Assembly (NCBI GenBank): GCA_951406725.2
Contig: OX597814.1
Location: forward strand, 94,798,001 to 94,862,000
Length of the DNA: 64,000 bases
Source: Octopus vulgaris
Lineage: Eukaryota
Direction: 5' to 3'
Positions 1 through 64,000 of the stretch are shown piece after piece. The notes under the pieces are model-generated. The model saw only the letters and a program-made list of their open reading frames with translations, searched no databases and was not told where the DNA came from. Made by a program: the position numbers and the translations under genes. How positions within the stretch are numbered: position 1 is the first letter of the stretch; every line of letters begins with the position of its first letter.

Positions 1-633
1 TGTTTTTGTTATTATGCTTGCTTCTTTATGGGGTTTTTTTAATGTTATTTTGTAAGTAGAACTCACAAAACCTAATAATGGGTTCTCTTACTAAAATCTC
101 TGTTGTTTGGGTTGATGTTATTGTGTAGCCTCTTCATAACATCTTGAAATTTATCTTCGGTAATCTTCTTGGAGTCAATATAAACACTTTATATACTGTG
201 AAGAATATTGGTAAAGCTATTAGTAACTCCCCAACACTCTGACTTCACTAGTTCTGTTTCAGTCCCTGTTTTAACAAGTTCCATTTTTATTACGGTATTA
301 ACTTACCATTATAGAAGCTTCTTTGCGGTCGCCTCATCTGCCTGAGAGAGATAAATTCAAACAGAAAGGCTGAGAGAGCAGACAAATTAGTTTCAAATCA
401 CACCCTGCCGTCTTTTTTGAAAAATGGGTCTCGTAAGAATACATTGAATACGCTTTGTCTCAGTAAAATATGAGGGGGTCGCGGCAGGAAAATATTTAAT
501 AATTAGTCCGTTCAATAATAGTACAGTCGGGCTCAACAACATCATGTCATTAACACAATGCGAAAGTGTGGAATACGCGAGTTTCTTATTATCTTTTCTA
601 ATAAACTATACTTTTGTCTTGAGTCAATATATA

Positions 634-676
634 CTGTGCCGATGAAGGGTAATAACTCACAAACCATGGTACGCAG
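634..676 (+). ncRNA. Degenerate type I hammerhead ribozyme motif
   Basis: CTGTG-CCGATGA-AGGGT-AATA-ACTCA-CAAA-CCATGG-TA-CGCAG. Stem I CTGTG/CGCAG, palindromic stem III ACCATGGT. GAAA reads CAAA, so probably inactive. Confidence 0.55.
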
Positions 677-899
677 GTACTGTTTAAGGCCGAGTGGGGA
701 CATTAACTCCCTTGTTCGAGGTACAAGGACGCAATGTGATTCGGTAGGCAGCTGGAAAAGATGGTTTTCTGGGGCTAAAATGATAGTAACGTTGTCCTAA
801 TTAGGCCTGCCACATTACGTTGGTAAATAGATTTTACTCTGTAGTAACGTTACTACTTACTTCTCGCTCAGAGATTTAAAACTAATCGTAATCCACTCT

Positions 900-931
900 C
901 TCTTCCTCTCTCTCTCTCACACACACACACA

Positions 932-976
<45 letters not shown>

Positions 977-1215
977 TGCATGTGTGTGTGCGCGTGTGTG
1001 TGTATTTATATAATAGTTGTATATATATATAAATGAAGAGAGAGAGATGCATACATACATGCATACATACATACACGCATGCATACATACAGACAAGCAT
1101 GCATGCATGGATACATAAATACAGGAATACAGAAATTCCCTATCTACCTTGAATGGAAATCGCTGCCAAATAGCCTTCAAATGATGCACAACCGTCTTTA
1201 AAATGGACACATTGA

Positions 1216-1253
<38 letters not shown>

Positions 1254-1345
1254 TGTATGTATGTGTGTGTGTGTGTCCATGTGTGTGCATGCATGTGTCT
1301 GTGCTTGCGTGTGTAAATATATATACATATATGTGTGTGTATGCA
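900..1345. repeat. Compound (CT)n/(CA)n/(TG)n/(CATA)n microsatellites
   Basis: Directly visible; representative of dozens of such tracts across the window. Confidence 0.95.
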
Positions 1346-1347
1346 CA

Positions 1348-1725
1348 CAAGGAAATTGCTTCCCAACCACATGGCTCCGGGTTCAGTCCCACTGCGTGAC
1401 ACCTTCGGCAAATGTCATCTGCTAGAACCTCAGGCTGATCAAAGTCTTGTGAATGGATTTGTTAGACGGAAACTGAATGAAGCCTGTCGTATATATCTGT
1501 ATGTGTGAGAGTGTGTGTGTTTATGTTTGACCCCCACCATCTCTTGAAAACCGATTTTGGTGTGTTTACCCCCCCCCCCCCCTATAATCTAGCGGTTCGG
1601 AAAAAGAGACCGATAGAATAAGTACTAGGCTTACAAAGAATAAGTCCTAGGGTCGATTTGCTCGACTAAAAAATCTTTAAGGTGGTACTCCAGCATGGCC
1701 GCAGTCATATTAAAAGAATAAAAGA
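1348..1725 (+). mobile_element. tRNA-derived SINE (Octopus-type, family A)
   Basis: B-box-like GGTTCAGTCCC head, GACGGAAACTGAA core, and GACCGATAGAATAAGTACTAGGC...CCAGCATGGCCGCAGTC tail. Homologous copies occur elsewhere in the window. Confidence 0.85.
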
Positions 1726-1742
1726 ACATATATATATATATA

Positions 1743-2253
1743 TATAAATGAGGGTGAAAAATTTGATATTAATTTAATAATACCATCAATTTAACACCAA
1801 GTGGTTTAGCACATAAAAACCAGGGAGACAATACAAATTTATACATAAATATAAGAGAGTGACCACTATATGGTTAACTCTAGTGCTAAAAATAGCTCCG
1901 TTACTGGTATAGCCACAAAAAGTTGTTTCCAAGAAGAAATAACATTACATTTAACGTAAGGAAAGTGAAATATAACGAAAAAATAGATTAACCCTGAACA
2001 ATTGTTTCATTATTAATGTAATATGCAATTTTACTTACATAACATCTATAAATCATCGGCAGAGGTTTGTCTTAAATACAATTGTGGTTTAATCGATTAT
2101 ATTCGTAGTTATGATTCAAATTCCCCCGCCAAAAGCATGATAAGACTCACTGGAAACGAATACTGCATAAAATATTTACTGCAGTATAATTAAATTTATA
2201 AATTTATAAATGAGGGTGAAAATGATATTAAATTAATATCAAATTTTTCACCT
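1743..2253 (-). mobile_element. HHR-containing non-coding unit (~462 bp) with terminal redundancy and short inversion
   Basis: TATAAATGAGGGTGAAAA at ~1743 and ~2205. 2226-2253 is an inverted copy of the unit start. It follows (TA)n and contains an HHR at 1990-2067. Confidence 0.7.
1990..2067 (-). ncRNA. Type I hammerhead ribozyme (C4 variant, extended stem II)
   Basis: Minus strand: AACCTCTG-CCGATGA-TTTAT..ATGTTATGTAA..TTGCATATTACAT..ATAAT-GAAA-CAATTG-TT-CAGGGTT. Confidence 0.7.
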
Positions 2254-2254
2254 T

Positions 2255-2410
2255 TTCTTTTGGACTTTCTTCTGTCTCCTGTTTCTGAAGAAGAGCTTTG
2301 CTCGAAACATAAAACACCCTTTCTTTCCTTCACTGAGCGCCTTATTAAAGCTTTGCATGTACCACATCCTCACTTTGTATTTTTCCCTGTTGTCCTTTTT
2401 TTCCGTTTTT
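2255..2410 (+). mobile_element. Short PLE-terminal-like repeat with minimal hammerhead (2281-2315)
   Basis: GTTT-CTGAAGA-AGAGC-TTT-GCTC-GAAA-CA-TA-AAAC, followed by CTGAGCG. Same family as 9960-10140 and 19875-20080. Confidence 0.75.
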
Positions 2411-2437
2411 TAATTATATATACATGTGTGTTGTGTG

Positions 2438-2471
<34 letters not shown>

Positions 2472-2480
2472 GTGTATGTA

Positions 2481-2519
<39 letters not shown>

Positions 2520-2734
2520 GTAGAAAAATTATTAAATAGTGCAATACGGTAGTATTGCTTCCTAGTAAAACAAAGCAACATCAGTTTAAAGTATAAGAGA
2601 GAGAGAGGGGGTACAAAAGTGATGTTATCCTGGAGTATATCGTATTATCTCTCAGATTGTTTTAGATGCCGGCTATCTACAACGGTCCTTTTGCTCAAGC
2701 TTGGAAGGAGATACCAGGTACTGGTAACTTCACA

Positions 2735-3167
2735 CGTCTGACAGCCTTGACCCAGGACAGCACTACCTCTTTCAGGCACATGATGTAGGCCTCCATGTTG
2801 ATCAAGGCTGTGTGGAAAAATAAATGGAGGCATAACGTCGCCATTACTAGAGATCATTCCAAACACCCATGATGTTGACTGGATGTTTGATTTTTTACCA
2901 CTCTCTGTACATGTCCTCACATTGCACTTTCCTCAGATTGACACCTAAACACTCTGAAATGTTCGTATTAGAGTCTCCGGCGCGAATACTAAGCAGTACA
3001 GCATGTCGTTTCCAAATTTCTGGTAGAGTGAATTTCGTCATGGTACTGTTTTCCTCGCAGGCGGTGCCCAACTGACCATACTATACTGTGTAGTCGACTA
3101 AATCAAAAACAAACAATGCCCATGCATGAAATTAGAAATATGAAAGGCAACAATTTACTCATCGCAC

Positions 3168-3170
<3 letters not shown>
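2735..3170 (-). mobile_element. Internally deleted Tc1/mariner-superfamily (maT/DD37D-like) transposon
   Basis: TIR-like CAGGTGCGATGAGTAAATTGTTGCC next to TA. N-terminus MTKFTLPEIWKRHAV..., and fragment WVFGMISSNGDVMPPFIFPH of a DDD domain. Confidence 0.7.
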
Positions 3171-3228
<58 letters not shown>

Positions 3229-3738
3229 CTTATATAATATATATAAACTTGAATAGCGCCAGATGGCGTACGATGCGGGATCCCAGTCTTGAAGAATCAT
3301 GAACATATTGTTTAAGTCGCTTACGTAACGCTGGTTGTTGTTCATATAACGTAGAGCTCACAGCAGCGTTAAAGAGAATAGAGTTTCAAAGTTTTCAGGT
3401 GGTCCCAATACTCGAGATAAATATATATAACATATATAAGATAATATAGAATATATAGAGAGATATTAGGTAACCATAGCTGAAATACTTTCGATCAAAA
3501 GTCTATTCGATATAAATTAACATGAGATTAAATGGTATCAACATCAGCACGACGTATACACACATATCTGATATGAAAAACAATTACGTATTTTTAGTTT
3601 AAGGGATTTCAAAATGTATGCATTTTCAAATTTGCATTTTCATGTGTAGAATTTAATAGAATCAGAGGAAAACAATTAATCATTCCTAGAATATGTCTTT
3701 ATAAATACTCAAAGACGCACAAACAAACACACACACAC

Positions 3739-3782
<44 letters not shown>

Positions 3783-3858
3783 ATATACATATGCATATAT
3801 GTATACGAATATATATATGCATATATATATACATATATATATAGGTATGTATGTATGT

Positions 3859-3900
<42 letters not shown>

Positions 3901-3902
3901 GT

Positions 3903-3935
<33 letters not shown>

Positions 3936-4661
3936 CATACGTACAATGGGAGTTAATATATGTATGTATGCATGTATGTATTTATATGTGTATAGTATCC
4001 ATATTAAGTAGTTGAGTGTTTCAAAAAAGAAGCGCGTGTCTATTACTATCTGTTATTATTCTTGTCATTATTTAAATCCTTTCTCCGCTGTCCTACATTC
4101 AGAACACACAAGAGATTTTAGTTCAGTCCTATACAATTTAAAAATGCTATTATCGTAGATATTACTATAGCTTTTAACTTTACAAATTCATATTGTTTAC
4201 ATAGTCATCGTCCTGACTATATTTGTACTGAAGCGTCAATATAATCTAAACACTACATCCATTATCCACAAATGTTTATTACTTCTTTCGTAGCCGCCTT
4301 AGCGTTTTAGCGCCTGTTTGTTTATTTGTTTTTATTGAGTTTTCTGTTTGTTTTTCACAGTCATTACTCTGTGAACTATTGATTTTGTTTTCACTATCAC
4401 AATTCCTGTTGTTATTGCTGTCGTTGTTTGATTTAAATCTTCATTGTTTGCAGTGTTATTGCTGATTTTGATGCTGATTTTTAATGTCATTACCATTAAA
4501 AAGAATAACGTAAAGATAAGGCGGCAATTACTTCACTTTAAAATCCTTGACATCCTCATAATTGGAACGAAACTTTCTTATTAATATTAAGTAGCATTTC
4601 GAATAACAAATTGCTTAATGGAAATATTTCTACAGGAAAATTTAAAGAGAATCAGCCAATG

Positions 4662-4752
<91 letters not shown>

Positions 4753-5831
4753 AGACAATGATTTAATTTTTCTAATTTTTCTCTCTCTTTATCATGTTTT
4801 GTTTTTGATTGCTAAAATACTGGAAACTTAGGGAATGATTTTACTTTTTATATTTATGGTTTAGTAAAGGATTTTCATACTGATTCCGTTTATGACCCGA
4901 AGGAATTGTAGTTCTATAGCTATTAACCTAGTTTATAATTGAATAAACACATAATCAAAGATAAATGGGGGGAAAATCATTAGCTCTTGTTTCAACATTT
5001 GATGACTAATTTAGCTTTGTTTTCTTTATAAGTAGACTCCATTCTGAATTCTCATTAACTTATTTACAATGACGGTCATCATACTGCAACTTTATCTTCA
5101 AGTTAACATAATTTTTGACATTTTGGCCTTAGATTGTCGGCTCAGAGACAAAGGACGAAATGAACCGTTGCAGTGATTGTTCTTGTGTGGTAAAATAATT
5201 ATGAACAGGAAACAAAACCAAAACTTTATTGCAACTTTTGTTTTTACTTCTTTAATACTTCTGTCAGTGGAGAACGGATAGCGTGTGTGGTAACTTTCGG
5301 ACTGTTGGGAGGGACAGAGAATGATGTCCTCAAACTAGAGACTTAGCTGGAATGCATGTAACACAGGGTGGGTTCCACTAAAGTCTCCCTGGGGCTTGGG
5401 ATTGGCCTTAAAATGGGAAGCGGATTAAGTTTAACTTTACCATTCAAGAACAAGAATGGCTACCCCGTTGGGCTTTCAAACAGTTTTTGTCGACCAATTT
5501 TTTCTCAGGCAAGGCTTTGAAGAATCTGTGGACATGCCTTAAACACCTCTCACTGGTACCGCACAACTACTTAGTTGCTTCTGTTCATTATGTTCCAAGT
5601 TCAAATTCCACCATGGCCCACTTCGCTTTTCATCCTTGTGGAATCGATAAAAGAAAAGATACCAATCAATTACTATGATCGACTACTCCCTTCTTCCCAA
5701 TTCAAGGCATATGCAGGATATCAGTATTCAGTTCATTTTCAAAATATTAAGAGAACGAATATAACTAAATAGATATTATTATAAGGCTTATAACTAAATA
5801 TTACGATGGATAAAAATATGATTTTCTTATT

Positions 5832-6630
5832 TCTCTCTATAAATAAAACTGAGAATGTGTGTCTGTCTGTCTGTATGTTTCCCTAAAACTTGAGAACTAC
5901 ACAACTAATTTCATTCAAATTTTACACATGCCTTACTTAGGGTCCGAGGAGTGTCATCGGCAAAAAGAAATTTTTAACTTTTTGCCTACGGCGAGCCCAC
6001 AGCAATATCATATCTTCTCCACTACGATTCCCTAAAACTCGAGAACTACACAACCAATTTCATTCAAATTTTACACATGCCTTACTTAAGGTCCATGTAG
6101 TTTCATGAGCAAAAACAATTTTCAACTTCTTGCCTAGGGCGAGCCCATAGCAATATCATATCTTCTACACTATTTCAGTATTACGTGTTAAAAGTGAAAC
6201 AAAAACATTTCTCTATTTTATGTCAGATACTTTCACTTTAACAATAAAAATAATAATAACAATTGAATTATATGTAGCAAGTGATAATTAAAATCAAACT
6301 AAAGTATAATATAATCGTAACATAACAAAAGTAAAAATAGCAATTGGTATAAAATTGCATCAGGGATTTGAACTTGAATAAGTGGTTTCACATGAATGGG
6401 AATAAATTAAAAATAAAATTAGTGTGCAGAAATGGAATAGCCCTACAATTCCAGTCTGTTATATATTTTCAGTATTGTTATCACTAGCGATATCAAGATA
6501 TAACTTTATATCTTGTATTTTATGTGTAGATGTATATATATATAGATGTACATGTAATATGTACACATATATATACACATATATACATGCACTAGCACTA
6601 TGACCCGGCAAAGACGGGTCATAATGCTAG
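5832..6630 (+). mobile_element. Non-autonomous Helitron
   Basis: 5' TC..TATAAATAAAA followed by (TCTG)n. 3' hairpin TATGACCCG-GCAAAGA-CGGGTCATA followed by CTAG|T. Internal ~150 bp duplication (5880/6030). Confidence 0.8.
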
Positions 6631-6905
6631 TATCATATAAAGTAATATATAACTAACCGAGATCGTGAAAATACCAAGTTTTATAATTCACATATTTCTA
6701 TTTTACAGTATAAATATATCTTTATAACATTATTTCATTATTTTAAATATTTTCTATGATAATGAGCATTGACGTTATTGAAAATTAGGGGTCAGTTAAT
6801 TCAATGTTAATAGCTTCTCATCATTATATTTTCTCTTCTTTCTGACGATTGGCGCCTTCTTTCACAAGCATTTCAGTCCCTTGTCGTTTTATTGCCTGTT
6901 ACTCT

Positions 6906-6938
<33 letters not shown>

Positions 6939-8061
6939 TGCTCGCCTGCTGCCTGACCAGATAATAAAAATCGAGGTTTCTTTTGAGCGTGTAGCAATTT
7001 TATATGCAACAAGAATTTTATAGACAATGTATTTTTGCTATTTTGGTAAATAGACAATCTTGGTGAATCGGTGGGTTTGCAGCTCCATTCCTGGAGAGAC
7101 AAGCTCATGCTGGTCAGCGGCAGTTTTTTATCACTGGATGCAATCCCTGGCAAGGTGATGGCAGTTTGGTTCAGCCAGACCACCTGGTGGATAGAAAACG
7201 GAATTAGTTGACTAACAGGCTGGTCATTCGCACGCATATTGAGCGCGAGAAAGTTGTCCCTTATGGTCAAGAAAGTTGTCCCTACTGGTCAAGAAATTCA
7301 CTTGTTGTCACTACTCACACTGTGGTGGTCAGAAGATTCTGTTGTTGAAGATACAGACATGTACTGAGGCTGACATACATGCAGAAGTAACTTAACCACC
7401 AAAACAGTGGCGATGACTAAGAAAATTAAGGCAAACTGATATAGGCACCTTTCGTGAATCAAGCCCTTCCTTCTTCTCACAAACACAACCGGCAAAGACA
7501 GAGAGCCAGCTACCACCACCCAACAACAATAACTTACATCAGAAAGCTAGCAAGAAGCGCCCCTTCGCCGAAGTGGCAGTCCATCCACTTATGAGTATAA
7601 AACTAAACAGGCTGATCCAGGAAAATAGACTTCACTCAAAGATTAAAAAAAATAAACAGATATGCTTTTTAAAACATTATGATGCAATACACGTCCTCTA
7701 AACAAAGAACTCTTTCTGCTAGAGAATACATATCTTATGAATGAGAACTAATGACCTACCACTTCAACTTTAATCAAGTGAAATTCATAGCCTTTTACAA
7801 CAAATCTTTTAACAAGGCACACAATATATATCCACATGATGTGCAAATCGAGAATGAAATTGGATCACATTTTAAATCAATATTCCGACTCTCAAAATAT
7901 TATATTTGAACGATCCAGTAGATGCTTCTTGTCCATTATTACATGAGAACATTTCACGGAAGGTTTTAGCCTCTTCTACCGTGAACGATACCATGGTGAA
8001 TCATAGAGGAGGTGTTATCGGGGAAGTAGATTAATTTTTCATATAAATATTGTTCTATTGC

Positions 8062-8278
8062 AAGGCGATGAGCTGTCAAAATTGTTAACACCGGGAAAAA
8101 TATTTGGCTGCATTTCATCCGTCTTTAGGTTCTGAGTTCAAATTCCGCCGAGGTTCACGTTGCCGTTCATCCTTTCAGTGTCGATAAAATAAATACCAGT
8201 TAGACACAGGGGGTCGATCTAATCGGCTTACCCGCTCCTTCGAAATTGTTGGCGTTGTGCCAAAATATGAAACCAATA
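8062..8278 (+). mobile_element. tRNA-derived SINE, family B (Deu/Nin-like central domain)
   Basis: GAGTTCAAATTCC B box, then TTCATCCTTTC..GTCGATAAAATAA.TACCAG domain and GTGCCAAAAT.TGAAACCAAT tail. Confidence 0.85.
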
Positions 8279-8605
8279 TTGTGTATTTTATCATACCTTT
8301 TTATATATTTTCGTGATAATTTATGTGGTTTATAAATTTTTATGACGTTTTCACCCCTATCTTTGTATACATATCTTCTCCATAACATCCAAGATGTCTT
8401 CATAAACTCCCTATTTAACTAACTGAAGAACGTTGTGACGATGTTAGTAGAGTCTACTGTTAAAGGGATATAAGTTGGAACGGTACGTATATGAGAGATA
8501 GGTACACGTGAAATTAAGCAGGAAAATTTTAGTTAAAATAAGCGCTATATATGATCAGAGAGTATCCAATATCTCAGCAGGTGTTCAGTATGCTAATATA
8601 TATGT

Positions 8606-8722
<117 letters not shown>

Positions 8723-8813
8723 GAGAGAGAGAGAGATAAGTATCTATGAGTATATTTTAATATATTATATATACGCATGTGTACACATATGTATGTATGT
8801 ACATATATATGTG

Positions 8814-8852
<39 letters not shown>

Positions 8853-8855
8853 ACA

Positions 8856-8896
<41 letters not shown>

Positions 8897-8897
8897 A

Positions 8898-9410
8898 GCA
8901 GAATTAGGTAAGTTGAAATATGTTTTTCACATATTTCAACTGCTAAAGGCAAATACACTGCAGTCACCATGGAGATTAAATCTCTCGTATGACAAAAAGG
9001 TGTAAAAACACCCGACTCCTTCAGTGTCGCCATCTATTATGAATCTCAGACATCGATGTTTCAAGCTACTTGGCTCTGAGCAATGCGATGTACCTAAGGG
9101 AGGCAACTCTGAATGAACATATAAAGTCTCAGCTTTATATATAATTTAGTCAACACGTTGAATGATTTTCGCTAGTAGATCACCCGACCGAGGTAAATAA
9201 AGAAATGTCAGCGCTAAGAAGTGTGTAAGTATGAGTAGAATTAGGTAAGTTGAAATATTTTTGTCACATATTTCAAATGCTAAAGCAAATACACTGCAGT
9301 TATTGTGAAGAATAAATTTTTCTTGTGGTAAAAAGCGGTAAAAACTGCCGGTTCGTTCATTGTCGCCATCCATTAGGAATCTCAGACATAGATGTTTCAA
9401 GCTACTTGGT
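8898..9410 (-). repeat. Diverged ~336 bp tandem unit carrying the 3' half of a hammerhead
   Basis: AG.AGAATTAGGTAAGTTGAAAT at 8898 and 9234. Minus strand GAAA-CATCGATG-TC (palindromic stem III) near 9045-9062, and a 1-mismatch copy near 9385. No CUGANGA half found. Confidence 0.5.
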
Positions 9411-9440
9411 TCATATTTACTGCTTAGCGATGACACTCCG

Positions 9441-9497
<57 letters not shown>

Positions 9498-9704
9498 AGT
9501 GAGTGCATGTGTATGTGTGTGTGTCTGTGTTTACGTATATAAATGTATGTATACAAATGAAAGTATTTTAAAATATATTTAAAAATACAAATTTTACATT
9601 GTAAAAATATCAGATGCGTTTGATACAGTGGATAAATAATATATTTTATTTTTTATTATATCCCAAAATGTCATATAAATATATATATTCTTTTATTCTT
9701 TTAC

Positions 9705-9845
9705 TCTTTTACTTGTTTCAGTCTTCTGACAGCGGCCATGATGGAGCACCGCCATTAGTCGAAGAAATCAACCCCAGGACTTATTCTTTGTAAGCCTAGT
9801 ACTTATACTATCTATTTTACCGAACAGCCAAGTTACGGGGGACGA
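9705..9845 (-). mobile_element. SINE family A, 3' part
   Basis: Reverse complement of the 1590-1725 tail. Confidence 0.8.
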
Positions 9846-9904
9846 ACCGATAAGATATATGTGTCACCTTTACGTTTTTGTTCCATTTTTTTGTTTTCTT
9901 CGCA

Positions 9905-9957
<53 letters not shown>

Positions 9958-9959
9958 GA

Positions 9960-10140
9960 AGTTAGTCCAAACATGAAAACACAAGGAGAAAACAGAACAA
10001 CGCGAGGACGTGGAACAAGTATAGTGTTATTGGACGCTCAGGAAAGGAAAGAAGGATGATTCAACGTTCCGAGCGGAGCTCTTCGTCAGAAACATAGGAA
10101 AAGGAAAGATCCAAGGAAGGGGAGACGGAGGAAAAAATAT
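9960..10140 (-). mobile_element. PLE-terminal-like repeat with minimal hammerhead (10059-10093)
   Basis: Minus strand GTTT-CTGACGA-AGAGC-TCC-GCTC-GGAA-CG-TT-GAAT (GAAA reads GGAA). Adjacent to (TA)n. Confidence 0.7.
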
Positions 10141-10217
10141 ATTTATATATGCATACACAAAACATACGTAAGCAGAAATATATACTTATACATATAGGTG
10201 TGCATGCGTACAATGTT

Positions 10218-10305
<88 letters not shown>

Positions 10306-11461
10306 TACATACATACATACATACATACATACATACATACATACATACATACATACATACATACATACATGGACAGATAGATATAAAATATATACATATG
10401 TATGCATCTATGTTATATTACATCATATTATGTTATATTTATTCTAACGCTATATTCACATGATCGAACTCCAGGGACAGACAAAAGAAAATCGCAAATA
10501 CGAAAATCAATTTCGAAATAACAAACATATAAATTATACAAATATTTTACGCTATACTTTTAAAATTGAAAACCTCTATAAGTTTGTGTTTGTGTGTCTG
10601 TGTGTCTGTGTGTTTGTGTGTGTGCGTCAGTGTGTGTGTGTTTGTATGTTCTTGTGTGTATCTGTGTGTTTGTGTCTCTGTGTCTGTGTCTCTGTGTGTG
10701 CGCGTACGTGTGTGTGCCTGTGTGTCGGTGCGTATGTGTGTTCGTACAAGCGTATGCATAATATGTATATAAGTATATTTCGGTATATTTTTTTAATAGG
10801 TGTATATCTATATATAGACATGCATATAAGTGTTTATGTGCGTGTACATGCGTGCGTTTGTGTGTGAGGATATGTTGATGAATAAATATATACATATATA
10901 TAGACACACACATCTATGTATAATGTATGTATCTACGTATGTATGTATGCATGCGTGTGAACATATACATATATCAATGTGTATGCATATCTATGTATAT
11001 AAGCATATATACAAATAAATATATGCATATACATATATATATATATGCATGTATGTATGTATGTATGTATGTATGTATGTATGTATGTATGTATGTATAT
11101 ATAAAATATGAGACTGTGACAAAATTTCAGCTATTAAGATGAGAATATAAAAATGTAAATTGAAACTTCTAAGCACTGTATTAATATTTTGTCAATATTC
11201 TTTTTAACAAAATGTGTTTTTTCCCTATGAATTTTATTCTCTATTTCGAAATTTCCACTGTTCTACGTGTTCGATATTTGTTTTCCTCTCTTTTTTCTGA
11301 TCTTGATCTGAGCAAATTTACGAGAGGAAAATATTAAAATTTAATACCATAAAAACATAAAAATTATTCACTAGCATACGCAACACACACACACTCACTC
11401 TCAAAACCCATACACATTATAAGTGTGGCGATGTTCTTAATGTGTGTTGCGTGTATTATAA

Positions 11462-11522
<61 letters not shown>

Positions 11523-11523
11523 A

Positions 11524-11577
<54 letters not shown>

Positions 11578-11904
11578 GGGAGAGAGAAAGAAAGAGAGGG
11601 TGAGGGAGAGACAGAGAAAGAGCAAGAGAATGTGTGCTCTGAAGCGCAACACGTAACCAAATTTCAGGCTCAATAGCGGTATATCTTGCTGAACATTGAT
11701 GAGGTGCGTTCAAAGATTATGTATATTTCAAAAACAATTATGTGATCATGATGAAAATTTGTCGAAACGCGTGTCCGTTTTATAGAGCACAGGAAGCACA
11801 GGAAAACATATGCTTTCCTTATTTTATTTATTTCTATACATGTGTGTATGTATGTGTAAACATGCGTGCCTATGTGTGTGTACATTAGTACGTGTGTGTG
11901 GTGT

Positions 11905-11945
<41 letters not shown>

Positions 11946-13029
11946 TGAAGACAGTGTTCAACCATCTTAGACTTCTCTTACGTAACTTGTTCAGAATCTT
12001 TCTGTTTAGTTGCACCTGTGAAATTTTTAAAGTTTAGTAAATTTGGTACATTGATGTAATTTTTTACGCTGAATCTCAGGAACTAATTCACTTTTTCCAG
12101 AAACTTATTTTAAAAAAGTTATAGAGGTTTAAAGTTTTTATAATTTTCATCCAGTCAGAAAACAGGATCTGGAAGCTGTCATTTTTTTTTTTTTTTTTTT
12201 TTTGCATGATTGCACGTTTTGTCAACTGAAATATTGGCGAAATGCAAATAAAATATTGGCGGAATTCTGCTTATTTGGAATTTTCCGAAAATTTTTGCGA
12301 ATTTGTAAGGGAATTCATACGATTATGCAAAATCCCCCAAAAGAAATTTTGGTGCGTGATTTAAGGCCTATTTAGTTATTATTTTTAGCACATCTCAAGA
12401 CCACCTCATACATCATGTGTTTTAAGCATTTAACAAGCGTAAAACGACCACGTGAGTAAACAGCTGCGTAACAGCTTGGCTTGTTACTATGGAAACAGGC
12501 ACGTATATGTCGGTGGCTTTCGATTGGCAAAAAAATTTACAAACTTTAAAAGCGATTAACTCTTTATTTATTGATTTATGGAGAAAATGAATTTCATGCT
12601 AATGATAACCATACAAAACACATCAAGTATGAAATCAATTGGAACAAAAATTGAAGAAACTGAAAATTGGCATCCAGTCGGAAAAGATCCCTTCTTTCGA
12701 CTAGTTTATTTGTATACGCTATATACGCAGCACTACTGCATTTATCGGTGGTTCAGATATTATCACCTTTATTCTGGCATGCAGAGTGAGACTTGTCATG
12801 ACCACCAGCGTTATGGTCATAATGGCTAGCATTTATATTCCGTTACCGACTAAGCGGTGCAATGTGTTCTTGAGCAAAACATCTCATTTCACATTACTCC
12901 AGTTCTCCTTCGATCAGAGGAAATTGTTGGCTTGATCGCCTAACCAGCGGGGTTGCATCATTTGAAGGCTAAAGCAATGTAAAAGAGCATTGTGATGTGT
13001 AACAACATCTGATAGCCTCATCGGACACG

Positions 13030-13150
13030 TATCACGTGGCTGGATCGTAATCACGTGGCGTGATCGTAATCACGTGACGTGATCGTGATCGCGTGATCGT
13101 GATCACGTGGCGTGATTGTGATCACGTGGCGTGATTGTGATCACGTGGTA
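13030..13150. repeat. ~19-bp CpG-rich minisatellite (GATCACGTGGCGTGATTGT) at the tail of a SINE-like repeat
   Basis: Six CACGTG motifs at mostly ~19 bp spacing. The preceding 12950-13030 resembles 41530-41615. Confidence 0.8.
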
Positions 13151-13859
13151 TATTACACACAGAGAGATCGGAAGCATTATCATAACAAGAGATTTATCAA
13201 TTCATTCTTTTTCGCAGCTTAGTGGTAGAGCAAAACCCATATTCTGAAATTCAACTTTAACTATGAGTAATTGTTTCTTATATGTGTTGCGCAAGCGTTG
13301 CCAATTGGTATCGTCATTACTATTTTCCTTCCTACATTTGGTGCCATCGATCATAATAGTAATTCCTCCGTTTTTCAATGTACTGCAAGACCCGTTACTA
13401 GTTGGTGCTGGTGCAGGTCGGAGGTGTTACGCATTGAGTGCTACTTTATCTTCCTCAAGATCAAAAAGATTTTTCTCTGCCTAACCAATCCAAGACGGTG
13501 TATTGGCAGAACTAAGAATGTTGTACCAGATAACTTACAGTATTTTTCCGTTTCTTTGCCCCGATTTCAAATCCCTCTATGGTCTACCTGGCTGGTATAT
13601 TTATTTAGTCACCTGGATTAACTCTATCTTATGTACGTCGAGAGGAGTCCGCGCTGTTCAAGTATTCCAGCCAGGCTTCCAGTTTAAGGATAACTTACAC
13701 CTCTCTAACCGGACTCGGAGATCCTGGAATGGGTTATGGATACAGCCTTCTTTCCTAACAAAGAATGGTGGCTACCCCCTCGTTATCGAGTATGGCCATT
13801 GCACGAAGCTTAATCAATGTTGTTATTGTGCAATGTTATTGTGCAAGAAGATTTTTTTT

Positions 13860-14320
13860 AAGTGAGGAAAGGCTGTGCACTGAGTCAATCCCACTCACTA
13901 AGCAACATCAGCCATAATCCGAAAAGAAGAACAAGTTAACATCATCGGTAACCACTGGGCCGCAGGTTTTATGTCGGAGTTATCCCAGTTACCTGAGTTG
14001 CCTTCTCCTAGAAGGATGCCCTGACAAAGGCTAGGAGTCCTTCACTCCCAATGGTTTAACTGCGCGATCGGGTATTCAATCCGATTATTTCTATGTCCCC
14101 GCGCATGATACAGCTTTAAGACATTTATTGGATAGTCGTTGACTCTCAAGTGTTCCTCCGCCCTTTGACGGGTTTTGTTTTTCATCCCGCAGGGTGACCA
14201 ATAAACACCCTCCTCACCAAGCGAGCTTGGTGGGGTTGCCGGTTTAGTCGCCGACGACCCGACCATGCAACAGGTAGTACTGGGTTACATGTTACCAGTA
14301 GCGCTCAAAAGTGACCTGAC
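13860..14320 (-). mobile_element. RTE-type LINE 5' UTR-like segment
   Basis: Minus strand GGGCATCCTTCTAGGAGAAGGCAACTC resembles the RTE 5'-UTR motif. GC-rich and hairpin-rich. Confidence 0.45.
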
Positions 14321-14382
14321 ATATCTAACAAAGAATACATACATACTTACATACATACGAACATACAAACATACATACATAC

Positions 14383-14466
<84 letters not shown>

Positions 14467-14483
14467 GTAGGTAGGTAGGTAGG

Positions 14484-14583
<100 letters not shown>

Positions 14584-15072
14584 GTCACACCGTTATATGT
14601 ATGTTTACATACACGCAACCGTTTTTCTAGCACATACATGCAACTGTTTTTCTAGCTGAGATAATTGGAAACATATGAGTTATGCTGCGCAAAAGCCTTG
14701 TCCGAAATAGATACAAAAATCCTTTATCAAGTATCTGTATATTAGGAAGATCATGCATAATGAATTTTCATACAATAAGAGTTACATGCGTAAGTGATTG
14801 CTTTAAATTATATTAAATATAACATCGGTATCAATGATTCCAATCACTTTCCTGGATTTGGATTGCGCTTAATATTTCACACTGTCAGACCGAAATAGTG
14901 ATAGTCATGGCGACATTGAGGGTTTGCAATAATAGTAAATAATCACAATAAGTCACCATTTTAATGACGAATCCTAGCAGTCTCATGATACTTTGATGTT
15001 TTCTAACAGCTACTTTACACTTTTCACACGTATGGTTATATGTATATATATATATATATACATACATGTATA

Positions 15073-15447
15073 TAAAGTATAATAGCCATCTCAATGTGGC
15101 TAACCACAAAGGGGGTGTTACTGTAGCTTTTTAGCCCCAGGAGATCATCGTCTCCAGCTGGTTTTAGGCACACTATATGTGCACTTATGGTATTTGCAAA
15201 GGGAGGCCATCCCTTTCTCGTAAGCCTAAGTGATACGCACCGGACTGACAGTTTCGAGGTCGTTGCCTCTTATCAACGGGCAGTAATCACCAGGTCACGA
15301 TGAAAGGGATAGCCTGTATGCAAATATATAAGAGTCTTTCAAGTGACTTCTGCCACTGATTTCGAAAAACTGTCTGCAAGCATTATCAAATCTCAGAACG
15401 AGATGTAAACAGTAATCGCTCGACAATGTAAAGTATAATAGCCATCT
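15073..15447 (-). mobile_element. 356-bp HHR-containing unit with 19-bp terminal redundancy
   Basis: TAAAGTATAATAGCCATCT at 15073-15091 and 15429-15447. Flanked by (TA)n; HHR inside. Confidence 0.75.
15240..15279 (-). ncRNA. Type I hammerhead ribozyme, U3-A8 core variant
   Basis: Minus strand CCG-TTGATAA-GAGG-CAACGA-CCTC-GAAA-CTGTCAG-TC-CGG. All three stems pair; GUC cleavage triplet. Confidence 0.8.
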
Positions 15448-15489
15448 AAATATATATATATATATGAGTTGCGCTTCATAATAACAGGA

Positions 15490-15564
15490 ATCTTACTGAA
15501 GAGCCTACCTGATTAAATAAATATTATTTTTATTGCTGAAAAAGGCGAAACTGCAGTCTAAGAT
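15490..15564 (+). ncRNA. Type I hammerhead ribozyme (intact)
   Basis: ATCTTA-CTGAAGA-GCCT-(36 nt)-AGGC-GAAA-CTGCAG-TC-TAAGAT. Predicted cleavage after 15558. Confidence 0.92.
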
Positions 15565-15888
15565 GAACAGAGTTAGTAAAAGTTTTTATCTTCATTTCAC
15601 TAAATTTATCAAGCTTCTGTGTTTCTAGTACATACTTCGCCTTTAATGTACTTATATATGAAAAATATATGGCCTGTGCTAGAAACACCAGCGATAATAA
15701 TTAATTTTGTTTTATCGCATTTTGAATTTGTTTACATATTTCTCGATAAATTTTGAGCGTTAGACTATATACCAGAAATCCCTAGTTTGTCGGGTTCGTT
15801 CTGCGTCTGCGCAGTGATCTGATTAGTTAGAGAGAGCAAATTAGTAGACGCACATGTGTCTATTGAGTTGCGCTTCTTAATAACAGGA

Positions 15889-15963
15889 ATCTTACTGAAG
15901 AGCCTACCTGAGTAAATAAATATTATTTTTATTGCTGAAAAAGGCGAAACTGCAGTCTAAGAT
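15889..15963 (+). ncRNA. Type I hammerhead ribozyme (intact, second copy)
   Basis: Same core and stems 399 nt downstream. Predicted cleavage after 15957. Confidence 0.92.
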
Positions 15964-16128
15964 GAACAGAGTTAGTAAAAGTTTTTATCTTCATTTCACT
16001 AAATTTATCAAGCTTCTGTGTTTCTAGTACTTACTTCGCCTTTAATGTACTTATATATGAAAAATATATGGCCTGTGCTAGAAACACCAGCGATAATAAT
16101 TAATTTTGTTTTATCGCATTTTGAATTT

Positions 16129-16182
<54 letters not shown>

Positions 16183-16184
<2 letters not shown>

Positions 16185-16426
16185 CGTTGCTATTATGTTA
16201 AAGTGTCGTATGTCCAAATTTGGCCAAATGCGTTTTTTTATATTTATTTTTGCTTGCAATATTCGATTCTTTTGGTCAAACTATCTGTATCTACAGCTAT
16301 TTCAGATGCCAAGATACCAAATATTGTCAAAGTGTAGTACAATGGTTTTGTTATGGTAAAACAATTTTTTCGTTTTCTGAAAAACAACGTTTTGGACTTA
16401 TTACACTTTTGCGTTATAGTAACGAC
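16183..16426. mobile_element. MITE-like element with imperfect ~36-bp TIRs
   Basis: Left end GCGTTGCTAT..AAAGTGTCGTATGTCCAAA; reverse complement of right end GTCGTTACTAT..AAAGTGTAATAAGTCCAAA. Confidence 0.55.
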
Positions 16427-16438
16427 ATGTATACATAC

Positions 16439-16515
<77 letters not shown>

Positions 16516-16559
16516 CGTATGTGTGTATGTGTATAGAGAGAGAGAGAGAGACAGAGCGA

Positions 16560-16619
<60 letters not shown>

Positions 16620-16864
16620 TTGAAGTGATGTACAGATATTGTATATTTTGAATAATAAGGTAATCAGAATAATGGAAGATTATATATATTTTTTAATTTA
16701 CATCTTAGTTACATTTTTGGTGCTTTCTTCCGTTATCGGATTTATCAAAAAGTGGTTGAAAGTTAGATTTCTTGGCCTTTTAGATATAAAAAATTTTGTG
16801 GGCCTTGCCAAGCAAGGGAGAAGAAAGAAACATTTCTTTGAGAGGGAGGGTGAGGCGTGGCTTT

Positions 16865-17709
16865 TTTAATGGTATGGTCAACTTTCTACAAGATCAAAAT
16901 TACCCTGTGAAACTTGTAAAAAATGGTATCTCGAAACCAATGAAATTAGACATCACGCATCTTAGGACTCCAAAAGAAAATCCAAGAAACATACAATCCC
17001 ATTTATTAACGCATACAAGTCTGGAATAACCAATATTTTCCACGTTATACAATCAAACCTACCGATACTCTTACAGAGTGCCAAAATGAATAAACTGATA
17101 GACAAAAGCTACCTGCGAAATAGTAAACGTCAGGGAAAAAAACCTTAAAAAAACAACTTACAAGAGCAAAATTCACATCAGAAAATAAAACAGAATTCTC
17201 CGTAAGGAATGTGGAGACAGCAGATGTGGATATACAACTACAACAATAACTACAAATAGATAGACGGGGACACCCACATAAAATTTAAGAGTGGATTCTT
17301 ATTTAAAGTAAATGTAAATATGAATTCCAAGGCACAAAACTTCATGTATTGCATTACTTGCCCCAAATGCAAGGAGAATTATATTGGCGAAACCAATAAT
17401 TCCTTTTGTCAATGTGCAAGGATCCCCAGACAGCACATCCGACAAGAGGAACTACGGAAAATTCCACTGAACAAACATTTAGAATTATGTGGAGAAGAAA
17501 AAATTCAAAATCGTCTCTTTCTACAAATGCTCAAAGAACAACTTAAACTTCCGAAAAACAATGGAACTATACTTCATAAAGAAGTTCTCACCAAAATTAA
17601 ACTCTTGAAATAAAGGAAACATTTGGAAATATGTGAAGGAAAATTCAAAGTTCCGAAAGATAACGGTACTATACTTCACGAAAAAATTATCAACGAAATT
17701 TAACCTAAT

Positions 17710-17710
<1 letters not shown>
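16865..17710 (+). pseudogene. Penelope-like retroelement remnant (RT C-terminal region + GIY-YIG endonuclease), frameshifted
   Basis: FLQDQNYPVKLV, then NFMYCITCPKCKENYIGET...HIRQ...KHLELCG, and a terminal YFIKKFSPKLN-like motif. Ends at (TA)n. Confidence 0.85.
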
Positions 17711-17796
<86 letters not shown>

Positions 17797-18292
17797 TTCC
17801 ACCTATGAGAATTGTATATGAATTTAATTGTATATATGTTAAAGATAATCTCAAACCATTGCTAAAAAGCTTTTTACCACATTGTTGTTGGACCTTCCAA
17901 AACACTCTAGATTCTAGAATTCTATAAGAACAGCTGCTTTTCCACTTCTGTACTTGGATCTCTTTCTCCTTTAGAAAATTCTAGGTTGGAGCTTTAAAAT
18001 GAATTCAAAACAAAACACCCAACGAGAAATAGATGAATTTGGAAATATAATTGTGACAGCACTGTGTATTGCTTTCTTTAACATTCCATTTTTCAGTGTG
18101 AAGGACTGTGTGTAGTGGCTAAAACGATAAAAACTTTTCAAATTTATTTAAATACAAGTGAATCTTCAGTTATATTAATTAATTACTTTTTCAAAATGTC
18201 ATAATGTGTACTAATGTATGTGTGGTGTGTGTATGTGTGCACAAATATGAACACGTACATATATAGATGTCTTTGAGTGTGTGTGTTTTATT

Positions 18293-18336
<44 letters not shown>

Positions 18337-18653
18337 CTGTGAGTGTATAGTGAACTGAAAATCACTCTTTCCAAAACATCTAGAATTTCAATCAATGCAT
18401 GGAAATGCAATTATAATTTTTATTGAGGAAAGTCAACCAATACAAAAACCACGCCTCTTTATCTCCCCCTCCTTCTCAAAAATTCTTTCTTCTCCTTTGC
18501 TTGGTAAATCCCACAAAAGTTTTATATATAAAAAGTCCAAGAAATCTAAGAGCAAAACACTTTTTGACAATTTAGTTAATGGAAGAAAGCTCTAAAAATG
18601 TAAATAAAATGTAAATAAAAATGTATGTATAATCATCCAACGTTCTGACTACC

Positions 18654-18707
<54 letters not shown>

Positions 18708-18738
18708 GAAATAAGTAACAAGGATGTCAAAGGATTAG

Positions 18739-18825
18739 TGCATTACGATTGTTTCAGGCGGCTCCATTTAATCGAACAATGCAAGCATTACACCAATTTG
18801 GAGTACACTGCCATCTTCGGATGCA
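18739..18825 (-). ncRNA. Type I hammerhead ribozyme (C4 variant, long stem II)
   Basis: Minus strand TGCAT-CCGAAGA-TGGC..CTCCA....TGGAG..GCCT-GAAA-CAATCG-TA-ATGCA. Confidence 0.72.
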
Positions 18826-19339
18826 AAATATTACATTATAATTTTTAGCAAATATTCCATCAGAACTAGAGAATGAAAGAATTACATGCTGCTATTACTG
18901 TAGCAGAATGAACTTAGGGAGAAAAATACCCCAACTATAATTTGGAGTGTCAGAAGAGAATAATAGTGGGGATCATGAGATAGTAATTTAGCTAAAATTT
19001 TATCTATCTCCTTATCACCATCAAAAGTTCTAATGCAACCATTATACTACGTCTACTAAGAATGAAAACCACTGGGAGTTGACAGTTATGTTCTAGCTGG
19101 TGATAATAAATTAACTGTAGTCAGTTACTCTCTAAAACCTTAATTCACTATGACTATAAATTCCCTATGACCTCATAAAGAAACAATCTCAGAAGTCAGT
19201 AAGATAGTGGTATGTGACCAGATACAGGGAGGGTAGGGGTGACATAAGCTATTTTATTATTATCAGTTAAAGAAGCCTACAATAGAAAACAAAGGACGTT
19301 ACAACGAGATTTAAATGGGCATTAGGAGTACAGAGTGGG

Positions 19340-19800
19340 GGAAGGATATAACCAATGTATAGCGAAATCTATATATTATTGTATTTTGTATAATGAAATA
19401 TAAAATTTTTAAATTTAGAAATGGAAATAAGGACCAGGTAAGATAAGAAGGATATATAAACCAACTTGAGCACTAAAAAGTAGATTACTTTTATATAAAA
19501 TAGAAGTTTCATAATACTTCATCCTAGCAAACTTTAAGGTGATCACGATAACACCATTCAAACAATGAACCCAAATTACATTCAGAATTCATCCGAGAAA
19601 GAGGTACACATTTTCTATTGATTGAAAAATCAGGGATCAAAGGCAAAAGAAAATGGGATAATTGGTCCTCTAACAAATAAACTAATTTAAATATATAATT
19701 ATGTAAAAAAAATTCCATCATTAATGAAAATCTTAAAGGATGTAGGGATATAAGATATAAAAATATGGCATATATATACAAAATTAACATAGAAATATAT
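19340..19800 (-). pseudogene. Highly decayed PLE-type reverse transcriptase fragment, upstream of HHR 18739
   Basis: Minus-strand pieces FKIFINDGIFF, DFSINRKCVP, TSILYKS and SISKF fall in the order of PLE RT motifs (YIDD, PFLD, T.VY.K, SIPYSQF). Many frameshifts. Confidence 0.45.
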
Positions 19801-19807
19801 ATATGTA

Positions 19808-19874
<67 letters not shown>

Positions 19875-19877
<3 letters not shown>

Positions 19878-20080
19878 ATCCAAACAAGAAAACACAAAAA
19901 AAACACAACAACGCGAGGACGTGGAACAAATAAAGTATTATTGGACGCTCAGGAAAGAAGGGAAGAAGGAGGGTTTAATGTTTCGAGCGGAACTCTTCGT
20001 CGGAAACATAGGAGAAGGAAAGATCCCGAGAAGGGGAGACAGAGGGAAAAAAATCGCCAGCGGTACTCACGAGGTCACAT
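19875..20080 (-). mobile_element. PLE-terminal-like repeat with minimal hammerhead (19973-20007, C4 variant)
   Basis: Minus strand GTTT-CCGACGA-AGAGT-TCC-GCTC-GAAA-CA-TT-AAAC. Homologous to 9960-10140. Confidence 0.72.
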
Positions 20081-20329
20081 ATTGCATATATATATATATA
20101 TATGTACTAATACATACTAATACATACTAATACATACACCAACCCCATACATACGCACGTCCAGACCAATCTTACGCACTAATACTCTCTCATACACACA
20201 CACACACCCTTATACATACTAATACATACACCAACCCTATACATACACACATCCAGACCCCTCCCACGCACTTTTAGCTGGTCCCTCAACCCATTTATCA
20301 ACCCTATTATCTCCCCTTATTTCGCTCTC

Positions 20330-20578
20330 GCGTCTCATGTTTGATCTTTGACCTCTGGCCGAAATCAGATCGCCATGTTGATTCGTTAGCTACTGCACGC
20401 ATTTTTTTCTCTCCTTCTTTCTGTGTTTTTCTCTCTCTGTGTATCTTTCTGTTGAAGAGCGTAGGCTCGAAACGTTAAAGACTTGTTTTATTTATATTTC
20501 CTGAGCGCCATACTAATACAATTGTTCGTTTGTTTTCCACCTGCCTTCGTCTTTTGTTTATTTTCATAAAGCTTCCCG

Positions 20579-20580
<2 letters not shown>
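20330..20580 (+). mobile_element. Related repeat with minimal hammerhead (20444-20481)
   Basis: TCTTT-CTGTTGA-AGAGC-GTAG-GCTC-GAAA-CG-TT-AAAGA, then CCTGAGCG; ends in (TA)n. A6 reads T. Confidence 0.68.
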
Positions 20581-20636
<56 letters not shown>

Positions 20637-21610
20637 AATATTTTATAATTATATAATGTAATTATAGATAATTAGAAAATATATAAATGTAAGTACTATA
20701 TTGCATTATATCTTACCATGCTTAACAGCAGAGGGAAGTGCCAACCCCTCCACAAGCTATGGAATGTCACCCCAGTATATACGAGGGTAAATAACTATAC
20801 AAATTTAAAAAATTAATAATATAGTATAATGTAAGCTAAAAGAATAAATAAAATACACTAGAAAAAATAAAATGAAGAAATATATATATTAGCTACCTTC
20901 CTGCCATATTCGAAAGTGAAAGCTTTGGTAAAAGTCCATGGAGAAAGCTTTGGAAGAATTTTCTGATTGTTTTCCGCATTTTTTCTAGGACGGTTTTACT
21001 ATTACTACGAATAATGAACAAAGCATCATTTCCATAAAGACCACTCTGCAGTTCAGGAATTTCACTACTAAGACATTTTAAGAGATATGCTCCGTATTGA
21101 AATTATATATATATATATACATACACTGTTTTCCTAATTTCGGTCACTAGACTGTTGTCTACTGAGATGTAGTACGCGTACATACATGTATACATGTGTA
21201 TGCACAGACGCAAACATACACATATTATTATAAACATGTACAAGTATATGTACATATGTAGAGAGGTAGAAATGCAGATAAACACAATTAAGCTTGGATA
21301 TGTAATTTTATTTTTGATCTGCTATTTAAATGAAGATATTTCCTTCGTTTTACTGCTTTTCTTTCTACGAAATGAGAAGATACGTTTGCGGAACTGTTAT
21401 TTTAACGAGTTTATTAGCCGATGAGACACATCCGCACCGCCAGATGCTCCTGAACCAGTTGTTGAGTGTTCCACCCGTGAGGGATCGATGCTGGATGTCT
21501 CGAAACAACTGTCGTGATTAATAATGAATTTTCGTGTATTCCATCTTCCGTCTTTCATTTACCATATGTGTGTGCATGTGTGCGTGTGTGTATACATACA
21601 TGCAAGCATG

Positions 21611-21663
<53 letters not shown>

Positions 21664-21808
21664 ATGTATGTGTTTATATATGTATATATAAATGTATACA
21701 TATATATATATATATTCTTTTATTTTTTACCTATTTCAATTATTTGACTGCAACCATTCGGTGACGTAAACACAGACAGACACACACACACACATAAACA
21801 TATATATA

Positions 21809-21857
<49 letters not shown>

Positions 21858-21921
21858 GAAAGTATTTACATAAAGCATAAAATATACAGAATACTTAGAA
21901 GAGAATACATAATTGTTTTAA

Positions 21922-22068
21922 CTCGACAGCTGTTTCGTGAAGATCGGATTTACGTAATAACGTAATGTTCATAATATACCGACAGAATATGTAAAAAGTC
22001 TTGGGTATGCAACCAGTAAAATGTCACAGAGCTGATACTAGTAAAAGACCAGTCTCCTTCATCAGGAG
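21922..22068 (-). ncRNA. Type I hammerhead ribozyme with ~120-nt stem II domain
   Basis: Minus strand CTC-CTGATGA-AGGAGA....TCTTCAC-GAAA-CAGCTG-TC-GAG. About 65 nt from (TA)n. Confidence 0.68.
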
Positions 22069-24249
22069 GAAGTTAGCAAAACCAGTTCTTATAGTAATAC
22101 CAGATTTAAAGAGTGAAGGGGAAGGGGAAAGAGAATGAGAAACGAAAGGCAGAGAGAGAGGAGATATAAGCGGCGTAGGAAATGGGAACAGAAGTAGCGA
22201 AGAAGAAATAAAAGGCAAGGTGAGGGACGGGGTTTTCTATGACATAGGGGGAATGAACAGAGGTTGATTAGATGAAAGGGAGAGAGGAGGGGAGAGAAGA
22301 TAAAGTTAAAGTCAATGTCGTGAAACGGAGCGCCCATTGAGGTCGGGAATCTCACTAAGTAATCTTTAAATAAATTAAAAATGGTAGCTGGTTATACAGA
22401 GAAACAAGATAATGGATGACATGGATGAGATCAGAATAGGTGTCAATCCTAAAGTCACTGCTAGTAGGGATGTCTGTAATTATCGGGTCCTCCAACTTTG
22501 TCCGTTGGATGGTTTTTGTTCACGCTATAATATATATTAAAGCTGGATAATAACCCCACGTTCACACCAGCCTAGCTTCTACTCTGACGGCAGTGTGAAT
22601 TTCATGCGCCGCTACTGAGATCACATGAATTCGTTCTCAAATGGAGAACGTCAGAAGGTCTGATTTAGCCAGAGCAATGAATTAGGAGTGTTTCTGTATG
22701 CTTCTAAGTCACTATAATTAGTAGGCAATTCTATCGATCGAATACCCGAAATATTCACCGATCTATTTACATTTTGTTTTTCCTTACAATCTAGCTTGTT
22801 TTTTGTTTGTTTTTTTTAATTTTTTGGTGGGGAGCTTTTTGTTTGTTTTAAAACTTTTTGCCTTGTGTTTAGTTTTGTATTTTGTTTTGGTGGGGAGGTT
22901 CGAATTTAATGTAAACATGATAGTAATTCATTGAGTCACGATTTCAACTTCTGTTTGGAATCGTATTCAACAGTTCTAGACTCCATTTACATATAAACAT
23001 ACGCATTACATATACGTTCACATAGTTTCTCTCCTTTCTCTCTCTCCCTCTCTCAATCTCGCTGTCTCTCTCTTTCTCCCTCTCTCTCTCATTCTCTTTC
23101 TATCAATGAGTTATCGAAGTTTAGTAAACATCACAAAATACAACGTAATATACATTTGCGGGTACATGTTTATTTATTAATTTAAAACCGAACTTGTATA
23201 CAATTTTGTGATGAGAAGCTGTAGGATCGCAATAAAACAGGTTATTATCTATGTTTGCCTTATGAGTGGAGGGGAGGTAACCGCGTGTATGCTTGTGTTC
23301 TGAAAAGAAAAGCATAAATAGTGATTGAATGAACTGGAAAACAGCTTTTCAACACAATCCAATAAAAATCGAAAACAGAATTAACATGCAGAGAAATAAG
23401 AATTTGCTACATAAATCAGTCGTCGTTTTCTCAATTGAGCATTTTTATCACTGATGCTCTGCAAATCCACAGCTAGTAATGAGCTAATACGCTGTAAACT
23501 GTGTTTAAGATTAAACTGTCTGTGACAAAAAACAATGTTCTGTTTACCGATATAAGTAACAAGAACATTACAATTATCGAGTTTGGCTTCCTGTATTTTA
23601 GTATAGCTTGGCACGCCTTAGATAAGTTCAAACTGAGATTTTACTTCAAACTCTTCTGATACCATCATATCGAAATTCTGTAAATTATCATTTGACTTTC
23701 TGTAAGAGACAGAGCTCAAAATATTCTCATGGCTTCTCGGAAAAAGCGATTGAAATCAACTCGAGTTACTTTTTATCATTAATCTGCAGAAGAAAAAACA
23801 ACATGGATAAGGCTGGATATTAAGAGAACTTAATTTCTTGAGAGGAAAGAATGAATACATGATTTAACACGAGATTTGGAGAGTGTGCTGGAGTATGGAG
23901 TACGAGAAGAATTTGGCTATACGCGTTGACATTAGATTAACAATTCATCTAAGGCTGAGGCCACGTGACATACGTCCAATACACAATTCAGGGTCACAAA
24001 AACATAAATTCACGGCTACACAGTTTCTTTTCTTCAACTCTGTTTAACATTATCCCAAAGCAAATCAAAGAAAAAGAGTATCTCGTCACCTTCGAACAAA
24101 ACCTGGGCAAATATCTTTAGGGAATACTAAACAAGCCACATACACACCTGAATACATCTCAGACAACAGCTCCCTACTTGAATGGGCCAATATACCACAA
24201 AACTTGACTTTAAAAGGCCTTAGCAGAAACACATCTAAGTTATTATTAC

Positions 24250-24460
24250 TGAGCGACAGAGCAGTGCATGCCATCAAAGTGATACTGGAATATAAACATA
24301 TGCAGCCCAATAAACCCATCATGACTGTTAAGAGTACAGCAGACATATGTATCACAAACATATATGCGCCTCATGGTGATCTCATATCAAGCTAGACAGC
24401 GCATAACCTAGCAGGTGGGACACAGAATTTTCTTTAGGTCAAGTAGTCGATCCCACTTAA
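24250..24460. repeat. (TAA)n-associated interspersed repeat
   Basis: GAGAG..GTGCATGCCATCAAAGTGA...GCAGGTGGG...AGAATTTT also occurs at 57118-57305 and 63075-63145, each abutting ATT repeats. Confidence 0.75.
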
Positions 24461-24829
24461 ATGATCCCCTTTGTTTAAGGATGTTCAATGAAACACCCAT
24501 GTTCCCAGAAGAGAATTACTCAAACCCCGAAGGATTCCTCTCAAAACATGGCTATGATGCTACCCCACTACTTCTTGCTCGTGATCAGAGATGCACATAA
24601 GGTCAGCCACCAAGGAACATGCTCAAATGGTTAAGGCTAAACAACTGACAAGCAAATCTGTGGTAATGAGCAGAATATTTGCTGTAGCCCATCTTTTATA
24701 CCAAAACAAATCACGTACTTGATAACACTTCCAATCACTTCAGATCAAAAGCCATGAGAGCCAGTACCTGGTATTGCATCAGGGCGCCAGTATCTATGAG
24801 AGTAAGTGCCTGGTATTGCATCAGGGCAT

Positions 24830-24854
24830 TATTATCATTATCATCATCATCACC

Positions 24855-24938
<84 letters not shown>

Positions 24939-24945
24939 TATTATT

Positions 24946-25017
<72 letters not shown>

Positions 25018-25043
25018 ATAATAAGTTTTATTATTATTATTAG

Positions 25044-25083
<40 letters not shown>

Positions 25084-25085
25084 TA
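24830..25085. repeat. (ATT)n/(GTT)n microsatellite
   Basis: Directly visible. Confidence 0.95.
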
Positions 25086-25094
25086 CTTTTAATC

Positions 25095-25565
25095 TGCATG
25101 TTTGTTACAATCATTTGACGAGACACAACCAGCATCCTAGGGAGAGTGAAGGATAAGAGATATTACTGTATGACTGAAAGCTTGAGGAGGGGAAGTGACA
25201 GGAGCACTTACAAAATATCTGCATGTAATACAACACAGACATTTAAACTGATAGTGTTTTTCTAATGAGGTGGGCAGTACTTGCTAGCACCTTTGAGATA
25301 TGGTTCTCCTGGGATATTATCTAAATGTTTGTGACATTCATTTCTTATTATACCTAGAGCACCCACAATAACAGGAACAGTTCTCTCTTTAAGATGCTAC
25401 ATCTTTTGTATTCCAATGTCCAGGTCCTTATATTTACTTAATTTGTCAAAATCCTTCATAGATATATTTTTTATCAGTGGGAACACTTACATCTATTAGT
25501 CTACAAGTATTTTCTTCCTCGTCTTTAGTGTCAATGCCTGGTCGATTGGCCTGGATCAATAAAAA
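25095..25565 (-). mobile_element. R4/Dong-type non-LTR retrotransposon 3' fragment (restriction-like endonuclease)
   Basis: ANRPGI...CRLIDVSVP..K..DKLSKYKDL...VPVIVGALG. 3' end abuts (TAA)n. Confidence 0.8.
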
Positions 25566-25577
25566 TCAGTAATTATA

Positions 25578-25728
25578 GGCGCTGATGTGGCTGTACGGTA
25601 AGAAGTTTGATTCTCAACCACATGGTTCCGTATTCAGTCCCACTGTTTTCTACTATTGCCTTGGGCCGACCAAAGCCTTGTGAATACATTTGGTAGACGG
25701 AAACTGAAAGAAGCCTGTGGTATATATA

Positions 25729-25764
<36 letters not shown>

Positions 25765-26025
25765 TGTATGTATGTATGTATGTATGTATGTATGTATATG
25801 CATACATGCATGTATGTATGCATGTCTGTGTCTATGTTTGTCTCCTCTACCGCTTGACAACTGGTGTTGATATGCTTAAGTCCCCGTAACCTAGCGGCTC
25901 GGCAAAAGAAAACGATTAAATAATTATCAGGTTTTAAAAAAACAACACCGATTTGCTCGACCGAAATTCTTTAAGATTGTGCTCTAGAATAGCCGCAATA
26001 TAATGTCTGAAACAAGTTAAAGATA
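25578..26025 (+). mobile_element. SINE family A, near full length
   Basis: Homologous to 1348-1725, with an internal microsatellite. Confidence 0.85.
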
Positions 26026-26124
26026 ACGAAAAAATATAATTAGTAAATACAATGCTCGAGTTAAATTATTCGGCTATGTAAAGGGTAAAGACGCTCATAT
26101 GTAATTAATGAACCGTGGGATTGC

Positions 26125-26412
26125 ACCAAGAAAGTTCCCCTCCGAGGTATAAGTCCGGGCAAGGTCGTTTATGGAAGACTAGCAATTGCTCGTGTATACC
26201 ATCCCTCCCCACGTCACCGATATTATCCAAGGGAAAGGCAAAAACAGTTACAACTTGACACTAGTGACGTCATTCCTACAGCTGAGTTAGCCGGAGTAAC
26301 ATGAAATAAAGTATCTTGCTCAAGAACACATTACACAGCCTGTTCCGGGAATCGAACTCACTACCTCATGCGATTGTGAGCTCAACGCTCTAACCACTGA
26401 GTCATACACCTT
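26125..26412 (-). mobile_element. tRNA-derived SINE (family C)
   Basis: Minus strand CTCAGTGGTTAGAGCG (A box) and GAGTTCGATTCCCGG (B box), then TCTTGAGCAAGATACTT. Confidence 0.8.
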
Positions 26413-28048
26413 CATTCGGTCATGTATTAGATTACTTATTGTATCATTGTAACATTTCTAAACAAACATGTTTTTCGTGTAGAGTATCAAGAACAAATGT
26501 ACCTTCAAGGCTCTATCGCTCACCAAACATCACACATGAAAGTACTTATACTTCGTATTATAAGTTCATGAAACGCTCGTCAATAAAGCACAACACTTGT
26601 TGCTGAGGACTATTAATTGTTGTGCCTAATCATGATTTGCTATGTATACAACATATAGCATACAAGTTAGAATATCATTGATATCAGTTGCGGGATTCGA
26701 TCTGCAAAACTTCAGTCAACGTCGTGATAATATCTTTAATCTGCGGTGTTGTTTCTAGAAAAATGAAGCAGTAGTACAACAGAAACATGATAAATATCAA
26801 CTAAGAGAATTGATGGATATTTTCGATTTAGCATCCATATAAACGATGTGGGCAAAAATGTTTTAATTTCAACTTCACAAACATTTTAATTGGTGCAGTC
26901 GAGACTATATAATTTCACGCACCTCAAACACATCAATTCACAGTTATAACTGCCAAGTTATCAATTGTACTTTTAATTAAATATCCACAAAACCTGTTTC
27001 TAAACAAAACGCAGTTTACCAACGAAAGATAAGAACAAATCATGAGGATGAATTTCTGAAAATACAAAATATAAGGAAAAAAATGACTTTTCTGAAGAAA
27101 ACTATTGACATTTTTACAAGTATAAATTTTAATGAGAACAGTTAAGTATAGTCGTTTGAATCAGCTACTGTACATGATAGGCATTTTTACATGATTTGAT
27201 TAAAGGGAAAGAAAGAGAATGCCGCAAGGAATTCAACTTGCTAAATTGAGGTACATAACAAGATAATTGGCATAATACGTAAGTAGAATCACTTCTGGTT
27301 TTATTTGAACTGAGGAACGGGTAGCACTTTGTCAGACATTGAGGCTGGGATAATAGACTTCAGGGAAATGTTCTGCATACTAAATATATAATATCGTAGG
27401 GTCTCGTATGTAATTTTACTTTTGTTTAGTGTACATCACGCATTCCTGAAGTATTTTTTCTCAGACATATTGTTGATATTCACAGTCAGCATCACTATAT
27501 TTCCTATCACCCTCGCACTCTTTCCCTGAGGTACCCAAAAGTAACCGGAAATGTTCTCTGTAGGACAAGCCCTTTGTAGTTCAGGTTTCCGCTACTAGAA
27601 ACCACTAGAAACGTTGTCGCTTGCAGTCAAATTGAGTGCAATATGCTTCGCTAAGGCAGTCTATTTGGTGGGTAGTTTCTTTGCTTTCCGTTTCTAAATT
27701 TCTAGTAGCACTAGGTAGAGTACGGTGCTCCTCGATTTCGGTAACAGAATAATAATACGATGGACGAACAGTACTATTCCACATATGAACTAATATTGAG
27801 ACAATTAGATGTAAAGGCAGAAAGACAGACAGACAGACAGGTATCTATCCACAGAGTCAGGTTGTGACAGCTTTAGGGAAGAGTGGAAGAAATGATACTT
27901 CGTTGGTAAATATATGAGACAAAAAGAAACATAAATACACGAAGATAGATTGGTTTCGGAGACAAAGAAAGCTTAGAATATATTTTATAGAGAAAAATAC
28001 ACATGCATGTATATATGTGTGTGGGCATATTCATACGTAAGTATGTGT

Positions 28049-28408
28049 GGAGGCACAATGGCCCAGTGGTTAGGGCAGTGAACTCGTAGTTGTAGGATTG
28101 CGGTTTCAATTCACAGACCGGGCGTTGTGAGAGTTTATTGAGCGAAAACCCTCAAAGTTCCACAAGGCTCCGGCTGGGTGTGGTGGTGAACCCTGCTGTA
28201 TTCATCCACCACAACTTTCTCTCAATCTTTCTTCCTGTTTCTGTTGTACCTGTATTTCAAAGGGCCAGCCTTATCGCAATCTGTATCACGCTGAATCTCC
28301 CGAGAACTACGTTAAGGGTACCCGTGTCTGTGGAGAGATCAGCCACTTGTACGTTATTTTCACGATCAGACTGAAACCCTCGTCGTAATCGACGGAGTGC
28401 AACGACGT
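28049..28408 (+). mobile_element. tRNA-derived SINE (family D)
   Basis: TGGCCCAGTGGTTAGGGC A box and GGTTTCAATTC B box; GC-rich body between microsatellites. Confidence 0.8.
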
Positions 28409-28423
28409 AAGTATGTATGCACA

Positions 28424-28463
<40 letters not shown>

Positions 28464-28539
28464 TACATATATATATATACGTATATACAGATATGTATGC
28501 CTATACATATATATATATACATGTATGTATATATATATA

Positions 28540-28585
<46 letters not shown>

Positions 28586-28811
28586 TATGTATAGACATAC
28601 ACACACACATTCATACATACATACATACATACATACATACATACATACATACATACATACATACATACATACATACATACATACATACTTGAGACAGTGA
28701 TGCAAACATGAAATTCTATTTGTGTTTTATGCGAGAGACACAGTTTGTGAGAATATGTTTGAGTACATGAATATTCACACACACGTACGCACGCAAACAC
28801 AGCACACAGCA

Positions 28812-28861
<50 letters not shown>

Positions 28862-29089
28862 CCTCATCCAACACATTCAGGGCACAAGGAATTGATGAAA
28901 CAATGGAGAAAATGAAGACTAGAAAAAAAAAACAAATCAACGGAAGAAATAAAATCTAAATTTTATTTTAGAAAAAATTGAATATCTTTAAATAAATACA
29001 TAAAAAAAAGAAATACGAAAGATGTGTATTTATGTATGTATGTATGTATGTATGTATGTATGTATGTATGTATATATATATACATATAC

Positions 29090-29120
<31 letters not shown>

Positions 29121-29429
29121 TATACATACACACTCACATACATACACACACTCGGAGGAGGAAAAAGAAAATCATTAATATTTCGTGTTATCTAAACATG
29201 AAGATAAATTTGCTTTTGTGTTATCGTGTCTGTTATACTCTCTTGTTACATTCACCCAGCACTTCTATTTCCATCGCCACCGACTAGCGCACCACCGATG
29301 CGTCATCACCATCAACTTGAAACACGTGCATTTTATCACCAGGTTTGTTTTTGTTTTTGTTTTTAAACCATCACTATTATTTTCATTACTATCAGCGACA
29401 CCAAATCTACATTAACCCTACAAGCCGAC

Positions 29430-30370
29430 ACAGCCTTCACATAGTCGATCGAGCTCCTTGGAAACCAGTCAAATATCCTTCAAATCACATTCAACTGTCT
29501 TAGAGGGCACGCTGTATAAACTGGTCCAAGGCTCCTTACACATAGGTAAACTGGTATGGTCTCAGTAGAAAGGACTTTGTTCATAAATTTGCTCGATCAG
29601 AGCTGACCAGGGTATAAACAATAGCAACAATAATATTGGCCCTACAAGCTGATGGAAAAGCACTCCTAAAAATAGCAACCAAATCGCCCTCAAATTCTAC
29701 CCAACTGTCTCTAAAAAGGAGATGCTGAACATTTTAGTTCCTAAGTTCTCTGTACGTAGGAATAAAATCAACTGGACGATCACGGTTAGAATAGCTATCA
29801 TCGTATATCTACTTACTCAGTGTTGATCTAGAACTGGACATCAATAACAGCAGGAACACTATTCCTGCTGTCAATACAATCATCGCCATCATTATCACAA
29901 TTCTAATTACAATCAAAGGTAACAGTATCATAACGACAACCGTCATTATCACAATTATCGTTAACATCACAGCCATCGAGCTAAAAGAGCAGCCTTTATT
30001 TGATTATTCAATTTGCTTCACACAGCAGTTACATCTCATTCGGATCACACTTATACTCTAAGGAAAGACATATATACAAGATAAAATGGTTACTACTAGA
30101 ATACCTTTGGTCATAAATGTGCTAAACAACAACAACACTAATATCAACATCACCATAACAATCCAATGAGGGAGACTCTACTCTACACAATTGTCTATCT
30201 TGAGGCAATAGCAACCAGCTCTGACTCATCATATTCTATTGCTTATAAAAGGAAATACACTGGATAAAGCAGTCCTGAAAATATAGTCTGAAAACAAAAT
30301 TATGTGAGAGGATCACGAATATAATGCGTTTTATTATAGACCTAATCGATCAGGATTGACCTGGATCTAT
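29430..30370 (+). repeat. Cluster of ~4 decayed ~200-bp repeats
   Basis: Recurrent CAAATCAC..CTGTCTT...GATCAG.G.TGA(C/T)C motifs. Similar pieces near 390-540, 36710-36900 and 61240-61400. Confidence 0.5.
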
Positions 30371-30523
30371 ATATACGCCAATAAAATCACCTTTAAATTA
30401 TTGTTTCTACATGCAGCGCCTTAAATATTTTGTCGGAGAAAAATTTATTCAACTCAGAGAAGACATGTTAGAGCGACTATATTGAAAAGCAAAAAAGAAA
30501 TACTCCCATTCTGATCATGCAAT

Positions 30524-30584
<61 letters not shown>

Positions 30585-30750
30585 TACTAAATATGTATAA
30601 ATATATAAATAATGTATCCGGAACTAAATTATTCAATGTGACCTTATTTTTTAGAGAGTAAGCTGTGATTTGAGGGAGACTTCACTGAAATATAAGACAA
30701 ATACCTCTTTAGTTCAGTATCTCCATTATCATACTGGATTTAATACTGCA

Positions 30751-30814
<64 letters not shown>

Positions 30815-31025
30815 GGATAAGATCGATCTTTAAATACCGATCTTATCAGGTGGCCAGCATGGGAATAAAACCTTTAAAGGTAATAATTATTATTAAACTT
30901 ATAATTTAGAGATACCACTAGGATTAAAATGACAGCCAAAACGTGACTCTAAAACCACATTAAATGTTCATACAGCACCATAAGACAAAGAGACAAAATA
31001 AACTAGCAAAAAAAATTACCGGATA

Positions 31026-31084
31026 ATTCCAGATCCTAGATTTCTGGTTCTGCATAAGAAATGCTCTGCCTTCATCAGTGGAAT
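31026..31084 (-). ncRNA. Type I hammerhead ribozyme within a (TA)n-flanked unit (30810-31110)
   Basis: Minus strand ATTCCA-CTGATGA-AGG..GCAT-TTCTT-ATGC..CCA-GAAA-TCTAGGA-TC-TGGAAT. Confidence 0.8.
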
Positions 31085-31939
31085 ATACTTAGATAACACA
31101 TAAATACAAATATATATATACAACATAATTTATGTGTGTGTGTGTGTGTGTGTAAACAAAACTGCTACAATTAATTGTAATATAAATAAAGATTTTAAAA
31201 CCATGATTCAACTGTAATAGCAATGGAGGTGATTATCAAACCAGAATTCAATTCGATTTAAAAAGTAACGCTATCATCTTCAACTGAATACCAATGCAGG
31301 AAGCTTCTTTGAATTAGTTCACTTTGAAAACGTCGTAAGTGAGAGTCCCTTAATGAAATTGCAGCGACTACGATGCATAATTGCATACAGAGCAATGTGT
31401 AATTGCTGCAGTAGAAACATATGTTGGTCATTGTTATATATGCTGTAGAAAACATTTTAATAAAAATGTTTTGGATGTGAATAGATCACCACTCTCCTCT
31501 TGGTTTTCAATTATATACTCTACAGAACATTTGCAGTTCTAAATAGGAACAAGGAAGTACCCAACAAGTAGAGTTTACGAGTACCAGTATCTATTTATAC
31601 TTGAGTACTATGTAATTTGACTGTTGTGGATAGTCTGCATCTATATCATTTTATGAGATAATTCAGTATACGCCTGCTTACGAGTCTCATAGTGTCCTAT
31701 GAAATGATATACTGAGATAATCTAGTTCTAGATATAATGTCTGAGAATACGGAGATGATCACAATATCAATCAAAATATGACTGATCTTGGAATTAATCG
31801 GAGTCAGCTGGCTTGATCTGGGTTTAAAAAAAAGACCGACAAAAATTACTAATTTTATACTTGAATGCAAATCAACAACTTTCAAGAAAAAAAATCAGAG
31901 ATAGCCAATTGAATCGATTCGCAATGCGTGGTGATTGAC

Positions 31940-32148
31940 AAGGCAGTGAGCTAGCAGGATCGTTACCACGTTATCACTTAGCAGCATTTCTTCCGACTTT
32001 ACGCTCTGATTTCAAATGCCGAGGTTGAGTTTGCTTTTTATCCTTTCAGGATTCATAAAACAAGTAACATTTGAACGATGGGAGTTACTGTAATCGACTT
32101 AGTCCGTCTTGCAAAATAGCTGGCCTGGTGCCAAAATTTGAAATCAAT
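31940..32148 (+). mobile_element. SINE family B
   Basis: Homologous to 8062-8278. Confidence 0.8.
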
Positions 32149-33625
32149 ACACAAACATCCAAGTTATTTTATTTAGTCCGCTGCTGAAATACATCTGTCA
32201 ACTGACTACACATATCTGAAAAATAAATATTGCAGATCTTGAGTGTGGGTATAATGTTTGGGTATGATGTTTTGAGTGTATGTTGATATGCACTCAAGTA
32301 TAAAATTAGTATCGTTTTGATTAAATTAAGTACTAGCACTTGGTTAGTACTTTATTTTATCAACCCCGGAAGACTGAATTGACCACAACGGTATTTGAAA
32401 TGAGATGAAAAGGGATTCGAGCCAAAACACAGTTTCAAATTTTGACCAGTAATTTTGAGGGAAGCGACAAGTCGATCAAATCGACTCAAGTACTTATTTT
32501 ATCGACCCCAAAAGGAATGAAAAGTAAAGTCGACTTAGCTGGAATTTTAATGTAATGAACTGGAACAAATGCCACAAAGCATTTTTCCTACTCTCTAACA
32601 GTTCAGCCAACTCGCTACCTTATTCACCGCAAATAATGCATTTTGTTCAGTGTTATACTAATTTTGTCCAAATTATGTCCACGAAACAAATCAATACTGA
32701 TAATTACGTATATAAAAGTCAGAATCACACTCAAAACTCAAATTCAAATGCGTTTCACAAATGTTTTACAGTGGTTTGAAAACCCCTTTCTACGGGTGTT
32801 TAGATTTTTTTTTTAATTGTAAAGGGGGTAATTCCGAAAAAAGATCAGTTGATGGAAATTTTTGTACAGTCTCTTTACTATTTATCTTAAATTCAATTAT
32901 TGGACTACGACCATGCTAGAGCACTAGACAATGCAGTTTACAGTGGATTTAGTTAACTGGTTAAAGCAACAGACTTGTTTCTGCTTCATTGAACCACCTC
33001 GACAAGGCTTGTTCTTACAGTTGACGAGACGCAGAGTAATCAATTTATATAAAGAAACAGAGGAGATATAGTGACACAGATTAGGAATATCAACAACATA
33101 GCTTAAAGGAAAATAAATATATTGTGAGAGTGTTCTACAAACTAAATACACACATGATAGTCTTACAGGTGTAAGAAGCTACATAAAGATATGTAGGCGG
33201 ACAAACAAGGTAATGTGTGCAAATGTATTCATCAAAGTATCTGGTAAAGTATCAGTAGGATCACATCTGGATAATATGTGTGTATGTATATTTTCAGTGT
33301 ATGCAATATTGGTGTTCGTATGTGTGTAAATGTCGGATTCAAGAAAACGAAAAGAAATTAACAGCCATCATCTTAGCATTGAAAACACATTGAAAAATAG
33401 AAGCAAATAGCGGAATTTACATTTTTGATAATTTTTTTATATCGAAAAGATGTTCAACATGAGCATTAATTACTGAAATTCTCTCAGGCAAAGCAATAAC
33501 AACTACGGCAACAACTGCTAGTCTTATTCAAAGTCTATGTGATATTGTACGTTTGCTTTTGGTTGTTTTTCGTGGAGGTCGTCTTTTCATCTATGGATCA
33601 CGCATTAGACGTATAGACATACCTG

Positions 33626-33680
<55 letters not shown>

Positions 33681-33961
33681 ATGTATATATGTTTGTATGT
33701 ATGTATGTGAACACACTGACATATATATATACAATATATATAAACTTATGTTATATGTATGTATATATATTTATATGTACATACATATATACATATATAC
33801 ATATATATACATATATATATATTCATATATATCACATACGTACATACGTTTATATATATTGTATATATATATATAAATATATATACATATATATACATAT
33901 ATATGTGTATATATATATGTATATATATATATATACATACATGTAGATATATATATTGATA

Positions 33962-34010
<49 letters not shown>

Positions 34011-34558
34011 GTATGTATATGATACACATATATACAAGTAGATATATTCATATATACATACATACATGTGATGTGTATATGCGCATGTGTTTCTGTGTAT
34101 TTGTATGCGTGAAAGTAAATTGAGTTATTGAATTCTAGTTTGAATTCTAAGAATAGTTGAGTTGATATAATATATGTTATAAAAACAAAAGTATGGGCTT
34201 TGAAGAAAAAAGTAAAAAAAAATATATGTGATAAAATCCTGCAAGTCATGTTGTTGTTGCACTAATGAGTACTGAAGTAAAGGTTAACAATGGAATCTTG
34301 CATTAAACACTGTGTTGTCGAAGGTTATGCAAAATGATTTTGAAATAGCGTGCGGAGGCGGATTTCAATTCCAAGTATATAGAATGTATGTTTGTATGTA
34401 TGTATGTATGTATGTATGTATGTATGTATGTATGTATGTATGTATGTATGTATGTATGTATGTATGTATGTATGTATGTATGAATGTATGTATGTATCTA
34501 TATATGTAAAACAAAAGTCAAGGTAGAAAATGCTAAAATAATTTTATAAAAAACATTC

Positions 34559-34594
34559 CAGTACAGGTTTCAGTCATTGAGACATTTTCAACTG
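34559..34594 (-). ncRNA. Minimal hammerhead, U3-A8 variant
   Basis: Minus strand CAG-TTGAAAA-TGTC-TCAAT-GACT-GAAA-CCTG-TA-CTG. Near a microsatellite. Confidence 0.6.
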
Positions 34595-34756
34595 TAAGTA
34601 TGGAAAACAATTAAATTTTGGTCAAATTAAAAGACAAGTTTTTTAAAAGAGTATTTGCATAGTATTCAAATACAAGGGGCATTTTCCTTGTTTCTGCCTG
34701 ATTTTGTATCTCTTGTTTACTCTTGTGCGTTCGAGGTCTTTGTGAATTCCTGGCAG

Positions 34757-34900
34757 GGAAGAAGAAGAAGAAGAAGAAGAAGAAGAAGAAGAAGAAGAAG
34801 AAGAAGAAGAAGAAGAAGAAGAAGAAGAAGAAGGGGAAGAAGGAGGAGGAGGAGGGGTAGCAGCAGGAGGAGGAGCAGGAGCAGGAGGAGGAGGTGGAGA
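34757..34900. repeat. (GAA)n/(GGA)n microsatellite
   Basis: Directly visible. Confidence 0.9.
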
Positions 34901-37084
34901 ATGCGGGAGTGCCATGATAGCAGTAGAATGCTAAATGGTCAAGTGCCCTGAAAGTGACTTGCTGTGAATGATAGTAATGATTGAATTCTTGAGACGTATC
35001 TTTTGAATGTATTGTTTATAAAATTTGCGTAGGTGTTATTCTAAACAGCAATAGTGGTAGAGTTAAGAAGGAGGTGGCGGTTTTCCAGGCTTCTATTCTA
35101 CTAGGCAGCTTCCTTCTGTTGGTGCCTTTTAATACTGGCATTGTGTTGTTCCTTTCTGAAAACTAGATGTGGTTTCAGGAAAATTTGGCTGCTATCAGAA
35201 GCAGGTCGAGCAACTACTTAGAAAATCCTTCCAAGGAAACATTGGTCAAATGATTGTGGATTGAGCAATGGTTCGTGTAATTTTACTAGCACATAACTGT
35301 ATCTGATGGATCTACATACTTGAAAGGTAATGGAGTATAACTTCCTTGTTTGAAAATGTTGTAACCAAATGTTTATATCAAGTCGTCAATGATTCCTTCT
35401 GCAACTTGGCATCTTTGTTGTAAGTAATCTCTATTCTTTTCTTCCTCCCTTCTTAGTTTGGATCTAGATTAATAATCACAATACCTCATGTTTATTTGTG
35501 GATGAAGGAAAGAATAGCATGTGTTACGTTGATTCCTCGCTCATTAGCTCTGAGAGGGGAATAAAAGGGCGATAACTAGTAAACGAAAGCGGATACGGTA
35601 TCGGATTTAAATCTCTGTGAGCTTACTCTCTACTTTATGGCGCTCGGTAATATTGATTGAATTCATTGATAAGCTGCAAAGCAAAAGATAAGCTGTCAGG
35701 AACGGAGTTTCTCGCTGCTTATAAAGATGGAATTGATTGATATCATTTGACAATACACAAAGTCCCTGGCTTGTATGCAAGACGAATAAGGATATTACAA
35801 TATTCATGTCTTCTCCAACTGTATTGATGACGTCAATGAACTGAGATATCTTCAAAGAGGAATCGAAACCGATCGGGGACCTTTAATTTTATATTACTCG
35901 GCCATATATTGGAACATGGGGATTCATAAAAATTCGTTGAAGTAACCAAAAGAAAAGTAATAATAATAATAATAATAACAACAACAACAACACATACACA
36001 GACTAAACAATTTGCTTTAGAACGTGGGAAATATATTAATTTGAAACAGATGTAAGATGGCTGTTCAATCATAAATAAAATGATAAAAACGTTTGTCTTG
36101 TTACTTTTGGTGGGTGTTTTTCTTTGCATTAACAAGCGAATAACTTTCTTCAGATTCAGTTGTACTTCCCAATAATAATTGCAATTTTCTGACAACGCTG
36201 ATTGTCTTTCATCGTACTACATTTGTTGCTTAGTCTGTTTGATTCCAGTTAGTTCTTAATTCAACATACTCAATTCTATATCGTTATCTCGAGTGTTTTG
36301 TTGATTCTGATAATTTTTTTTCTCTTTACTTTATGATCATCAGTTCGCCTATTTTAATTTTCTTCTTTTCTCTCTATTACTTACTCTCAATATATTTAAT
36401 CTCTCTTCGTTTTTGTTTAGAACATATTTGCTATTGGTTCTTAGCATGTTTTGTTTCTTTTTGTCTCCTGTGTTTCTTCACGCATTAGTCTTTCAGTTAT
36501 TGTCATTCTTCTTTCCACATCTCTTCTTTATATATCTTTTCTTTCCTCTCTCTCCTCTCTCTCTCCCTCTCTCTCTCTCTCTCTGTTACTGATTAACTTT
36601 CTCTTTTGTTTTTCTCTCTTATCTTTTCTCTCATTATCTCAAATTATTTTCATCTTTCACATCCATTCCTTCTCTTTCACCCTGTCTTTCATTATCTTTT
36701 CTCGCGAGTAATTCATTACGCAATCAGTTGACCTGCGTGAAGCAGTAACCAAATTCTCTTTAGTCATACTCTACTGTCTTGAAAAAAGAAGACAGCGAAT
36801 AATGTGGTTCCTACATAGCTAAAAACAACGGAATAATCTAAGATGAAAGAAGCTTGATTTAGATCTGTCCAACCAAGGTTCACCTGTGCTAAATAACGTT
36901 CTTTCTCGCTCTAAACATTATTTATTTTACACTCTTACTTGTTTTACTAAACACTTTACCTTCCTTGGTGAAACTACACACTCATATTTAAACTGCTATT
37001 TCCTCATTAACTTTCTTTACATGTAATCAGCATCTCTTTTATATTTTCTTTATTGCATTTCGCTACCTACCTGAATGTTGCTCT

Positions 37085-37146
<62 letters not shown>

Positions 37147-37233
37147 TCCCTCCCTCTCCCTCTCTCTCTCTTTCTCTCTCTCGCTCTCTCTCCCACCCCT
37201 CTCTCTTTCTCTCTCCCTCTCTCTCCCTCCCCC

Positions 37234-37267
<34 letters not shown>

Positions 37268-37423
37268 CGATCACCTGATGGTTTCTCTTTTATTTATTGC
37301 AACTCCCTAGTCATATAACCTACTATTTCTCTATCCTTCCTTTCTCTGTTTATTTGACACTTTCTCTTTCTCAACCTCTCCCTTTCCCTCCTCTCTTTCT
37401 GTCTCCCCCTTCCTCTTTCTCTC

Positions 37424-37464
<41 letters not shown>

Positions 37465-38115
37465 CTCATTTTCATTTCTGCTCTGATGTTCTTATAATCA
37501 CTCTTTCATTCTCTTTCTTAAACTAAGTTAACATATTCCCCAGTATATTTATTAAACCTTTTCCGTTATTTTTTGTTCGTATATTTATTGCAAACGTATC
37601 TTCTAACGGAATATTCTAACAGAATAATCTAACAGAATATATGATATGGGAATAACTCCCTTTTTTCCCAACAGCAGCAACGATTTTCCTTTCTTCTCCA
37701 AATCACAATCGTTCACTAGTATTCTTTCCTCAGTGTCTCTTCCTCCATCTCCGCTCCATCTATCACATTTTTTACTACAATTTAATTTTATTCTCGTTGG
37801 TATATATTATTCCGATATAGCGTATTGTTATCGTTGTTGGTGTTTTTATATTTCCTATTTGATGTTTACCAGAGACCCAAGACAGCCATATCACGTCTTT
37901 TGACAAAGCTAAGTATTTGATGTTACTGCAGTTTAAACCCATTTCAGCTCTGAGCTGACCTATGTTCAAATGCCTTCTAGCCATCTCAAAGTTGTTTTAT
38001 GCAAAGGTTGTGCAATATGTGCGAGTGTGCGCGTGTGCACGTCTGCGTGTGTGTGCGTGTGTCTGTGTGTGTGTATGCGAGTGTGTACGCCTGCGTATGC
38101 AAGCAAATAGGTACG

Positions 38116-39716
38116 TACGAGTGTTGTGAACTGAAAAGTTCATAGTCTGACAATGAAGGAGTGATGCTAGAGCTGCGAAATCTTGTATACATTAATTTCA
38201 ACTCTGTTTATTCAGAACAGCATTATTTCTAGGTAAACTGACATGTGACTGTTCGAAGAAGACTTCGAATGTAACTAGTAGTGACCTCTTTTGAAAATCG
38301 ACAAAATTTGGCATCGTGGTATTACTAAGCACCTCCAGAAAAACGTTTTAGTCTCCAACATTCATGCTGACATGGATGCTACTTTAGGGGATGATGCCCC
38401 AGTTTTATCAGCAGTATAAAAGTGTGCAGCTGAATTTCGGAGGGAAGGGAAAGTCTAGAAGACAACCCAAGGCGTGGACGTCCTGTAACTGCCACCATGG
38501 AGGAAAACATTGATCATGTTCATCACATAGTGAGGGATGACAGTCGATGGTGGATGGGAGGTGGTTGACTGTAAATCTAATAGCCAATACTATTAGCATT
38601 TGAGAATATTCTGCGCAATGAGCTTGGCATGACGAAGGTTTCTGTTCGATACGTGCTACGTCTTCTTAACATCTGATCAAAAGCGCACCAGGCTGATCAC
38701 TTCACGGGAAAATCTGACTTTGAGGCAGACTCAGAAGGTTTCCTTGAATGTTTTCTAACTAATAAGCCGTTAAAAACGAAACTTAAGGTTCCAGTCGACC
38801 AATATTTTATACATAGTTAGGGTGGTGAGCTGGTAAAATAGTTAACACACCGGGCAAAATGTTCAGCGGCATTTCCCGTTCAAGAATTTGGACCTGGAGA
38901 TCTCCATTTCCAGCGACTTCGAGGGCCACATCCCAGTGGTGTCGGGCGTCAACGAAGAGCCCTCGACTACAACAAGACCACCAAAGTTGTTTTTTCCAAG
39001 GTCTGAGGTATCCCGCCCCGAAGCCCTAGACCATCACCTAATCACCCTTACCCGTCTTGTTGCTTAACAACAACAACTAAGGCTGAATGTGGAAATCATC
39101 ACTTTGAGCCAGAGACAATCCATGTAGTGGAAATACTCCCCCTTCATCTGCTCCAGAGAAGGCCAAGGCCGTTTCATCTACAGGGAAGGTGTTGGCCTCA
39201 GTTTTCTGGGATGCAAAATGCATTGTGTTCATTGACTATCTTCAAAATAGCCACACCATAAACAGGGAGTACTATGCCAACTTGTTGAGGCTGTTACGAA
39301 AGGTACCAAGACCAAACTCTAAGGAAAATTTACGAAAGAGGGCTTGTTTAACGAGAACAATGCTCTTGCACACCAGTCTCATTCATTTCAATGGCTGTTG
39401 TGCTTGAGTGTAGCTTTGAACTGGTTGATCACCTTCCCCCTTCTCCTGATTTGACCCCATCTGAATATTATCTGTTCTCCAACATAAAAAAACACTTGGC
39501 TTGGAACGAGTATCACATTAAGGATGACGCTATATCTGCTATCGATGACATTTTTGCCCAACAGAATGAAATTTGCTTCACCTACGAGATCTGAGCACTG
39601 CAAACCGATGGAAGACTTGCGTATACCGTAATGGGAGGGGGCTATGTTGAAAATAAATTTCATTTGGTCACAATCCATGAAAGTAACTTAACCTATGGAC
39701 TTTTCAGCCGACTACA
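38116..39716 (+). mobile_element. Decayed mariner (DD34D) transposon, interrupted at 38761-39080
   Basis: GKVLASVFWDAKCIVFIDYL..TINREYYANLL and HLPPSPDLTPSEYYLF. TIR remnants CTGAAAAGTTCATAG / CTATGGACTTTTCAG. Confidence 0.9.
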
Positions 39717-39808
39717 TTTTGCCTTTTTTACTTTCTCACTCTCTCTCCCACCCTCAAATGCACATACACATACACACACATGCACAGTAATATTTATATA
39801 TATATATA

Positions 39809-40192
39809 TCTCTCTCTATATAAACGGCAGTTTGTCTGTGCGTGTTTCTGTGTGTCTGTTTTCTCGTACCCTCACTCTGACCACGGCTTTCAACCGATTC
39901 TGATGAAACTTGACACACACATAGCCCAATGTCATAATTCAAAACTAACGCAGCGAAAATTTTGAAAAGTTCCCCCAGTTCTGAAAAAATCGATAAATTC
40001 GACATGGGGTCGAGAATTAGAAACCCAAACCACAGACCGTCTAGGGGACGCAACTCTACCTTTTTTAACTCTCAAAAAAAATTTACCATCATTTGTTTTC
40101 CATTTTTTTGCTATTTTTTGGCTATAACTCTCTAAAAATGCTTTATAGTTATTTCCCTTACAAACCTGAGCAACGCCGGGCGATACTGCTAG
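39809..40192 (+). mobile_element. Non-autonomous Helitron
   Basis: 5' TC..TATATAAA followed by GTCTGTG repeats and ACCGATTCTGATGAAACTT. 3' CCTGAGCAACGCCGGG hairpin and CTAG|T. Confidence 0.8.
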
Positions 40193-40209
40193 TACATACA
40201 TACATACCT

Positions 40210-40244
<35 letters not shown>

Positions 40245-40266
40245 CATACATACATACATACATACA

Positions 40267-40362
<96 letters not shown>

Positions 40363-40365
<3 letters not shown>

Positions 40366-41420
40366 GGGTTGGACAAAAGAGTGGAAACACCTTTAGATTT
40401 CAAACAAATTTATTTTAATATACGGTAGGGCCGCCTTTGGCAGTAATTACGGCTTGAATCCTACAAGGTATGGACTTATATAAAGTTTGAATTGTTTCCA
40501 AAGGAATTTTTGTCAATTCTCCAGCTAAATTGGTCTCCAGTTCTTGTAGTGATGATGGTGGAGGATATCGACTCCTTACTTGTTTTTCTAAAATGCACCA
40601 TAAATGTTCAATAATATTGAGATCTGGGGACTGTGGTGGCCAGATAAGATGTTCAACTTTCACTCGAATGATCCCCGTACCTTTCAATAACAACTTTAGC
40701 TGTGTTGATTGGTGCATTATCATCCTGAAAGATTGCGTTTCTCTTTAGGGTTAATTTGATCAGATAAAATGCTTAAATAGTCTTGACTATTAATTCTGCC
40801 TTGAAGGAAAACCATTGAACCGGCAAATTTCCAAGATATAGTCCCTCAAATCATCACAGATCCTCCTCCATGTTTAACAGTTGGAAAAATGGCAGTCTGG
40901 GTCAAAAGCTTCTTTTGGCTGTCTCCACTCGTATATTCGGCCGGTAGTCGGAAATAAGGTAAAGGATAACTCGTCCAAGAAAATAACATTTTTCCACTGC
41001 TCTAGGGACCAATTTTGTAGGTTTTTACTCCACGCTAAACGCTTTGCAACAATTGTTTTTGAAAGAAGTGGTTTTCTTATTGCAGCCCTTCCGTGAAATC
41101 CGGCTTTTTGCAGCTCCCAGCAAACAGTTTTTGAGGAAACTGGGTTCTCGAGGTGGTCATTAAGCTCTGCAGTAATTTTGGGAGCTGTCATTTTGTGATG
41201 CTTTCTAACAATTCGCGTAAGAATCCGACGGTCCCTATCTGAAAGTTTTGGTTTTCTTCCGGAGTTTTTTCCCGCTTTCTCAAAGGATGTCATTACTTTC
41301 GAGTCAGTACTACTTTTATACACCAAACATTTCGGCTGTTTTCGTTACGCTAACGCCTGCCATGCGAGCACCAGCAAATTGACCTCTTTGAAAGTCTGAT
41401 AGATTTGTTATTTTAATGAG
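40363..41420 (-). mobile_element. Decayed Tc1 (DD34E) transposon
   Basis: GRKPKLSDRDRR, WKNVIFLDE and WPPQSPDLNIIEHLW. TIR CAGGGGTTGGACAAAA..TGGAAACACC after TA. Confidence 0.92.
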
Positions 41421-41465
41421 AGAAAAATGTGTAGTAATTAACAGTTCAACATGATGAGGATGAAG

Positions 41466-41496
<31 letters not shown>

Positions 41497-41638
41497 CAAA
41501 AGCAACGTTGGCCTGCTCACCTATCCAGCAAGGTGGCATCATTTGAAATCTAAAACAATGCGAAGCGCATTGTGACCAGCGATATTAACAAGATCCAACA
41601 GTCTGGTCGATACCGTGAAATATATAAAAGTATGCACA

Positions 41639-41701
<63 letters not shown>

Positions 41702-41713
41702 TATCAATCAATC

Positions 41714-41765
<52 letters not shown>

Positions 41766-42281
41766 TCCTTGTAAGTGTGCCTATGTGTATGTCTTCCAGT
41801 GTGTATTTTCATGTGTATGTGTTACCATATGTGTACGTATAGATATATAAACCAGTTTCTTAACAAGACTATTTACTTCTGGCAACCAAACCTATCTTAG
41901 GACACATTAATCATTCGAAGCCTTTTGACATCTTCCCACCTTGCTGGCCACATCTGTCTGTTTCTTCAGTCCGCTTTCTCTCCACACTAATCTATTATCT
42001 TTTGTTTTCTTCCTTTATCTCTTTCTTTTCTGTGCTAGTGTGTTTCTTCTTATTTGTTTCTTTGATCCTCGGTCTATCTCATTCTCTTTCGCTTCACATA
42101 TAAAATTATTTACCCAACTGTTTAACCAATATACATAACTTATTTCATATATAAACACACTTTGTGTGAAAAAAATCTCTGGTGTACGACTGAAAGTTAC
42201 GTTTATTAGATGCAACTTGCTAAATAAGCCGTTTAAAACGAAACCTAAGGTTCCAGTCGACCAATATTTTATACATAGATA

Positions 42282-42500
42282 GGGTGGTGAGCTGGTGAAA
42301 TAGTTAAGACGCCGGGTAAAATGTTCAGTGGCATTTCTTCCATCTTTACAGTCAGACTTCAAATTCCGCCGAGGTCGACTTTGCCTTTCACCCTTTGGTG
42401 GGGGGTCGATAAAATAAGTACCAGTTGAGCGCTGGTGACGATGTAAGCAACTTCTCCTACCGTGAAATTACTGATCTTGTGCAACAAATTTGAAACCAAT
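42282..42500 (+). mobile_element. SINE family B
   Basis: GCCGAGGTCGACTTTGCCTTTCA...GTCGATAAAATAAGTACCAG. Confidence 0.85.
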
Positions 42501-42616
42501 ATTTTATACAAAGTTACATATATCACACAGGTTCATATACACACACATACATATATGTGTAGATAATTGGCTGGATGTGTGTATGCACACGTGTAGACAG
42601 ACAGACAGACAGACAT

Positions 42617-42707
<91 letters not shown>

Positions 42708-42964
42708 TATAGATAAACTGACTAATAAATTTCTTCAGAATCCAATTTTCAAAACTAGTAATTCACTAAACGTTAAAGCAATTCTCTAATCTATATAAAA
42801 CAACAGATGTTAAAGTCAACGTGTTATGAGTTCATTATCGCTTTATGTTTTATTCAGTTTTTGTGTATATATATGTGTGTGTGTGTGTGAGTGTGTGTGC
42901 ATGTGTGTGTATAAATGTGTATGTATTTATATATATATATATGTATATATATATACATATATAT

Positions 42965-43037
<73 letters not shown>

Positions 43038-43105
43038 TATATACATATATATACATATATACAGATATATAAATAGTTGAAATGTTTTATATATATGTGT
43101 GTGTG

Positions 43106-43379
43106 TATTCTGTTGTGTCTGGGGAGAGTCATTTTCTTTTTGTGCCTTATAATTTAACACACTCACCGGTAAAATTTCCACTTATTTCTTATTTTTATTT
43201 TCCTAAAATTTTCGTTGCGTTTTGCAACCTTTTCAGTAGTCAAGACTATTCAAAAGGTTACAAGACGCCACGAAAATTTTAGGAAAATAAAAATAAGAAA
43301 TAAGTGGAAATTTTACCGGTGAGTGTGTTAAATTATAAGGCACAAAAAGAAAATTACTCTCCCCAGACACAACGGAATA
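43106..43379. repeat. Near-perfect palindrome, ~136-bp arms with 2-nt spacer
   Basis: Centre TAGTC-AA-GACTA at ~43237-43248; arms differ at about 7 positions. Confidence 0.92.
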
Positions 43380-44908
43380 TGCTTCAACACACGAACTCAC
43401 TTAAAGTATCTTGCAAACCAAATCCAAAACCGATATATGTATGTATCTTATACATAAATGGCAATTTCTGTCTGTCTATCTGTCCGTCTGTCTGTTACCA
43501 TCTTGGTTCCTACACCAGCGAACAAATCGTGACGAAACTTTGCATACATGTTCAACTAACGTCCAGTTGAATTATAAGCTTATTAGATTTCAATAAAAAT
43601 CTATGATGGACCCACCCACCTAGTGGGGGGCTCTTTCTTGATATTACCGGTCAAGTGATTTATTTTACTCGGTTGGGCTATAATTTGATAAAATGAGAAA
43701 TGTACATGAGTGTTAGTGTGAGAGAGATGTGGTGGCATAGTAAGTGTGGCTGATATCAGGGAACTGGAGAAGAAAGTTGCGTAAGCGACAACTATGGAAT
43801 GGCAGAAGGATGGCTGTCATTCAGACGCTGCATACATACTTTCGTAAATACATAGATACATGCACACACACACAATGCGCGCGCACACACATACACATGC
43901 ACATACACATAGTAATTTTTAAAACGCCAAGGAAAAGAAAGAAAGGTGGACGTGAGGAATACGTATCTTTAAGGAGAAACGGGGTAAGATGACAACAACT
44001 GTTCAGTTGTGGCTTTTGTGTTGTCCTTCTCAATGAAACACTCACACACAGACACACACATACATACATATATAAACATACATGCATACATACATTTGTC
44101 TACTATACACCATTTTAAACTTGTGATTACCTGTGTGTGCGTTTGTGTGTGTATGTGTGTGTGCGTATGTGTGTGTGTGTGCATGTGTGTGTGTATGTCA
44201 CGTCCTATAACTGTCTGTTTTTCTATTTTTATAGGGTCTTTCCTGTTGCTCTCACATATTGTTATATTTTTAAATTACTTCAAAATTTTCAAATTTGGTA
44301 TATTGAAATAACTTTCCACGCTAAATCCGATTTTGTTATTTATCTGTTCTAGAAAAACTGCAGAAAAATGTTTCTGCGGCTTAAAGTTTAATCAATTTTA
44401 CCTAATCAGAAAATAGGATTTGGAAGCAGGCATTTCCTGAATGATAGCTGTCTATCACAAAATGAAAGCAGAATGATTACGAGGAGGAAATTTTATTAAA
44501 CAAACGAAAGCAAAGCATTACGACGTCATTACAAACTTTTGAGCTTTCAGTAAGTTTTAATGAATAAAGTCATGTGAAACAGTCGAACAAACATATATAG
44601 ATAATTTTAAATGGAAAAATACTAAACGAAGTTTTTTGCAGAAAATTCCACAAATGTATCCTGATCGAGAGGCCTATCTTTCGGGGAAGGCATGGTCTCA
44701 CATGCAATAAACAACAATTTATATAAGACATTCTATTGTAAAACTTGTCCGGCAACGACGTGTTATTCAGCTAACATATATATAAAACAATAGATATTTA
44801 ACTCAACATATCATGAGTTCATTATCACTTAATGTTTAATTTAGTTTTAGTATATATGTGTGTGTGTGGATGTGTGTATGCGCGTTTGTGTATGTGCGTG
44901 TGTGCGTG

Positions 44909-45245
44909 TATTAAAGGAAAATGAAAACAAAAGCAAGGCGGGACGAGCATCTCAGGTCATTTAGAATATTTAAAAGCAGAAGCAGAAGTAATTAATGTCT
45001 TACAGCTGTTTCTGAGATATCCCAGGTAATGGGATATTCTAAATGACCTCAGATGCTCGTCCTGACTTGATTTTGTGTTCCTTTTCCTTTAATATATACT
45101 CGCTGACTCGGAAACCTGCTACAGATCCATAGTTCCAGTCTCAGCTGTGAACTTAGAACCTAATGGATGTCCAGTTATAGCACTTACGCAGCGTACCTAT
45201 TGATTTAGTTGATCTTACAGGATTAGTGAACTAAACCCCTCATAT
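44909..45245. mobile_element. Fold-back unit with truncated hammerhead
   Basis: Inverted arms 44909-44969 and 45034-45094 enclose minus-strand ATATCCC-ATTACCT-GGGATAT-CTCA-GAAA-CAGCTG-TA-AGAC. Confidence 0.7.
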
Positions 45246-45890
45246 ACTATATATATATACATACATAATATACCTTCGCATTTAGATATATATACATTGA
45301 TTCGTCTGTAAATCGTTGGCTGGATTAATGTCTCATGAAAGACAGACATCAGAGCTAATACAAAAAAGAAGACGAAACCATACCGTTAGATCCTTATAAG
45401 TCAAAATCGACGAGAGAACCCGCCATATGCATGTTTCTGTGTGTATTAGTGTGTGTGTGTGTGTGCGTGTGTGTGTGTGTGTGTTTCTGTGCGTGTGTGT
45501 TTGTGTGTGTGTTTGTGCATGTGTATGTGTATCGGTGTGTAGGTAGGTAGGTAGGTAGGTAGCTAGGTAGGTAGATAGGTTGGTAGGTAGGTGGCTAGCT
45601 AGCGAGATAGATAGACAGATAGATAGATAGATAGGTAGGTGATTTTAACTGTTTGCATGAATCGCTGCAACATTTTTTGCTTTGATTTTCGCTGTCTTTT
45701 TTTAATGAAATGACAGTTCAATAACATTCAACTCAATATAGCCGAAACGAATCTGACATATGTTTGTGTCCGGTCTATTAAGCTATAGAAATACACACAC
45801 GCGTGCCCATACACACACAACAACAACAACACACGCACGCGCGCGCATGCACACACGCGCACGCACATATATACATTTACATACATACAT

Positions 45891-45940
<50 letters not shown>

Positions 45941-46547
45941 GGATGGATGGCAAAGACATTAGATTAACAGGAGACACTGTTTCTGTCTCTGCTTTCTTAG
46001 TTCTAATCCTGCCGATGTCAACTTATACTTTCATTCCTCCAGAGTCAATAAAACGAAGTGCAAATCAAGACTAACCACCACCCTGAACATTTCTGGTTCA
46101 ATATCTAAATTAGAAATTAGTACTACTTTTTACTGCTGACATCATTCACGGGTAAAGTACGTGTCTGCGGTTTTATTCAATAGTTAACAAGTGTAACATT
46201 TTTCAAATTATATTTTGTCACAGAATGTTCCTTATTTTACTATTTTAAAATGTTCCCCTCTCTGGGGTTAGTCAACAACGCCGTTTTATTTTTAATATTT
46301 TCATTTTATTCTACCGTTACATGCGATGGTAAAATTGCCTTGTTCATTCCTCGTATATCCTCCTCAAAAATAATATAGTAAACAAAGCAAAACTACCACC
46401 AAGCAAAGAGTGAAAAATAAATTGACACACAACGAAAAAATGGCACTAAAAGAAATAATAAAACTCTTAAAGATGTAAGATATCAAAGAACACAGAGATA
46501 GAGTAACGATGATGGTGTAAGAAATAGGATCACATGCGGTCGTATTG

Positions 46548-47617
46548 TGTAGGGAATACAATCGCACGCGGTCCCATTCTTAATGAGTTATTACAAGCCA
46601 TAAATACATGCAGTAACAATAGAACATAAGTGGATTGACAACAAGTCTCCTGTTTGAGATAAACATTATTTATTTTACAATCGTTTTGATGTTGGGAGTT
46701 TGTAAACGTTAGCACGTATGTGCGCATGCAATACGTGTTTGTGTCTGTAGGTTCGTGTGTGTAGGCGGCTGGCATAGAAAAGTACCTGATGGTGGAGGCG
46801 GCGAAGATAGTAGGCTTTCTGTGTTGAGTGTACATTAGCGTCGTAGCTAGTTGTAGCAGGAACAATCGTTTATCATTTGGTTGAGCAGCGCTGTCTCTGA
46901 AGCCAGTTCTTACAAGAACTAAAACTAAAGACAGGTAATTGATTTACTGTTTATGAGGTACACGAAGTGTAAGAGTTCAATATCAAGATGTTGTGTCTCG
47001 GAGCTGAGATTAGCTGAATCACTTGTTGTGTTTATCTTTCTCTTGATATGGATATTCTTTCAGATATATTTACTGTAACCGTTTTCCCGTGGTGAGATTT
47101 TTCACCTAACCGCTTGAGTTGAATCTGTAGTTATCTTGTGTACAAGTTAAATCTTCGTAGATAGAGACGATGTTGGCGATGACGTCGTGTCTGTATGTTC
47201 GTGTGTGTGTGCGGCTGGCATAGAAAAGTACCTGATGGTGGAGGCGGCGAAGATAGTAGGCTTTCTATGTACAAGCTAAATCTTCGTAGATAGTTTTGCT
47301 TGGTGGTCGCCTGCCTTTCGAACTGGAACATGGTTGTGTATGTTCTGTGTGGTCAGAGATTTAGTCCTCACAAGGACTAGAAACCAAAGACGAAAGGTGT
47401 CCGAAAACACTCCTTTATATACAGTTTGGGTGGCTCAACCGAACTTCAGAAATGGACGGGACAGTGGCGCGAAAATAAGTGGAGACAAATCGCGTCACGT
47501 GTCAACCAATGGCGCGAACTATGTAGAGACCACTCGTGTCACATGTCAACCAGTGGCGCGAACTATGTAGAGACCACTCGTGTCATATGTCAACCAATCA
47601 GGTTAGTGTTTACAACA
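46548..47617 (-). mobile_element. Possible solo LTR with internal duplications
   Basis: Minus strand starts TGTTGTAAAC and ends ..CCCTACA. It has three ~44-bp CpG-rich repeats (47465-47597), TATATAAAG (~47413-47421), AATAAA, and a 70-bp duplication 46751/47197. No clear TSD. Confidence 0.45.
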
Positions 47618-48069
47618 ACGTTAAACTAGCCAAAGATGTTTGTAATCTCAAACGAGATCATTCTTAATACTTTTCTCAAACAGTGAAGATAGCAATGAAG
47701 AAAACAATATTGCTACAATGGTTAAAGAAACGATGTCCTTTGCAAATGTTCATTCAGACAAGCCAAAAACTTTCGATGGGAAGCATTTTGCTAAAAAATC
47801 GAAAGCTCGCAATATTTTGTGCATCGGACTGGCACCAATCTTCTGCAGCAATCAATCACTTGGATAAAAAATAAGAATCATTGTAGCAAAAGCACAGCAG
47901 ACTTTCTTGTCTTGACTTTATCTCACTTGCACCCTCTTTCTATAGGACGTAAAGCGTGACTGAAAAAATCAACGAAGGAACCAAATAACATTTATATCGG
48001 CTATTGCTGTATAGAGATTATTAGTACTATTATCACGGGGGCCGTAATCGAATCACACACACACATACA

Positions 48070-48114
<45 letters not shown>

Positions 48115-48292
48115 TTTTAATTCTCCCATCATCCTTCACTATAGGTTCCCTTCGTATATAAGTGTGAAGCATCGTAAAAGTGTTTTCTATCAAATGGAGA
48201 AGCCAACAACCAACGAAATATAACCAAAAATTTCCTTCCTTTCTTTCCTTTCTCTTACACGTCTTCAAACTTGATTAATTATCTATTTAGTT

Positions 48293-48375
48293 ATTCCTGA
48301 TGAAGGGGACATGTCAGTGTGAATCTAAAGGATTCAGACCTGTTGACTAATGGACTCCAGAAACGGCCGTCTAAT
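48293..48375 (+). ncRNA. Type I hammerhead ribozyme with long stem II
   Basis: ATTC-CTGATGA-AGGGG..GTCAG..TGAATC-TAAAG-GATTCA..TTGAC..CTCCA-GAAA-CGGCCG-TC-TAAT. Lies in a ~480-bp unit between (TA)n tracts (48108-48583). Confidence 0.8.
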
Positions 48376-48577
48376 TGCTTCATATTGACGTTATAACCCT
48401 CAATAAAATATTTCTTCGGAACTCTTCTAAACTTTTAAATCCATAATTAGGAATTCCCACTTTTATTTACTTATTTACTCTTTTCATGTATATTTTTACC
48501 TCATATATCTCTTATTTCTTTTTAAATAATATATAAATATATTCCTTGTTTTGCTGTACCCTCATCCACCGGACTAC

Positions 48578-48621
<44 letters not shown>

Positions 48622-48625
<4 letters not shown>

Positions 48626-49070
48626 GTTGTCCGTAAAGTTCGTGCGGATTTTTAAAGGAAAGAAAAAGTTAATAAATACTTGCCATTACATTATTAATCA
48701 ACCAAATATGAACCATTTTGTTGCACAATGCGTCTCCATCTTTCCTTTAACTTGAAAATACCCTCTTCCCAGAATTGAGGTTGTTTCATGGCAAACAATT
48801 CATCAAGTTATCTTTTTACGTCATCCAAGGAATGGAAATTTTTACCAATAAGACTATTCTGCAGAGACCTGAATAAGTGGAAATCCGAAGGAGCAATATC
48901 TGGTGAATATAGAGGGTGTGGTAACACATCCCAGCCGAGCTGCAGCCATTTTTGTCTGGTTCCCAAAGAAACGTGTGGTCTTGCATTATCATTGCATTAT
49001 CCTTGTTGTTGGCCAATTCTGGACGTTTCTCGTCCAGTTGTGTGCAGTATTTCTCAAATTTAATCATCTG
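48622..49070 (-). mobile_element. Mariner 3' fragment
   Basis: EKRPELAN..., HPLYSPDIAPSDFHLFRSLQN; TIR TTAGGTTGTCCG next to TA. Confidence 0.88.
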
Positions 49071-49424
49071 GTTACATGGGAGAAGCTCATAATAACTTAC
49101 ATCATTTCTATTTAAGAAAAATACGTTTGTTTAACGACAATCTTATAGACAAAATTTGATATGTCAGTAAATACACAAAAGCATTATAAATGTACTATAG
49201 GAAACAGTATTGATTTCGCCGACTGGACAAACAGTCTCTCTCGGCTAAAATGGACGTTGACCTGTTCTCGATATCAGAGATTATATCTAAATGTTTTGTT
49301 TTGTTTTTTTCCTCTACTCCTTCAGTTCGAATTTAACTCTGTAAGAAAGTGGAAACGTAATAGAGATCACGTGAGTAGTATATTCTTCGTTAATTAACAA
49401 TTCTTTTATCTGTCATCTTTTTCA

Positions 49425-49801
49425 TTTTCGGTCATTGGATTGCGGTCATACTGGAGTATCATCTTAGAGAGGTTTCCTCGAACAAATATTGATACTTATT
49501 TCTATCAGCCTGTATTGGCGAACTGCTAAGTTGCGGTGGCGTAAATTAACCCTAACCTGTTGTCAACTGGTGGTGGTGGTGGTGGTGATTTTTGTGGTGA
49601 TGGCGGTGGTGCTAATGGGACAAACATAAAACAGACACGAAAACGTACACACACATCCTTATATTTTGTGTATATGCGCACGCACGCGCGTCGTTCGTAG
49701 CAAATCACCTAAGATAAAACTAACGATATTATACAATACTAAGTGAACCCGAATATATTGTCACATAACAAAAACATGTAGCAGTACCCAAAAACCCACT
49801 C

Positions 49802-49881
<80 letters not shown>

Positions 49882-50055
49882 TATATATTTATAAATGGGA
49901 ATTCTTGACCGGTGCTTTCGGGCGATTTCAGTCCGTGTCAGTACATAAGTATACAATTATGTGCTTTAACTACAGCATTAGATATTTCTAGCTCTTATTT
50001 CTAGCAATGTAAGTGTTATAACAGCCTAGTTATATTTAGCGACAACTATATACCT

Positions 50056-50141
<86 letters not shown>

Positions 50142-50300
50142 GATGGCCTTCTGTCAGTTTCCGTCTACCAAATCCACCCTCTAAACTTCGTCGGCCCCAG
50201 TCTTTAGTAAAAGATACCTACCCAAGGTGCTGCACAGAGGAATTGAACTAGGAATCATGTTGGGAAACAAACTTCTTTGCCACACGGACACGTCTGCGCC
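49425..50300 (-). mobile_element. SINE family A split by expanded microsatellites
   Basis: 3' half at 49425-49570, 5' half (CAGTTTCCGTCTACCAAATCCAC...) at 50143-50300. Confidence 0.7.
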
Positions 50301-50814
50301 ATTCTCTCTATTTCTCTCTCTCCTCCTCTCTCTCACTTTCTCTCTCTCTTTCTCTCCTTCCCTCTCTCTTTCTTTTTCTGTCTCCCTCTTTCTCTCTCTC
50401 TCTTTCTCTCCTTCCCTCTCTCGTTTTTTCTCTCTATCTCTCTGTCTCTCTCTCTTTCTCTCCTTGACTCTCCCTTTCTTTCTCTCTCTCTCTCTCTCGC
50501 TATCTATCTATCTATCTATCTATCTTTCTATCTATCTCTTCTTCTGTTTGTTGAAAAGTATGAATAGAATTCTGAAGAATGAAACATACAGCTAACAAAC
50601 TGTTGTATCCAGTTAAGTGTTCTTACCACAACGATGTTATTAAGATGTTCTTGGGAATGTTCAATGTTCTAATGAAAGCAATGTCGCCAATTAATACGGA
50701 TGAAATGAAAATTTTAATTGAAACATCAATCATAATTGAACATAATAAACTGGAATTTTGTTTGCGCGTTCGTAGCAAACACGAATAACGCCATTAGAAT
50801 TAGTTGTCTAGAAG

Positions 50815-51115
50815 ATGATGCTGGTGGTGGTGGTGGTGGTGGTGGTGGTGGTGGTGGTGATGGTGGTGGATGTGGTGGTGGTGGTGGTGGTGGTTGTCGT
50901 GATGGTGATGGTGGTGGTGGTAGTGATAGTGGTGGTGGTGATGGTGGTGGTGGTGGTGGTGGTGGTTGTCGTGGTAATGATGATAAGGACCATGATCACG
51001 ATCGTCATCATCATCATCATCATGATCTTAGTGGTGGCGACGATGACGATAATGGTGGTGTCGGCGTGCTCGTGGTTGTAGATGTGGTAGTGATGGTCGT
51101 TGTAGTAATGATGCT
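50815..51115. repeat. (GGT)n/(GAT)n low-complexity tract
   Basis: Directly visible. Confidence 0.9.
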
Positions 51116-51555
51116 TGTAGGCGAAAATTAAATTCCTGATGATTCTGCCTGTTAACCACATCTTAAAGTGTGATTACTCCTGCGAAGAGGTTTTCCGTTC
51201 GTACGTCTTCTCTAAATCTGTGTTGGTGATGCGACTTGAATTATGAGCGTCAAGTTAACAAAACCTTGCTGTTTTACAGATCGGAAGTGCATCTACATCA
51301 TTCAGGTATGCACATTATTTAAATGTTGCAGATCTATTTACATGTACGTGATGAATCCCCCATCTTCTACCCCCAACAGATCCTATGAAGAATATTCTAC
51401 TCACATCTTTCTTTTGAAATGCATAAGCAAAAACAATCCACACCGCACAGTGAGCTGTTGTGGCCGCTTGCATTTACCCGAGTGAATATAGTTTCGATAT
51501 TCCGTCGATGTTATGCCTAATCTTGTAATGTTTTTTAACATTTTACATTAATAAT

Positions 51556-51927
51556 AAGGCATCGAGCTGGGAGAATCGTTAGCACGCCGGAGAAAATATT
51601 TAGCTGCGTTTCGTCCGTCTTCGCGTTCTGAATTTAAACTTCACCGAGGTCGACTTTGCCTTTCATCTCTTTCGAGGTCGATAAAATAATTATCTATGTG
51701 TTAAGGTGGCGAGCTGGCAGAATCGTTAGCACGACAAGCAAAATGTTTAACGACATTTCGTCCGTCTTCAAGTTCTGAGTTAGCTCAAATTCTGCCGAGG
51801 TCAACTTTCTCTTTCATCCCTTTCGGATTCGATAAAATAAGTACCAGTTGAAAACTGGGGTGTATGTATGTAATCGACTTACTCCCTTCCCGGAAATTGC
51901 TGGCATTGTGCCAAAATTTGAAACCAT
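51556..51927 (+). mobile_element. Two adjacent SINE family B copies (first truncated)
   Basis: GAGCTGG.AGAATCGTTAGCACG at ~51564 and ~51711. Confidence 0.85.
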
Positions 51928-54900
51928 TATCTCCCTGTGCCTTTTATTCATTTAATTTTCCGCCTAAGCCGGACATATATCTCTTTGCTACATCAAGGTT
52001 CATTTGGTATTTATCCAAAATCACAAAGGCCAAACTGCACTGCGACGCTTACTTGATAATTCCGAACTAGCACTGCAACAAGACTCTTTCTAAGCAAAAT
52101 CTAGCTCCGATATTGAATCACTACTCTTTGTCTGGAGACTTCTATTCATAAATGAATGGAGTGGCCACGGGGTCTAAAAATGATCCCAACTAAACCGACA
52201 TATTCGTAGGTTAAATAAAATCAACAACTTTTAGTCATGCTCATTGTCGCTATCCTTGAACTTTTATCATCGCCAACAAGTTCATCAATGACAACTTTCT
52301 TTTTAGATATTCTTCATTTGTACTTTTCCCCTCACCTTAAAATTTACTTGGAATATCTAAAGTAATATAAAATAGGTCTCCGTCTATTTCAAAAATGAAT
52401 ATTCAGTAGTTCGGTGAATTGTTGGGGATGGAATTTGAACTGTGAGCATCAAGTTAACGAAAGCGCACCATTTTTAGATCAACAGTGCATCTACTCCGTG
52501 CCCTTTGGAATAGCATGTACGTGGATGGGTATTCTATAGACGCGTGCACCGTTTTCTTCAAGCAAAATCCACGTTGGAAAACACTTTTAATTGTACCTTT
52601 AATTACATGTACAATCCGATGAACCTCTGCACAACAGTTTCACTCACGTCGACTCTTGACTGTGGTAAAAAAAAAAAACAAGGCTGTTTAAGACAGCTCC
52701 CAGTAAGATTGAACACGAGACCACTTGATTGTGAAGCGAACTTCCTAACCCTTTCGCCATGCTTTAAAGTGAAAAAAAAATATAACCCAATATCGCTGAC
52801 TAACAAACAATCATTTAGTTTCTGTTCTGCGATTTCTCAACCAGTTAAAAATAGCATCCAAACTGTTATCTTATCGTCTTAAAACCAGGAAGAAAGCATT
52901 GAATAATTCATTGCTGTATATATTGTATATGAAAAATAAATAGAATAGTCACAGATGGAACGTCTTTTATTATGGATACGTTAGATCCCGTATGATCTTG
53001 GTTAAACAGAAACAACAAAGTTTCCGAACAACCTTTGTGTACTAAACGTCTATTATACATACACATACACGCATACATATACACACATAAACACACGCAC
53101 ACACATACCGGAATGCATACATATACATATATACATATACATACACACACACATGCATTCACACACACACACATGCATGACGCGTTCTCTCTGTCAACAC
53201 ACATTACACATGGTAACCACTTCTCAGAATACTTTAAACTCAGAAGATGTCTACTTCTCTTCGAAATCCAATTAAATGCGTGGAACTTTTGCCAAATGGT
53301 GTTATCCTTCCTCAATTCCAAACAGTGTGTATTTAGCTAGTGCAGTGAACACTTTTATAATCCTAGTTCTATTAGGCTGCATTTCTCTCCGATGTCGTTT
53401 ACAATATTCCTTGTTACATAGTTATTGCTGTAGCTGATGATGTTTAACCCCGTATCCCCCACGATCCAGCAGACCTATGTTTAAAAGAGCTCCTTTACTG
53501 GTCCTCATACATCTTTTTTTCTATCGTAGAGTATTCAATATGTTCGCTTTATATAACGGTTCAGTGCTTCAACAATTTTTTTTTACCGACTTACTGAATT
53601 ATAAAAGTAAGTATATCTATTATAAAACTTTCTGATTTCAACTCAAGGGGAGCAATTTAATGGGGGAGAGAGAGTAGCCAGTAATATCGACCCCAGTAAT
53701 TCAGTGGTACTTCATTTTCGTTCGAAAGAATGAAAGACAAAATTGACCTGGATGGGATTTGAATTCCGAACTGCAAGGGCCAAAAGAAATAACGCAACCG
53801 CTTTTGTCCGGTGCTTTAACTATTCTACCAACTAGTCACTGTACAGTATATGTACCATAGTACATCAACATGACATTGGCTCCATAGTTTAATGTTTCAT
53901 ACCACTATTGGTGTAAAAATGTGTTGGCATTTACTCTCACTGACATAGCCCATCCCACTCTTAATAGATACCTAAACATTTTCATATCTTTTGCCTTGAC
54001 TGGAATTCCTAAGGCAACGTTAGATTTTACTTTACCGGTTCTGAGTAATTTGGCCTTTGAAAATTTATATTTTTCTACAAGTACTGCAGTACACTCTTGT
54101 ACATTTATGATGCAATTATCACATTAATACTTAAGCCAACACCGTCAAGTCTATGCTTTACTGATGAAGTCATAATACGCCGAAACAGGTCCGGATTGTT
54201 TCCCCTTCTTGAAATAATTAAAAGTATAATTAGTAAAGGTTTGTTTTAACCACTAAACTTTCAATACATTTAATATGTTAACACTAACGTATTTATTATA
54301 CTTAAAAGTGTACAAGTACAGCATGAGTTATGTCTGAATAAATCTACTGATTCATATTTATACGTATTTAGCCTCGATGGGCATTCATGCATACTTAGGC
54401 ACAAACACACACACACGCACACACACATACACACGCATACATACACACACATTAAATATACTCTGTTTAAATCATTTTTCTTTATATTTTACTGAAATTA
54501 GATCTGATTTTATAAACGGACACGGATAGTATTGATGAAATTTGCACACCGATCGGAACTTCTGAAGAGAATCACGGAAGCGTTTCCTTCCTAAAGTAAA
54601 TACGCAGTTAACTCTTTGATGTAAACGCCGTTAACTGTTTATATTAGTGCTTCCTTTTAACAACGCAAATTGATGTCAGTTGATATACAGATATGTGCGT
54701 CTGCGTGTGTTGGTGTCGATATATGTGCTTATGCGTATGTTAGTGTATGCATATGTATGCTTATGTGCGTATGTGTGCATTATCGATTCCCATTTAGAAA
54801 GAGAATCAAAGAGTGTATCCCACTCAAAATAATGCTGTGGAAAGAGACCCGTTCAGTATAGTTCAATGACCGAGTAAATTCGAAATTCGATTCCAGTATA

Positions 54901-55289
54901 TATTCTGTAAACACATATTTGGAGTGATTTTGCAGGCAATATTATCATTAGATATCTATGTAATATTAAAGTTTGTATTTTGTATCAGCAAACGATATAT
55001 GAGTACACCTGTATGTATGTGTGTGTGCCAGTGTGTGAATATATATATATACATATATAATTAATCAATATAGGGTGGCAAAAAAAAAAAATTTTGTAGA
55101 ATTCTTTTGCCACCAGCGGCCTAGTAGGAAAAAATTAAATAGTCATAAACCATTTTTACGTTCAACATCACAATCAAGGAACGGCCATAATAGGCCATTC
55201 ACCCACTAGAAATAACAGCCAAAAGCTTTAACCGCAAATAACATTAATTCCGTAAACCAGGAGAAAATTGAAAAACTTTTACCCTGTAA

Positions 55290-55394
55290 TTTCTTAGACG
55301 ATGCACCGTTTCATCTACCGTTTAATGGTAAACTAACCTGATTAAATTAAATCAAGCCAATCCACCATAGGCCCTTAGACTCATCAGTAAGAAA
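55290..55394 (-). ncRNA. Type I hammerhead ribozyme with long stem II
   Basis: Reverse-complement copy of 56050-56154. Confidence 0.88.
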
Positions 55395-56049
55395 TAGCCA
55401 AGTCGGAACAGATATTTTTCACGAGGCATTCCTCTTGCTACCTCGGCAATATCTGACCTAAAATTTTCAAATCGTCGCACTCGCGCCAAATTTATCGGCA
55501 GCAAATAAATATAAGCCACCGATTCCATTACGGAACTAACCAGAAAATTCATAATTAATCAATATAGGGTGGCAAAAAAAATTTTGTAGAATTCTTTTGC
55601 CACCAGCGGCCTAGTAGGAAAAAATTAAATAGTCATAAACCATTTTTACGTTCAACATAACAATCAAGGAACGGCCATAATAGGCCATTCACCCACTAGA
55701 AATAACAGCCAAAAGCTTTAACCGCAAATAACATTAATTCCGTAAACCAGGAGAAAATTGAAAAACTTTTACCCTGTAATTTCTTAGACGATGCACCGTT
55801 TCATCTACCGTTTAATGGTAAACTAACCTGATTTTGCTGGTGGCAAAAGAATTCTACAAAATTTTTTTTTGCCACCCTATATTGATTAATTATGAATTTT
55901 CTGGTTAGTTCCGTAATGGAATCGGTGGCTTATATTTATTTGCTGCCGATAAATTTGGCGCGAGTGCGACGATTTGAAAATTTTAGGTCAGATATTGCCG
56001 AGGTAGCAAGAGGAATGCCTCGTGAAAAATATCTGTTCCGACTTGGCTA

Positions 56050-56154
56050 TTTCTTACTGATGAGTCTAAGGGCCTATGGTGGATTGGCTTGATTTAATTT
56101 AATCAGGTTAGTTTACCATTAAACGGTAGATGAAACGGTGCATCGTCTAAGAAA
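56050..56154 (+). ncRNA. Type I hammerhead ribozyme with long stem II
   Basis: TTTCTTA-CTGATGA-GTCTA...ATGGTGGATTGGCTTGATT-TAATTT-AATCAGGTTAGTTTACCAT...TAGAT-GAAA-CGGTGCATCG-TC-TAAGAAA. GUC site ends at 56147. Confidence 0.9.
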
Positions 56155-56283
56155 TTACAGGGTAAAAGTTTTTCAATTTTCTCCTGGTTTACGGAATTAA
56201 TGTTATTTGCGGTTAAAGCTTTTGGCTGTTATTTCTAGTGGGTGAATGGCCTATTATGGCCGTTCCTTGATTGTGATATATAC

Positions 56284-56323
<40 letters not shown>

Positions 56324-56352
56324 ATGTATTATGTGCGTGTGCCTATGTCTAT

Positions 56353-56431
<79 letters not shown>

Positions 56432-57042
56432 CATGTATATAGGTATGTATATACCTGTATTCCTTTCTTTTACTTTTTTCAGTGAATGGAGTGCGGCCAC
56501 GCTGAGGCAATGCTTTGAAGAGTATAATCAATGAAATCGACCCAGGTACTAACTTTGCGTCTGGTACATATTCTAACGGCCTCTGTTCACCGAATCAATA
56601 ACGAAGAGAAACAAATGCACACACATACACGCACACGCACATATGTATATACACGCACATATGTATATACACACAGATATTTATATATATACATATAAAT
56701 ATATATATATATATGCACACATATACACACATATACACACATATACACACATAAACACACATATTTGTGTGTGTATGTGTATAAACACACATATACATAT
56801 GTGCACATTCATATATACGACTGTCTTCCGCCGCATTCACTCACACGGCATTGATTAGCCAAGGGTTAAAGTCAAAGGTACCACTCAATGGAACAGAGCC
56901 GGAAATTACCGTGTTGCGAGCGAATCACTAGCTGTATGGAATAGCCTATATACGCACGCGAGCACACGCACGTACACACACACACACACATAAATACAAA
57001 CACACTCACACACACACACGTATGATACATGTATAATATATA

Positions 57043-57114
<72 letters not shown>

Positions 57115-57312
57115 GTGTGAGAGAGTGGTGCATGCCATCAAAGTGACACTGGGGTAAAATATACGAAGCCCAGTATACCGATCATGACTACCCGTCCGAT
57201 AAGGGAGCATCAGGCACATGCATCACAACCTTATGTGCGCGACATGATGATTTATATCAAGATAAACAAAGCATGACCTCGCAGGTGGGGCACAGTTAGA
57301 ATTTTATTATTA

Positions 57313-57370
<58 letters not shown>

Positions 57371-57374
57371 CATT

Positions 57375-57429
<55 letters not shown>

Positions 57430-57629
57430 GGTTAGTGGTTTACAGAACTAATGCAGTTTCCATTATTCTGATGAAAACAAAAGTGTGATCGAATTTCTTT
57501 AAGAATCGAAACAGCGTCAATGTGGTTAAACTATTCAACCAATAAGTGTACCACACTATACTCCCTGATATCATGAGTCTTTCAGTTTGTATCTATCAAC
57601 ATTTCTCTTACAAACACCCACACAAGAAC

Positions 57630-57706
<77 letters not shown>

Positions 57707-57723
57707 CATGAAGAGAGAGTGAG

Positions 57724-57769
<46 letters not shown>

Positions 57770-59559
57770 GCAGAGAAATGCAAACAGATAAGAAAGAGAG
57801 CAGAGAGCTATTCAAAGACACTGAACACACTAGTTGATCAGAATAAAGGAAAGTAATCAGGTGCATTGAATGAGAATTAGTGCCATTCGAATAATAAGTT
57901 TGCAAATGTGTGTATGTACGCGCGCAACTGTGTGTACATACATTCATATACATATGCGCTTATACAATGTTGCTCATACAATCACACAGACGTTGTATGT
58001 GCATTTATACATGTTATATACTTATAGCAGTATGCCTTTACGCACAAACATAAAAAAAAACACAAGCCTTTTATGTGGTTTCGACTTTTGTATTTTATAA
58101 TTATATATTTTGATACATCTGAAAGAATTGAGCAAATTATATGAAGAATACATCCAATGCTAATAAAGGTCGTTAAAAGAAAAGACAATCATTGTTATTG
58201 AAATGGTAATAGAGGCAACGTTTAATGTTTATATTGAAGGACATTTGAAAAATACGCATTACAGGATACGGTAAAATTGGAACAATACACAATAGAAATG
58301 CAATAATAATGAGGATATATTGTTGAAGATTAGAAAGATGTTAGGTTAATTTATAAGTGAAAGGTAATTTGAGAGTGAGATATATTCGATTATCGATACA
58401 GTCGAAGTCAATCGTAAATTTTAGAATAACAGAAAAGCATAGAAAAACACTGCTTACACTAAATTATTGGTGTTTAAATGTTGATCTGAAGAAATGAAGG
58501 ATGTCATTTTTTTTTACTTTTCTTGTTTGTTTGTTTTTTCTTTTGTGTCTTTTATTGGTTTCATTCATTGTTCGACGGTCATGTTGGGGCACCTCATTTG
58601 AAAGATTTTGGTCGATTATGAGGAATCCAATACTTTGTCTAGTATATATTTTGTTGACCTTTGAAGGAGAAATACGTAGTAAAGTCAACCTGAACAGGAA
58701 TTTTAACTTAGAATGAAACGAGGCGTAGTCATACGTACTCTCTCCATATAATTTTAAAATATATATGTGTGTTCTTGTGTGTGTGTCTATCTGTCTATCT
58801 TTCTGTCTGTTTGTCTGTATATTTGTGTCCGTGAAGTGTATAATACTACTTCAATCAATTGTAATATCCTTGGCTTGGTTGGTTCCGAAATCTTGTACAT
58901 GTCTCATGCACCTCAAGACGTTAGATTTGTTCTTTTATTATTATTATTCGTTTAAGCACAACTTGCCACTTTAATTATATATCATAAACAATAGAGCCTG
59001 ACAATCTCATATCAGTACTCCTTATTTCCATTATGAATATTGATTTCGTCTGTCAACCCGCAAACGTTCTGTATTTTAGGAGAATGTGAAATGAAACAAT
59101 GTAACATTGGCGCCTTCTTCAAATGCTGTAGCTGTGTCACTTAAATAAGATAACTTCAACTATAATTCTAAATCAGTTAACAGTCTATAATAATCAAGAA
59201 CATAGCTTTTAATTTACACCATGCCTCTGCGTTACTTCTCTTTAGTGTCAAGGCAAATGGGAGCTATTTTGGAAAAAAATAGGACCACGCAAAAATTTGT
59301 GAAATAATACCAAAATATTGTTGGTCCTTATTTTATATATTTTCACTGGATTTCTGGATGAGATAAAGTAACCAGTCTCTGTAAAATATTTTCAGTTATA
59401 GTATCGTGGTTGAATCAGATGATTTCCAAAAGCGCATATATGCTAGCTCGTAATTCCTCTGGTCCTTGATTCGCTACTTAGCTCTGTAATTCAACACAAA
59501 TGAGTTTCTCCATAACAATTTCCTGCTATTATCTCTATGATAATATTTAAGCACAGTAC

Positions 59560-59760
59560 CAAGTCGTTAGCAAGCCGTGCAAAATGCTTAGCGGCATCTC
59601 TTCCGTCTTTACGTTCTGAGTTCAAATTCTACCGAGGGCGACTTTGCCTTTCATCCTTTCAAGGTCGTTAAAATAACTACCAGTTCAACACTGGAGTTGA
59701 CGCAATTGACTTAACCCCTATCCTGGAATTGCTGGCATTGTGTCAAAATTCGAAACCAAT
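59560..59760 (+). mobile_element. SINE family B
   Basis: Homologous to 8062-8278. Confidence 0.85.
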
Positions 59761-60094
59761 ATTTAAACACAATACAAGTGAACGAAATACTCATTGATTG
59801 AAAGATGTTACGATTGCTTATAGTAATGAGATATATCTATACATAATGTTATCAACTTTCTCTATGTTAAATAGAGTCAACCATGAAGAAGTGTCTTAAC
59901 TAAAATACAAAAGGTTTGTAACTAGACACAAACCCTACATCTTTTTAAATTCTTTCAAATGAGACTCTACACACTCTAACTTAGTAATGATCAGATGCCA
60001 CAAAGCCTTTTTTCTTCAGTATTTTCTGCAGTGAATCAGATATAAGCCCTACGTACCATGCGGGAAATTTAATCCAGTCAATCGAAATAAATTC

Positions 60095-60330
60095 TGAGAA
60101 GGAAAGAGCGAAAGGTAGCTGTGAGCAGGACGAGAGAGGCAGCAGAAAGAACCTCTTACTGGTTATGGAACAAGAGAGAACAATTAAGCGGGTAACCAGG
60201 AAACGATGACCAGTGATTTGGCCAACTCTACTGATACTACGACAGGATGTTACGGTTCAGGATCGAAACACCCGATGATCGTTGGACACCGTCTGATGAT
60301 ATCAGCTCCTCTCGGCCAAAAGTACTTTCA
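60095..60330 (+). mobile_element. Hero-like non-LTR retrotransposon 3' end
   Basis: EAAERTSYWLWNKR C-terminal motif, followed by a 3' UTR with CGAAACACCC...CTGATGAT. Confidence 0.6.
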
Positions 60331-61439
60331 CCAAAGGTGAAAGAAGAAGCGTCTTATGGGTTTTATCAATATTGTTTAGAAATTAAACAGGCAGAACAGA
60401 AAAAAATAAGATTTGATACTTGTTATATTTTTTCTCTTCATTAAACCTTACCACAATATATTTTTGCCTTTCATTTGTCTCTGGGGCCGATAGCATAAAT
60501 ACCAGCAATATACTGAAGTTAATTTAATCGATTTATTTTACTATATAATTCCCTTTCAATTTATTTTTAATTAATCAATATTTTTCTATTTCTTGAACTC
60601 CTGTTTTGAATGTTTACATGCCAAGAAACTTAGCCTAGTCTTGGCATGCTTTATTCAATCACTAGTCATTTCTAGTATCAATAGATATTTATCAATGATG
60701 ATGATGGTGGTGGTGGTGGTGGGGTGGATAATGAGGAGGAGGAGGAGGAGGATGACGATGAGGATTTCTTTTATTTGCCACAGGAGCATCAGTAATAAAC
60801 AAGGATAGGTGGTCAACATGACGGAATAATAAAAGACAGGAAAATGACATGAGTTTTCTTTCCAACAACGTGTAAGAATCAAACAGAGAGAGAGAGAGAA
60901 AAGGAAAGAGAAAAAATGGGCTGGAGAGAGAGATACGGAGACAGAGTAAAGAAGAGAGAGAAAGAAAGATTCGGTGTCGCTGGCGGCAGTAGGCGTTCAA
61001 AACGAATAGTAAGTAAACGTGATTATAAATAGTATTGATAAATCTAATAGTATTGCAGAGAGATTGCCAACAAAATCTATGGCGGCAAGATTTTTAAAAC
61101 AAAATCGAACATTAATGAAATTATAAACAAATCAAATTAGAAGCATATCCACGACGACCACCACCATTACCACTACCATCATTGCCACTATCAACTTCAT
61201 GATCATCGAGCCAAATATGGACCCTTAATGTGGTAACACACTTGCTAGACATAGCAGCCAAATACTGTATTTTTTTCTTTAAAAAGAAAGAAAAGGGCTC
61301 TATGAATAATATAACCCTAGATAACCTTCAAATAAATTTGAGATTGTAACAGCTGTTACATAAGTCTATTCGATTGGGGTTGATCTAAGGTTAAGCAACA
61401 ACCGCAACAGCAGTTTCAACGTTATTATCATTTTCTCTT

Positions 61440-61720
61440 TATCACAGGTTTTGTTGGAGCTCCTGGAGTCTTGCATGCGTAATGGACTTATTATCTACAG
61501 CCTACGGTACCATGCCATTCGTTCTTTTTCAGCTATCTAATACTTTCGTGATTATTCTGGTCGTGCCAAGGAGGTAAACCTTTTGTAACAGATCTACTGT
61601 GCACTCTATTCCAATTTATTTTATATTCCCCTTGATGCCTTCTGATACTGTTCCCAAGGTCCCAACAATAATTGGCACTATCTTCACTTTCTTCATTTTC
61701 CATAGCCGAGCTATTTCGTA
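61440..61720 (-). mobile_element. R4/Dong-type LINE extreme 3' fragment
   Basis: VKIVPIIVGTLG...LLQKVYLLGTTRIITKVL*. Confidence 0.7.
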
Positions 61721-62019
61721 CTTTGCAGGGTTATATCTATCTATCTAGCTTTTCGCCTTCCTTCTTGACTATTTGGGGATTTTTTTTTTTTTTTTTCAAT
61801 TTTGTTTCCATTTCTTGCCTAGTGTCTTCCCGACGCCTAGGCCATTCAAATAAACACATCTGATTGTTCACTTAGAAAGTGAAGACATGTGATAGGAAAA
61901 AAAAAGGAAAAGAAGACAGAAGAAAGGAAAAGAAGAAAAATAAATAAAAGAGATAGAAAATGGGGGAAAAAATAAAGAAAAAGGGAGAAAATGAAAGAAA
62001 ATTCACAGCGACAATGCTC

Positions 62020-62905
62020 ATTACGTGTGACATACCTGTTAAGACAATCTTTTGCATCTGTTGGATGAATCATTCTCAAATAATTTTCAGTTACTTCTTT
62101 GATCATTCCAAGCGCTCCTACAATCACTGGTATTGTAACAGTCTTGAAATGCCACATTTTTTTTCGATTTAAATAAGTAAAACTTTATAATTACTGAGCT
62201 TGTCAATTCTTTCGCCGAGATATTATGATCACGAGGAATGCTCATGTCAATCAATAAATAGACTTTACAGTTTTGGTCTTTCACAACAATATCTGGTTTA
62301 TTAGCTGTGGTAGTCCGGTCTGTATGTTCCGGAAAGTTCCAAAGAATCGTTGCATTTTCTCCCTCAGTTACAGCCTCAAGATAGTGCATGCACCATTTGT
62401 CAGCAGTTTTGATTTTATAATGCCGACATATTAACCAGTGTAGATAGTGGCCAACTCTGTCATGTCTTGATTTATACTCTATGGGTGCTAAACTTTACAT
62501 CCAGAGATTAGGTGGACCTCTGTTTCAATATTATCGTTGCAGTATCGGCACTTTGGGTCTACTCCATTTTTCGTTACATTGGCTTGATAGTTCTGGGTCA
62601 ATAAGCTCTGGTCTTGAACAGCTAAGATGAAGCCTTCGTTCTCTGCCTTTAGCTCTGAGTTCCGTAACCACTGAAGTGTGTGCTTCTGGTCTACCTCAGC
62701 TTGTTTGCTACTGGCCACAATTTCGCCATGCAAAGGTTTTTGTTCCCACCTGTCAGCCAATTATTCATACGGTTTTTCTTTGCCACTGATTTCACCATTT
62801 TGCAACAACAGTTGCTGCACATCCATTATGCTTTTCAGCTTAGGCTGAGCTCAACTGGAAATTTTTTGCACTCTTCCATGATAGAATAAAGCTTCTTACG
62901 CCTAA
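62020..62905 (-). mobile_element. R4/Dong-type LINE fragment (CCHC zinc knuckle + RLE)
   Basis: WEQKPLHG, CRYC...ETEVHLISGC, ANKPDIVV..LLIDMSIP, and IPVIVGALG. 5'-truncated end abuts (TAA)n. Confidence 0.9.
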
Positions 62906-62953
62906 TATTATTATTGTTGTTGTTGTTGTTGTTGTTGCTGTTGTTATTATCAC

Positions 62954-63040
<87 letters not shown>

Positions 63041-63189
63041 CATTGTTGTTGTTGTTGTTGTTATTGTTATTGAGTGAGTGAGAGAGCAATGCATGACCTC
63101 GCAGGTGGGGCCCAGTTAGAATTTTCTTCAGGTCGAATAGCCCGTTGCTAGACTGGTCAGTGATGCGCAAACATTCGCTACCCCAAACA

Positions 63190-64000
63190 GATACTTCTTC
63201 AACAACCTCTACCTCACGCGATACAACATAGAGTGTGTAGGTAAAGAACCTGGCATGGGTGGAGATCTGATCAATTTGGATCGATCGAAAGCTTTTGATA
63301 GGATTGACCATTAATACTTGGCGGCTGTCCTGAAGGCTGTTGGTTCCATCCCGTTTTCAGCGGCTGGATCGCTGCAATGTATAGCGGACATCTGTTCAGT
63401 GGTCAAAGTTAATGGCCACCTTTTGGAACCGTTTAGCATCGCACGTTCGGTTCGTCAATGATGCCCCTCCTGCACGTGCTGACTCTCGAACAATTACTGC
63501 AGAATCTGGATGTTTGGACAGGCATCCTGCATGAACCAGGATGCGAATTTTTTGTGTGTCAACATATGCAGACGATGTCACCATAATAGTGTCGAACGTC
63601 TCGGAAATCGGAAATTGGCACTACACTAAAGGAATACGAAGCGGTGACAGGAGGAAAGATTAACCAGGAGCAGTCAGTGGGCCTGCATCTCGACACGTGC
63701 AGGGGCAGGTCCATGCTGACCGACAGTGTTGTTGGACGCTTGACAGAAGACCGGTTAAACTGCTCGGGGTCTGGTTTGGTCCAGATCCACAAGTGGACAA
63801 GAAATGGGAAAAGGTCACAAACAGGGTAGCCAATCTCACCCCGAAATGGGGTGAGAGAAAGCTATCCCTGAAAGGTCGGGCAGAGGTATCAAATGCATAC
63901 ATCGCATCCTTCATCTATTACCGCCCGTCTGAAAGATTGTTTAAGGATGTTGAACGAACCACCCATGTTTCCAAAGGGGAATAATCCAAACCTCTAAGAA
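63190..64000 (+). mobile_element. L1/Tx1-clade LINE reverse transcriptase remnant
   Basis: LDRSKAFDRIDH, VKVNG..RSVRQ, YADDVT, GGKIN, KLLGVWFG, and LSLKGRA, with stops and frameshifts. Confidence 0.9.

Follow-up and report, generated by a model that had tools for sequence, protein, structure and literature searches.

A young, protein-free copy of a 399-nt hammerhead repeat lies in the window that we analyzed, that is, the whole 64-kb stretch G000:C1:94798001-94862000 of the octopus genome, and the family to which it belongs is, by its genomic features, almost certainly a metazoan non-LTR retrozyme. We propose that the 1.67-unit insert in the window was written by a Neptune-type reverse transcriptase (RT) that started at one internal site and traveled round a circular monomer RNA, a reading that we consider reasonably probable.

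Two hammerheads in a 1.67-unit insert

A profile scan of the 64-kb window with Rfam returned two matches to the type I hammerhead (Hammerhead_1, RF00163), at 15490-15564 and 15889-15963. Both score 36.3 bits against a gathering score of 34, and they are the only gathering-level Rfam hammerhead matches within the window. This confirms the preliminary description, which had placed two hammerheads 399 nt apart. The features of the insert are:

15450-15464, no strand: (AT)n tract bordering the insert on its 5′ side, the targeted microsatellite (sequence)
15465-15733, plus strand: 5′-truncated partial unit of 269 nt, unit phase 131-399 (repeat comparison)
15490-15564, plus strand: type I hammerhead 1, predicted cut after C15558 (Rfam, folding)
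15559-15957, plus strand: predicted cleavage-to-cleavage monomer, 399 nt (ribozyme match, folding)
15717-15757, plus strand: internal copy of the putative RT start, with GCATTT, a U-rich tract, ACAT and a CTCG/TGAG hairpin (diversity, motif comparison)
15734-16132, plus strand: full 399-nt unit in insertion phase, 16132 being the family's fixed 3′ end (array ends)
15889-15963, plus strand: type I hammerhead 2, predicted cut after C15957 (Rfam, folding)
16133-16183, no strand: (TA)n tract of 26 copies at the fixed 3′ junction (repeat finder, 16132-16183)

In hammerhead 1, a 6-bp stem I (ATCTTA, 15490-15495, paired with TAAGAT, 15559-15564) encloses the core CTGAAGA (15496-15502), stem II (GCCT, 15503-15506, paired with AGGC, 15543-15546, then GAA), the palindrome ACTGCAGT (15550-15557) and C17 at 15558. 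Hammerhead 2 has the same anatomy, offset by exactly 399. A helix I of 6 bp, a helix II of 4 bp and a helix III of 2 bp with a palindromic loop make up the canonical metazoan layout (PMC4209133); compared with it, the 36-nt hairpin extension that stem II of hammerhead 1 bears (15507-15542) is unusual. Both hammerheads had been called perfect. Their core and stems are indeed canonical, but the stem II extension, a G-to-T change at 15513 that is private to copy 1 and weakens this extension in folding, and the stem III of the single ribozyme, which consists of 2 bp and a UGCA loop, qualify that description.

The two ribozymes are part of a direct repeat (15465-15733 and 15864-16132, spacing 399) with 3 substitutions over 269 bp, at 15478/15877, 15513/15912 and 15632/16031, in agreement with the earlier count of 3 differences over 270 bp. 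The coordinates given earlier for the monomer from cleavage to cleavage, 15559-15957, were also right. Altogether, the insert spans 15465-16132 (668 nt, or 1.67 units) and has a (TA)n tract on each side. The 399-nt unit contains 133 G+C, and no frame of at least 120 aa in the list of open reading frames overlaps 15465-16133. No tRNA was found near the insert, and the arrays are bordered by TA rather than by LTRs.

The 1.7-mer had further been proposed to form a double hammerhead through its palindromes, which is the textbook reading for such an architecture (PMC4209133). Folding energy does not favor it: in a comparison without tertiary terms, the ensemble-energy penalty is 11.0 kcal/mol for a forced double hammerhead in the 1.7-mer and 9.9 and 12.6 kcal/mol for the two single folds. 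Because the cost of the double hammerhead falls between those of the single folds, energy does not choose among them. Coral and mussel monomers cleave alone, and axolotl ones cleave better as dimers (PMC7229834). The monomer 15559-15957 itself folds at -96.2 kcal/mol (z -2.6) and the circular monomer at -89.9 kcal/mol; the ribozyme stems are absent from the circular prediction, an absence that in this model would protect a circle.

Several other features occupy the window. Directly left of the retrozyme's TA tract, a ~340-bp insertion (15074-15446) is flanked by two copies of the 18-bp direct repeat AAAGTATAATAGCCATCT, near 15074 and 15429. It has partial matches of 74-94% in 4 other sampled regions and is likely a SINE or a LINE 3′ fragment. 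A degenerate Penelope-like endonuclease remnant at 16993-17605 (plus strand) is 25-50% identical to P0001, the Penelope-like frame described below, and is old and apparently unrelated to the retrozyme insert. The minus-strand frames 40874-41344 and 62087-62494 presumably resemble part of a Tc1/mariner transposase and a C-terminal piece of a LINE, respectively.

A dispersed family with a conserved ribozyme fold

We searched the genome, which is microsatellite-rich and comprises 2.8 Gb in 227 contigs, with the monomer. The search gave 662 first-look candidates; the best 40 were scored and contained at least 110 matches on many contigs. An exact 20-nt core motif of the subfamily-A ribozyme occurs at least 108 times in the genome and its reversed control not once, and the ribozyme core is therefore not a product of chance. 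Exact genomic occurrences number at least 185 for a 3′-end motif, at least 96 for the subfamily-B ribozyme motif and at least 134 for a start-hairpin motif, with 0 for each control. The family thus amounts to at least a few hundred insertions, and our sample comprises 169 merged regions with 182 chains as well as 20 further loci.

These genome-wide counts uphold the preliminary reading of the locus as a retrozyme-type tandem, multi-copy and dispersed, as opposed to a single-copy locus. A local duplication was rejected in view of the many dispersed copies on many contigs. Satellite DNA was rejected as well: the longest array among the at least 182 chains has 6 pieces, a number that assembly collapse could have lowered, and the arrays are dispersed rather than long and confined to few loci. 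The family shows genomic features by which non-LTR retrozymes are recognized, namely head-to-tail units (399 nt, within a range of 150-450 bp), each with a type I hammerhead, no protein frame, a GC content below 50% and many dispersed copies.

Subfamilies differ by up to 14%, and 51 of the first 52 nt are identical between subfamilies that are otherwise 86% alike. Across units, stem II reads GCCT/AGGC, GTCT/AGAC or ATTCT/AGAAC, the outer pair of stem I is A-T or C-G, N7 is A, C, T or G, and the triplet is GTC or GTA. This covariation, which was read off the ribozyme variants of the units and not from formal pair counts, points to structural constraint on the ribozyme, with the fold kept across subfamilies. 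The canonical core is present in 108 of 171 units and U4C in 54 of 171, in a sample enriched for subfamily B; another 5 of the 171 ribozymes were unparsed and dropped. In subfamily B, to which the at least 96 exact matches belong, the core carries U4C and stem II has an A.C pair at its base. In vitro, U4C reduces activity, yet it supports viroid infectivity (PMC3088659), and the good amplification of a subfamily with a weakened core suggests that efficient cleavage may not be needed.

Contigs from three sequencing runs, the kind of which we guessed to be RNA, and from one run of unknown kind cover the unit, in some cases across the internal junction; such contigs cannot reveal ends or circles, and this coverage speaks neither for nor against expression.

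One 3′ end, a TA target and variable 5′ ends

Selecting by the ribozyme motif (the best 100 of 108 positions listed) yielded 83 arrays, and in 81 of them the 3′ end lies at the phase of 16132 and is followed by (TA)n. Overall, 163 of the 182 chains have this end with TA directly after it, as do 20 of 22 subfamily-B regions and all 20 further loci. The fixed end sits 175 nt downstream of the predicted cut. The 5′ starts scatter across the whole unit, and a TA-rich 5′ flank is present in 143 of 165 arrays. Random permutation of both start and end phases, which had been named as support for a circular template, is therefore not borne out: only the 5′ ends vary. A circle can, however, also be copied from one set internal point, so that this outcome does not refute a circular template.

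Upon examination of the junctions, we found C as the second flank letter, which is also what comes next in the unit itself, at 20 of 151 ends, compared with 12 of 906 later TA positions (p = 2e-10). This excess indicates that priming is internal and that the template runs on past the end. The extra template letters number 1-5 and occur at a minority of ends only. Variation along the unit is lowest immediately 3′ of the start (diversity 0.019 in unit positions 1-25, with positions 1-6 masked), as would be expected of a loading site. No target duplication is discernible, and (TA)n on both sides would hide one. TA or AT is found at 61% of 114 5′ starts against a background of 20%, a difference inflated by BLAST end extension, and microhomology at the 5′ starts is suggestive only. 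We found no second fixed start; two-armed insertions, with inverted 5′-truncated arms, occur in 3 of the 169 regions.

One locus, L120 (G000:C7:125334151-125334932), contains a complex insertion of alternating inverted pieces, each bearing unit ends.

Arrays copied across an intact cleavage site

Read-through was scored in 76 arrays, kept from 80 that had been chosen by the 3′-end motif (4 chains were dropped), a choice that mildly favors multi-unit arrays. The cut site is reached by 51 of them; 49 pass through it and 2 stop there. A second cut site is passed by 13 of 14 arrays, and in 191 of 195 units the 12 nt around the cut site are free of indels. A cleaved linear monomer would yield at most 175 nt. 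Because the inserts read on, the junction must have been intact or re-ligated in the template, and we rejected the cleaved linear monomer in that role.

Units of the same array differ by 1.1%, compared with a median of 8.0% between arrays (53 of 77 multi-unit arrays; the remaining 24, with less than 80 nt of overlap, were dropped). An array differs from its closest neighbor among the others by 1.1-1.2%, about as much as its own units differ from one another, and the within-array distance exceeds both in 8 of the 53. We counted 40 derived alleles common to all units of an array and 152 in one unit; less than one case of coincidental sharing is expected over 14,055 array-sites. The array in the window shares one derived allele, G at 15709 and 16108, and 21 shared alleles in 15 arrays are absent from every other sampled array. 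Taken together, read-through, low divergence and shared alleles indicate that the units of any one array derive from a single unit sequence in which the cut site was intact. The 1.7-mer had earlier been explained by reverse transcription around a circle, and it does fit copying across an intact cleavage junction from one unit sequence. Judged from these comparisons of sequence, that template was likely a circle, and a circular template is the reading toward which we lean.

A rather unlikely alternative keeps the same enzyme and the internal start but takes as template an uncleaved linear multimer from a few homogeneous source arrays, with the ribozyme as a passenger or acting later, as has been proposed for autonomous Penelope-like elements. 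Such a multimer explains the fixed end, the 5′ truncation and the seamless read-through equally well, and the shared alleles could come from a homogeneous source array outside our sample. For the Anolis element, cleavage is dispensable in vitro and unprocessed multi-copy RNA is the main substrate (PMC11167929); in octopus, the weakened-core subfamily B spread well. Minor alleles shared within long arrays point in the same direction. The four longest arrays are not pure stars: of their 43 variable columns, 9 have a minor allele in at least two units. In an array of six pieces (G000:C19:53546379-53548697; L011, L013), units three apart have three variants in common, a period-3 pattern compatible with two passes over a trimer or with duplication at a later time. 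By contrast, arrays copied from a linear multimer could only shrink, yet there is no long master array among the matches listed. Nor do differences keep their position along the array: 12 same-order pairs stand against 14 reversed ones among 139 differences, a comparison of low power. The 5′ starts do not appear to be inherited, in that arrays with an equal 5′ start are not closer kin (p = 0.62, likewise of low power), and we found no clear 5′ transduction, the shared flanks being other TA-targeting elements or one segmental duplication. Stem covariation and the kept fold also argue against a ribozyme that is a mere passenger on a linear multimer.

One pair of 2%-divergent arrays shares a 3′ neighbor, and transduction is possible there.

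With regard to the spectrum of alleles, we found no significant A-to-G excess among the shared ones (8, compared with 4 T-to-C; p = 0.16). The A>G share is higher in shared than in single alleles at p = 0.049, uncorrected, and ADAR-type edits fixed in arrays are not established. Separately, the shared alleles seem uneven between the strands (A>T 9, T>A 3; T>G 7, A>C 1) and short of C>T/G>A changes (5 of 40, compared with 44 of 152 in single-unit alleles). In these small numbers, looked at post hoc, the pattern is as if the alleles had arisen at an RNA or polymerase step.

A Penelope-type enzyme as the candidate

We consider it likely that a Penelope-type enzyme mobilizes the family. A GIY-YIG search of the genome gave 6136 candidates, the best 150 of which were scored, and many of them lie in 781-aa open frames. 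In one, P0001 (L184:1626-3971), the RVT_1 match (E = 1e-6) falls slightly short of the curated cut-off and the GIY-YIG match exceeds it; the linker between RT and GIY-YIG carries the motif CxxxxCxxC, and the frames are intact in many copies. The label Neptune-type, which we apply provisionally to P0001, is based on this Zn-finger linker and on domain order. In Penelope-like elements of the Neptune/Nematis layout, a CX2-5CxxC linker has been suggested to favor (TA)n (PMC8557442). The 3′ end of the P0001 family runs into TA (896 exact occurrences), with an optional tail of ~27 nt. This family and a second one have in common an end in which GCATTT is followed by a T-rich stretch and then AyAT, while the optional tail contains a CTCG hairpin; the motifs at the retrozyme start follow the same order. 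This likeness is short and was seen post hoc, and GCATTT varies among retrozyme subfamilies.

The retrozyme has further traits of Penelope-like elements, namely a fixed 3′ end, 5′ truncation, partial tandems and a microsatellite target. A blastn comparison of three unit queries with 50 GIY-YIG loci found short motifs only and no extended homology. A search for an autonomous partner through the start hairpin returned 11 unexplained matches and 9 subfamily-B loci, all of them retrozymes. The optional 30-40-bp Penelope tail is absent, with TA directly after the end in 163 of the 182 chains. Because homology and tail were looked for and not found, we do not class the family as a Penelope derivative, although by its insertion features it appears to work like a non-autonomous Penelope-like element. 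A 17/18 antisense match to a Penelope ORF at the start site (E = 0.3) was taken as chance.

Mobilization of the repeat by another RT, from a LINE such as RTE or CR1, through TA-primed copying is improbable. PMC7229834 counts LINEs among the candidates, and the lack of a homologous Penelope-like partner in our searches would suit them; but the insertions have no poly(A) or repeat tail of their own and no discernible target duplication, the C excess places priming internally, and the (TA)n target and end motif match those of the genome's Neptune-type elements; a (TA)n bias has been described for CX2-5CxxC Penelope-like elements (PMC8557442). Similarly improbable is that short insertions were expanded and homogenized at the DNA level by unequal crossover or gene conversion, which would give shared alleles and the period-3 pattern but could not extend a copy shorter than the unit beyond a single unit, whereas 76 of 163 clean arrays (in a sample enriched for long copies) have at least two pieces and array lengths fall off smoothly, with no steps at unit multiples; such expansion may contribute to the longest arrays only.

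L184 (268-3971 and 4850-4960) represents a young Neptune-type family with an upstream ~480-aa frame, P0002, that belongs to no clear Pfam family, and with tandem CCAAT-like repeats in its 3′ region. By eye, a stretch ~70 nt before its 3′ end resembles a degenerate hammerhead with the core TTGATAA (C3U/G8A); no hammerhead was scored in an Rfam scan of the L184 Penelope 3′ region. Hammerhead-like motifs with long stem II inserts and a palindromic stem III are present at L159:455-560, L158:45-125 and L154/L197, those in L158 and L159 each about 45-50 nt before a TA tract, and these motifs are probably the ends of further ribozyme-bearing families. The TA tracts beside many arrays, for example L215, L225 and L249, have also received several further young elements, one of them an inverted Neptune-type end that carries its tail, and are shared insertion hotspots.

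Proposed mechanism

Copying by a Penelope-type RT round a circular monomer would proceed in five steps. First, a multi-unit copy would be transcribed. Second, its hammerheads would excise the 399-nt monomer, which would then be ligated, by analogy with the retrozymes of PMC7229834. Third, the putative Penelope-type protein would nick (TA)n and prime at the U-rich/ACAT site, which lies 175 nt downstream of the predicted cut; in vitro, a Penelope-like element has been shown to initiate internally at AT-rich targets (PMC11167929). Fourth, the cDNA would cross the cut site, as the observed read-through indicates, and would run up to about 5.8 rounds on the presumed circle. Fifth, the cDNA end would join the TA tract, often at a TA or AT in the unit, leaving the variable 5′ ends that we observe.

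In a broader and more tentative reading, the family might be a genomic tape record of a Penelope-type RT rolling round ribozyme-made circles (monomers, sometimes multimers), recruited by mimicking a ~45-nt loading signal, with a single start and without descent from a pseudo-LTR. If this is true, GCATTT, U-tract, ACAT and CTCG hairpin would together serve as a transferable signal for target-primed, rolling-circle insertion into TA repeats. The family points to a template phase, to a target and to a candidate enzyme, intact copies of which are present in the genome, and the choice between circle and linear multimer thereby becomes a direct question in vitro. The literature examined proposes, but does not show, that retrozymes return to the genome via a circle and a Penelope-type or LINE enzyme.

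Comparison with known systems

As a kind of element, the non-LTR retrozyme is already known, and the 399-nt family is an added member. A literature search that covered few subscription journals found no cephalopod retrozyme and no such analysis of ends, although two supplements may list entries; the main text of PMC13282606 contains neither 'retrozyme' nor 'ribozyme'.

Metazoan non-LTR retrozymes (Cervera and de la Pena 2020, PMC7229834) consist of tandem low-GC units of 150-450 bp (350-390 bp in mussel), each with a type I hammerhead and no ORF, and copying of the circle into tandem cDNA by a Penelope-type or LINE enzyme was proposed there. Cleavage and circles were demonstrated for those retrozymes, whereas the octopus family is characterized by its genomic insertion footprint. 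It adds to them the fixed start, the TA target, the read-through and the 36-nt stem II extension. The terms 'target site', 'truncat', 'microsatellite', 'octopus' and 'cephalopod' do not occur in the main text of PMC7229834, which contains no analysis of the insertion footprint.

Vertebrate retrozymes (Li, Clavereau, Pollet 2026, 10.64898/2026.07.22.740005) likewise co-occur with Penelope-like elements and form short arrays, 75% of the families having at most seven units; local tandem amplification was left open there. In Xenopus, the link to Penelope-like elements is homology to pseudo-LTRs (24 of 57 families), whereas in octopus it is a shared target and end motif, with no homology in 50 loci. 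One of the 9 vertebrate dimers assayed in that study cleaved, which counsels caution for the octopus ribozyme.

Poseidon_Ac of Anolis (Frangieh et al. 2024, PMC11167929) similarly has an internal RT start downstream of a hammerhead, an AT-rich target and genomic ends that fall on the starts. It is autonomous, with two starts that give a 30-40-nt tail, and with unprocessed linear RNA, whereas the octopus family starts at a single site and lacks both tail and ORF. Chlamys elements of the non-autonomous type, MRC1 among them (Craig et al. 2021, PMC8557442), are also multicopy, head to tail and biased to microsatellites; unlike the octopus family, these elements of green algae resemble their autonomous partner at the 3′ end and mostly lack hammerheads. 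Within the octopus genome, the Neptune-type P0001 family differs from the retrozyme in encoding RT and GIY-YIG, in its optional ~27-nt tail and frequent outward-facing arms, and in having no extended homology to the 399-nt unit, but it shares the (TA)n target, the fixed 3′ end, the GCATTT/T-rich/AyAT motif and the CTCG hairpin beyond the end.
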